Assembly: GCF_024521635.1 (NCBI RefSeq)
Contig: NW_026250403.1
Location: 372,001 to 436,000, forward strand
DNA length: 64,000 nt
Direction: 5' to 3'
Source: Tricharina praecox
Lineage: Eukaryota
Positions 1 through 64,000 of this stretch are shown one piece after another. The translations under genes and the position numbers were made by a program. The notes beneath the pieces were generated by a model, which made no database searches, had not been told where the DNA came from, and worked only from the letters and a program-made list of their open reading frames with translations. Each line of letters opens with the position of its first letter. Position 1 is the first letter of the stretch.

Positions 1-2412
1 GCTATGGGCCAAAGATCCTTCTAACCAGAATGCTCGAATGGTGGGTTATCCAGATCTCTAATTCCGATTCAGTGGTTGCTCATGTAATTACAGAATGGAT
101 TCAGCGCTATGGCTGCTACAAAGTTATGGGAAAACGTCCTCCAAGCCGTCGAGTCTCTACCACGACATGACAGCGAAATTCTGTCCGATCTGAATGTTCT
201 ATTGTCAAGCGGCCTTGAAAGCCGGCGGAAATCGACTGTCAATATTACCATTAAGACGTGGAACAACACTTTCGGAAAGCAGGAGTCGCTTAGTTATCCT
301 AGCAGAGTGCGGATGGCATTGGCGAGGCTGAGGACTATCACTGATCTATCGCTCCCCGGCTTTCCCGAGGACGATTCGGGTGTATTCACGCCTCCCGAGT
401 TCACCGAATCACAAGACGCAGGAAATACTCAATCGGTTGCCGATATACAATGGTCCAGCCCAACACCAGCTCGACAGTTATTTCCTAACTCAAGGGCACG
501 CACGTCAACTCCTACGAGTGTAATTAGGGAGACACCAGCTCGCGGAAGACCGAGAAGTAACCAGCCTACGCCCACTCCCACGAAGAGAATGCCAAAGCCA
601 AAACACATGGATTCGCAGCTCGATTTTGTAGCCATCGAAGGCACGCCGTCACTCGAAGCTCAAGACTCGCAACTCATCACCGAACACCAGAAAGAGGTCC
701 GAGAGGAGCAGGCTCAGGCGGCAGTGATGTTCCCTGAGTTGATAAGAGCCACACCCGCCGCTAGTAAGAGGGAGACCATGAAAGTGGGCGACGAGTCGCC
801 GACTTCAAAGAGGCGGAACCAAACGCCTATTGGCTCGCAGAGTCACGGATACTCAGACAAAATACCTGAGACTACGATTAAAGAGTCGACCATGGCACCT
901 GATTTCATGGTTTCATTCATTTCGGAGTCTCACATTGGCTCTCGATCTCCATCAGTCTCTGGCTCTGTTCGGCGTAAGGGCAATAACGAAGCAACCATAC
1001 CTCGTGAGATGTCCTCCGAGTTGACTGATCTTGACATGGGTGGTGATACCCCCATGGCGGATTATTCTGAGACTAGTATGGAAAAGCCAGCGCCTGGGCC
1101 TCCTGCTGGTATACCGCCTGATGGAACTTCCGACGATGAACCTTTCGTGGATGCCCCCGATCACTTCCCGCAGCCCGAAGTTGAGGAGCCCGAAAGGCCT
1201 TCTCCTGTCCGCAAAAAGGCGCGAGTCGCTGGACGCGTCAAGGATACCTCAGAGGTGGTCACTCTTGTGGTACCGCCAATGAGAAACAGCGAGGACATTC
1301 GCGCTAGTATGTCTACCTCCATGTCCGACGCATCTACGTCAGTGGCGTGTGAAGCAGACACGCCTGCAACGCCGGGCACTCCTCGATCGCGAAGCAACAA
1401 GAAGCGCGCGAAGAAGAGAAAGCGAGGCTCTTCCCTACCACAGGAGCCCAAGCCCTCACTGCCAGTACTCGACACTGTTGAAGTCGTAGTAGAAGCTAAG
1501 CACTCTCTTATGGCGAGTCATCCTCCGCCGTTGGCACCCGTGTCGCCAGAAACAGAGCGGTCCTCGAAGAGAGTAAAATCTGCGGATACAAATGACACGC
1601 CGGTTAAGACGAGGGTTTCGGCAAGGAAAAACAAGGGACGGAAACCGCCGCGAGGACTTGTGAGCGCACTCGATTCCAGCAGGAAAGATCTCGATGAAAG
1701 GAGTGGTACGTCCATAGACCTTACCGCGGCGAGGGCGGCCACCACTAACAACAATAATATAGAGGATCCAGCGCCATCGCCGACACCGATGCGTACACGC
1801 AACGCGTCAAAACGAGTGCGATCCCCCAAAAAGGCCGCTGTAGAAGAGAAGGATGTCTCGTTTATTGGCGAAACCCAGTTCGATAGTTTTGTATCTTCAG
1901 TCGCCGATTCCCAGCCTCCACCTGCTGCTGCTGCTGCTGCAAAGTTTGGCTCTACACCAACAAAGAGTCGCAAGGCGAAGGGATTGTTCGCGAACGATGA
2001 GTACACGGACGAGCTCCAGGTTAGAAGCCCAAGACATAGTTTGTCGGAGGCCAGTAACTCGGAGATTGTCACCCCGCGTTCAGCGCGACGGAGCAAGCGA
2101 CGCTCGACATTGGCGTCAGCCATGATGAAGAGTGCTGCGACGCCTGAGGCGGACAAAGAGACGGTGGAGGAGTCGGAGCCTGCTATTCAGCAAGTGGAGG
2201 AGTCGAAACCTACTATCCAGCAAGTGGAGGAAGACAAGGAACAGCCCGTTGCCGCCAGCCCGCCCGCGATGACCGCAATGGAAGCCATCAGGAAGGCTCT
2301 GGCAATGGTAGACGGCGCGGATTTGACGGTGGCTGAGATTTCAACCGTTGAGGACGAGGTATTTGAGGCGTTCAGTCGGTTGAGGGAGAAGAAGAAGACG
2401 GCGAGGCAGTGA
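1..2412 (+). CDS. RIF1: Telomere/replication-timing regulator Rif1, 3' portion (5' end outside the window; probable intron about 41-93)
   Basis: Segment LLSSGLESRRKSTVNITIKTWNNTFGKQESLSYP resembles the end of the fungal Rif1 HEAT region; HMDSQLDFVAIE motif; then a long S/P/K-rich disordered region and a short helical C-terminus. Confidence 0.75.
2164..2232 (+). repeat. 30-bp coding tandem repeat (about 2.3 copies; VEESEPAIQQ/VEESKPTIQQ/VEE)
   Basis: gtggaggagtcg...cagcaa is repeated within the Rif1 ORF. Confidence 0.85.
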
Positions 2413-3196
2413 TGATATGGCTGTCATGTAAGATAGCCTTTTTTTTGGAGGGGCTGTGGAACATTTTGATACCTTGCTTGTGTGGGGCTTCTACCTACTT
2501 ACTTTACATGGTTCCCTTAGTACTTTGTTTTTGTTGTTTTAGCATAGGGTGGGCTTTTCTTTCTCTACGATACGGTCGATTCTTCCATGTTGTTTTTCTC
2601 GGTCGTGCAGTCTATAGGTATCGGGGACACGAATTACAGCAAAGAATTGAATAGGTGATTTCGACTGCTGAGGAGATTGAGGACTGAACCCGGATGTTGG
2701 TGATCGGTAGAGCTGTTGTCAATATGCGCTTCACATACCTCGCACGCCCAAGGTGAAGTTCGGAACCGCAGACTCAAGCTTGGAATACCAGTACCGTATC
2801 GGCTGGGAGATCATCCACTGCACTAGCTGTCTGGTTTCTCGGCGTGTATGTACATACGATACTTATCGTACATACAAACAGATCAAGAATTGAATTTCTT
2901 ACGTGTCTCGTGGTACTGCAAACCACTTTCTCACCGTACGGCGTACGGCGTGCGGCCTAAGCTGTCCTAGCCGGGGCAAACACTGTCTCTAAATAATAGG
3001 AAGTTTTGGCATTCCTCCGGAGCGCTCGATTTCAATTTGCGGTATCTTTTTTTTCTACATACGGTACCGTCGATTAACTTCACTCTACCACGGGCCGAGC
3101 CGTCGTTGGGCAACCCGGCAACATCCCGCCATCCCGGCACCCATCGACGTGCAGCAAATCGTGCGTCGCGTTCTCCCACCTTCACCCAACCTCACA

Positions 3197-4696
3197 ATGT
3201 CGCGCCTCTCGATCTTTGGCGGGGACGCTTCGCCTTTGCCCTCACCCGAGCCCGCACAACGGCGCTCTCCCACGCCCACCTCCCCAACAAATTCCGACTA
3301 CCGCACGGCCTCCGAGCCGCCATCTCTCTCCGGCGACGACGACGACGACGACGAGGGGCTCCCACGCCAATTTCAAACGCCGGACGAGAGCGTGTACAAC
3401 GATGTCGATTCCGACGAAGGCAACACGCGGCGCCGCTGGGGCGACCGGGAGGAGACGCAGTCCACGGTCACGCCGCTATGGCGCATAATCGAGAGCGTGG
3501 AGTGGGACGCGCATTTGCAGCTCGGCACACACCTGCTCAATGCACATGTTTTGAAGAAGAAATTACCGCACGGAGCTATTAACGAGCACGGTGGTGAGAA
3601 AAATGAGGTGCCGGAAAATTTGCGGCAGTTCATTAGGAGCCAGTGGACTGCGTGGCCGCTAGGGAAGGAGGACGTGCCGAGGGAGCGAGATCATGTCCCA
3701 GGAAATACGCATGCGCTGGGGAGGAAGAGGGGTGATGATGCGCACCGTACCACCACCGGTGCGGCAAAGGGGAAGAGGGGGGGACACAAGGCGCCGAGTG
3801 CCATGTTGGAGGAGATGTTGACTGCTCTGGTGATGCGCAAGGCGAAGGAGCGGGTCAGAATGGAGAAGAAAGAGGGGTTGGAGCTCGCGGTGGATGATGA
3901 CGAGATTGGGACACTGGTCCGCCCTGTGATTAGGGATGTCATCTCGCGCCTTGATACATTGCTTGTGGGGCTACATCAGGAACGGGAACACTACGTGAAG
4001 GACCTTATCCCCAGCAGCGATGCGAAGTATAAGTGGCAAAAAGTACAGGCCGAGGCGCGAGAAGGCGGCGTGGATCCGGATGCCATCGACGACGGTGACT
4101 CCTCATCCGCTGGCCAACCGCAGTCGGGAAAGAAGCGTAAACGTGGCAAAGCAACACCAGAAGATTATGCCCGCTACCTCCGGAACCGACGGTACCGTGT
4201 TAAGCTGCGTGACTGGAGCCAGGTTATGGGAATGGCGGCGATCAAGGGGTGGGAGCAGGCGCCACTCCAGGAAACGGCGAAGAAGTGTGCGAAGATGTTT
4301 GGGCAGGATATGAAGTTTAGGACCCTGGGGACGAATTCGAAGGGGACTGTGTGGACGGCGAGCCAGGGACTGCCGAAAAAAGATAATGAGATCACAGAGG
4401 GTTATCTAGAAGAGGTAAAGGTATATTTGGGCGGGAGGGATAGGGAATACGTTCAAAGGAAACGGGAACGAGAGCTTTTGAGGAAAAAGGGGAATGGGTC
4501 TGGCGGAAAGGGGAGCCGGGAGGAGGGTGAGGAGGAAAGCTCTGGTAGAGATGATGACGAGGATGAGAGGGAGAGTGAAGGAGAGAGTGAAGAAGACGAA
4601 GAAGAAGACGAAGAAGAAGACGAAGACGATGAAGATGAGGACAACGATGAGGATGGAGAGGAGACGAGGGAGACGAAGAAGCAACGAGACAAATAG
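3197..4696 (+). CDS. Rrn9-domain protein (RNA polymerase I upstream activation factor subunit-like), acidic C-terminal tail
   Basis: LGTHLLNAHVLK...WTAWPL motifs typical of the fungal Rrn9 domain; LRDWSQVMGMA motif; intronless; ATG at 3197. Confidence 0.6.
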   Translation: MSRLSIFGGDASPLPSPEPAQRRSPTPTSPTNSDYRTASEPPSLSGDDDDDDEGLPRQFQTPDESVYNDVDSDEGNTRRRWGDREETQSTVTPLWRIIESVEWDAHLQLGTHLLNAHVLKKKLPHGAINEHGGEKNEVPENLRQFIRSQWTAWPLGKEDVPRERDHVPGNTHALGRKRGDDAHRTTTGAAKGKRGGHKAPSAMLEEMLTALVMRKAKERVRMEKKEGLELAVDDDEIGTLVRPVIRDVISRLDTLLVGLHQEREHYVKDLIPSSDAKYKWQKVQAEAREGGVDPDAIDDGDSSSAGQPQSGKKRKRGKATPEDYARYLRNRRYRVKLRDWSQVMGMAAIKGWEQAPLQETAKKCAKMFGQDMKFRTLGTNSKGTVWTASQGLPKKDNEITEGYLEEVKVYLGGRDREYVQRKRERELLRKKGNGSGGKGSREEGEEESSGRDDDEDERESEGESEEDEEEDEEEDEDDEDEDNDEDGEETRETKKQRDK

Positions 4697-5111
4697 CCTT
4701 CAATAAACTACTTCTAAGTACTTCTCACTCCTGTCCTGAGCACTCTGAATACATCATTTGATTTGATTTGCGCATTATGCCTTCACATGCAAATCCGTAC
4801 GACCGCGTGACACGTTATGACGCGATCTGCAGCTGTCCGTCCAGCTGTCCTGCAGCTACTCTACTAGTAGAGCTGCAAGGGACAAGTGATTAACCGGACC
4901 AACTTCGACATTTCCCAACAATTAATCGATCTCACCGGCCTTTCTACGTCCGCTCATGGACGACGAGAGCAAGCCCATACATCACCGCTTCCTCTCCATT
5001 CGCGGAGGAGCAGGCTCTTGACACTTCATCTCGCTCTACCTTCGCGCAACAAACCTAAACCGCCGACCCGACGGTAAGCTCGCAGCTCTCGCATCAACAC
5101 AACGAACGACC

Positions 5112-8100
5112 ATGACGGAACCTCACGACCGGCGCAAGCCCTCTCTCACACCGACAGAGCCGTCAATATCATCCCGCCTCTCAACACCGGTGTACAGCTC
5201 CTCGCTAGCCCCGCAGAACAACATCTCGCTTTCCCCGTCCTCAGCGTCGTACCGCAGCGTCTCAAACCCCTCAGCACACCCCCCTAGCACGGCAGCCCGC
5301 GCGCGCCGTCATGCAGCCAGCGGTTTTCTCCTCGACAATACGAGCAGTCGACGAGGCTCCCTCGATCGTCCCGGCACGGAACCGAGCCTTTGCACCCGCC
5401 CCAGCACTGGCACGTTCGGCGCGGATGCTTCCACCGCTGCGCAGGACACGGACCCCGCGCAGATGGTGGAACTGGTCCTCTCCGAGGCGCAGAAACGGAA
5501 ACGAGAGTCGTCGTCTACTCGCCGCCAGCGCGGAAACACCATGACCGTATCCCCCTCATCCGGGCCTCGCAGGGAGTCCGGTGGGGGTGGGAGCGGGAGG
5601 GGCAGGACGGCTTCGCCTACGCGCTCGTTTTTGATCCCAGGGAGGTCGACATCTACGTCTACAGGTGCTGGGAAGCGACAAACAATGCCCTCGTCGCCGC
5701 CTCCGTCCACCCCTGGAAGATCAAGTTTTCCCACGCCGTCGCTCACGCCGCTGCCGTTCGGCGGCGCCGGGGATCTACAGGTCAAGAAACGGTGGGCGCT
5801 AGGGACCGAGCGACTACGCGAGGTGCAAAAAGAGTACCATTTCTCCGAGGCGACGATACAGCGCACACTGAAGGCGAAGCAAGCGCTCGAGCTCTCGGCT
5901 ATATTCAAGAAGCTGCTCGAGATCGAGGAGCACCGAGTCCAAAAATTGGCTATGCTACAGCATCCGAGGGATTTGCCGGACAAGAAGATCTACGAGTACA
6001 ACCCCTTGCGCGTCATTAGGAATCGCAAGCTCCGAAACAGGAAGAAAATACACCTCGACGCGTCGCAGTGGGAGGATCCGGGCGCGGTTGAACAGTGGGT
6101 AGAGGATGTTGCCGCGCCGATATCCTCTCCTGGTGCGGGCGGAGTACCGCGGCCACCGCCAGGCAATGGAAGGAAGTTGAAGAGGCCGAAGATGGACTGG
6201 ATTGTTGAGCCGGAGGAAATGTTGGCGGATTACTATTGGATGCGGTGTGAAGAATCTAAGCGCGAAGAGCGGGAGAGAGACTTGAGGAGCCAGAAGCGGA
6301 GGAGTGTCAAGAGCATAGAAAGTATGAGGGACAAACGCGTGTCTCTGGAAGTTCCTGAGAATGATGTGGAGGTTCGGCCCAGCGATGAAGATACCAGACG
6401 GAAGATCAGCACCGACTCGCCACGCAAACGGAGGATGGCGGCTGGTGCTAAGGATTATCGCCACTTTCTGAGGGGCGATCAAGAGGGGTTCGAAAGCACG
6501 GCTACTTCTTCGGACGAGGACGGAAATAGTGACTCCGACTACCTCTTTGATTCTACCGACACGGAGCCAGAACACGATCTAGCAACGGCGGATGTAGAGG
6601 AGGATCCCAAGCATCATCGCCGACGGAGGAAGCTGGGACGTATGATCAAAGGCCATCACCACGGAAAGAAGAAGAAGAAGAAGCTGAAGCAACACGAGCT
6701 CGAAATGGAGGAGAAGCGGCGGATGCAGGAATCGAAGTATATGGATTGGATTCCATCGGAGACTGAAGAGAGAGGCCCGATTCCGGTAGTGAGCAATCAG
6801 CCAGAGTACAGAAAGAGTATGGATATAGATGAGGAGTACGAATCAGCGCCGACGGGGAGAAGTCCCAGCAAGTTGACCGGCCGGATCGTGACGGGGTTTC
6901 CTACAATCTTTGGCGGCAGCAAGAGTAGCCTCGAGCGATTTACTACCGGCAATTCCGGCTTGGGGATCGCTGTAGACAGAGCGGATTTTGTAGTGCCTAG
7001 CATCAACATATCACTCAGCCCTCCACGAGTGCGGTCGGCAACTCCAGAGATCAGGGACGATGATAGAAGAGATGGTAAGGTTGTCAATCCGACAAAGAAG
7101 CTCCTGAGCATTCGCAAAGAAGGCTTTAAGGAGAAGGACTTTGTCGAGGACAGCGGCCGAGAATCGCTCGACATGGAACGGTACAACAAGAAGCCGGGGG
7201 AGAAGGAGAAAAGCTCGGCGATCGGGAAGGTCATGTCTCGAGTCGACAAGCTCCGCAACGAAGTCTCCAGAGTGGAGGATCTGATACCGTGGAAGCGTGG
7301 AGACGGGACAATGCCATCGCCGACGGCATCAAGTTTCACCGCAAGCGACGACGAGGACCAGCGTTCATTGGTGCGACAAGGAACCCTCTCCGCATCGGAG
7401 AGAGAAGATCACGAGAAGACAAAGCTCAAGTCAGAGAATTCCAAGAAGTCAAGACCGCCAAATCACCGGAGCCGTTACTCTGTGAACAATTTTCGGAGGA
7501 GCTTTGATAGCGACCGCTCAATCTCTCCTGAGCGTCGTGGTAGCAAGCTCAGGGAGCCTCTTGCGATTCCACTAATCTCCCGTGAGCGCTCACCAATGGG
7601 GGCGATCAAGTTTGATGCATTTCGTCGGAAAGCTGACGGCCATCTGGGATTGTCACGTCTCAACGCGTTACAGCCGCCGTTACAACAATTCTCCGACGCC
7701 CTGGAAGAACCCACCAAACAGACTCCTCCCCGGCCGGTGGATCCGTCGCCGTCCATCTCTAAATGCGACATACATCATGCGCGGGCCAAACTCATCGCCA
7801 CCGGCATCGTGGCTCGTGGCATGTACATATCCGCTCCCTCGGTCTTCAATCCACGCCTGCGCTCCATCAACACCTCTACCAACCGTCTCGACACACTACT
7901 CGGCACTTACAACGTCCGCCGCAGCAGCTTTATGGAACCAACCGCCCCGCGCTACCACAGCCGTGTCAACCGCGTTAGCAAGGAGGTATCACAGAATCTC
8001 ACACCCGCTGTCCGCGCTGTCGCCGACGAAGCGGACCTTCTCAGCACCCGCGTCACAACGGAGCTCACACTCAATGTCAAGAAGCTACAGGACGAGATTT

Positions 8101-8288
8101 TCTCGCTTGCCCGGCGGCGTAAGGGACGCGGGAAGATGCGGTTGCTCAGAAGGATGCTATGGGGCTCCGTCGAGTGGATGGTTGTGGTCCTGCTCTGGGT
8201 GGTATGGAGTGTTTTCCTCGCATTCAGGATTGTGAGGGGGTCCGTTACCGTGGGTGTTCGAATGGTACGGTGGGTTCTCTGGTTGTAA
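5112..8288 (+). CDS. MTC4: Mtc4-like protein (maintenance of telomere capping), 1058 aa, with a C-terminal transmembrane helix
   Basis: YNPLRVIRNRKLR motif and W..PEEMLADYYW are characteristic of the Mtc4 family; hydrophobic C-terminal segment. Confidence 0.65.
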   Translation: MTEPHDRRKPSLTPTEPSISSRLSTPVYSSSLAPQNNISLSPSSASYRSVSNPSAHPPSTAARARRHAASGFLLDNTSSRRGSLDRPGTEPSLCTRPSTGTFGADASTAAQDTDPAQMVELVLSEAQKRKRESSSTRRQRGNTMTVSPSSGPRRESGGGGSGRGRTASPTRSFLIPGRSTSTSTGAGKRQTMPSSPPPSTPGRSSFPTPSLTPLPFGGAGDLQVKKRWALGTERLREVQKEYHFSEATIQRTLKAKQALELSAIFKKLLEIEEHRVQKLAMLQHPRDLPDKKIYEYNPLRVIRNRKLRNRKKIHLDASQWEDPGAVEQWVEDVAAPISSPGAGGVPRPPPGNGRKLKRPKMDWIVEPEEMLADYYWMRCEESKREERERDLRSQKRRSVKSIESMRDKRVSLEVPENDVEVRPSDEDTRRKISTDSPRKRRMAAGAKDYRHFLRGDQEGFESTATSSDEDGNSDSDYLFDSTDTEPEHDLATADVEEDPKHHRRRRKLGRMIKGHHHGKKKKKKLKQHELEMEEKRRMQESKYMDWIPSETEERGPIPVVSNQPEYRKSMDIDEEYESAPTGRSPSKLTGRIVTGFPTIFGGSKSSLERFTTGNSGLGIAVDRADFVVPSINISLSPPRVRSATPEIRDDDRRDGKVVNPTKKLLSIRKEGFKEKDFVEDSGRESLDMERYNKKPGEKEKSSAIGKVMSRVDKLRNEVSRVEDLIPWKRGDGTMPSPTASSFTASDDEDQRSLVRQGTLSASEREDHEKTKLKSENSKKSRPPNHRSRYSVNNFRRSFDSDRSISPERRGSKLREPLAIPLISRERSPMGAIKFDAFRRKADGHLGLSRLNALQPPLQQFSDALEEPTKQTPPRPVDPSPSISKCDIHHARAKLIATGIVARGMYISAPSVFNPRLRSINTSTNRLDTLLGTYNVRRSSFMEPTAPRYHSRVNRVSKEVSQNLTPAVRAVADEADLLSTRVTTELTLNVKKLQDEIFSLARRRKGRGKMRLLRRMLWGSVEWMVVVLLWVVWSVFLAFRIVRGSVTVGVRMVRWVLWL

Positions 8289-8381
8289 CGATGAAACGGG
8301 ATTTTCATTTTTTTCTTTGCTTATCAGTTTGGTTCCAGCTTTTTATTTTCATTTTTCATAGATCGATCACAGTACTTTGCG

Positions 8382-8432
8382 CAGCACAGCATAGCACAGC
8401 ACAGCATAGCATAGCATAGCATCGCATAGCAT
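8382..8432 (+). repeat. (CAGCA/TAGCA)n pentanucleotide microsatellite in the 3' UTR
   Basis: cagcacagcatagcacagcacagcatagcatagcatagc. Confidence 0.85.
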
Positions 8433-9200
8433 ACCAATCCCGAGCCTGGGAACCATAATCTTTTTTTATCAGTTTTTTTCCTTATTTGTTTTTTTCCGCT
8501 CAGTTTCATTTTTTCATTTGTTTGTTTGAGGGTTTAGGTGTAGATCTGTGGGACCAGTGGGGGTGTGGGACCGGAGTTCAAGTTTTTTTCTTCTTTCTTT
8601 TCATAGCGTGCATGTTTAGCATAGTATATATTGCGTTCCGTGTGTTTGTATCGTATCGTAACTACCGTATGTATATAGAAGGGGAAATACTGCCAATATT
8701 GTCCCTGACTGACTCTGACTGTGACCTGTGACTACATCCGGTGATGTGATGAGGATCGACCGACAGCTGAGCGGGAGAGGCGGGGAGGTGAGGAGTGGTG
8801 AGTGTTGTTTCATCAGCTCCGAGTAGACCGCAGACGGCAGACCCGCGGGAGAGAGGAGAAGAGACATTCTTGGAAACATTCCGGACGGTGTTTCAGGTTT
8901 GCATTTCAGACTCCCGAGTCACCGAGTGGGTCGGAGCCGTGAATAATACCTATAATTATTTATGGGATTTATACATAGTACATACAACTGCTATTGGGTT
9001 GGTCGACCGGCGGCAGGCGTGGATTCACCTCACCGTAACTAGATGATATGCCGTATATCAAAGGACTGCAGCCATATTCGAGGACTGCCTTGCCCCCGGT
9101 GAAGGAGTATCGATACACAGCCTGTAGGCACTCCTACCGGTACCAGTGGTAGTTGGTGGCTTTTCGGCCTTCGCTTTCACTTCACTTCACTTCGCTCGAG

Positions 9201-9235
9201 CATCGCTCGAACATCGCTCGAACATCGCTCGAACA
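9201..9235 (+). repeat. 11-bp tandem repeat CATCGCTCGAA x3
   Basis: Read directly from the sequence. Confidence 0.85.
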
Positions 9236-10625
9236 CCGCAGAGAGGCTATTGGATGAGGACGTCGACTGGATGGACAAATAGTGGTTACATATGTGAGTA
9301 GGTAGCTGAGCCGTTAAAACAAACTGTTCCTACACATAAGGGAGGTTCTGCTGGCCTGCCGTGCACGTCCACGATAGCCCGGTGTGTGTGTGCGGGCCGC
9401 TACTACCACTAGATGCTACTAGTACTACCGTAGTATTACCCACTTAGGTAGTAGTTAGTGGGAGGATCGAGCCCGTGAACTTTGAAGGATAGAGCGGCAC
9501 CGGAGACCGCAGCCTCGAGTCGGTGAAGATCCGCGAGTGACGAAGCCAGTGACGAAGCCGAGCCCGTGATGTGTCGCCGAGCCCGGAGGGTCACTCGGTC
9601 TGGTTCGCAAATGCCCCGGGAATGGGAATGGCTCCAGGGGTGGGGAAGGGCCCTTCACCCTCCCTGAGGTCATTCCTGAATCCTGTGCCTAGGGCGGCCT
9701 CGTGAGTCGGAACAATCCTGGGAGTATTTAGACTCATGCCCTCCGGACTACCTACCTACCTATGTAGTACCTACCCAGGTACTGCAAATCCACTTGGCGG
9801 TCTAGAATCTGGATTGGAATACCAGGCACCTCCTATACCTCCTATCATAGGTAGTAGAGTAGCTGGTATCGAGCTTGCTTGGGAGCCCAAGTTGCAAGTT
9901 CCAACTGGGCACCGGCTGGCCGCCTTTCCCTTTCGATATCTTTGGCCCTATCGGTAGGGATGGCCCGACACCCATCATCCATCACCCAGCCAGACGGGCC
10001 TGGAAACATTTCCCACGCAATATTTTGGGAAGGGAAGCCGTTTCCCAGGTTCCTGACCGCCACGCTGCCCTGGATTCACTCTAGATCTGCCGAGTGTTGG
10101 AATCCACAAAACATGCTGGGCACATATATATGGGTACTATGTATTCTAGAAGCCATGGCGGCGGCCGCCGGTGGGATGGCTGGACGTTGGATGACCGCTG
10201 GATGGCGAAAAACCAGCACTTGCGATTGTTAGCAGTTATTGGCATCCATTCCCGTTTCGTCGCCCGTACCCGTTCCCGCTAACTACCGGTAGCTAACCAG
10301 TTAGTTACCCCCGAGTCCCGGAGCCAGGACTGAGGACTGAGACAGGCGTCGGGTGTCTAACGTCCATACGACTGTTAGGTAGGTAGTAGGTAGTGCACTA
10401 CCTACTCTTCAGGCTTTGAGGCTCGAGCTGTTGCTGCTGCACACTGGCTGGCTGGCTGGCTGGTATATATACTTAACCAGATACCTATCTTGTAACTATT
10501 TGACCAAGCCATTCCATCCCGTTTCCATTTCCATTTCCATATTCGCATGCCCGCCCTGGGGCCAGTCCCGGGGGGCCCAACCCCGAACCCCGAACCCCAG
10601 ATTCTAGAATCCAGAACCCCGAACC

Positions 10626-10662
10626 CCAGAATCCAGAATCCAGAATCCAGAATCCAGAATCC
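10626..10662 (+). repeat. (CCAGAAT)5 heptanucleotide repeat
   Basis: Read directly from the sequence. Confidence 0.9.
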
Positions 10663-11536
10663 GGATCAAGTATGTACATACCTACATACATATCTACCGG
10701 TAACTACTACGTTATATGCAGGCTGTCTAGTTGCATTGGATATGCATAATTACCTACATAAAATGTAGCGTAGCGTGCCATCCACGATACACAGTTACAA
10801 ATGTAGCATGGCCTGGAGTCCTGGACGACTTGATCCTCGCAGCGGCGGCGGCGGCGCCCGCTCCCGAGTCCCGACAGGCTATGTACAGGCTATATACAGC
10901 CGGTTCACTTTCTCACTTTCTCACTTTCACTTTTATCACTTTTATCACCGGGACGATGGAATCATGGAATCATGGAAACTTGGGATGTTCTGCGGCGGCG
11001 AGTGAGCGCCCATGCGCTCGCCGCCTACTGTACTGTACCGTAAATACCTACGCGACACGGTACGACACGGTGGAATCGGCTGTGACACAGCCGTGTGTGA
11101 ACATACTCCTGCATGCCTGTTTGTGTGCCTGCGTTCGTGCCTGCCTGCCTGCCTGCGTGCGGTGTCTGCCTGCGTTCGTGCGGTGCGATGTCGGCGTGCG
11201 TGGCTCGCATGCACGCAGCCGGCGGCGGGGGCGGCGGCGGGGGCGGGGGCGGCGGACCCGGGAACGGTGCGGTGCGGATGCGGGATGCATGCTATCGGAG
11301 GGACTACTATCTACGGTACTACTACTACTGGAACTCTGGGACAGTGCGGGGCGCTGCTGGGACGGTACGCTGCTGGGACGGGGCACTGCTGGGACTCTGG
11401 GACGGTGCATGCATGCGGCTGATGAAGCGGTAGCACAGATGTGTGGTTGTGTGGTTGTGTGGTGCGAGCGAGCTGCGAGCGAGGGCTCGATCCCGGGTTG
11501 CCGGATCCGGATATATAGGGTCCTCGCTGGGTGGGG

Positions 11537-11596
11537 TTGTTGTTGTTGTTTTGGTGGTGGTGGTGGTGGTGGTGGTGGTGGTGGTGGTGGTGGTGG
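11537..11596 (+). repeat. Compound (GTT)n(GGT)n microsatellite
   Basis: Read directly from the sequence. Confidence 0.9.
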
Positions 11597-12481
11597 GGTT
11601 CATGAGGTCGGCTCGATCTGGATTCAGGATTCAGGATTCTGGACTGGACGGTGCTGGTGCTTGTTCATGTTAAGACGAGGGAGGACTGTATCGGAAAGTC
11701 GAGTTGTGGGGTGTATACTACCGGTATTGTGGCTGCTCGTCGTCAAAGACCTCAAAGTTTCCCCAGGGCTCGGGACAAGTATGCATAGCAAAACAGTTGC
11801 AACAATTACCATTCACCGCTCTCCATTTTTACCAGCCGACCAGCCAAACAAAACACATCATATCCACATCGAGCCAGTGCCCCAGTGTCCCGTATCCCAG
11901 TGTCCCAGTTCCCTCAGGGCCTCTGCACCACCAGCTCCAAGCTCCAAGCTCATTAGGTACATGCTCGTAACGACTAGCTAGAGTAGAGTAAATCCAGCCA
12001 TCGGTTCATGCATGCATCGGTCGAATCAAGCATCGCTCATTATGTCATCACCCATCCCCCACCCCCCACCCCCACCCACCCCCGCCGCCATGCCCCGTCT
12101 ACTTCCCGAGCCCGATCCGAAATGTCCCAACTCCGTCTAGAGTAGAGTAGCCCGATCTCGTCGTAACATGTAGAAACTAGAGTAGAAAAAAAATCCGCAG
12201 AATGCAAAGCAAATGGTAAAGAATTCAGAAAAAGAAAAGTAAATGCAAAGAAAAAAAAGACAAAAACAAGAAGAAAAAATTATGTACCGTGAATTCTGCC
12301 GCCGTATGTACTTCAAGAACTTTTGTACGATGTAACGCAGCCATATGTATTGCGAAGTAAAGCAAATACCGAGAAAGAAAGAAGAAAAAAAGGCAGAAAA
12401 AACGAAAGAAAAATCAAGAAAAAAATAGAAACAGACAGCAGCAAAACTGCCGCTGCGAGATGCGAGATGCGGGATGCTGTA

Positions 12482-14374
12482 CTACACCTCCATGATCTCG
12501 CTGGCAAACTTGCTTCTCCGTCTGATCCTATCGCCGTAGACGACAAGGACCCAGGGGATGATGCTGAGCATCAGGCCCACGCCGCCGAGGAAGCTGCTGG
12601 CTCCCTGGAACGTCATGCGGTGGTACATGGCGTCCGTGATCAGCGGGAAGAACCCGGCGAGCATGTTGCGGCAAAAGGATTGCGCGGCGAGGGCGGAGCT
12701 CGCGTACCGGTGGTACGTGTCGGCAAAGTAGTTGAACACTGCCAGATACACCGAGAAGATCCCGATCGTCACCGCGCCCACAGCACAGGTGGGGAGAATC
12801 CAGTGTTGGCTGGGGAAGGACGTCCATCCGAACCAGAACATGCCGATGGGGAGGAGGGCCCCGAGCGTGCACGAAGCGTAGAGCCGGGTTTCGGGGCCTT
12901 TGGCCTGGGGCATGAAGCGCCGCGCTGAGCCCTCGACGAGACTGTTAAGGCCGAGTGCAAGGAACGAAGCTATGCACATCGACGTGAAGACCGAACCGAC
13001 CTGGGAGATGGTGAACTTGTGCGATGTCTGGAAGACCAGCGGGACACCCTGGAGGAATCTGTGCGACCCACACTGTAAGCATCCATCCGTCCAAGGACAT
13101 TCTTTCGAGAAGTAGTGGTGTAACTCACAGGTAGAGGATTCCCCAGCTGAATGCGGTCCACAGACTGAAGAAGAACACGACGGGCTCGGTAAAGAGGAGG
13201 TGGAATGGCCGCGTGAGCGACACTCGCACCATCTGAGACAGGCCGGCTCGCTCTTCTTCGGCCTTGACCTTCCAGCGGACACGTAGGCTACCCTTCTCGG
13301 TCGCTGGGTCGACCCCCTCGTGGCAATGTTCGTCGAGGTACTTGTTGAGCGCCTTCGCCCGGCGGATCAATAGTACACTTCCTCGCGTCTCTTTGAACCA
13401 GATCGCAGCAGCCACCAGCAAGACGGCGTTGAAGATGAGCTGAACCCAATGGATCCATCGCCAGTTCATATACTCCGCAATGAACCCGCTGACCAGCGGA
13501 CCAGCACCTGTGCCGAACAAGGCAACCGTCGAGAAGCAAGCCATGGGAAATCCTCGAAACTCGGCATGGTAGATATCCGAGATGACACCTCCGCAGAGAG
13601 TCGAGAAGGTACTACCTCCCACGCCGAGGAAGATGCGGGCCACCAGCATTCCCGCATAGTTGTCGGTAAGCGCGCAAGCCAACGTACATACTTTCACAAA
13701 GTCAGCCGGTCCGCCGATCCAACCAAAGTGCTGTTACAGTAATGGCCCGAGAAATGACATACCAGTGAAAAGGATGTATGACGCCAAAAACACATTTCGA
13801 CGACCGTACACCTAGCCGCACATTAGCACTTGCGTCGCCAGCTTCCAAGAATAGATGAGCAACGACCAACCTCCGACAGCGGCGCAAGAAACATGGGAGC
13901 AATAGCGAATCCCGTGGTGTAGCACGTAACGCCAACCAGCAACGGCACCCTCTCCATATTCCACTCGACCTCCATCTGCGCCAGCCCACTGGTGTAGGCA
14001 CCCGCGGTGTAGGCCGCCACAAACGTGGAAGCGCAGCAGAGAGCGAGCGTAACATTCTTCTTGGTATTTCCCCAGCGAAACGGATCCACAACCTCAATCA
14101 CTCCACGCGGCAGCTGTCCAGGGTTGGGACAGAGCTCCTCGACCGGTGTTGTCCACTCGAGGTATTTGTAGTCAGTCCCCACCTGGGAGCCGCGGGTGTC
14201 GCTGCTGCGGTCATCTTCCTCCGAGTCGTTGGGTAGCGTCGATATGTGTGTCTTCTGCCGCTGGATTTCATCCTCGAGGGTGCCGTATTCTGCTGCTCGT
14301 TCGACGGCTTCGCGATCAAGCTCGTACACAATCTGGCAGTCTCCGGCGGTCTGCGGACCATGGGGGAGCACCAT
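12482..14374 (-). CDS. MFS transporter, DHA1 (drug:H+ antiporter / Tpo-like) family; 3 introns
   Basis: DPFRWGNTKK, LAPLSE|VYGRR (motif A across an intron), GGVISDIY, GPLVSGFI, KETR, RPFHLLFTEP, YFADTY..YASSALAA. Confidence 0.93.
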
Positions 14375-17029
14375 GGTTAGTTTTTCGAGATTGGCTTTTT
14401 TTTGGACTGCTTCCGCTGGTCCGGGTTTTGTAGGTGACGATGGAGATTTTTTGTAAGCAGATACAGTGTATATTGAATACTTGTCAGGGCCTTCGATTCA
14501 ATGGCACAGGCAGGCCGAGAAGCAATCCCAGTGTACGAGTGTCGTTGAAGGAAAGATAGAGTTAAGGTAGTAGAAGCGAGGGTAGCTACAGTAGTAGCAA
14601 CGACAGTGGCAGTGGCAGTGGCAGTGACAGGGACAGTGATAGGGCGAGGGATGGACTTCGATTGGGACTTCTTCAAATTCACCTTCTCCTCGTATCATAG
14701 TAAGGACGAGGGGCAAATGCGGCCGTGTCCTGGGAGACGGGATTGCTTAAATACTATGTAGAAAAGCGAAAAGCGAGGAAAAGGGAGAGAAATCAACGGT
14801 TGGCTGCGAGCCAACGCCCAAAGCACCAGCGTCCCATGCCGGATAGCTCGGGCTGGTAGTACGGTAGAAGGTATCGAGAGGACATAGGCAGTTAGGCCGC
14901 ATTGCTAGTTTAGGCGAAATCGAATTCTGATGATAAATTCACCAAGTTCATACCGCGTTGAGAAGGAACATTCCAGCGAAGGAACGGTAGTGGGAGTGCG
15001 AGTGGGAACGGGGGTGGGGGCGGTGGCCGTGGTGGCAGGTGGTCGTGGGTGAGCAAGGCCAGTCTAAACTTTACGGGAGGCCTGAGTTGCTGGGCAAGAA
15101 TGTCGCCGCAGGACTGCAGGAAAAAAAGAAGAAAAAAGAAGGACCGAATTTGAAAAATAGAGTATCTAGCGTGGCCGTTCTACATATGTGGTTAATCGCT
15201 TTTTCCTAATGCAACACTAAACAAGTTACGGACACCTTAAGTAACCATGATGCTCCATGTAGCCCTAGCTAAGCCAACCTGCAGTCTGCAGCACCGATGA
15301 TAACCTTTCCCAGTCCCGGCAAGAGTTCCAGAAACTCGTACCGGAACAAAGAAGCGGCCCCGATCTGCATTCGTGCAGCTTGTCGATACCGTCTTTGGTT
15401 GACCGGGAGGGGTTGAGTCCAATGCAAGTGAGTGGGGGGCTCGATTATGCTGCACCGGGCGGGCAGACAGGCGGGCGAGCAGGCGGGCAGGCAGAAAGGC
15501 TTTGATATCGATGCGAAAGAAAGCCATAATGTCTACCTCCGTCTACTTCCGTCTACCTCCATCTATCTACCACCCCCGTCTATCTCCATGTGCCTACCAC
15601 CTCCTCCAGCCTCGTCAGCACTTCTCGATCTCGCGATTGTCCTCAGCACCCTCAGCACCCCCTCCTCCCCTTCCCCCGCCATCTCGTCTCATTACCCCAT
15701 AGCGGACAACCCCATGAGCCGCGTTCGTTTGTTTGTTTGTTCGATGAGTGCCGGTGAGCATAGCAATGTACGCAGCTTATGCTGTGGAACCCTCAGGGCC
15801 GGCAGGTGGTATCTACCATCTACCCGGATACGTAGAGTACTTGGGTATGTAGGCATACCTATGGGTAGGTGGGTACTTAGTTGGGCATCCACGACCGACA
15901 TCGACGCCCTCGACAACTGCCTTGCAACGATAAGCGGGCGGAATACGCGGGCGGGCGGGACAGGACAGGGGATAATGGTGCCGTTAGCGGATCGAGAGGT
16001 CGACTGGGAGTGGGAGTGGGAGGGAGGGGAGTGGGACTGCGGGTGGGAGTGGGAGTGCACATCCGCATCGCATCGCACCGCACGGATGGTAGCATGCAGT
16101 GTGGTGTGGGTGGGTGGGGGTGTGGGGTGGGGCGGTCAGACATCGATTATCAATCGCTCCGAGGGCTGGAGGGTACATGTGTGTTGCGGGGGAGGGCACG
16201 GGCATAGCACGCACAATTTCCGTGCGCGACCCGCAGGGCCACAGGGCCGCAGATCGATATCGCATCTTCCGGGGCAAACGTGGCGCGGCGGGCAGAACGT
16301 TGTCTCATCGCATGATTCGCATCACTCCCGCAGCTGGGTAGGATGTACAATACTCTAGAGTGGAGTGGGTACGGTATAACTGCTTTGGTATGTATGCGCA
16401 GGGTAAGGCAGATGGTATCCGCGAACACAAACATCACCGCCGCCACCGCCGCATGCGGGCGTCGACCCGGACGGAAACAATTCCAACACGAGATCTGATG
16501 CGTGTGATGTGTGATGTGTGATGTACCTACATACAAATCCCCAACGCGGGATCCGAATCACCGATCAGTGTGATGGGCGCCGCGTGGGAGTTATTTGCGT
16601 CGGGAGGGCGGAGAGCGAAGGAAGCATCTGCCCGTGTGTACATAGCACGAATGAATCGCTCTGATTGATGCTTGCGCCGTGTGCTGTGTGGACCGCACAT
16701 GCTACATCATACGTTGTTCGAGATCGAGCGCATCAAGTAATAAAGAGCTTGGGATTAAGCTTAGCTTTTGTGCTTGTGCTTGTGCTCGCGCCTGCCTGAC
16801 GTCGGCTATTATGGAGAGTTTTGCACAGGTTCTCACGCGACGAGGTTTTGCCTGATATCATGCATCCACTTTACAGCTTTATATTGAGCTACAATGCGAT
16901 GCCCCGGTCCTGAATACAGGTATTCCCAGAGTAGAAGGAGAAGGAGAAGCAAAAGAAGAAGAAGAAGCAAAAAGAAGAGTTTAAACGCCGTTATTCATTA
17001 TTTTCCGTCCATGACCTTTGTTTGCACAT

Positions 17030-17953
17030 TTAGATCTTGTCGGCGGGGAGGGGAGTGAAGCGAAGGTAGGGCTTGACGATGCGGAAGTCAGGGAAGAGGG
17101 TCTACGCGCAGTAGTGTTAGCAAATCCGAATGCAGGCTTCCGGGGGGAAATGGTCAACGAACCTTGGCCTCCTCGTTGCTGACACCGGGGTGGACAATGA
17201 CGTCCTCACCAGGGATCCAGTTGATGGGGGTGGTGATGCTGTGGTCGCAATCAGTAACAATCCCATACCAATCTGAACCGGGCTGAAACTCACCGGTGCT
17301 TGTCCCCAGTCTGGAGCGAGTCGACAACACGCAGGACCTCGGCGGCGTTGCGTCCGGTGGAGGCGGGGTAGGACATGATGAGACGGATGGTCTTCTTTGG
17401 GTCGATGACGAAGACGGAGCGGATGGTGAACGCGATTCCCTTGGAGTCGACGTTGCTCATGTCCTGGTGGTCGATCATGTCGTAGGCGTAGGCAATCTTG
17501 CGCTCCTTGTCACCGATGATGGGGAAGGTCAGGTTGCACTGCGAGATCTCGTTGATGTCCTTGATCCAGCCATCGTGCGAGTCAACGGTGTTGGCCGAGA
17601 GACCGATCATCTTGACGTTACGCTTGGTGAACTCGGGCTGGAGCTTGGCGAAAGCACCGAGCTCGGTGGTGCAGACGGGAGTGTAGTCTGGAAGAGGCAC
17701 GACATGTCAGACGGACTGGGGAATATGGGGCCGGCGGAAGGATACGGTAACTGACCCTCGGGGTGCGAGAAGAAGACACACCAGCTGTCGCCGATCCAGT
17801 CGTGGAACTTGATGGGACCCTGGGTGGTCTCGGCCTCGAAGTTCGGGGCAGTGGTTCCCAGACGGATGCTGCAGTAAAACATGTCAGCAAATCTGCTCTG
17901 CTCGTATCCGAAGATCCGGGGAGGAATTACGGGTTCTGACGCTCGTCGGCCAT
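17030..17953 (-). CDS. PRX1: 1-Cys peroxiredoxin (Prx6/Prx1 family); about 4 introns
   Basis: MADERQNP|IRLGTTAPNF, FSHPE|DYTPVCTTELG peroxidatic motif, YPASTGRN, TPINWIPGEDV, KPYLRFT. Confidence 0.95.
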
Positions 17954-19808
17954 TGTGATTGAAGTTGTGGTGGGGGTTTGTTTGTTGAAGGGGTAGAGAG
18001 GTTTGGTAGATGGATTGTAGATGTGGATGAGGATGAGAGATGGTGGTGGGTTTTATGGTGGGGCAGGAGGCGGGGCAGACGCTACCGACGGTAGGAGATT
18101 GGGGGGAGGGGGGGAGGCACCGGCTGTCAAGGCATGGCGCCATCGCTCATGTTCGGTGGGCATCGCTTTTTTTTTTCTTTCCTTCACGTTCTCTCCTGAG
18201 GGGTGGATTTGAGCCCACGTTTTGTTTGGATGACGTGCTCAGCGCTCCGGCTCCCATGACATACGACCCATTAACCTAATTGGGGACAACTGGGCTGGGC
18301 AATCATCGACCACCATCAATTGCCGTTGCAAAGTCGGATTTCTAATACGGAGACGATGGCGCAACCCTCGCAAAACCCCCCACGGACGCGCAGAGAAAGA
18401 GGGGTACCGCGGGTGAGCTGGTTCACTCCCGCAGTTACCAACAAGTTCGACGATACTCTGGAACACAAAGAATGGTCACGATTTTGCAGGGTGCAGTGCT
18501 CAGGGTCATTTGGGAGAGGTCTATTAATGTACTTATATACCAACGGCCGCAGATAGTCCCGAGATTCACCATCACGATACAAAGTGCAGCAGGCAGGGTA
18601 CTTGGTGCAGGGGAGACGTCGCAATGCGGGCCCCCACTGACCATGTATATTCGGTGGTTCTGTCATAGAGTGATACTTCAGATCCGTAGCACGCATCTCA
18701 GCCCCCCTCTCCGGTACCGAATAACACTTGAGTCCCACGGAATTCCAACGAAATAGGTGACACAGGAAGTGGGTTCGGAATGAATCGCGTCCCTTTAAAC
18801 ATATTCAAAAGAACGATGTTTTGGATCGTCAGACTAATCTGCTCTGAAGCGCTTATCGTTAGCGGACGCGCTTCTTAACGTTTGGGTGCGGCAAAAAGGG
18901 TAGTTGGGCAAAAAGTATCAGGTAAACCAGCCACCCGCCAAGGCGACTGGCGCATAAAGCAAAAGCTGTTCCGCATCGTGAAGAGTACAAATCTCTAGGA
19001 CTGGTGCCAGCTATGATATATCATCATATTGGATTGCGGCTTGGGGGGAAAAAATCGAGTGATAGGGAATCCTTACCGATCGGGTTGTCGCTGTGAACAG
19101 TGTCACTGTTAGAATGCTATGCGCCTGGCAGCGTTCCCGGGCCTAAAAGCAGGGCGAATAGGATTTCAATCATGTGTATCCTGAACAACGAAATCGAGTC
19201 AGCAACTGCAGTGGAGCAAGTGATTTTGTAGCAGCAGAAAGCGGGGTTTGGTATCAAAGATCAGATTTAAATTCTTATCTCACAGACAACTTGTGTCAAT
19301 CGAAGAGCTGGGTTTAAAGATCGAGCGCTAGGGCTCTTTATCGTCATAAAAGATGGAGGGGGATGGGGGGACAACGGGGGAAGATGGGGTAGGGAAGGTG
19401 AGGCGTATGAAGGAAGTTCTCACCATTCAAATTAGAAGGCTGCTGCTGGCGGACGCAGCCCGTGTCCGTGGTGAACTAATCAGGAAGTAATGACGGAGGT
19501 TGAGTGTCGAGCCATTGGGAGGACTTCTTGATGAGGAGGGAAGAAAGAGGTGGAGGTGGAAGGAGAAGAAGAGAAGAACTTGCGATGGACGTTGGTTCCA
19601 CAAGCGCGAACTTTTTTTCGCCGAAAGCCAAGCCCGCTAATGTAGGTTACCGACCCTATTTTCAGCTGCCAAGCAACTTCAGGTTCACGAGATATCATCA
19701 CCACCTCCACGTTAACGTTACGAGCAGGTCGGCAGCGGCAAGGCATTGAGGTAACAGGCCGCTAAAGTATAGCATAGACGAGTCGTATATGCCAATTAAT
19801 TGATGTCG

Positions 19809-19832
19809 TCTCTCTCTCTCTCTCTCTCTCTC
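19809..19832 (+). repeat. (TC)n dinucleotide microsatellite
   Basis: Read directly from the sequence. Confidence 0.9.
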
Positions 19833-21109
19833 GGCAGGAAATTAGTGATCACCTTCGGATTCTCCAGTACAGACTGGAGTAGAGCTGCTTTCTCGGCCAA
19901 ATACCTTCCACTCTCATACAGAAGATCACTGGAGATGGTTCGACGGAATAGGCTGAGCCTACAAACTGTAGTGGTTTTGAATATCAACCAAGTTTCACCA
20001 AACAATCAGTACTTGAGACCAGTTGATCAACGATGATTAGTTGGTACATACCCGTATCAGATCAAGCTTTTCACTGGAGATGTATCGACAGCTTCCGTCA
20101 TCGAACACCTCGATTTCTGCGCTCGGAGAGAGAGCCCGGAAACGGTTGAACTCCACAGGACAACGCTTTATCCGGATCCGCTGGCTCGCCGAGCTACGAA
20201 ATGCGCACAAAGAGTATGGCGAGAATTTAGAGTACATACTGTTGCTGACCGAGATCCTACTGCGCAGTCGTGACAGAATCGAACCCACTTCTGGACTCTG
20301 GAGCCATACTCTATCTAAGCATTTCTGGGTCTTATGGGTAGCAGGCTTCCGTTCGGGTGTCGCCTCGAGCAATCGTGACGGAAAACGGTTTCTCCCGTAA
20401 ACGTATAATCCTAGATAAAGGTAAGCTGTACTCGAGAGTCGGGATTGCGGCTTCCGCAGATATGACATGCGCCGAGAGCTGAGAAGGCCGAGCTGCTTGT
20501 CGTGTGTGATCATTGATGTGCGAGCTATGGGCGGCTGTCGTTGCGACGAGGACGGACTTCACAGAAGAATGCGGTATGTATACTCTACTACAGGCTGAGA
20601 CAGCTAGTTACCGCGCGGACAGGGCTGGGGCTTATATCTGAGGTTATATAGCAACGAAGCACGTAGATACCCTAGCAATGTTCTTTTTTTGCTTAACCAC
20701 CATAGCTATCATAGCATTTGACTTGGGTAGATCACGACTGTGTAGGTAGTTTCACGTCACCGTGTCCACCCCACTGCCTTTCGGCCCGGTGTAGGTAGTC
20801 TAGCAATGCGCACCAAGGTCCCAAACCACCGATTGGACGAGTCACGAAGCCCAGTACGAGTACGAGCACGAGTACGAAGCCATTGCTCGGGCAGAGCCAG
20901 CTATCGAGATTTTTCTTACAGGGCAACCACTCGGGCAAGCGATATCCTATGACCTTGGCGACGATCCGGTGAGGACTCGAGCTTATGTACTCTATTCTCA
21001 CCCAGCCACTCGGGGTTATGCGAGTTGTCATATGGCCAAAGCCGTGGGATGCCTACGCCGCACAACCGTTGTCTGTTCATTTCAGGAATAAACGCCGCAT
21101 GATTTTGAT

Positions 21110-21187
21110 TCCCTGTTGGGGAATCTCCCTGTTGGGGAATCTCCCTGTTGGGGAATCTCCCTGTTGGGGAATCTCCCTGTTGGGGAA
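21110..21187 (+). repeat. Perfect 16-bp minisatellite TCCCTGTTGGGGAATC (4 full copies plus 14 bp)
   Basis: Identical units with no spacers. Confidence 0.95.
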
Positions 21188-23748
21188 ATAACAGAGCAAC
21201 TTATTTACCTGGGTCCTACGTTGGGCGCGAGAAAAAAGTAACAGATGTGTGCCTCCAGAGTCCAGTCGCGTGCAACATAAAACCACATTGCCGCTTCTAT
21301 CAAATACCGAAAAACACTGCTTGCAAAGCCGCTTGAAAGTTGAGAATGATATGTACCTACCTTCCGGTGCTTTGAAGATTTCGAGAAGCTTACACATGAC
21401 CGATAAGTGTCTGGATAGGTACCTAGGTGACCCATCAGAAGTTGAGTTACCAGAGCTTGAAGGTAGGGAGGCAGCGGTCTAGCAAAACTTTTGTGGAGAG
21501 AGAGCTGACAACCGGCGATACGGTAATCCGAGCACCCTGCAGACTTGCCCACGCCGCAAGGCCACCCATGGCTATAAAGTTCCGAGGATCCTACACGCTG
21601 CAGTTCGGACACATGTGGACGTTGTGTGATAATCTTGAGATTACCGGATGACCAGAAGTTTCTCGAGCGGCTTACCTATGAATCTACCTACATATGAACG
21701 GTATTTTTGATGTAGATAGAGTACTCTACATGAAAGCGGCAGCGGTGTCGCGAGTAAGTACCTACCGTAGCATTCTCCACAGCAGTGCACACGGATGCGG
21801 TTGCCGCCGTCGGTGGACCGTGGAATTACTCTCACATCCGTGCAGGGGGTGTTCACTGTTCGTGACAGGCATTTGATGGTACTCTAGGTATCCGAAAACC
21901 GACAACTCTGGTAGTTATATATCCGAGAATCTTTATTTGAACGGGTGATTTTAAGGTGGAGAATTGCCATTTCGGGGAAGGAATGTACTGTATCTGACCT
22001 GATGTCCGGGCCCTAAACGCTCCGTCACGAGTAGAGCAGCCATGAGGTCACCATCAGGGCGCAGCACGATCCCAGCCAACCATGGTACATGATTTGACTC
22101 TATTCGTCACATAGACACATGTCCCCTAGTGTGGCATGTGAAGCGGTTAACCAATCCACTCCCGCATGGGAACGAACACTCGCGTGCTAGGTTCCTACTC
22201 TAGAGTAAACAAAGCTCAAGCCTCAACTCACTTGTTACCGTTTACAATTCGCCGAGTGCTACTCTAGCAAGAATTAAGTTAGGGATCCGTCTACCAAGAG
22301 GAACGCCATGCAGACAAGACGATGACCGCGCGGCTTCCAAGCACAACGCTGCTGCAGCAACATATCTCGACGATTGGAGCCCGGCGGCGGTGGTGAGAGG
22401 AAAGTTGCCAGAGGAATCTGTGTCATATCGTGGTGGCATGGCTATGGATGGAATACGAGACAGAGTCGGGGTCCGTTCATTGGACTCTCTGCCCAGCGCC
22501 GGATCCTAGCTCGATGCTTTTCTTCCTCCGGATCCTGCGCATCCGATCGATCGATAACTGCCGGATACCGTACGTAGCCTATGACACCCTCCCGCCCTGC
22601 TGCAATCTGTGGCTCTGCCGCCGTTCTATTGGGTCAAGAAGTGGCCGAGCCACTGATTGCAGCAGATGGTGGGGGCCATAGACTTTTTGGCCACCCGAGT
22701 ACATGTAGGTTCCCACTCATGTAGCCGTGTGCGTGCTGAGGTGCCCATGCTTGATCTTCACGATCCACGCTGCGAGGGAAAGCAAGATCTGGGCAGCTTG
22801 GCTGGCATGCGGTGAACGGGGGCTCAGCTTTCGGGCCGTTCCCGGACGGGGGTCTGTTAAATGAGCAGCTGTGACCAGGATCACAGGATGGACCACCTAT
22901 CACGTGCTTTGCCGAGTGATGCCTTTTGATATGGGTACTACTAGGAGTTTCACTGGCGAGTATGGGCACGCGGAGGTCTCCCATGATCCAACAACGTCGA
23001 CTGCAAAGATGATTGCATCGCGGAGGAGCCACGTGCTTGAGCTTTGCCCCGAGAATCCGTATCGCAAAAACTCTACTCTGGATTGTTCTACCCGTGGAAG
23101 GCATAAGGTTTTCGAACTTTCTTAGCGCGATGGATTTCGGAGACGTGCAAATGATTGCTAGAACCGGAAATTGTAGATGAAAAATACCGTTTAGGGAAAC
23201 ATCAAGAGTGCTCTACTCTAGGGTATTCTGGCTATTTAGGCTTAGAGTAGTTAGAGCATCACTGCTGAACTCTAGTCAAGGACTCTATTCAAGGTGTCCC
23301 CTTGGTCGACCGGCCCCCGGGGTCACTGCCAACGCTGCATATGTCTGTATTTGATCACAAGCAGAGGTACACTACGTACATGTACTTGACTTGGGTTTAT
23401 ATCGAACTAAGATCCCTGGGTACCTATATGTACCACTCTCTCCCCACTTCGGCCCGATCGCAGCCAACCAACCGCACCCATAAATACTAGGGAACTCCCT
23501 ACGGTCATCGAGTGGCAAGCCCTCTCACATTCCTGCATTCTTGAATTATCGACTTCTCCCAGTATTTACTTTGTTCCGTGGCCACAGGCGCCTACATCTC
23601 GACCCTTCAGCATAGTTAGGAACTTACCTGTTTTTGTTCGTCGGACTGCATATCACTCCGCACTCGGCCCTCGACGTCAGATTGACGCACATAGTCGCCA
23701 TAAATTTTGCATAGAGCTTCTTGGCTTACATCGCGCGCTTGTCTCGCA

Positions 23749-25819
23749 ATGAAGCTAATATCCGCGTTTGAATCTGCCCTTGCAGCGGCAACACTATTAA
23801 ACGGTAACCAGAACCTTATTTCTTCTGTCTCTGTCCGTTGGGCCTCCCAGACGGAAAATCACAAGCGCTGATCAGCCAATCGGAAAAACCGTTCAGCCGT
23901 AGCACACGCAACCGCTGTTCCAGCTCGGGCCGAGTCTGTATCTCGCCGGGCGATATCGAATTCTCCGTCCGGCGGCTACGCTCCGAAAGAAGGATCGTGT
24001 CCGGACCAACCGCTGATCCGGACCGCGCGGAACATCTCGGACGGCGAAGCCGACTTCCTCGAGAAGCGCCATGTGGTCACCGACGCTGCTCTCCGGGACT
24101 TCCTGGGCCGTGCGGGCATGACCGACTTCGACTACGATGCGTTCATCGACTCGTACTCGCCCACGGTTGCGCTGGCGTTCTCCGGCGGCGGGTATAGGGC
24201 CATGTTGAGCGGTGGAGGAGTGATCAAGGCTATGGACTCCAGGACCCCCGGCACGACCGGTACCGGCCAGGTCGGTGGACTATTGCAGAGCGCAACGTAC
24301 TTTGCCGGCCTTTCTGGTGGTTCGTGGCTTCTGGGCTCGGTCATCCTGAACAACTTCACCACCATCGGCGGCCTGCAGAGCAGCGATGACTTGTGGGATT
24401 TGGAGAGCAGTATTTTGGCCCCGGATTCGCTCTCGTACTACAGCGATCTCCGGAGCGAAGTCAACTCGAAGGCGGATGCTGGGTTTGAAACAACGTTGAC
24501 GGACTACTGGGGTAGAGCTCTGTCGCGACAGTTTCTGAACTGGACGGATGGCGGACCAGGAGTTACGTTCTCATCCATAGCCTTGACCGATGGTTACAAG
24601 AACGCGGATCATCCGTTCCCCATCGTTGTGGCCGAAGAACGGCATCCTGGGGAGTTGATCGTTTCACGGAACGCTACGGTCTTTGAGTTCAATCCTCTGG
24701 AGATGGGATCGTGGGATCCAACGCTGTACTCATTCACCCCGTTGGAGACCCTGGGTACGAATATGACCAACGGCCAGCCGGAGGAGGATAATGTTTGCGT
24801 TCGCGGGTTTGATAATGCTGGGTGAGTCTCAAACCCCCACACTCACAGGACAAGAAGTACATACCCAATGTGCATCACATTTCTAACCCATCAACAGATA
24901 TATTCTGGGCACCTCATCCAGTCTCTTCAACCAATTCCTCCTCAACCTCAACTCTTCCGGTATCAGCGGGATCTTCCTGGAAGCGGCCCAGCGCGTCCTC
25001 TCCGACTTCTCCGAGTCCGAAACCGACATCGCCGCCTACACACCGAACCCCTTCTACGGTGTCAACACCGACACCAACCCATCCGGAGCGATCCGCAACC
25101 TCACCCTCGTCGACGGTGGCTCTGATCTCCAGAACCTCCCGTTGGTCCCGCTGGTGCAGCCATTCCGCAACGTGGACGTAATCTTCGCCTTCGACAATTC
25201 CGCCGACACGCTCAACGACGACGCCACGACGTCGAACTGGCCCAACGGCACGGCGATGGTCGCAACATACGAGCGGGCCATGCACGGCGACATCTCGAAC
25301 GGCACGCTGTTCCCGTACATTCCGGACACCAACACGTTCGTGAACCTCGGGCTCAACCGGCGGCCCACCTTCTTCGGCTGCAGCGCCCAGAACATCACCG
25401 CCGGCCGCGCCAATGCCACCGCTCCGCCGCTCGTCGTGTACATGCCCAACACCCCGTACACCTACAAGAGCAACGTCAGCACCTTCACCATGTCGTACAA
25501 GAACGAGGAGCGCGACGGGATCATCGCCAATGGCTGGAACGTCGCCACGCAGGGAAACTCTACCGTGACGGACGCGAACGGCTGGCCCGCGTGCATCGGC
25601 TGCGCCATCATTCACCGCCAGCTCGAACGGACGGGCGTGGAGCAGTCGGAACAGTGTAAACAGTGCTTCACGGACTACTGCTGGAACGGGACCCTGGCAA
25701 CCGAGGACCCGCCGCAGTACGAGCCGGCAATGTTTATCAAGACCAGCGCTGGCATGCGGGTTACGAGTGGGGGAATGGCGCTTCTGGTTGCGGTCGTTGC
25801 TGGGCTGGTTGTAATGTAA
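23749..25819 (+). CDS. PLB1: Lysophospholipase / phospholipase B, secreted and probably GPI-anchored; 2 introns
   Basis: Signal peptide MKLISAFESALAAATLL; SGGGYRAM (Arg), GLSGGSW (Ser), VDGG (Asp); C..CF..YCWNG; hydrophobic C-terminal tail; introns about 23804-23896 and 24822-24897. Confidence 0.93.
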
Positions 25820-27447
25820 TATAGGAGACGAATTTTAGGGCTTTTTTGGACTAGATGGTATGCTCCGACCTGGTTATGTTTCCTGCGGGAGGAAGAGGCT
25901 GATTAACTTGCAAAGCCGGTAAACTCTCGATTGAGAGTCAGTGAGCTTTCTCACCGGATGAAACTATTATATAAACGAAGAGAGGGGTTTAGTATTGAAG
26001 CCAGCATTGCTGGCATAGTTAATTATTTGCTATTAAGAGCCAATCGATATCGCACGGAAGTGCAGCACGCAATTCGTTTGTTAGTGAATGGCGAAACATC
26101 GCTCGCTCATTTAAGCGGCGAGTCCCTGGCAAGCGACGAGTGAGAGCACCTGCGTGCCTTAACCATGTCTCAGCGCACAATCACGTATGACTGTAGGACC
26201 GACCAAACTCCACCTCATCCACCTCCCATACCGCGGACTGAACGCCATGGAATACCTACCGTAGGACTGCGTAGACTGGCCAAGCGGCCGTAAAACAGAC
26301 CTCGATGGGCACTGGCTGATACCTACGTTCTCTCCCCGTCGATATGTAGGACCCTCTCAGTTGGTCCGGCGCATCGCTTGCCGCGGCCGAGACAATAGGT
26401 AGTGCTTCTAGCATCGCCGTTGCACCGCCCATCTTCTGCACGCGGTGTGATCTAGACTGGGGGAACGCATGGATCGCTCACTCGAACCTTCCAAGTAGCG
26501 TTTGCAGGACAGGTAGTTCCAGTGGCAATCGAATACCTAGGCAGATAAGCGAAACCTGTGGTCTTTCGGAGGGTTGTCGCTATCTGTATTTATGTCCCTT
26601 ATTTCGGTGGTGGTCTGTAATCTAGTCTGGAATTTGCCCCGTGTGACCAGAAATTCTGGGTATCAATACCCAAGTCAGCAGAGGTTGGGCTGAACAGACA
26701 AACTGGGCTGTGGTATTCAAATTGCAATGTAGATAGTGATTGCCTATGCACAGCTCGTGAGACCCGAAGAAAAGACCAAAGTGCAGTTCAAAAACCGCAC
26801 GGCTTCCTATGTATCAGTGGAATGTGTCGGCCCGCATATCAGAGCAGACTAGAGCAGCAGATGTGCAAATCATCCATGCAAACTTCCCACCAACCCATGG
26901 CCATGTTTGAGCCCTACATGAGTGTGTTCCTTGGTCGTTTCGACCGGCGAGTCGGATTCGGAAGGTTAGTTCGGGCTGGCTCGAAGATCTGTCTGCCGAT
27001 GCGCTTGCAGTGCGCCTGGGCCAGCGGGGTTCAATGCTGGACTCTATGTAGAGGTCTCAATATACGGCCATCAAACATCGACATGCTTCTTCCCGGGCCA
27101 ATCCCTTCGCTTGGTTGAGCCGGTGGTTGATGGTATCCGGGAATGTAAAACATCCCCTCGGAATGGTCCAGTCCAATCGTCCAGTAGTTTGACTGAATGG
27201 TGGGGGAGAGCTGTGGGGGCAACATTGCACCTTCGGCTGACGAGCTGGCTGGATGACTGGCCAGTTGGTTGAGAGGAAGGTCAAGTCAAGAGCCTGCTGC
27301 CTTCGGGGCTGGCGGGTATATATCACCAACCCCACTCAGCGTGATTGCTTGTGATTGTCCGAAGTCCTCGAAAGTTCTGCGTCCTTCCCTCTGGATTTCC
27401 TCCATCATCAGTTGCTTCAACCCTTGTGGTTAGCAGTAGCCACCGCC

Positions 27448-28569
27448 ATGCATCCACTCGTCGTTCTCGCTGTACTGATCCTAACGCTTCTCTACCTCCA
27501 CCGTCGCCACCGCAAGCCCACGACAACTCTGATCTGCACCCTCGACGAGGCCCGCAGTCTTCTCGCCAACCCTTCCACAGCATTCACCCCCCTCCAGTCC
27601 CGCGCGCTCCCCAACCAGCGCCTCGTCACCGCCTTCGGCATAAACAACAGTTTCACCACCACTTCCCTCCAGCACCACAAATCCTTCCTCCACACCGCAT
27701 CCCACCTCCTAAAGCTTTCCCCATCCCAATGGGCCTCGATGGCGCAGCTTGCACAGTCGCTCCTCCCGTCCAAACACACACGCACGCTCCATCTCATCCC
27801 CTTCCTCCGCACCTACGTCCTGACGATCATCCTGCACCTATTCTTCCCCGCGTACATGCCAGCGGACGAAGCGGTAGTAGGCCGGCTAGCGCAGCTGATC
27901 CACGCGCTGTGGGTGCAAAGCAAGACCGGTGCACCATCATTGGCCTCCAGGCAAGAGCTCTCCGAGGTGATGCGGACACTGTTCCCAGACGTAGCCGAGA
28001 ACCCGCTGAACCTCCTGCTGCCGGCCTACGAGACGCTGTGGCGCGTCGTCCTCCGCCTGTTCATCGAGGTGCACCGCGGCCCCGCAGAGTGGCGCGAGGT
28101 GCTGAATCTCTACCTGCAGCGGCCGAGCACTGAGCGGTTCCGTAGTTCAAGAGACGGCGTGTCCCCCATGTTCCTGGTGCGCGAGGCGCTAAGGCTGTAT
28201 CCGCCTACCAAGCGGGTCTACCGTGCGGTTGGGGAGAAGGCGTGGGTGGCTATTGATTTGGAGGCGCTGCAGATGGACAGCAAGGTGTGGGGGGAGGATG
28301 TCGCGATATTCAGGCCCGAGAGGTGGAGGTTTGTTGCTAGTGAGCGGCAGGCGGGGGAGATGGGCTGGATGCCGTTCGGTGAGGGGTGCTTTGTGTGCCC
28401 GGCGAAGGGGATGTTTGCACCGCGATTGATTGCACTCCTTGTGGCAGCGGTTGGCAGAGTGGTGCCTGCTGAGGCGATGCCGACGGCGGAAAGGAAGGAG
28501 GATCTGCCCGAGAAGGGGAGGCTTGATAATGAACGGGATGGGTATGTGACGCTGAAGTATTGTTGGTAA
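27448..28569 (+). CDS. Short atypical cytochrome P450 (373 aa, intronless)
   Basis: N-terminal membrane anchor; EALRLYPP (ExxR); FRPERW; PFGEGCFVCPA heme-thiolate-like motif; I-helix-like LLPAYETL. Confidence 0.8.
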   Translation: MHPLVVLAVLILTLLYLHRRHRKPTTTLICTLDEARSLLANPSTAFTPLQSRALPNQRLVTAFGINNSFTTTSLQHHKSFLHTASHLLKLSPSQWASMAQLAQSLLPSKHTRTLHLIPFLRTYVLTIILHLFFPAYMPADEAVVGRLAQLIHALWVQSKTGAPSLASRQELSEVMRTLFPDVAENPLNLLLPAYETLWRVVLRLFIEVHRGPAEWREVLNLYLQRPSTERFRSSRDGVSPMFLVREALRLYPPTKRVYRAVGEKAWVAIDLEALQMDSKVWGEDVAIFRPERWRFVASERQAGEMGWMPFGEGCFVCPAKGMFAPRLIALLVAAVGRVVPAEAMPTAERKEDLPEKGRLDNERDGYVTLKYCW

Positions 28570-29044
28570 GGATTTGGGCGTTTATGCAGGCGTTATGGCT
28601 ATCGGTGGCTGGAGCTGTGGGCACTTTGATTTGTTTGGTTATGGACTTTGGTGGTATATATTATTTATCGACTGTGGGCCTGGTGCTCGTGGGACAATGG
28701 AGTTTATCTGAGTCTGCGAATGGACGTTAGTTGGTATGTACGTCTATGGCGCTTCAGCGGTTGCACTGAAGTTCAATACACGCCACTCCGCTAGTCATTC
28801 GTAATACTCACAACACATCCTGTATTGGTACCGTCGGGGCCATTATCTGACCCTCAATCCCAATCTCGCAGTCTATCAAAGGTGATAATAATATCAAAAG
28901 AATTAACAATCCAGCCCAAGGTATAATGTTTCCCAGTGACCACCGTAACGTAGCCATAACCAAAACTCCAAAACACCAAGACGCAATGCAAACCAAAAGG
29001 TAAGGAAACACTCCACACTCAAGTCGCCACTAACGGATTGCTCC

Positions 29045-31967
29045 CTATCCGCTACCGGATCCCATAGCCCTTCCAACGCTATCCCTGACACCGGTGCTTT
29101 GGAAGAGCGCCCCCCGCAGCTTCTGATTCTCCTCCCTGACGCGAGCCATCTCGGTTCGTAGCCCTTGGAGCTCGTCGTGCTGTGCACTGAACTGCCGTTG
29201 CATCTCTGCCTGCAATGCGCTGATTTGTTGAGACATTGCAGCTTGCATCTGCTCCACTGCTGCTCTGACTATTCCACCGATGTCACCGCCGTCACTTATT
29301 ATCGGCTTGGAAGCTGTGGCGGTACTATTGGTGACGATTCGAGAATTATCGTTGTGGTGTTCGGAGAGGACCGAAAGAGGCCGAGATCCCAAGTACGAAC
29401 GAGACGAAGATACTCCCTCTCCACCGTACTGCCCCATCACAGAAGAAGAGGCCATCGGAGTTGGGAATAAGTCTGCCTGTGGCTCGGGATCGTCGGACCA
29501 GGATACCGTCTTTCGGCTTTTAGCCGAGCGTATGGTTGAGGAGCGAGATGGGTCAGCACGGGTGTCGGGCAAAGTGTTGGCAATCATGCTCTCCTCCTCT
29601 AAGGGAGCTTTCTTGCGTTTGCGTCCGAGCCTACCGGCGCGTTTGCCGACAGCGAGAGCTGCCCAGATGTCTTCATCTTCTTCGGTTGCCAGTTCTTCCG
29701 GAACCTGTTCCTTCTGATCGGGTTGAACCTGTTCCTCCTGAGTGCTGGTTTTTTCAGGCCCAGCTCCGGTGGCTCCAAAAGCTGATTGATGAGTACCGTC
29801 CTCCCCGTCGGGTACGAAAAGTTCGGATGCATGCATCTTTTTCTCGGGGGCGCTAATACTTCTTTTAATGCTAGAAGCGTCGACAGATTCTCGACCAGCC
29901 CTACTGGCAGGTGTACTTCTAGCCTTAGTAGGGGGAACAAAAGGTTCAGGTAATGCTGGTGGATTTTCAGGTTCCGTGACGCTCTTAGACTTCCCAGAAT
30001 ATAATGCTCGGATACTCCGGATCTCGCTTAGGATCCGCCCATCATCGGTTGCCTCGTCCACCTTGATTCGATCTGTACGCACACTGGAAAGACCCCCGAA
30101 AATAGAAACGTTGTTAGAGCCCGATTCTTCTCCGGTGGTGGTGGTGTCCTTTTGCACGTCCCCTTGAAACGCAGAAAAGGCATCCAGCTCCTCGGGCTCT
30201 ACTTCAGCTTCTTCCTTAGTTTCTCCATTATCAGGCACACCATCATCCCACAGCTGCGGCGCGCTTATCGCACTTCGGTGATCACTACTCTGTGTCGAAG
30301 CACGGGCCCGAGGGTCCGAAGGTCTGTGGATTTTCTCGGTTTTCTTTCCCGGTAATGATGCAGATTTGGACACCCTACTCCGTTTCACCGGGCTGAAGAG
30401 CATCATATACCCCTGATCGGCCGCATCTTCCAGAGAGTCGTAGACTGGCGGCGAGAATGCTCTGTGTCTACGTCTTGCCGAGACCTCCTTGATAAGGGGG
30501 TTGCCATCCTCATCAACCTCCTCTGGAGACACGGGCGAACTGCTCATATTGAGCTTTTGGCTTTGGAGCGCCTTGGTGGATTTCCGCGTGCGGTCGGACT
30601 TTCCAGGCTGTTCTCTCGATGCAGCATTTTCTGGTGAAGGCTGTGTGGGAGCAATATCAACCTCTGGTGCGGACACATCACCGCAAACCTGGAAGTGTTT
30701 AATTAGTGTCAAGTATTTTCTCAGCAGGATCGAAGTAACCCACCCATTCCACATCGAGTATACTCTCCCCCTCAGTGTCAACCACCCGCTCTGCAACCTT
30801 GTTGCCATTCCCGTCATATACCAAACATCTTCCGTGCACAGTACCCACGCCGATGAAGTAACCACCGAGTTCCTCTTTCCTGCTCTTGGCAGCGGCGTCG
30901 ATCTCCCTGATGGTCAACCCTGTGGCGGGAGCACCGATATGCCAGCTTCCTAGAGTATCTCCCTTCTCAAAATCGACCAGAAAACATCTCCCATCTTCGC
31001 CCACAGTAACTGCTCGACTTCGCTGACCGGGAACGAATCCAGCACCGGTGATTCCGGCAGAACCTGCAATGCTGGGATCATGCAGATGCCGGAACGTATG
31101 GATGCCTCGCGCATGACACCTTGTGACTCCAAGTCCTGCGTTCTCCTTGTTTCCGGCTTTAGCGGGAGAGAGTTTCGTGTAATCAAAGGCGGCCAGTACG
31201 CCGTCACCGAAAGCTAACAGGAAGATGTGCTTTCTGCTCGGATGGAATGCACAGGTGACTACGGGTGCCGAAGATGCAGATGGGACGAGCGATATTGTTG
31301 TAGCCATCATTTGGTTGTGGATTTGGACCGTCGGGGGCTTTGAAGACGCTGAGATAATGAGATTGGAATCGCAGGAAACGGCAAAGGCAGTGATTGGGGA
31401 TGGGTGCGATCTTGCGGCATCGGCGACGCGGTTATCCGAGAGCGAGTAGGACTGAACGCTGTTGTGGAGCGAGTCTGTATAAAACAAGTTACGAGAATCA
31501 TGCGAGTATTGAAGAAGTCGGCATCTCTGCAGCACATCAAGAAGTCAGATGCGAATCCATGGCTACACCAGACGAGCAGATCCCTAACCTGCGTTCCCCT
31601 CAACCGGTAAGATTTGTCCTGACCGTCCTCGACCTTGTGAAGCATAACCACTTGAGCATCTGCAATCGCCAGTACCGATCCTACGAACCAATATCAGCGA
31701 AATGACCGGACATCCGAGGTGCCCCGCGGTAGGAGGCGCACCATCTAATGCGCGTTTTGCCGCGACAATGCCACGTGATGACGATGTAAAGATCGGTTCG
31801 CAACCATCGCGGTCCCAAGCACATATCTTGCTACTTGTAGTAATGAAGAGCTTCCATTTTGGGTTGTCATCGAAGGGCGCGGTAGGCGAGAGGTCCGCGT
31901 GTGAGAAACCAATGCGAGTCTGGCGGGTGCTACGGAGAGCTCTATTTGGAGAATTGTATGTTGGCAT
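29045..31967 (-). CDS. WD40 protein with C-terminal coiled coil, probable NEDD1/GCP-WD homologue; 3 introns (alternative start at 31988)
   Basis: N-terminal beta-propeller repeats, a long disordered linker, and the C-terminal ...ISALQAEMQRQFSAQHDEL...VREENQKLR; introns about 31681-31741, 31527-31588 and 30689-30743. Confidence 0.7.
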
Positions 31968-32533
31968 AAGTATAGTGGGCAGCGACATGGCGCGGTGCAA
32001 CGAGCATGGGAGCTGGTGGGATGGTGTGGGCAGAGCGGGCGGGATGGTGCGGGCAGATCGGAAGCGGACGAGGTTGCGGGAGACGCGGTAGAAACACGAC
32101 AGCAATGAACACTGCGCTGGAATCCAGATGAGATGGGATCAATACGATAAGATAAGATAACTCACGTACTGCCGTTTTCAACACTGAGTAGAGTATGCTA
32201 GGTTTCCTGTCCAATGAGGTCGGAAGCGAGTGCCTCCCGCCAACACCAATCATCGCGCCTCAATCCATAGCTTGCTTTCCGCTTGCTTGCACCTGCAGCA
32301 CCTGCATCTGCCAGATTGCGCTTCAACTGCCCGTGACTTGTCCAACTACCCTTAGAATATCCTGTTACAGCCAGTCCTATGCTCTCCGGTGATGACCACC
32401 ACATAAAATTCTCGTTCTCGGAAGGGACTGTTTGCGACTTCCCTTCCTTGACCAAAGAAGAAAGACACATCAGCCGCCCAATCGATTCATCCCCCCGAGC
32501 TCGACACCCACTACCGCCACCACCACCGTCGAC

Positions 32534-35130
32534 ATGTCTTTAATACGCTACAGCTCCGACGATTCACGAAGTGTTGTCCTGTGCGTTGACCGCCCCTCTC
32601 CCAATGCAAAGGCCTCAACAAAGGCCTCGACAAAGACACTCGCCGCTTTGCTTCAGCATGCTGACCCGCGTTCGCGTTCACCTGCAGACGTCACCAGCAA
32701 ACGCTCGTGCTCTACGATCCGCACTCGCGCCAAATAATCCTCCGTGAAGCTTCGCCCGCCACTCCCGTGGATGCCACCAACTCCCAATCGTGCCCGTACT
32801 GCAAGAGACCCATGCATCATGGCGACGAGCCCACCTCCGATCCGCTCAGTCCGGGACTAGGTGGCCACCGAGCGCGAAGCAGCACCCCACTTGCGGATTC
32901 GGGCTTTGTCGACCAACACTACTTCCGGATGCTGGATTCTTCGTAAGTGGTCTGACCGACTGCCGCTGTGATGGGGCTTACACAGTCGCCTACGTAGGAT
33001 CCCGGTGGTGGACTCGACATCACCGGAGACTAGGAGATCGGTGCCGCTCCCGAGGCTGACGCCGGAGACAAACCAGAGCTCGAGTGACGAAGCAGCGAGC
33101 GAAGACGACGCGCCCAATTCGCAACGCGATGGAGGCATCAAAGACAGTTCTTTCAGTCCAGGCTACTTTGAAAGGTACAGCACTCGCCATGCGGTACTCC
33201 ACTCCAATGTTTAACACGAGAAACACAGGTTTTTTGTCACAGAGCGTGAGCTCGGGAGGGGAGGGAAGGGAGTGGTGTTACTCGTACGACATGTTCTGGA
33301 CAGTGTCACACTCGGGAACTTTGCTTGCAAAAGAGTGCCGGTTGGTGAGTAGACATCTTCGGCCTGACTTCGGATGGGGTGATGATGTCATACTCACGCA
33401 GTTCAGGAAACAATCACGGGTGGTTAGAGAAGGTGTTGATGGAAGTTCAATTGCTTCAGCGACTTTCGCATGCCAATCTGGTCTCATATCGACATGTCTG
33501 GCTTGAGAATGCGCAGATTTCTGGTATACTTCCTGTGGCCGGTATCTGTCAGTTAGAATTTGCTAATGAGCTCTGAAGCTTTCGGCCCTAGCGTGCCTTG
33601 TGCCTTCATCCTTCAGCAGGTATAGATATCTTCCTTGGCTCCTTGTGTTGGAAGCTGAATTCGAGCCAACCGTAGTACTGTAATTCCGGCGATCTCCACC
33701 ACTTTATTCTGGGCTCTCCGAAGCCGCCCACCAAAGAGTCGTTGAAGGAACGCTTACGGCGGAAGTCTCGGGGACAGCCAGAACCTCCAGGACAACTCTT
33801 CAACATAAGAAAGATGCCTTTTAAACAGATCATCTCGTTTTTCCGAGACATCGCCCAGGGATTAAATCACTTGCATTCAAACGGCTTCATACACAGAGAT
33901 TTGAAACCTTCAAACTGCTTGTTACATGACACTGGGATTCCCGGCGAAGAACTGAAGGTCTTGGTCAGCGATTTCGGAGAAGTACAGATGGAGAATCAAG
34001 TACGGGAGTCAACAGGCAACACGGGAACGATATCATATTGTGCACCGGAGGTCCTCAAGCGGGTAGCACCTGGCGGGGCATACGAAAACTTCACAACGAA
34101 ATCAGATATCTTCTCTCTAGGGATGATCCTACATTTCATGAGTTTCGGAAAACTCCCCTACATATGTGCTGATCAGATCAACGAAGAAAACGAAGACATG
34201 GAGGCTCTTCGTGCTGAGATATCGGCCTGGAAAGGCTTGGATGAGCACGAAATGATCCGCACAGACCTTCCCGAGCAGTTGTACCATTCTCTGAAAGCTC
34301 TCATCAACCCCGATCCGACAGTACGACCGTCCGCAGAGGAAATCCTCCTTGGAATCGAGTTGGGTGTCAGCGAGGAGGCACCACCGATGGTACATACAAG
34401 TTCTGGTGAAGACGATCACACTGGAACCCAGAAACTAACACGGTCACAGAGACGCGGCTCCGTTGCGCACAACAGTCCCCCAGTAATCGACGAGAGCCAA
34501 ACACTTGGCTTCAAGCGAATTTCGCCTATCGCTGACACTCCGCGATCAATCACTCCCGATCCCCTGGGGCCACGATCGCTCAAGGAACCCCCGTCTTTTA
34601 CCAGCAACGGACATACCCTAGGGGATAAACGTAATGGTTCCTCACGCGGTCCCAGGAATTCAAAACTGAGTTGGAGCGCTACGCCACCCGGTTCCCCGAA
34701 GAGACCCTCTGGGTCGCCGAAACAACCAAAGCTGCAGAAGGAGAATACAATAGCCCCCGAAGACCCGGTGACCGGATCTTCTATGACCGAATCGTCGATG
34801 ATATTGAGGCCCCATCTCGACTCACCCAAGCCGATCGAACCTCTCCTAGATTTCGAAGTCGTCCCACCAACTGGTTCAGGCTGGAGAGGAAAATTGCTCG
34901 CGCCGCAGTCGATTATATTGGTGAAGATTGTTGTCTTTTTCATGAAGATGCTGTCCCTCACGAGACCTTGCATCCCAGCGGCGCCCAACTCTTCTGTTCA
35001 CTACCCCATGATTATGTTTGCGATTCTGGATTTTATCGCGCCGTCGCTGACTTTGACGACGACACTGGGTATTGCGCATATTGGCTTGCTCATGTTGGTC
35101 AACACATTTGGCGAATTGTGTATGTACTGA
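32534..35130 (+). CDS. IKS1: Ser/Thr protein kinase Iks1; about 6 introns; hydrophobic C-terminus
   Basis: CPYC, YFRML, FSPGYFERFF, ELGRGGKGVV, ACKRVPVG, LVSYRHVWLE, HRDLKPSN, SDFGE, TGTISYCAPE. Confidence 0.9.
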
Positions 35131-35526
35131 ATCAGGTTGAAACTGCGATGTGATGGGCTTCCTATGGGCTTCCTTTTTGTTCCTTCTGTTGCAAGCGAGT
35201 GTAATTTGGTAATTTGGTGTTTATGGTGTTGTTATCTACAGAACTATTTCTTACTTGAAGTCCCGAAATAGAGATGCCCGGCTAGAGTCCACTCCACGTG
35301 AAATCTAGATCTTAAAGGCGTTATGCCTCCGGCGGGTCGGGAACTATCAGTTATGGGAGTGTTTCTCCGAGATTTGCGTTCGGTTGTCTCAGTTACTATG
35401 ACCTCTCGCTGGGGAGTCGGGGAGCACCCATCCGCTGGATATAATCCACCAGACCTCTCAATCCCTATATCACCATATCACCATATCACTATCCCATTAT
35501 TCCACTATCCCACTATCCCCACCGCC

Positions 35527-36366
35527 ATGCCGCCGAGCCTACGCGTACCCTCACCTGTCGTCATGTCCCGCCCATGTACGCGCAATCACACGATATCACC
35601 CGTTTACCAACCAGCCGGTATTCCCTACCACATTTGTTTGCAGAGTCCCACAACATCGACCGGCGGCACCATCGTCACGGTCTCGGGGATATCCTGCAAA
35701 CGTACCTTCGAGCTGTGTCCCGCGTGTCCCGCCTCCGCCGTGTTTGAGAAACTATCGGCGGTGGTGACGTACGACCAGCGGGAGTGCTGGATCTCCGCTA
35801 GCGTCGTGGATATTGCCAGTGTCGGCGTGGGCGGGCGCTATTTGGGCTGGAGATATAGGACGTGTGTGCAGCCTGTAAGGCGGCGGCGGCGATGGTGGTG
35901 GGGCAGGGCCGCGGTCGAGGTCGAGGTGGATGTGGAGAAGGCAAGCATGGATCCGGCAGCGGAGTTGGTGGAGCTTGCGGCGCTGCTGCCGATGATGGCT
36001 GTCGAAATGAGGAATGTCGAGTTGAGGCTGTGTAGAGGGAGCCGGGAAGTGGTGCGTTTGAATTCTCCTGGGTGTGCGCGCATGTGCGGAAGGCTGACAG
36101 CGTGATAGCATGTGTATCGGGCCATTGCGGTCATGGTGATTATGCTGATCCTACTGTCTACCGTCGCTTGCTCGTGGTTGAATAGAATCCACCATGATCA
36201 TGTGACGGCCATGGGAGTTTCATGGGCCCAGAGTATATTAGGTGAGTTGCCCTGGGAACATAGAAGACGGGAAGGGACAAGGCTGATGGTGTGTTTAGTA
36301 AATTTAGTGTCAAGTCTTGTTTTTGGCGGGATCGCATGGACGTTTTGGAGACCGAGGGATGAATGA
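35527..36366 (+). CDS. Hypothetical 260-aa protein with two C-terminal TM helices; intron 36052-36108
   Basis: A GTGCGT...GCTGAC...TAG intron joins the two ORF-track frames in phase; good start context gccATG. Confidence 0.6.
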
Positions 36367-36525
36367 TAGAACGAATGATATCACAGTAGCATTGCAAACT
36401 ACATCTACATAGATGGATAGATGACGGGTGGTCTGTCCGACTTCATCCCCCAGCAGCCACCGCTATCCCTTTAGGCCGAACATTTGGTGCATCCTTTGAA
36501 AAACGTAAGCGCTCGCACAACCCAT

Positions 36526-37407
36526 CTACACCGCCGACCCTTTGACTTTCCTCAGCTTCTCTTCGAATTTCTCGAATTCTTTCACTGCGATCTCCTCCTC
36601 CTGGTCCATAACCTGGGTCACCATCTTGACTTCCTCGATCTGCATTCGTCAGCGTCCGGACCGTCTGAACAAACCTCGAGGCGAACTCACGTAGTGCATC
36701 AACATGCTCTCGATCCCGTTCTTCAACGTGACAGTGCTCGAATCACAGGTCCTACACGCGCCCCTGAGCTTCAAGAGCACCTCGCCCTTGTCGACATCGA
36801 AGCCGCGGAACTCAATATCTCCACCATCCTCCTGGATGGCCGGACGAATTCGCGTGTCAAGCAATTCCTTGATCATCGCCACCACCTCGGTATCCCCCTC
36901 CGCCGGCGCGGTATCGGCGGCCATCGACGTCTCCCCCTCCGTAACAACCGGCTGCCCACTGTTCAGCGCCTCGGTGATGAGCGAGAACACCTCGGGCTTA
37001 ACATGCGCCCAATTGACATCCTCGTTCTTCGTAACCGTGATGAAGTCCGGGCCGTAGAAAACGCTGCGGATTCCGTCCACGGCGAAGAGCTTTCGCGCCA
37101 GCGCGGAGCTGTGCGTGTCGCGCCCGTCCAGATACTCCATACTCTGAGCGCCCTCGGGGAGCACCGAGACCCCCGGAATAAACTTCAGCGCCTCCGGGTT
37201 CGGAGTCGTCTCGGTCTGGATGAACATGCTGCGCGCGGGGGAGAACGAGATGTGGAGCTTCGGGTGTCGCGGGGCAAGCGGGCGGTGGGCTTTGGTAGCT
37301 AAGAGAAATTGCGGGCGGGGACTGGTCGTGAGGGTGCGCCGGGAGAGCCCCCGGAGAAGCACACGGGGAGTGGTTCGTACGGTCATTGTTGGTATCGTCG
37401 TGAACAT
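36526..37407 (-). CDS. NFU1: Mitochondrial Fe-S cluster carrier Nfu1 (NifU-like); 1 intron
   Basis: Arg-rich presequence; MFIQTETTPNPEALKF; IRPAIQEDGGDI; GACRTCDSS (CxxC). Confidence 0.96.
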
Positions 37408-37772
37408 TGTGAAGTGGTTGTGGTTGTGGTTGGGAGTTTCGGCGAGAACTCGGCGGTGACGGCCGAGAGCCCACTAATGACGTTTGGTCGTCAGTGACTC
37501 GCCACTGCGTATCTAATGCATTTCTAAGCATAGAGATCACCACCGTGCCGGTACATAGGCGGGAAACGGGTCAGAGACGGACGCCCTGCCACGAAGTGTC
37601 CCTTCTTTTCGCGCACCGTGCCCGCCCCCAACCTTTTCTCCGTGCCCCTCATCGCGGACTTCCCTGCCAACTACACGTGAACCGGTGCACTAGTCAAACG
37701 CGTCTCTGCGTGGTTGCACCAAAACCTTTTAACCATCACGTCCCCCTCCGTAAGCATCTTACAACCGCAATC

Positions 37773-38383
37773 ATGGCTTCGAACCCCCCAGCTGTCTGTG
37801 GCCTCTGTCACGAGAACCCCTCAAAATACAAATGTCCTACCTGCCTAACACCATAGTAACTCTCCTCCCCCCTAGTCGGCCAATGGCACCTAGCTAACGT
37901 AAGCACGCCAGTTGCTCACTCGTCTGCTACAAACCCCACAAACTCACACATACGCTCGAACCCCCCGCCGCACCACCACCGCCACCACCTCCAGTGTCCG
38001 AAGAGACTCAGCCCGCAGCCATCACGCTGCAACACAAATTCGCACCACTCCTCGATTCCCCCGAGATCGTGCATATGCTCAGCTCCAAAACGTTGCAGTC
38101 GCATCTGATGGGAATATACAATGCCGCTCAACGGCCAAGTGATGAGGAGATGGAGCGGCGACAGCAGAATGCTTCGCGCGGGAGTCGTGGACGTGGCAGG
38201 GGCAGGGGCAGGGGAAGAGGCGACGGTGATGCGGGGAGAGTTACGTGGACGCAGGAGAAAGGAGATAAAGCCGCGCTGGCGAGGCTGAAGAAACTGAGGG
38301 ATGGGGGGTACGAGGAGAATACGGAGGTTGAAGGGTTTGTGAAGGCTGTTGTTGGGGCTACAGAGGGTGAGAGAAATGAATAA
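37773..38383 (+). CDS. HIT-type zinc finger protein (Hit1/ZNHIT3-like); 1 intron
   Basis: CGLC...KYKCPTC..PY|CSLVCYKPH zf-HIT pattern spans an intron at about 37857-37911; RG-rich segment. Confidence 0.8.
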
Positions 38384-39485
38384 TGAGGGTGGGACAGGCG
38401 TTATGGACGTTTCGTCCGTATTCGATTACTTATACAAGGGCTACTGGTGGTGATTTACGGCTATCTTACGGGAGATATCACTGAGAGTTTGGTTTATACG
38501 CCGTGTACGGCTGTGGATGTACCGCTTGCATGTATTTGGGCCGAACGGACTTGCAAGCGACAGAAATTGGCACCTATCAGTAACTGAAACAGTTTCAGGC
38601 GCTCGTCTTAGCTTCCATTTAAACAAATCAAATACTAGGTCTACTCAGTCAGGTACAGGCTTTTTGTTTTTGAATCATCATTGCGTTCGACCTTACTATC
38701 ATGGCAGATACACGTCCGTTTCCCCACACACCTCCGACAACCACACCAACCTTCCAAAAATGCCAAGACTATGCGTTGGCACACCAAATGCCCCGCTCAC
38801 TTTGGCTTCAGGATTCATGTGGCGTGTGTGTCCACTCTTTCCGACCGCGGATTTAGTGCCCCGACCGATGAGTTCGACGACGATGAGCATGAAGCGATAG
38901 AGATCAATCGAGCCTCGGTCCCTGGCCGGAGAACTGCACTACCACGGGTGCTACATCCGAACCTCTGAAGAAGTCTCACCATCGCTTCCCCGCACATCAT
39001 CATCGATTTTATCACTCTAGGAGAGCCTGTTTAGCAGGCGATACGGCGACGGCGGGGAGGAGAGTGAACTCCAGGGGGGGAGCTCAGGGCTTGGCCCAGG
39101 ACAACGTCGGCCATGACAACCGGCATTTTGCCAGTCCCGCCTTCGATCCAAATATCTTCGCTGCTATTCATCGGGCCCCGGCCTTGACAGCTACGCAAAC
39201 CCCGAGACGATGATTCCTTTCGAGCACCATGCCGTGTGCGCTAGACTGGTTATGTTGAGGGTAGTACCGAGTGAAGGTACCTTTTGGAGGAGAGGAGGGT
39301 TACGAAGCGCCGCTACAGCGCAAAACCGACAACCCGAGCCTCTTCGGAGGCTCACTTTCAAAATATTGCGAGACGAAGGGATTTGGCTTGTCATTTCTGT
39401 ATGGATTTGGTGGTGGAATTTCTTTGTCGAAATGTTGTATTGTAGATATCTCTATCGGCCATAACCTTCGGGTTCCATGCTGTAT

Positions 39486-39488
<3 letters not shown>

Positions 39489-39520
<32 letters not shown>
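39489..39520 (+). repeat. (CAAT)8 tetranucleotide microsatellite
   Basis: Read directly from the sequence. Confidence 0.9.
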
Positions 39521-39749
39521 GTCCGTTTCCCCGTCAGGTACAAGCCCGAGTATCTGCAGGCACCACGGGCTTGCAAGTTCGAGCGATATTTGGTGATAGC
39601 GCTGCCAAGGATCTGACGCGATAAGATTAGATGGAGGGGTACGGAGAATAGAGTTGGCTGCCCCACGCTTCTTACCGCGCACCCTCCGTCACCAGTCGCG
39701 AACGCAACATTCCTTCGTCCCGTTTCACCTCCCACCACATCCAGTCACA

Positions 39750-40379
39750 ATGTCTGTTGCTCGTCAGGTCCCCAAGAAATTTACGGCGGAGGAGGCCGAG
39801 AACTTGGAGGATGTCAGATTCCCACCCCTCCAATACCAGCGAAAAGTGTAACTAAACCAGTTTGCAGATCGAGAAGCAGTTTGCTGTCAAGGCGGTCATT
39901 CACGCGCAGACCTACTGGAACATCCTGCAAAAGCGTCGCGGAACCGACCTGCGTCTGACCAAGTTGGATGACGAGATCATGGCACACCTGCTCGAGGTGT
40001 TCCCGGACTTCGACGCTGCCAAGGAGCTCGACGAGGACAGGATGAAGGACAAAGAAGGCAAGGAGAAATGGAGGAGCTTCATGATGAAATATGAGAAGAC
40101 TGTCGAGGACTACAACTTTGGTACTCTCCTGCGCCGGACCGCAAATGCCGAGTACGAGGAGAAGACTACCATGTTTGCTCCTAGAATGCAGGTGGGGGTT
40201 CCCTTTATCTAGCGGCCGAGGACTCATAAGCCTTTGGAGTGGTATGCGAGGGATATCATAGCTGACCCGTATAGTTCTACGCTGTTGAGATCGCCAGAAA
40301 CCGTGCGGGTCTTAACGATTGGATCTACGACGACGCAAGGAAGGAGGAAGAGAAGGAGAAGGCTGCTGCTGGTAACTAA
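39750..40379 (+). CDS. PBDC1 / Ypl225w-family protein (eEF1A chaperone-like); 2 introns
   Basis: AENLED|IEKQFAVKAV, LTKLDDEI, DYNFGTLLR, PRMQ|FYAVEIARNRAGLN. Confidence 0.93.
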
Positions 40380-40683
40380 GCGATAATCTACTCGTGAGGA
40401 TCTCGAAAAAAGATTGGTGCATTTGTGGGGTACTTCGGCGTCTTGAATTTAGACAGCGGGATGAGATTAATATTTCGAGAACAAATTAGGTGGCTTTTCC
40501 CTGAGCCCGTCTAGTACGTACGCATCCGTACTGATAACTTGGGATGAACATGCTCCTCTTGTCTTCCATTCAAGGAGTGACGAGGAGGTTGTTTCGTTCG
40601 GCAAACGGTACGCCGTTTCGTGTTCTCGATGCATGTCTTGGATATATGTGCTGGATTGGTCCTTGCAAGCCATACCTCGCGAA

Positions 40684-40758
40684 CAATATCAAGACCGCCA
40701 TGCGCCACCAATATCAAGACCGCCATGCGCCACCAATATCAAGACCGCCATGCGCCAC
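40684..40758 (+). repeat. Perfect 25-bp minisatellite CAATATCAAGACCGCCATGCGCCAC x3, upstream of the ABC transporter
   Basis: Identical copies start at 40684, 40709 and 40734. Confidence 0.95.
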
Positions 40759-40977
40759 CAGTATCCAGAAATTTTAGGATTCACAATCTATTACTCATTA
40801 TTAATCTTGTAGTTTGATATACTCTTTGAATTCGCGGACCTGTTTGCATCGGAATGCATCGACCATACAATACTCAATCCCCATTTTCCGATCTTTTGTT
40901 AGCCCAACTCCTTCCCCCACCGTTCTTAAGGAATGTCGTCGACACCAGCAACTTCAATCGACTCTTACAGAACCGCC

Positions 40978-43900
40978 ATGGACGAAGTTGCCTTGAACGA
41001 CCTTTCTACCAATGAAACACCGCCACCAACCGATGATGGTCATCACAGTGCTAGATCGTCACTGGATTCGGAGGCACCCAGTGACGCTCCCCTTGTGACT
41101 GACGAAGATGAGCAGAAGGATGTGCCTTGGACATCGCTTTTCGCCTTCACCACCGGGCGGCATAAAATCGTACTCGGAGCAGCGCTTACGCTTTCCATTA
41201 TCAGCGGCCTGGTGATCCCAGGTATGTCCATACTGATGGGCAAGATCTTTGGAGCCTTTGCGCAGTTCGGGAGCGGTACTCTGAGCCCAGACGAGTTCAT
41301 GGATGAAGTGAAGAAGTATTCTCTGTGGCTCACCATTCTGGGATGTGGCAGCTGGATACTCAACGGCGCTTTCTTTGCTATGTGGCTCTGGTTCGGGGAG
41401 CTCCAAGCAAAATCCGCCAGGGACAAACTCTTCGATAGTCTCATCAGCAAGGATCTCAGCTGGTTTGAGGAGAGGAAGACTGGTGTTTCGGCCATGATAA
41501 CGGGTTCACAAACGTTGGTTGCCAATCTGATCCTCCTCTTCCTTCTTCGGTAAACCATTTCATCTGGCTAACAGTGAATTCTTGGTAGATACATCAAAGC
41601 ATTACAACTAGCTGTTTCGCAGCCACTCGGATTTGCTACACAGGAACTGGTGACAGCCACAGCAGCTGTCGGTGTCGCGTTCTACCACTCGTGGTCCCTG
41701 ACTCTAGTTATTCTGGCATTGATCCCCGTTGCCTTGGCCTTGATCGCCTATCTATCGTCAAAAATCCAGCCGCATATCGATGGACAAAAGAAGTATCTTG
41801 CTGTCGCCTCCAAAACCGCGAGCTCGGCCATCATTTGGATTGAAACCGTCAAAGCTTCCAACGGACAGGCACAAGAGCACGGTTCTTTCGTCAAAGCGGT
41901 TGGTTGGGCCTCGAAGGAGTACAGGAAACAGTCACACCTCAATGGTTTACGGATGGGGTTCACCAGGATCCTCATATTGGGCATGTTCGTTGAGGGATTC
42001 TGGTACGGGAATAAGTTGGTCCGCGGAGGAAGCCAGTTCTCGCCGGGGGATATCATGACTACTTTCTGGAGTTGTTTGATGGCTACTCAGGCACTGGAAA
42101 CGGTTATGCCGCAGGTGATGGTTCTGGAGAAGGGCAGGGCTGCTGGCGCTTGGTTGAAAGCGCTGTTAACCACGATGGAAAATAAGACAGGCAGTGGCCG
42201 CCGCCAGCTTGGTGGACGCATGCCTATGACTTGCAGTGGTGATATCGAGCTTACAGGTGTAAGGCATTCCCAACTCCTTGTCTCTTCCGGGTCTTAATCC
42301 GAATAGGTTTCGTTTACATACCCATCGCGACCTAGTGAGCTGGTCTTAACAGACGTCAACCTCCGCCTTCCGACGAACGAAACAACCTTCATCGTTGGCC
42401 ACAGCGGGTCCGGGAAGAGCACTGTAGCAAGTCTAGTAATCGGTGCCCATCACCCGCTCGCCGGCGATATTTCCATAGATGGCAACTCCATCAAAACACT
42501 GGATCCTCGATGGATCAGAGACAACATCTCGGTAGTGCAGGCGCAGAGCCCACTTTTTAACGAGAGCGTATTCCGCAACATCTCGTTTGGCCGCGGAGAC
42601 TACGAAAACGTTACGAAGGAGGATGTTCTGGATGCATGTAGGGCCATGGCTCTGGAGAAGACGATTTTAGATCTTCCTTGTGGACTGGATACCATTGTTG
42701 GTGCGGGGGGTAAACAGCTATCGGGTGGCCAGATGCAGCGAGTAGGTTTTCAAGATCCCCAGGACTACGTGTGTTCTTATCACTGACTCCCAATTCAAGG
42801 TAGCTTTGGCGCGGGACCGCCTTCGCGACGCAACAATACTGATTTTGGATGAAGCACTGAGCGCCCTGGACGTGTCCAATCGCCGCATCGTGATGGAGAC
42901 CATACGAGAGTGGAGAAAAGGCAAGACAACGATCATAATCACCCATGATATTTGCGAGATCGGGCCGGACGATTTCACGTACGTCATGGAGAGGGGCAAA
43001 GTCGTGCAAGAAGGGCATCGTAGAAATCTCGAGACAGAAGTTGGCCCGTTTCAAATGTTCCTCGATGCTTCTGGGGTGGGACGGCCCGGGAGTGGAAATA
43101 CCGTCGAGGACGGTGATCGAATCACAGGATATGATGGCCCGTACGCCAACAATTTACTGAAAGAAATAGGGGCGCAAGATCGAATTACGAGACATGACGG
43201 GCCCTTCGCGGATGAGGTCCCGAAAGAGATAGGTTCCCCAGAGGTCAGCATTGTTAGAGACAAGCGATTCTCCGAAGTGATGACGCTCACCGATTTCCCC
43301 TTTATATCTGCGGTCACGCCCTCGGCACGCCCGATATCTCAAATTTTTCTGAACTTTAGTACAGTTGGGGAGGGATCGAATCCACCGAAACCTATCACTG
43401 ATGAGGAAAGAGCGCTGCCAAAACGAGCTATATCTCGTGTGCAGCAGGGCAAGCCAACGTTACGGCAGATCTTCGCCACGGTTTGGCCGGCGCTCAGTAC
43501 CAAAGGGAAGTTCCTTCTGGTCCTCGGATTCGTGGCCGCTTTCTTCCATGCCGCTTCCACTCCAGTCTTCGCCTTCGCTCTTGCCCGGCTGCTGCAGTCA
43601 ATCCTCGATACTCGAATCCCCGAATCCACTGCCCGAAACTGGGCACTAAGCATCATCGGCGTGGCCTTCGCCGACGGTTTAAATTACTACCTGATGTTCT
43701 ACCTCCTGGAGTTCAGCGGGCAATCCTGGGCCGACCATCACCGAATACGGGCCTTTTCACGGGTGCTAGACCAACCGCTAGCCTGGTTTTCCCGCGACGA
43801 AAACTCCGTTGCAAACCTAATCGAAGATCTCGAGAAGCACGTCGAGGAGATGCGCAACATCGTCGGTAGATTCGCGGGGCTCACATTCGTCGGTGTGTCT

Positions 43901-45258
43901 CTCATGGTGATTTGTATGACGTGGAGCTTGATCTCAAGCTGGCATTTGACGTTGGTCGGATCATCGATTGCGCCCGTCATGTATGGGATCTCTAGAGGGA
44001 TGGCGTGGATGTCGGGTCACTATGAGAATAGGTGTAACAACGCAGCGCAGATGACGGGTGGTATCCTCTATGAGGCTATCACTAATATCCGCGCGGTGAG
44101 GAACTACAACATAGAGAGATTCTTTAGGAAGAAGTACTTTGATGCTACGAAGACGGGGTTGGCTCTGGGTATTAGAAGGAGCTTTTGGGAGGGCTTCTGG
44201 TTTGGCCTGTCTGATTCCTCGATGCTTTTCGCTACTGGTGAGAGTCTCCGCTCCGACATATCTTGTACTCACTGGCTAATATGATGGTAGCATTGATCTT
44301 CTACTACGGCGCCCATCTAATGTTCAAATCCAATGAGAGCCTCAGCGACGTCCTCAGTGTCTTTACCCTCCTCCTCTTCTCCACCGCCAACGCCAACGTC
44401 ATAATCGGGATGATCCCGCAAATAAGCAACAGCAAGGATAGCGCACACCGAGTCCTGCGGCTCTCCACTCTGCCCCACGATTCGCACGAGCAATCGGGCA
44501 CGCTTTCCTTCCCCATTCTCCCCGCGGCAATCACCTTCAAATCCGTAGTCTTCTCCTACCCCGCACGTCCTCATATCCCCGTCCTCCGCGGACTGTCCCT
44601 CACAATCCCCGCAGGCCAGTGCATAGCCATCGTCGGCTCCAGCGGCAGCGGCAAATCCACACTCGTAGCACTCCTTCAGCGCCTGTACACCCCCAACGAC
44701 GGAGAAATCCTCATCGGGCGTCACCCGCTGACCACACTCTCTACCCGGCTGCTACGACAGCGCCTAGCGATCATTCCGCAGCAGCCAACACTGTGGGACA
44801 TCAGCGTGGCAGACAACATCACCTACGGCCTGCCCGCGGGCGAGGTAGGGAGCGAGGATGTTGTCCGCGCCGCGAAGCTCGCCGGGATCCACGAGTTTGT
44901 GGAGAGTTTGCCGGAGGGGTATAACACGCTGCTTTCCGCCGGGGGCGGAGGGTTGAGTGCAGGACAGGCCCAGCGAGTAGCGATATCCCGTGCGCTAGTG
45001 AGGAGGCCGAGAGTGTTGATACTTGACGAGTGCACGGCGAACTTGGATTCGGAGAGTGCAAAAACCATCAAGGAGAATGTGGTGAGGTTGCTAAGAGAGG
45101 AGCAGGGGAGGATGACGGTGCTCATGATTACCCATGCCGAGGAATTGATGAGGGTTGCGCAGAGGGTAGTAGTGGTGGGGGAGGGGAAAATTGTCGAGGA
45201 AGGGACGTACGCTGAACTGAAGGCCTTGGGAGGAGAGTTTAGTAGATTGTTGGAATAA
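40978..45258 (+). CDS. STE6: Full-length ABCB transporter, Ste6/Mam1-type pheromone exporter-like; 4 introns (alternative start at 40933)
   Basis: TMD-NBD-TMD-NBD layout; WFGELQAKSAR, GFWYG, TFWSCL; GHSGSGKST, LSGGQ, GSSGSGKST, LILDECTANLD. Confidence 0.75.
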
Positions 45259-45635
45259 GTAGGGGTTACTTTCTAGTATTTAGTTTGGCGTTTACTCGGA
45301 GAGCAATACTTATACTTTTTTTTCTTTTTCTTTTCATGGCTAGGATACCTGTAACTGTACCTATCTTTTGGGTGTCCATTTTGCATTGCGGGTGACTCGG
45401 CGGAGCCACTCGCAGGCCCATGGGGAACCCAGGAGCGACCTTCACGGCTTATATAGTATCTTGTACAATTTAGCATGATCTACTATCACAGTAGAGTCTT
45501 CAAAGGCTACAACAATTCCTCGATGTCTTTTATTTGGGTCATCAATCAATCACGCGAGATCTCGAGCAAATCGACCAATCGTATGAGAGCAGCAAACAAC
45601 ATCCGCTTTCCCTCCCCCTCGATGCTAGACATGCT

Positions 45636-48414
45636 CTAAACCCTCTTGAAGAAGTAGACATATCTACAATCGTTAGCAATCGTTCGAAAACTTGAGTCAC
45701 TGAACTTACGCAAACTTCTTCATTTCCTCAGCGTCACCACTCTTGACCACCTTCTCGTCATTGAAAAGTACCCAGCTCTCTCCTTCCTCACTCTGGACAT
45801 GGCTGAGATCCTTCTTGATGAACGCGACGTAATGGCCCGCATGGATGCTTCCGCCCTTGTGGCAGACAATACTCGAGAGCTTAAAGTTCGCAGGGAGCTC
45901 TTTATTTCCCGGTTCCTCCTGGGCCTTTGGAGCAGCAGTAGTCTTGGTCATAGGTTCGTCCTCGAAGCTATCCTCCGGATGAGAGAAGATCCATTCAATC
46001 GCGGCCTCGACGTTTCCGTGGGTCTCCCTAAGTGCTTTCGTCGCCTGGGCGGCTGTGAAGCCCATGCCCATGACCATATCGATCGAGTCTTGCGACGGGC
46101 CGACCTTTTGGGCGCCACTGGAGACAGGAATAACGAGGGGATCGTCAATATCGGGGTCTTCCATGTGGCCGAAGAGCCAAGTCATTGCTGTCTCGGCATC
46201 TGCATTACCAGTCTTGTAGAGTGCTTTCTCACAGCGAGGCTTAGGGAATCCCATAGCCTCGAGCTGTGCCATGGCGAGTTCGTTGGCGACAAAAGCGGGT
46301 TGGCCTTCAGCGGAATCTTCAGGGAGTAGTTCCTCACTGAGCTGGATGCCCGAAGAGAGGTAATCATCGAGCGGGAAGGCCTCATCGGGGACTATGATGG
46401 GGATATCGAGCTTTGTTGGCACCCAGTTGACGAGCTCGAAACGGCGGCAATTGATGACGAGGACATTAGGAAAGGACTTGAAGCGGGAGCGTCTTGTCAT
46501 CTATCGTCAGTAAAATTATCGACATTATGGAGCGGATAACATACTTCGTCGCTTGCTTGCCACCACAACCCTTGCAAGTGAACTCCACAACCTCATCGGA
46601 GGTGAAAATCTGGAGGCACTCCTTGATGGTGACAGGTTCGAAGACATCCTTCTTGTCCTTTCCAGCTTCGGCTTCTCCGGCCTCGTCCATCACAACATCG
46701 GGAGTCTTAATTCTTCTCGCGGGTACAGGTACAGATATGTTGTCCTGTATATCGGTCCTGTAGGCGACCTTCTTACACCCCAAACACTGCAATCGCTGTT
46801 CAAGCATGAATCTAAAGTCCGAAACTGGGTCCTTTAGTCCCTCCGGGTGTCCGGACTTCTCGATGTGATTGAAGAGATGCAATAACAGCTCGAACGCATC
46901 CTGCTGGCGCATGGTCGAGAACTCTTCATGTCCCTTTCCTATGAGAGCCTTCAGCATAGAGGGAGCAAGACCCTTCTGGTGTGGAAGCTCGGTGGAATAC
47001 TCGCTAGCCATAACATCAGAGTCTGGCCTTGAGTATCGTCCCGACCACAATCCATCTCCAATCTTTCGGAGCTGTGTTTCCAGGTCTTCCGCGGGGTTCG
47101 GGACTTCTGGCAAGCCCTTCACCTTCTCGAAATATCTCTCCTTGAAGGCAGGCAATGAATACAAACATTGTATTATGCTAGCCAGATAGCAAGAGTTGCC
47201 CAGATTCTTCAACCCAGTCAAGCCCTGTCCGTATATCGGCTTGAGCTCCTTGCCATCCTCCGAAGTCATCGAGAACTCCCAACGCAGGTTTTGTTCAATC
47301 TGCATCTCCGTCAAGCTCTTCTCCGTCTTCTGCCTCTCCGCGATGTTGATTCCCCAGTGGGCAAGATGAGCCTTGATCTCAGGGTCACTCTTCTCGTCAT
47401 TGCAAGAGTAGCAGTAAACATCGCAGTTGCCTTCCGGTGTGATTGAGCCAAGCTTGACGGCAACTGGATGTCCCGTGGCATCGGTATGAGCCAAGCCATG
47501 AGAGTTTCCGCCGACTCCGCCGAACTGGGCCCGTCCGCATCCAAGGTTTCCGCACTGCAGACAGAGCCAAAGGTTCTCATTCAAGTCGCAATCAGCACAA
47601 TGGGCGAGATCTGCAGTAATCAGTATAAACCCCCATGCCGCAGGCAGAACGGGACCCACTCTGGGATTCAAGCTGTTTTGACTCTGTTTGTTCCAAGCAA
47701 AGCGTATGTTCACACGGGTTGATCTCCTGTTCCCAAGCCTTGACTTCCGTCTGGGTAGCAAAGGTCATTGCCGACATGATACCGTCTATGACCGCGGACA
47801 GCTATGATGCCAGGAAAGAATAAATCAACATCCGTCAAGCATGATCAATGGAGGTGGTCATCCAGCATACATTCCCGGTAGTCCTCTCCACCTCCTTCCC
47901 ACCGCATTCGTAGCAAATCACCGCCGTATGGGTATCGTAACGATCGCTCTCGGTCTCAGCCGCAATGGCAAGCCTAGAAATTTTCTGCGGTGGCTCATCA
48001 CGCTGACTCTGACTTAGCAAATCCGAGGTGTGATCGGGGTGAAATCGTAGCAGCCCACCTCGACTTTGGGCTTCTTGGTTCGACGGATATTGAGGGCCAG
48101 TGGGTGTTTGGCTAACTTGTGATGGAGCTCGGCGTGGTTTCTCTCGCCAGCGCAACCACCGTTGAAGCAGCCCAGACAGACATTCAGACCTTGAGGCTCG
48201 TCCTGCAGCTATTAGTCAGTGATTGGTGTCTTAAATCCACGCCGTGAAAGCTTACGATGCTATCGAAGCACTGCGTGCAGTCTTCTCGATGGACGCTCTG
48301 ATTGGCTCTCGGAGCCACAAGACCTAGTATACTAGGTCAGCAACGCAAGCTCTATACGTTGCGGTTCTTCGCGAGGGCTTGCGTACGAGCTTCCGCGACG
48401 TGGGGACAGCTCAT
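45636..48414 (-). CDS. UBP14: Ubiquitin C-terminal hydrolase Ubp14/USP5 (ZnF-UBP, USP, two UBA domains); multi-exon
   Basis: REDCTQCFD, NLWLCLQCG, GLKNLGNSCY (Cys box), HKGGSIHAGHY (His box), MGF UBA motifs. Confidence 0.96.
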
Positions 48415-48975
48415 GCTGAAGACGGTCTCGGGGCGCGACAGTATATGGGAAATGGGGGAGTTCGAGGATAGTTCGAGCAGGAGATTTCAAACCGAGATGG
48501 TGAGAGACGAGAGGTGTTTCTGCTCCGTTTGATGGTTGACGAAGGAAGCTCATTAGTGGGGCATTGAGGCTCCGGAAGACGCTAATTAACCGCTTGGAGA
48601 TAAGATCTACATTGACTGTATCATAGCTAAGCACTCGACATTTCGTTCACCAAATCGCGGCTTCATCGTTAGATCCATTCAGATATGCCTTGATCTAGCT
48701 AGGTCGCATGCAACCAATGATTAAACAAAAAAAGTTAGATTCATTCAGGGTCAGACGGAGAGCAAGATGGAATTCACGTCGAGCCGGGCCCCAGCGGGGT
48801 CGGACAGTGGGGTGGAAACGGACATGTATACAGCCATGATCTACTAAGTCGAATGCTATGATGATGAAACAAAAAAGTTGGATCCATTCATCAAGCACTA
48901 GAGTAATTAAAACACTTCCAACCCCCAAAATTACATCAATCATTCTCATGATATCTAGTGGGGATATTCAATGCC

Positions 48976-50412
48976 TTAGTGACTACTGAAGAACTCAAGA
49001 AACTGTTCAAACACTCCTGCCTGGGCATCCTTGATGAGAGGATCGGGATAGCTTCCATAAACACCGAATCCTGGGTACTGTTAAGACCGAACTGGATTGC
49101 TAAGGAAATGGGCTTACCATGAGGGACGTCCTTGTACACGAGGAGCTCATACTCCAGTTTGTTTTCTTCGAGGAACTTCTCTCCTTCCTCGCGGACTTCA
49201 TCTGGAAAGAAGGGATCGTTTTCTATCGGAGCAGACATAGTCATGAGTACATGAATCATGAAGTTCTAGGGAAGTGCACATACCGACGCACGCGAATGTG
49301 ACCGGCTTCTTCACTCCCTTGATGTCCTCCAAGTCGACCATAGTTCCTGTCCAACATCAGCGACTGTCCCAGGCGGAAGGATACTCAGAGAAGGCAGACC
49401 ATGTGCCATGGCGACTGCCGTAACATCGTCGCGGGCCGCCAGCCTCAGTGCATACTTTCCACCAAAACAGTAGCCCACAACGTAGATCCCGCGAGAGACC
49501 TTGTACTGCTTGTCACCGTACTGCTCCTTGACGGCCGTCAGGACGTTTTCGATAATTGGCATGGTGTTTTCCGGCGTGTGACGGGCGATCCACATATCTG
49601 TACGGCAAGTAGGCAAATAAACATCACATAGGTAGGTACTGGAATTCAGACAGCAACGAACCGATCATGAAGCCTTTCACGCCCTCGACAGCTTTCATCT
49701 TGATCTGGTCCAAAAGCCCCAGCTCTTGCTTTTCCGGGACCGCTGCGGCTACGTTTGCGGATTTGGGAGCAGCATCGCCTGCTTTTGGGTCAATCTGTGC
49801 GGTTCCGACCCCATTTGTGAGACTGACCATTGAACCTGTACAGGCATGTGAATTAGAATCTCTTTGAAGCTACGTAGAATGAGGGCCACCGACAAATCGG
49901 GCATCACGACAAAGTAGCCTTCTTTCGCGAAGTGGTCTGCCTGGACCTGGTTGTTGACGGAGTGGACACCGACACCGTTGGTCAGGAGAACCAAGAGACT
50001 GGCTTCCCGTAGCTCTGCGTCGTACGGCTTTGAGACGTAGACCTATTGAACGTCGCATCGTGAGAAGAGCCGGAGTGAGATATCCGCGACAGAGAGCTCA
50101 CCTCGGTCTCACCGAGCTTCACGATCTCCTGTACATCTCTCAGCAAAACGAGACCATCATAACGGACTATTGGCTCCCTCGAGCTGTACTGGAGTCGAAG
50201 AAACACAAGCTCACCCCAGAAGAACTCTCGGAGGCATCTGGGAGGGTTCAGAGACGTCAGTTATACCGCTTGCCCCGCCTACGTCATAATGCTTGCTCGG
50301 ACCAACCTAGTGGAGGGTTATTGGTGCAGTGATCTCCCATAGCTGGAGACTTGGGAGCCGCGGCGTCGGACGACAAGCGGTCTTCAGAGACGCGAGGAGA
50401 CTCGTAAACCAT
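48976..50412 (-). CDS. Dienelactone hydrolase family protein (Aim2-like); multi-exon
   Basis: MGDHCT, ADHFAKEGYFVVMPDL, VGYCFGG nucleophile, VPHG catalytic His. Confidence 0.88.
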
Positions 50413-50556
50413 GGCTGAATGATTCTCTATTGCTGTCTGTTTGGTGTTGTTCTGGTGGTTGTTTGTGGTTTGATTGGTTTACATGGATTTCGACATGCAA
50501 TAATGTAATTGGCACCGCCACATAGTCATGTGACATGATTCTATTCCAGCCCCAAT

Positions 50557-50581
50557 CGCGTACGCTTCTCCCAGAACGCGA
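50557..50581. promoter_or_regulatory. Two MCB-like ACGCG cores in the RFA1 promoter
   Basis: CGCGT at 50557 and ACGCG at 50576, about 140-160 bp upstream of the RFA1 ATG; RPA genes are typical MBF targets. Confidence 0.4.
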
Positions 50582-50715
50582 CTCACAACATCTGATCTTT
50601 TCGACGCTCATCACCACCCCATGCATCACCGCTTCCTGTGATTCTACTACCACATTTTTTTCATTCATTTCACTTCGACTTAACAGCGCCAGGAATACCT
50701 ATCAGTTCGTCCAAA

Positions 50716-52925
50716 ATGGGAGACAATCCTTGTACCGTCGATGCTCTCAGGAAAGCATTTACCTCCGTCCTTCCACCAGCACAGGCCGTGCCAAATCCGG
50801 TTTTGCAGGTGCTTCAGATAAAACCAATAGCAGCACAGGCCAATGCACCAGAGCGGTATGTCAGAACGCTGTGCATTTTAAAGGACAGAAGATCTAATGG
50901 CTTGAAGATTCCGCGTTGTGTTGTCAGATTCAACTCATTTCATCCAAGCGATGATCTCGACACGTAGCTCTTGCCCGTCCTTGCCACTTATACCTCAAGC
51001 TCATGATGAACCACAGAAACGAATCATGTTGTCCAGTCTGGCGAACTGCAGAAGGGCTGCTTCATTAAGCTCACCAACTACAACGCCCAGAAGGTCAAAG
51101 ACAAGAAGTACGGACCAGCACTTCCGGTAGCAACGTCATCATACTAACGAACGAGCTCAGGATCTTGATCATCATCGAGTTGGAAGTCCTCAAAGCCCAC
51201 GGCGTTAGGGAAAAAGTTGGTAATCCAACAGCGCTGGAAGCCGCCACCGCTGGCCAAACCTCAGCACCCGCAGCGTACCAAACCTCGGAAACCCCCGCAT
51301 TTCAAGAACCCGCCGCGGCCCCATCGTTCTATGGTAATAAGCCGGCACCTCAGCGAAATTCTCCGATCCCTGCCGCAGCTTCTAGGGCAGCATCCGGTGG
51401 TGATGGTGGAGCGTAAGTTCCATGTCTACCTGACTTGGGATAGCAGAGCTGACAGTTCTTCTACAGTGCGCGTTCCAACATATACCCCATCGAAGCCATT
51501 TCTCCGTACCAGAACAAGTGGACCATCAAGGCACGCGTGACCAACAAGTCGGACATCAAGTCATGGAGCAACAGCAAGAGCGAGGGCAGGCTCTTTACCG
51601 TTACTTTCCTCGATGAAAGTGGCGAGATCCGTGCCACAGCCTTCAACCAGGAGTGTGATGCACATTACGAAGTTTTGCAGGAGGGTCAGGTCTACTTCAT
51701 TTCGAAGTGCCGAGTTGTGATGGCCAAGAAGCAGTTTTCGAACGTCAACAACGATTATGAACTCACCTTTGGCCGGGAAACCGAAATCGAAGTGGTTCGT
51801 TGGTTTCTTGCCATCCCAGACGAGCGAGATGGGAAATTAGCTGACGAATTGGCAACCAGTGTAACGATGATGATGTGCCGAAGGTTAACTTCAACTTTGT
51901 GCCCCTCTCAGAACTCGAGCGTGTCGAGAAAGATGCATTCGTCGACGTGCTGGGTGTAGTCAAGGAGGTCGGAGATATGGAAGAGATCACGTCCAAGGCC
52001 ACCCAGAAGCCATACTCCAAGCGCGAAATCTCACTTGTCGACAGCTCCAACACTTGCGTCCGCTGCACCGTGTGGGGAAAGAATGCTGAGACTTTCGACA
52101 TCGCCCCGGACACGGTGATTGCGTTCAAGGGTGTCAAAGTCAGTGACTTCGGCGGTCGCTCTCTTAGTATGCTCTACAGTTCGTCGATGATGGCGAACCC
52201 CGACGTCGATGAGGCACACAACCTTAAGGGCTGGTATGACGGCCAGGGCCAGAGAGACCTGTCCACATACCAGACCCATGCGGGGCTTTCGACCGTGGGT
52301 GCAGCAACGGGACGGAATGATCCATACAAGACGTTGCTCCAGGTGAAGGAAGAGAACATCGGAATGAATGGCCAGGACGGCAAGCCGGAGTACTTCACTA
52401 CCAAAGCTACCATCGTCTACATCAAGCACGATAACATATCGTACCCAGCCTGTCTCAAGCCCGAGTGCAACAAGAAAGTGATACCGAGGGATGACGACAG
52501 CTGGGGTTGCGAGAAGTGCGGTGTTACACACCCCAGGCCTCAATACCGGTAGGACCCCCCTACCATTCTCTTCCTCTACTCAAGCTGACCACACCTCCAG
52601 TTACATCATGACAATCTCAGTGAACGACGCCTTCGGCCAGGCCTGGCTCAACTGCTTCGATGAGATTGGTCGGCTGATCATGGGCAAGTCCGCGGACGAG
52701 ATGCACGAGCTCAAGGAACGCAGCGAGCAGTCGGGCGACGAGAAAGAGTACGAAGCATGCTTTGCCGAGGCCATCTGTAAGACGTTCGTCTTCAGGTGCA
52801 GAGCGAAGGAGGACACGTTCCAGGAGAATTCCAGGATCAGATACCAAGTCATGAGCGCTACTCCGGTAAACTATGCCCAGGAGGCGGCAAAGATGGTCGA
52901 ACAGATCAATCTTTACGGCGCGTAG
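50716..52925 (+). CDS. RFA1: Replication protein A 70-kDa subunit; about 6 introns
   Basis: PIEAISPYQNKWTIKARV, DESGEIRATAF, KVSDFGGRSLS, zinc ribbon C..C...CEKC. Confidence 0.97.
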
Positions 52926-53544
52926 GTAAAAAAAAAGGGTGGGATTGTGTGATGGGCGGACATTGTACGGGTGGGGATTGTAATCTACTTCATCTTGTAC
53001 TTCATCTGGTTTCTTCTTCGTGTTCGATGACCACATGCTTTACCTAAGCTTTTGCCGAATATCTTCTTTATACAGTCATGTACATGACCACAAATACATG
53101 AAAAGTTGGAGAACTCAACGCGCATCACACCCACGGCTCATCTCATGGGCTGATTTCATACGCCAGCTCGCCTTGTATAGCATCTCGCTCAAACCGGCTC
53201 ACGGAATGGTCCCAAGAGATGGCCGACGGAAAAGATTATGCCCATCCTCATTATGCTTGGCTTACGTTCGAGACGTGCTCCTACTCGATTCGGATGATAT
53301 CGATTGTACTATGGAGGTGGTAGAGGCTGATGGCCGATAAACGCAAGATTGACGGCCAACACAAACGGCTCGGGACATGAACTGAACCCTCGCGCCAATT
53401 CTGTCACATATTGCAGACAGAGGGTATTGAAGTTTCAATAATCTCGTCATGGTCGGAGTTTGATTATCATTGCGAAAGGTCACCGAAAATAAAAGAAAAA
53501 AACGAAGTCCCCACACGAAATGACTTTTATCCCAAACATGTAGA

Positions 53545-54474
53545 TTACACCTTGAAACCTCTGCTGTTGCGGCGACCACGAGCGCGCTCGAACTTGCGGC
53601 CCTTGGACTCGACGTATCTGCGACCAATGCATCAGCAATTTGCTCCACCGTGATCACAGGCAACGCTTCCAGTAGATGCAGAGGGGCCACGTACGGCTTC
53701 TTGTGCTTGTGGGGGCCCATTCCGAAGTGCTTGACGGATTCCCGGGAGTTCTTGGGTCCGCGGAGCAACAGGGTGTTGGCACCGGTGGGGCTCCTCAGAG
53801 CGAGCTGGTCAAGAGTGATGCACTCGCCTCCAGCGGCCTCAATACGGGCACGCGCAGTGGCGGTGAAACGGAGAGCAGCAACCGACACCTTGGGGGTGGT
53901 GAGGAGACGGTTGTCGTCGGTGACGGTACCGACAATGACAACGGTCCGCTCGGCGTTCTTGGGTGTCTTCTCGTTGACCTTGGGGTTGGCGGCGAAGCGC
54001 GCGATCTTGGACAGCGACACCGGGGGACGGTTCATCTTCGACATGAAGAGCCGACGGAGGATGACCTTGTTGAAGCTGCTATCGGTACGACGGGCGAGGA
54101 AGCGGTACAGCTTCACGAGGAGCTTGATGTACACATTGTCGCTCTTGGCAGCCTGTTTGCCCCGGATCCGTCAGCGGACAGCTCTTCATAGTTGTAATCG
54201 CGAAACCCCATTTTAGCTCCTCCATGTCGTGTTGACGATTCCCATGTGTTTCCACTTCCTCCTCGTCCCGCGACTTCAGCAGTCTCCCAATCCACACCTC
54301 TCGCTTTGCGTCGCAAATAGGATCTCGTAGGAATGGGGTTGTAACGCGGGGTGGAATTCAAAGTCGTACCTTGCGGTGGTGCGTAGGCCTCCTGTGGTCA
54401 AGATCGATACTGTTTGCCGCCTCAAATCAGCAATTTGTTCGACTCGCGCATGAATTAATCGTATCTTACCCCAT
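53545..54474 (-). CDS. RPL18: 60S ribosomal protein L18 (eL18); 3 introns
   Basis: MG|IDLD...[25 protein letters not shown]...[16 protein letters not shown]. Confidence 0.97.
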
Positions 54475-54639
54475 GGCTGCTGTGGTGTTAGTTCGTCTGG
54501 GTCGTCGTCGTTGGGGCGGAAGGTCTGGATTGTCTGAGAGTCGTCTTTCCACACACAAAACACCTAACTCGGGCGGGCGTGGCAAGTGTCTGTGCGGAAA
54601 GCTGAGAATTTTGACTGCTGAAGCCACTAGTCGCACAAC

Positions 54640-54664
54640 TAGGGTTGGCACCAAGAAAACCCTA
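54640..54664. promoter_or_regulatory. Inverted pair TAGGGTT-N11-AACCCTA (telobox/Tbf1-like) upstream of RPL18
   Basis: The inverted repeat is seen directly; TAGGG-type motifs are known in fungal ribosomal-protein promoters. Confidence 0.4.
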
Positions 54665-55048
54665 CGCACATAACTCCTAACTCGGTTCGCCTATAAAATT
54701 TCCAGTTCCCCGCTCATAACATTTTCCGTGGGGGGATCCTCGCTACCAAAATAGCGGCACCGTAATCAAATGCATCGTCAAGGCACAGAGCACAGTCATT
54801 CATGATCAGACACTCGATGATAAAAAGCCTCAAATTCTTAACTGCTATCAAACATCGGCACACCAAATGGGTCGAAAGAGAGAGACAACATCAATTTATT
54901 GTCGCATGCGGCCTTTACTAGACTATGGCAATCACCCCAAATGGGTCGAATGCATTACTATGAAACGAAATGATCAAACACCGGCACATTGGCCTTGTTA
55001 TACGGGGTATCCCAAGATCAAGCGCCTGATATTCCTCTAGAATCCTAT

Positions 55049-58000
55049 CTAGTTTGTTTCCTGCTGATAGATTCTGGAGGCCAAACTTCCACCCTTCCAC
55101 GAATGAGTGGGATCATGCTCCCTCGTCTTTTTGCCCTGTCTGTCACTTGGCTTCCCATACCCTCCACCCCCAGGCGTGCACACAATGATCCTCTCTCCGG
55201 GCTTCATGGGTGCCGTATTTTTCCCTTTAATCAGTCGCGTCAGAAACAGCTATCATCGGGAGTAATTGTGAAACTGGGTAACGTACCTCCCATATTGATG
55301 GTCCTAAACTTCTTCATGCCATCTTTGGGGTCCCTAACTTTCCTCATCCACAGGTTGAGTCCACACTCGGCGTCCGTGCCTCCCGCCATACCATAGGGAT
55401 GGTAAATACGTCGTTCGCTAAGAATAGACACCTGGACGGGCACGCGGAACTCGATATCCCTGATGACACCGTCACCGCCCTCATACTCTCCCAGTCCGCG
55501 GGAGCCCTCACGGATCGAGAACTCTCGGAGGATGACCGGATATCTCCGCTCAAAGACCTCGGCATCGGTGATCCTCGTATTCGTCATATGCGTGTGAACA
55601 CCCGAGGTTCCATCCCAGTGCGGACCGGCTCCGCTGCCTCCAGCAATGGTCTCGTAGTATCCGAAGCCTTTGACGTGGCCTTTGCCCTCGACTTGTCCGC
55701 CGTAGCCAAAAGTGAGGTTGTTGCAGTCTCCTTGACTGGCGGCACAGGCTTGGAAGGCTTTCAGGACGACGTCCGTGATGCGTTGACTGGTAAGGACGTT
55801 TCCACCCACTACCGCAGCGCCTTCGCTTGGGCTTAGGAAGGAGTTCTTGGGGATCTTCACGTGAATCGGTTTCAGGCAGCCTTGGTTCAGAGGGATCTCT
55901 TCCGAGATGAGACAGCGCAGGCAGTAGATGATCGCAGAGTAGGTCACGGCCTCTGGTGCGTTAGTGTTTCCTGGAGGGTTATCAGCATACGTTACAGGAG
56001 TAGGTAGAAGCGTGAGATAGTACCATAGACTTCCGGCCCCGTTCCCTCAAAGTCGAAGATGGCCTCTCCATTCTCCGGATCAATCTCTATCTTCAGACGG
56101 ATTGGCGATCCATCATCCATATAGTCCACCGCCTCAAGGTCATGACCCTCAAATCTCTTGTACACATTCTTAAGTAGCGCCCTGACGCTCTGCTCGGCAT
56201 TTTTCTGGATGGCAACCATGTAATGTTGGACCACATCCTCACCGTAATCGCCAATCAGGGTGGAGATCAAATTGATTCCCTTTTGGTTTGCAGCGACCTG
56301 TGCTTTAAGATCGTTGATGTTATCGGCGAGACAGCGAGTTCCACTGCAACCTGGGTACTGTGCTGGCTCCTCGAGCAACAGCTCAGTCATCCGCTTCTCG
56401 TTGAATCGACCTTCCGAGACTAGCTTTTCGCTCTTGATGGCGGCACCCTCTTGGAAGAGCTCGCGAGAGTTCGGCGGCATTGAGCCGGGAAGAATACCAC
56501 CGATGTCGGCGTGATGGGCTCGGGATGCCACGTAAAATATGATCTCGTCGCCGTTAAATGCCGGCGTGATCACCGTGATATCTGGTTATTTTCAGTGTCA
56601 TATCCGAACAATCATATTGGGTTTGAAATACCTGGCAAATGAGTGCCTCCAAACTCAGGGTGATTCGAGACAAGAACATCTCCACGCTTCAACTTGCCCT
56701 TCCATATTTCCGCCTGAGTCCGAACGCAGGTCGACATGCTACCAAGATGTACCGGTAAATGGGGTGCTGCATAAACTTTAGCAACTTGGAAAAGAGAGAG
56801 AGAAGTTAAGGAAGTTCACCATTGGCGACGAGTCCGCCGTCAGCATCAAAGAGAGCGCAAGAGTAGTCCAGCCTCTCCTTGACATTGGTACTGACACTGG
56901 TCTTCTGTAACGCTCTTCCCATCTGCTCTGCAATCGCCATAAACCTGTGGGCAAAGATGCTAAGCATGATTGGGTCGACCTTGTCAGTTCCCAGCTTCTT
57001 CGGACCGACATTGTGGTGGTCACCGATGTTAATAACGACGTGAGTGTGAAGAACCAAAGCTATAGCTCCGGGGGTCACAACAATGGTTTGTGTACCATCG
57101 GCCAGCATAGCAGGCCCCTTGATGCGGTCACCGATGGCAAGCTTCTCGAGCCGGAAGACGGGGGTCTCCACTCTACCTCCCTCGAAATAAATACTTTTCA
57201 CGAAATCTTTCTTGGCCAGGTCCACCTCTTTTTGATGAATCTCCTTCAGTTGCTGGTCAACAGACTTCTCCATCTCGATGTTGCTCTTTCCAATACCTCG
57301 CACCCGGATGTCGTCAACAAGGATGTCTCTGTCCGGAAGAGTAAACCCAAACTCCTGCTCATGCTGTCGGACGAACGCATGGCCATAGGCGTTCTCCTCG
57401 TCCTCGAATTCGCTATCCGTGGGTTTGACAATCATCAATGCGGACTCGGTACCGCGATATCTCATATTCAGGTACTCCTCAAAAACGATGTCCTTCTGAG
57501 AGAACCCCTGGTCTTGAAGAGATGCACCGGCTTTCCCCTTCAACTTCTCCATCCTTTCGACCAGGCCCGTCTTTTGCTCCTCGCCAAATATCACCGAGCT
57601 CGGCTCCTGGGTTTCATGGACGACATCCGCTAACGCCATTCCATAGGCCGAGAGGACTGACGAGTACCTATGCACCAAGATCTGGCTGATCCCCAGACTC
57701 TCCGCAATGGCGACGGCATGTTGTCCTCCGGCACCTCCGAAGGTCGCCAACCGGTGCTGGCTGGTATCATATCCCTTCGCCTCCGTCAAGCTTCTGATGG
57801 GCCGTGTCATTGTCTCGTTGGCTATCTTGATAAAGCCGTGCGCAACTTCGTCAGGGCTCATGTGCTTTCCGAGCTCCTGGTTGATTATTTCTGTAAGCTC
57901 TTCGAAAAGCTTCCTGCTGGCGGCTTCGTCCAGTGCTTCATCTTCATTTTTACCGAAGATCCTGGGGAAGAACTCTGGTAGTAGCCGGCCGAGAAATAGG

Positions 58001-59445
58001 TTCGCATCCGTGACGGTTAAGGGACCACCCTTGCGGTAGCACGCAGGACCTGGGTGTGCACCGGCGGACTTGGGACCAACCACGAAGAGGCCGTTCTTCC
58101 AAAATAGCCTTGACCCACCACCAGCAGCCACGGTATTGATGTCAAGTTGCGGGCTTTGGATAGTGACTCCAGCCGTTGTCGTTTCGAACACATGTTCGTA
58201 CCTCCCCGCGCCGTATCTAGACACATCCGTACTCGTTCCTCCCATATCGAATCCAATCACCGGGGTTTTTGTTTCCGGATCATAAGATGTCAATGCGTAT
58301 CCTACCACTCCTCCAGCAGGACCAGACAGAATAGCCCTCAGGCCGCTGAATTTCGACACATCGACGAGACCTCCGTCACTCTGCATGAACTCGCATCTTG
58401 CGCCCTTGCTTCCTTCCGAATTCTTGACGCTTTCCGATCCCAGTCCGCCCTCAAACCCCTTCGAGAACCCGTCAATGTACCGCCGAATCTCCGGGGTAAG
58501 ATATGCATCCGCGGTGGCCGATGTAGCTCTCGGTATCAGCTTGATCATCGGCATCAGCTCTGACGACAGCGAGATATGTGTAAACCCGATCTCCTTCGCA
58601 ATATCCCCCACCAGGGCTTCGTGGTTCGGGAACGTATACGAGTGCATAAGACACACCGCTATCGATCTGTACCCCTCCTCGTATAGTTTCTTCAGGCTCT
58701 CACGGATCTCCGCTTCGTCGGGCCGCTGCAGGATCCGCACCGCCTCGCCGGACAGTCCACGGACCAGGTCAGGATCATTCGCCGTAGTGACGTCGGTAGT
58801 CTCCCGCTCCGGATGCTCCGCATAGTCTTCCAGCGTCACCCGCTCATCGATCTCAACCACGGTCTGGTAGAGCACGTCGGGCTTGTGGATAGCCAGGTCG
58901 AAGATCTTTGGGCGCGATTGATTACCTACACCCCACAATTAGCGTCATCCCCGATAGCCATGTTCACAATAAAATGCGCCTGACCAATGACCAAACAGTC
59001 CCTGAACCCCTTCGTCGCGATGAGCGCGCACTTCTCCCCTTTCCGCTCAAGGAGCGCATTCGTAGCCACCGTGGTTCCCATGCGTATCGATTCTGCGCCC
59101 AACGCCATCAGCACTCCTCCACGCACCCACCCACGCACCCGCTCACACCCCACATACGAAGCACGAACCTATTTCAGAAGTATCTAGCGGCTGCCCACGT
59201 GGAAACTCCTTCCCGGTGAACCTCTCCAGCAGGCGACGGATTCCTTCCAGCGGCGCATCGTCGTAGTTCTGTGGGTCAACGGAGAGCAATTTGATGATCA
59301 CGTCGTCCTCGAGCTTGCCCGTGCCCGGGTTGCCAACGCAGTCTGTGAAAGTTCCTCCCCGCTTTTGGTGGGGTCAGCAGAGCGACTATAGGCAGAAGTG
59401 AAATGAAGAGGGACCGACGTCAATCGCGATTCTGATACCGGGCAT
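55049..59445 (-). CDS. OXP1: ATP-dependent 5-oxoprolinase; about 7 introns
   Basis: [71 protein letters not shown]. Confidence 0.97.
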
Positions 59446-60215
59446 GGTGGCTGTGGAGAGTGCTGGACTGGACTACAGCAGTGTACGGAGGGATAGAGTA
59501 TTCGGCCTCCTCGCAGATAGGATAGAAAAGCGGATGTAGAGACGTAGACGTAGGCACAAAGCTATGACACGGTGCGCGGGTCGGAGAATTCGATGCTTTG
59601 GATGAGCTTCAAAATCCAGTAGGTACCTGTGGAGGATCTGCCCCGCCATATATGCGGCGGCACGGCGCGTTCCATGACGTCTCTGTTCGGCAACCCCACT
59701 TTTGCTGATAGATCAGTTTCCCGCCCTCCCAAACATATGCAAGCTAAGATTTCGGATTTGATTTGTTTTGCGCGGGGGATCAACTCCGCCGTCGTATCCT
59801 AGGGATGTACCTTTCTACTCCGCCCATCAGGTATCGGTACATAGCGGTACATACCGCATTTCTAATCTGCAGGAGAGGATGGCACCGACGCGGCGACGCT
59901 GGATGGGATGGCAGCTCCAACTGATGCCCATGCACCTCGCTTGGTTAAAGATGGTGCATATGAACCTCCGAACGCCGAACCCTGGGCGCTAGGAGTTTGC
60001 AGTCCGCCGGCACTACTCTGGTCCATGTGCGAACTCCGTTTACTGATCTGCACGGAGTTCCGTCTGTGCCTGACTAAAGTATCATAGCTACAAGATGTAC
60101 TTTTATGTACTTGCCTGCTAAAAGCGAGAACGGCAAACAGCAAACAGCAAACAAAAACTTTTATTTCTTACACGAATGGTATCTCTTTTTTTTGTATGAA
60201 AAAAGAAACAAATGC

Positions 60216-61628
60216 CTAGATTTCCACGTTCTCAATCGTCTGGTGCAGATACGACTTCTTGCCAGCCCCGTAGTCAGAGGCCGCTTGTCCGTGTCCACGC
60301 AACTGATACTTGTGGATAGTGAGGCCTTCCAGTCCTACGGGTCCTCGGGCATGGATCTTGTTGGTCGAGATGCCGACTTCCGTCCCGAAGCCGTATCTGA
60401 AACCATCGGCGAACCGAGTGCTAGCGTTCCAGTACACTCCTGCGGAATCGACTCTGTTCATGAAGCTCTCTGCATCCTCCTTCGATTCTGTCAAGATGGC
60501 GTCGGTGTGGCCGGAGCTGTACGCATTGATGTGCAGGACAGCCTCGTCCAGTCCAGAAACGACCTTAACCGCCAGTGTGAGCTCTAGGAATTCAGTGTTG
60601 TAATCCTCCTCCGTGGAATCCTGAAGGATCACTTTCTTAGCTGCATCAAGAGTGGAACTCTGGAGGGCGGCCTTCGAAAGAGAGTCGCAGCGGAGAGAAA
60701 CACCCGCCTCAAGGAGCGCCGATGCGATCTTGGGCAGTACGGTGGCGGCAGTTGACTCGTGGACCAGCAGAGTTTCAACAGCGTTGCAGGCGGCAGGGTA
60801 ATCCGTCTTAGAGTCGAGTACCACCTTGACGGCCTTCGATTCGTCTGCATCGTGGTGCACATAAATTGCGCAGAGCCCATCCGCATGGCCCATAACCGGA
60901 ATCTTGGTGTTCTCCTTGATGTGTCGAACAAGCTCGTTACCGCCTCTCGGGATGACAAGGTCGATGTACTGGTCCTGGTCCAGCAAGGCACTGACGTCCT
61001 CACGGGTCTCGACGAGCTGAACGGCTCCTGGAGGGATGGTGGTCGTCGCAAGGGCCTCGGAAACCACACGGGCAATTGCGGCGAACGAATTGGTGCTCTC
61101 CCTTCCACCCTTCAAGATCACGGCATTTCCCGACTTCAATGCCAGTGCTGTGATATTTGCGATGACCTCCGGTCGTGCCTCAAAGATGACTAGCAGCACC
61201 CCGATCGGGCAGGTAAGGCGGTAAAGATCCAACCCGTCGTCGAGCCTGGTCGCCAGCGTGACCTTTCCGACTAGACGTCGTCAATCGTAGGCCACAGTCA
61301 ACAACAAGCACAGATCGATCATACCAGGATCCTCCAAGTCCCGGACCTCCAGAATTCCCTCGAGCATGCCCTCCCACTTGCTCTGGCTCAGGAACAGACG
61401 CTTTGCCAGCGACTCGCGCATCTTGCCAGCTTCGACCAGCTTCTGTGCCGCTTCCATGTCCTTCTGGTTCGCTTCGAGGATCACACTCTTCGACTTTTCG
61501 AGGGCATCGTGGACGGCCGTGAGAGCGGCATTGCGATCGCCACCGGAGACGGCCTTGAGAGTTCTAGAAGCGAGGGCAGCAGTGCGGGCGATATCGACCG
61601 GCGATAGGGAGGTCTGAGTGGATGCCAT
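60216..61628 (-). CDS. PRO2: Gamma-glutamyl phosphate reductase; 1 intron
   Basis: PIGVLLVIFEARP, DYPAACNAVETLL, NASTRFADGFRYGFGTEVGISTNKIHARGPVGLEGL. Confidence 0.97.
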
Positions 61629-61744
61629 TGTGTTTCGCTTGGAATTTATTAGATCGTAATTCGTATGCGTAGAAAGTAAGTGCTTGTTCGAGTGCTCAAA
61701 GAAAAGTGCGGAGAAGGACAAGATCGGCAGCAGGTGGGGGCGGC

Positions 61745-61755
61745 TGAGTGACTAA
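61745..61755. promoter_or_regulatory. Possible Gcn4/CpcA-like element (TGACTAA) upstream of PRO2
   Basis: One mismatch to TGACTCA, about 120 bp upstream of an amino-acid biosynthesis gene. Confidence 0.3.
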
Positions 61756-61952
61756 CTGTGTGTAACCTGGAAAACCACCTAAAAGTATCTAGCAAATGCT
61801 TGGCTTATGCGCTTCGGTAGTGGGGGAGAGACGCGGAGAGTTCCCCCCACAAGCCTTCAAGGTTCACCGTTCTCCATCTACCATCAACACCATCCACAAT
61901 ACGGGCGCTCCACTCACCGCTACTTCAACTACCCCCAGAGATACGGCTCGCC

Positions 61953-63651
61953 ATGGAGAAGCTAGTTGACCAGCTTACCGCCTTTCCCTCGTCGTTGGAC
62001 CTCACCGACGCTGAGCTCTCGAAACAGGCACAGCTGCTGCTCATCAACTACCTCTACAAGGTTCCGGCATCCAGTCTCGCGACCGGTATTAGCGGAACGA
62101 ACCTACTAGATCTTCTAAATCCCGCAATAAACAGCTTACCATATGTTTTCGTGCTGTGAGTTTCCTTTGCTCGCAAGAAAGTACCGGGATAGCTCTGACT
62201 GGGCCTTCTAGAGCTGCGAAGCTTGATATGGGAGGCCGATCTGCGCTGGAAACAAACTGGGGCTATATCGTGGAGTTCCTCGCAGTTCATGATGGGAGGC
62301 AGATGAAGCATACATCCAGGGAGTTCCGACGAGTGGTGGAGGTGTTTTGCAAATATGCGGCGGACATGGACAGAGTGCGTGCTTTGTTGCCGCCTTGGAC
62401 TCACACTCGTACTGATGCTTTTATAGACCCTATTAGCCGTCAAGCCGCTGAAGAAAGCCCTCCTCCGATCGAACCCGTCGCAATTCTCCTTCATGCACCC
62501 CATCTTCACCCGTCTTTGCTTGCAGGCCAAGTGCTACAGAGATGCTATTCCCGTCCTAGACATAGACGTTTTCGATTTCCCATCTTCGAAGGGCAGCCGG
62601 GACGATAATGGAAAAGGTCCCGAAGTGAGCCACAGAGACGTGCTGGAATACTACTTGTATGGCGCCATGCTGTATATGGGTGTCAAGAGATGGAGGAGGG
62701 CCATGGACTATCTCTGCCATGTACGATGCCCTCTAGCTGTGGTGGGTGACTCGGTGCTGATTATACTAGGCCATTGCTGCGCCCGGCAATGCTTGCTCTA
62801 CTATCCAGGTGGAAGCTTACAAGAAGTTCATCTTGGTTGGACTGCTGCTAGATGGAAAAGTAATTTCCTCATAGTCCCTAGGAATCCTACCAGCTGACAA
62901 GAGATCAGATTCCCCTAGCACCTAAGTCAACCACAGGCTCTACATTTCGCATCCTCAAGGCCCTAACGAAACCCTACGAAATTTTTGCCCTCGCCTTCAT
63001 ATCTGGGGAAGCCGGCCAGTTCCGCCAGGAGATTGAATCGACGGCGGACTACTTCAGCAACGATGGAAACGCAGGATTGGCGTCACAGTGCATAGAAGCG
63101 TTCCGGCGGATGCAGATCGTCGCACTAAGGGACACCTATGTCACCCTCGGAGTCTCCGAAATCGCACAGAAGAAGCTCGACGTGACAGGACGAGGTGGTG
63201 ATGTCGGAGGAGACGAGGAGACCGAGCGAATAATCCTGGGAATGGTCAATCCCAGTTACTCCCAGCTATAAGAAACCCCAGCTGACCCGTACTCCAGATT
63301 GAACGAGACGAGATCTGTGCCACACTCTTGCAATCAGGAGCAGATGCGTCGGCGTCTCAAACTACCGTTCACTTTGACAGCATCCCCGTCGAAGAAGATC
63401 GCAACCTCGCCGCCCTGGAGGAACAAATTGCCAGAATCGTAACTCTCAACAAACAAGTGAAGCAGATGGACAGAAAGCTTGGTCTCTCCAAGGAGTACAT
63501 ACAGTTCATTTCCAAGCAGAACAAAGGTTCTAGTGGTGGTAATGCCACTCAGATGTCCATGGATTCGGAAATAATGGAAATGGACTATGTCGCGTCGTGG
63601 GGTGACGAGGATATGGAGGAGACCATGCACGACTTTGACGATAACCTGTAG
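61953..63651 (+). CDS. CSN3: COP9 signalosome subunit 3 (PCI protein); about 5 introns
   Basis: LDLLNPAINSL, HPIFTRLCL, EYYLYGAMLY, IQVEAYKKFILVGLL, DGNAGLA, TYVTL, LSKEYI. Confidence 0.85.
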
Positions 63652-63890
63652 ACATCAAGTATGGCGTGGATAATTACTGCTTTACAACAAGGAGTTTCTA
63701 CTTCGGGTTTCTACAAGTTACATAGTGGTTTTCTTTCCGTTTCTACTCTTTTCTTTTTGCTGCTGGGAAGCTTCAGAGCTTTTGATGTTTTTTTTTTAAC
63801 AATAGCGAGTGACATTTCATGATACATTGACTGGCCCCGTGTCGCATCCCCGTGTCGCGAGCCCCTTGTCAAAATCACTACTCTTCAACA

Positions 63891-64000
63891 ATGATGTCCA
63901 CAAAGCCACCACCACCGCTACCATCACCGTCAACGCCACCGCAGAAATCCCTCCTTTCCCGCTCCGCCGAAGGCGCCAAATTCCTAATCCTATTACAAGT
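63891..64000 (+). CDS. RFT1: Probable N-terminus of Rft1 (lipid-linked oligosaccharide translocation protein), truncated by the window
   Basis: Frame is open to the window end; LLSRSAEGAKFLILLQV resembles the first TM segment of Rft1; only 36 codons are visible. Confidence 0.5.
   Translation, partial: MMSTKPPPPLPSPSTPPQKSLLSRSAEGAKFLILLQ

Follow-up and report, generated by a model that had tools for sequence, protein, structure and literature searches.

A divergent candidate orthologue of NEDD1/GCP-WD in the filamentous ascomycete Tricharina praecox

NEDD1 proteins and the fungal record

NEDD1/GCP-WD serves as an adaptor through which gamma-tubulin ring complexes are attached to microtubule-organising sites. 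The vertebrate proteins (human, 9qvm and 9qvn; Xenopus, 9i8m and 9i8n) begin with a seven-bladed WD40 propeller, continue with a disordered regulatory linker and end in a C-terminal helix. According to a preprint on the NEDD1 complex, F603 and F622 are core residues of the human NEDD1 tetramer, and E598, D602 and E605 provide acidic contacts to the N-terminal domain of GCP3. The mitotic linker site S411 of human NEDD1, needed for augmin-dependent nucleation, is described in PMC9836086 as a Cdk1 site required for branching nucleation. Drosophila Grip71 and Arabidopsis NEDD1, which share a family with the vertebrate protein, were compared here through a review and the names of ESM Atlas clusters.

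In fungi, NEDD1 is generally listed as missing. The orthologue table of PMC6281477 gives '-', meaning that an orthologue was sought and not found, for A. nidulans, S. pombe, C. albicans and S. cerevisiae, and, according to an augmin structure paper of 2025 (PMC12748588), neither augmin nor NEDD1 is conserved across fungi. Edzuka et al. is cited among papers that take NEDD1 to be missing from the ascomycetes studied, and NEDD1 is not mentioned in the text of PMC2837639. A chytrid NEDD1 is reported in the preprint 10.1101/2025.01.03.631223, the supplement of which enters NEDD1 for chytrid expression data only and not for Dikarya. This fungal protein, which we compared by its description, would be the evolutionary intermediate to expect; chytrids retain centrioles, whereas the protein considered here comes from a Dikarya lineage with spindle pole bodies. 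As far as we searched the literature, no source names any member of the ascomycete family described below NEDD1, and to that extent the novelty claimed for an ascomycete NEDD1 in a preliminary description of the locus stands.

Gene structure and domain organization

The locus lies in a window of 64,000 nucleotides of DNA from the cup fungus Tricharina praecox, this being the whole stretch that was analysed (contig NW_026250403.1, positions 372,001 to 436,000); coordinates given below are positions in the window, and all features lie on its minus strand. The ORF map, taken together with the sequence of the minus strand, delineated a gene of four exons and 921 codons at 29045-31988. The coding part of exon 1 (31742..31988) begins at Met1, ends with the first base of codon 83 and encodes an N-terminal tail and the first propeller blade. 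It is followed by intron 1 (31681..31741, 61 nt, GTGCGC..TAG), exon 2 (31589..31680), intron 2 (31527..31588, 62 nt, GTTAGG..CAG) and exon 3 (30744..31526), whose 261 codons hold the bulk of the WD40 propeller. Intron 3 (30689..30743, 55 nt, GTGGGT..CAG), in which a branch-like CTAAT site is present, precedes exon 4 (29045..30688), which contributes 547 codons (30688-29048) and the stop codon (29047-29045) and encodes the disordered linker and the C-terminal helix. All three introns have GT..AG ends, and translation of the joined exons by script yielded 921 residues without an internal stop. Exons 2 and 3 and the three introns are borne out by contigs as well as by this translation, and exon 3 additionally by sub-threshold Pfam matches; exon 4 was placed from sequence, translation and the structural model.

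Spliced contigs, one from each of two public runs belonging to two studies (the kind of run is unrecorded and presumed to be RNA), cover 28900..32064. They reach 32064 at one end, extend past 28900 at the other, contain 0 differing letters and skip exactly the three introns. No run recorded as RNA was among those listed as containing the gene, and in three metatranscriptome runs, next to none of the words of this gene were present. We conclude that this is an expressed, spliced, real gene. A non-functional locus, that is a chance ORF or a pseudogene, has a negligible probability in view of the spliced contigs in two runs, the open frame of 921 codons and the size of the family, which numbers 706 representatives at E <= 0.001, 283 of them at E <= 1e-30.

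Translation start at Met1 (31988) is supported by the orthologues P0004 and P0015 and by the contigs. The preliminary description had placed the gene at 29045..31967; the 29045 end was correct, and 31967 corresponds to Met8. The public entry P0001, an 827-aa model labelled 'hypothetical protein', is identical to the C-terminal 827 residues and lacks the first 94. Reading the sequence further upstream, a 21-codon ORF was found at 31942..32007, inside the contig cover, which overlaps the main ATG and is out of frame with it. The gene is flanked by genes for a lysophospholipase and a protein kinase and by an ORF that matched nothing in Pfam; their possible use as a functional clue was considered and dropped.

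A WD40 propeller occupies about residues 45-374 of 921 (30744..31856, a span that contains introns 1 and 2), as judged from AlphaFold2, Foldseek and Pfam. An AlphaFold2 model of the propeller alone from an orthologue, made with a 74-row alignment, has a pLDDT of 87.2, a pTM of 0.86 and about 29 strands, which we read as seven predicted blades. Foldseek searches of the PDB with this model returned generic seven-bladed WD40 chains (E about 1e-14, query TM 0.56-0.65), and no NEDD1 chain was seen among the 47 rows listed. WDR5/Swd3, mLST8 and G-beta share the seven-bladed fold at an identity of 10-16%; these proteins lack both the long linker and a C-terminal NEDD1-like helix, and the resemblance is one of fold only.

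At the sequence level, Pfam matched the exon translations to propeller families that were generic and below threshold. With a 13-sequence full-length profile, the propeller pieces scored -1.9, 0.4 and 4.6 bits against NEDD1. When a 69-sequence full-length profile was searched against the PDB, idealised and nucleolar WD40 proteins came out on top and NEDD1 lay outside the best 60 of 271 matches, a ranking that is uninformative for orthology because it is dominated by a single blade repeatedly matching idealised WD40 repeats. Thus, no NEDD1-specific match was shown for the propeller sequence, which has moved beyond HMMER recognition relative to vertebrate NEDD1, and none of the searches supported the two blade pairings with NEDD1 made by eye in the preliminary description. 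A structure search of the ESM Atlas with the propeller alone placed NEDD1-named clusters in rows 2, 4, 8 and 9 of 10, at TM values (0.73-0.74) that barely exceed those of other WD40 rows (0.68-0.72) and make this a lead only. Plant NEDD1-named clusters are among these nearest propeller models (TM 0.74). The corresponding feature search with the propeller alone gave no NEDD1-named cluster among the rows listed.

The linker corresponds to P0001 residues 289-748. These about 460 residues (14.5% Ser, 8.4% Pro) are modelled as disordered, with pLDDT below 50 except for a short predicted helix at residues 496-511 (29996..30043; pLDDT 55-73), which carries a conserved DG+xLSxIRSIRA motif. This agrees with the disordered, S/P-rich linker of roughly 450 residues described previously, and the outline given at that time, a spliced gene encoding a WD40 propeller, such a linker and a terminal helix, was confirmed by contigs, open frame and models. 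The order of the three elements is that of vertebrate NEDD1; the Tricharina protein is, however, longer (921 versus 660 residues), with a linker about twice the length.

Within the linker, the motif best conserved across the family is LFSPVK (30383..30400). Its serine, S473, forms part of a complete CDK consensus, S-P-x-K, and the 921-residue protein has three complete S/T-P-x-K/R sites, this one included. LFSP[VI]K was found in most members of the fungal family, and its serine and proline were unchanged in all 40 family segments compared. The motif resembles the S411 site in the linker of vertebrate NEDD1, the two fitting [LM]FSP[VI][KR], but HMMER aligned LFSPVK with NEDD1 MFSPIR, which contains S411, at 4.6 bits and i-E 87, below significance, and a profile of the motif alone gave no PDB match at E <= 10.

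The C-terminal helix and its relation to NEDD1

The terminal helix comprises P0001 residues 750-812, 63 residues modelled at pLDDT 84-95, or about residues 844-906 of 921 (29093..29281); the helix located previously at about 29114-29269 is contained within it. To compare the tail with known structures, a profile was built from 34 fungal segments picked by a Pezizales-only HMM, with no NEDD1 sequence included. Among 177,635 PDB sequences, the first match of this profile was Xenopus NEDD1 (9i8m_U, E 9.9e-8, 35 bits) and the second was human NEDD1 (9qvm_W, E 1e-7, 35 bits), followed by SNAP-25 (E 0.0044, 20 bits). The alignment covers residues 606-669 of 671 in Xenopus NEDD1 and 594-658 of 660 in the human protein, at the end of which the human letters agree with the animal NEDD1 C-terminus given in the preliminary description. 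Consistent with this match, the sole PDB match of the 13-sequence Pezizomycete-centred full-length profile at E <= 0.01 was NEDD1 (E 0.002).

Less sensitive or differently indexed searches did not retrieve NEDD1. The last 101 residues, searched as a single sequence, gave 16 PDB matches at E <= 10, with designed helical bundles at the top and NEDD1 absent; since this search was too insensitive, profiles were used. Pfam assigned the tail to chance coiled-coil families below the cut-offs only, and a word-indexed search of longer proteins with the C-terminal profile returned 15 matches, all of them fungal-family or unnamed proteins and none a named NEDD1. By the profile searches, the helix is significantly similar to the one through which vertebrate NEDD1 binds the gamma-TuRC. 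A profile match between the two had been named beforehand as a test of the assignment, and it was found in the direction from the fungal profile to NEDD1.

Considering that coiled coils are alike in composition, an unrelated fungal WD40 protein might have come to carry a NEDD1-like coiled coil by convergence or chance. Such an origin would fit a propeller sequence without NEDD1-specific signal and a sole significant link of 58-65 aligned residues. The scores argue against it, with NEDD1 at 35 bits and the best other coiled coil at 20 bits, as does the position of the match, at the extreme C-terminus of two proteins that both have an N-terminal propeller and a disordered linker. Moreover, leads from the Atlas give NEDD1 independently, both with the full-length protein and with the propeller model. 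The family also provides an internal comparison: Dothideomycete-type members have a second type of C-terminal coiled coil, whose profile retrieved GCN4-like zippers from the PDB and left NEDD1 outside the best 60, indicating that the match between helix and NEDD1 is not a generic coiled-coil effect. We consider convergence or chance very unlikely.

Residue-level comparison revealed which parts of the helix are kept. In the column of NEDD1 F622, phenylalanine occurs in 30 of 34 family sequences, including the Tricharina protein, and the Q625 column contains glutamine in 32 of 34. At the F603 column, M (16), L (7), A (6), F (2) or V (1) occurs in 32 of 34 sequences (M in Tricharina). As in vertebrate NEDD1, a downstream EEN..LR block is retained, with N in 34/34, E in 33/34 and L in 33/34 sequences spanning Pezizomycetes, Orbiliomycetes and Lecanoromycetes. 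The stretch that separates the F..Q block from the EEN block is shorter in the fungal helix than in the vertebrate one; here HMMER placed an insert in NEDD1 of 6 residues with the 34-sequence profile and of 10 with the Pezizomycete-centred one. The GCP3-contact acidic residues are also not retained: E598, D602 and E605 align to A, Q and A in the Tricharina protein, this N-terminal part of the helix being where the alignment of the family to NEDD1 is least certain. Across the family, an acidic residue is found at the E598 column in 11 of 34 sequences (E 8, D 3), at the D602 column in 12 of 34 (E 10, D 2) and at the E605 column in 1 of 34, subject to the same uncertainty.

A tetramer of the C-terminal helix was examined by predicting four copies of the 83-residue C-terminus. 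The score was 0.56, compared with 0.13 for the best of three controls, in a prediction that did not use the family alignment and that is read against a score mark calibrated on two copies rather than four. The four-copy runs had a contact agreement of at least 83% and a partner pLDDT of at least 70, and contacts were in register, as expected of a parallel bundle, over residues 6-67 of the segment. In calibration, 21 of 30 proteins with structures solved as one-chain pairs attained the score mark, compared with none of 23 solved single chains. For eukaryotic proteins the figures were 17/29 and 0/30, with only 1/7 reaching the mark among those without an older solved relative, so that the four-copy pass may reflect prior exposure of the predictor to the solved NEDD1 bundle. 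With this reservation, the predicted assembly of the C-terminal helix is a parallel bundle of four helices.

Distribution in Pezizomycotina and proposed role

Members of the family identified by name (30 looked up among 150 listed of the 706 representatives) fall into six Pezizomycotina classes, and none of these named members carries the name NEDD1. A NEDD1-like helix is recognisable in Pezizomycetes, Orbiliomycetes and Lecanoromycetes. Dothideomycetes, Xylonomycetes and Candelariomycetes also have the remainder of the protein. In Dothideomycete-type members, a CxxC element and a GCN4-like zipper occupy the place of the helix. The two kinds of tail, Dothideomycete-type and Pezizomycete-type, have no detectable relation (hhalign probability 1.8%), suggesting that the tail is evolutionarily free to change.

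This exchange of the helix raises the possibility that the protein descends from NEDD1 and has lost the adaptor role, the propeller and a self-associating tail having been kept as a scaffold for another partner. The lack of conservation of the acidic residues that contact GCP3 would be compatible with such a history, as would the reported dispensability of GCP4-6 and augmin in A. nidulans. However, conservation across three classes is strong both at the tetramer-core positions and in the EEN..LR block, which points to a conserved partner surface rather than a mere zipper, and the 34-segment profile match extends across 58 positions, beyond the heptad core alone. Loss of the adaptor role is, on balance, unlikely.

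We favour the reading of the gene as a divergent orthologue of NEDD1/GCP-WD, an adaptor attaching gamma-tubulin ring complexes to microtubule-organising sites, with a probability of about 0.72. Support for it comes mainly from the C-terminal helix match, together with the shared architecture and the predicted four-helix bundle, and lends weight to the original suggestion that the locus encodes an overlooked, divergent NEDD1.

Taking the human and Xenopus complexes, whose structures are solved, as a guide, we infer that the Tricharina protein binds gamma-tubulin complexes. If the NEDD1 orthologue works as its vertebrate counterparts do, its C-terminal helix would assemble into a parallel tetramer, which would be gripped by MZT1:GCP3 N-terminal modules and so docked on the gamma-tubulin complex. 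The outward-facing propeller would then bind the attachment site, which could be the microtubule lattice, augmin or a receptor at the spindle pole body or septum. Phosphorylation of the LFSPVK serine S473 by a cyclin-dependent kinase may switch attachment on in mitosis, in the way that S411 acts in NEDD1.

A broader scenario can be offered tentatively, at odds that we place below even. NEDD1 may never have been lost in filamentous ascomycetes: a fast-evolving orthologue in at least six Pezizomycotina classes would link augmin, or receptors at spindle pole bodies or septa, to the GCP4-6-containing gamma-tubulin ring complex, with a CDK switch at the LFSPVK serine as the counterpart of S411, and the Dothideomycete-type lineage would have exchanged the helix for a cysteine-flanked GCN4-like zipper.

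If Pezizomycetes, Orbiliomycetes and Lecanoromycetes have a recognisable NEDD1 helix, the view that NEDD1 is absent from the ascomycetes studied so far would need revision. Such a protein would also give fungal cell biology a concrete gene with which to ask how GCP4-6-containing complexes and augmin serve spindle pole bodies, spindles and septa. The protein would be a case of adaptor drift in which the architecture is kept while the propeller has become unrecognisable by sequence and the linker has doubled in length. If the exchange of helix for zipper in the Dothideomycete-type lineage is true, it would amount to a natural experiment in adaptor re-wiring.

Structure and surroundings of the spliced gene

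The gene in focus occupies positions 29045-31988 of the minus strand and, as read from an ORF map and the minus-strand sequence, consists of four exons (31988-31742, 31680-31589, 31526-30744 and 30688-29048) followed by a stop codon at 29047-29045. Its three introns of 61, 62 and 55 nt all run from GT to AG, and the spliced translation gives 921 residues with no internal stops. In each of two public runs, which come from separate studies, a single contig lies over this stretch, with no differing letters; either contig omits exactly the three introns and extends to 32064, past the start codon. The kind of both runs is unrecorded, and the contigs are uninformative on RNA ends or level, but since they lack all three GT..AG introns, they are most simply read as transcript. 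The gene is real and spliced. A preliminary description had placed it at 29045..31967; the lower end stands, while the upper end falls at the eighth codon, likewise a Met, and the start codon begins at 31988.

The public protein for the locus, P0001, is named 'hypothetical protein BZA05DRAFT_3132 [Tricharina praecox]' and comprises 827 aa, which are exactly the C-terminal 827 residues of the 921-residue model starting from an internal Met. The 94 N-terminal residues missing from P0001, including the first propeller blade, are present in the orthologues P0004 and P0015. Orthologues and spliced contigs alike favour the longer form over P0001. An upstream ORF of 21 codons (31942-32007, minus strand), itself within the contig cover, begins 19 nt ahead of the main ATG and overlaps the main ORF in another frame; it could damp main-ORF translation.

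On the plus strand, two adjacent ORFs at 23875-25816 each correspond to one half of the lysophospholipase catalytic domain PF01735 (first half E 4e-87, second half E 6e-94) and together make up a single phospholipase B gene whose halves are separated by an intron or frame change. A 403-aa ORF at 27358-28566 (plus strand) has no Pfam match at E <= 0.001; its C-terminus carries F-G-x-G-x-x-x-C-P-A-K-G, by eye reminiscent of a P450 haem-ligand loop. A protein kinase domain (PF00069, E 1.2e-29) lies at 33679-35127, also on the plus strand. On the evidence of this analysis, these neighbours are unrelated to the gene.

Propeller and linker

The N-terminal WD40 propeller was modelled with AlphaFold2 from a propeller-only orthologue and a 74-row alignment (mean pLDDT 87.2, pTM 0.86), giving about 29 strands that we interpret as seven blades; a 25-row model of P0001 likewise places the propeller at high confidence. 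In the latter model, the linker (P0001 residues 289-748; Ser 14.5%, Pro 8.4%) has pLDDT <50 except for a short helix at 496-511, and is followed by a single long helix at 750-812 (pLDDT 84-95), corresponding to window positions 29093-29281. The results for gene, propeller, linker and helix confirm the preliminary description, which had reported a spliced gene with a WD40 propeller, a disordered S/P-rich linker and a terminal helix, in every sequence-level part. This domain order is that of NEDD1.

At the sequence level, the propeller is without a NEDD1-specific signal. Its three pieces scored -1.9, 0.4 and 4.6 bits against NEDD1 with a 13-sequence profile, and a 69-sequence full-length profile searched against the PDB placed idealised and nucleolar WD40 proteins on top, with NEDD1 absent from the best 60 of 271 matches. 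Pfam returned propeller families only, all sub-threshold, and Foldseek of the propeller model returned generic seven-bladed propellers at 10-16% identity. In the ESM Atlas, whole P0004 retrieved NEDD1-named clusters (arthropods, chordates, plants) at ranks 5, 7, 9, 10 and 11, which at 0.86-0.88 fall under the 0.9 bar and serve as a lead only. A structure search with residues 40-400, equally a lead only, gave NEDD1-named entries at 2, 4, 8 and 9 of 10 (TM 0.73-0.74, against 0.68-0.72 for the other WD40 entries); the feature search with the same residues had no NEDD1-named cluster among the rows listed. Rank 2 for whole P0004 was a Basidiomycota 'WD40 repeat-like' cluster (597 aa, 0.95), the nearest foreign one by language-model features, which may be the counterpart in basidiomycetes and an intermediate on the way to canonical NEDD1.

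Within the linker, conservation peaks at [YF]-[ML]-x-L-F-S-P-[VI]-K, in which S and P are invariant in 40/40 aligned segments; the T. praecox copy holds S473, and the protein has three full S/T-P-x-K/R sites, of which this is one. HMMER placed this element on ...MFSPIRD of human NEDD1 (ending at 415, serine at 411) with 4.6 bits and an i-E of 87, and a motif-only profile had no PDB match at E <= 10. According to passages of PMC9836086, NEDD1 S411 is a Cdk1 site needed for branching nucleation; the likeness of the two sites is a suggestive resemblance, not a result. Further linker motifs conserved in Pezizomycetes (window about 29500-30330, minus strand) are D-x-R-S-x-I-S-A-P-x-L-W, D-I-W-L, K-S-R-K-T-V-S-W and, in a predicted linker helix, D-G-+-x-L-S-x-I-R-S-I-R-A. 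These further motifs are probably docking or phosphorylation sites.

The C-terminal helix and NEDD1

When the 13-sequence profile was searched against 177,635 distinct PDB sequences, the sole match at E <= 0.01 was human NEDD1 (9qvm_W, E 0.002), running through its last ~60 residues. An HMM from a Pezizomycete-centred alignment selected 76 of 176 proteins as carrying this type of tail (iE < 1e-4), and 34 segments from these were aligned into a C-terminal profile of 78 positions, without the use of any NEDD1 sequence. The likeness to NEDD1 proposed for the helix held up: against the same PDB set, this profile ranked Xenopus NEDD1 first (9i8m_U, E 9.9e-8, 35 bits; residues 606-669 of 671) and human NEDD1 second (9qvm_W, E 1e-7, 35 bits; residues 594-658 of 660). 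SNAP-25 came third (E 0.0044, 20 bits), and the window's tail as a single-sequence query did not find NEDD1 in the PDB. Preprint 10.1101/2024.11.05.622067 names F622 and F603 as tetramer core, and also Q625; the F622 column is F in 30/34 segments, the F603 column hydrophobic (M, L, A, F or V) in 32/34 and the Q625 column Q in 32/34, and within the EEN..LR block N is conserved in 34/34, E in 33/34 and L in 33/34.

A match of this kind might also arise by convergence with NEDD1, and a second tail type within the family serves as control. Many members (C-termini of P0070-P0151, aligned as A6) replace the NEDD1-like helix with CxxC followed by an LExEVARLKGEVLALKAxLRRxG zipper; they retain the propeller, most retain the LFSPVK motif, and Bogoriella and Neohortaea, the two named ones looked up, belong to the Dothideomycetes. 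A profile built from 19 of these tails retrieved GCN4-type zippers (best E 2.9e-4), with NEDD1 absent from the best 60 PDB matches, so that a coiled coil of this family does not match NEDD1 by default; hhalign found no relation between the two tail types (probability 1.8%). We consider convergence improbable, and the Pezizomycete-type tail is, judging from these profiles, very probably homologous to the gamma-TuRC-binding helix of NEDD1.

Co-folding four copies of the last 83 residues gave a score of 0.56, the best of three controls reaching 0.13; the runs shared at least 83% of their contacts, with partner pLDDT of at least 70. As the nearest contacts join like-numbered residues, the predicted bundle reads as parallel, spanning residues 6-67. 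In calibration, 21 of 30 solved one-chain pairs and 0 of 23 solved single chains passed the tool's mark (on eukaryotes, 17/29 and 0/30, with only 1/7 among those without an older solved relative); this calibration used two copies, the prediction four, and our own alignment was not fed in. Because the NEDD1 bundle is already solved, the pass may reflect likeness to it rather than independent evidence of binding.

Family distribution and proposed role

Orthologues in Pezizomycetes and in one lichen fungus came up in word-indexed searches, which yielded 19 and 24 proteins. A further search of this kind with the C-terminal profile gave 15 matches, each either from this fungal family or unnamed, and none carrying the name NEDD1. 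Against 1.84 billion representatives, the 13-sequence full-length profile retrieved 706 proteins at E <= 0.001, of which 482 pass E <= 1e-10 and 283 pass E <= 1e-30, the best 150 all having E <= 1.3e-60. Names were sought for 30 of these 150 clusters and an organism was given for 18, with more from the word-indexed searches; after a taxonomy check, the named members fall into Pezizomycetes, Orbiliomycetes, Lecanoromycetes, Dothideomycetes, Xylonomycetes and Candelariomycetes. The named organisms are not known to include any Eurotiomycete, Sordariomycete, Leotiomycete or yeast but, with 556 of the 706 matches lying beyond the best 150, no absence is implied. None of the named members looked up is labelled NEDD1; the source labels are 'hypothetical protein', 'WD40 repeat-like protein' and 'quinon protein alcohol dehydrogenase-like superfamily'. 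One member, P0065 (945 aa), is labelled Quercus suber; since it has an LFSPIK motif and the fungal-type CxxC-zipper tail, it is probably fungal DNA within an oak assembly.

NEDD1/GCP-WD is the closest known family and has the same domain order. In the cryo-EM structures described in PMC12932783 and 10.1101/2024.11.05.622067, the matched NEDD1 region assembles into a tetrameric bundle that MZT1:GCP3 N-terminal modules grip. Whereas human NEDD1 contacts GCP3 through E598, D602 and E605 (an excerpt of 10.1101/2024.11.05.622067), the T. praecox protein has A, Q and A instead. These substitutions count in favour of a NEDD1 orthologue with a changed partner, a reading we consider unlikely; the conserved core columns and EEN..LR block of the helix speak against it. 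We favour, at a probability of roughly 0.7, a NEDD1 orthologue that has kept the tethering of gamma-tubulin complexes as its role. If the solved complexes are a guide, its C-terminal helix would tetramerise in parallel and be bound by MZT1:GCP3 N-terminal modules belonging to the gamma-tubulin complex, and four propellers would point outward to bind the site of attachment, which could be augmin, the microtubule lattice, or a receptor at the spindle pole body or septum; CDK phosphorylation of S473 may regulate the tethering.

A table in PMC6281477 gives '-' for NEDD1 in A. nidulans, S. pombe, C. albicans and S. cerevisiae, where attempts to find an orthologue failed, and a passage of Edzuka et al. 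suggests that augmin in fungi might lack a connection to gamma-TuRC. PMC12748588, a 2025 paper on augmin structure, describes both augmin and NEDD1 as not conserved across fungi. NEDD1 is present in chytrids according to part of a chytrid study (10.1101/2025.01.03.631223). A full-text literature search (Aspergillus, Neurospora, Ascomycota, Dikarya, fungi; subscription-only papers outside its scope) found no description of a Dikarya NEDD1. We rate the protein not as a new type of system but as a divergent NEDD1 orthologue in a lineage from which NEDD1 is regarded as missing.
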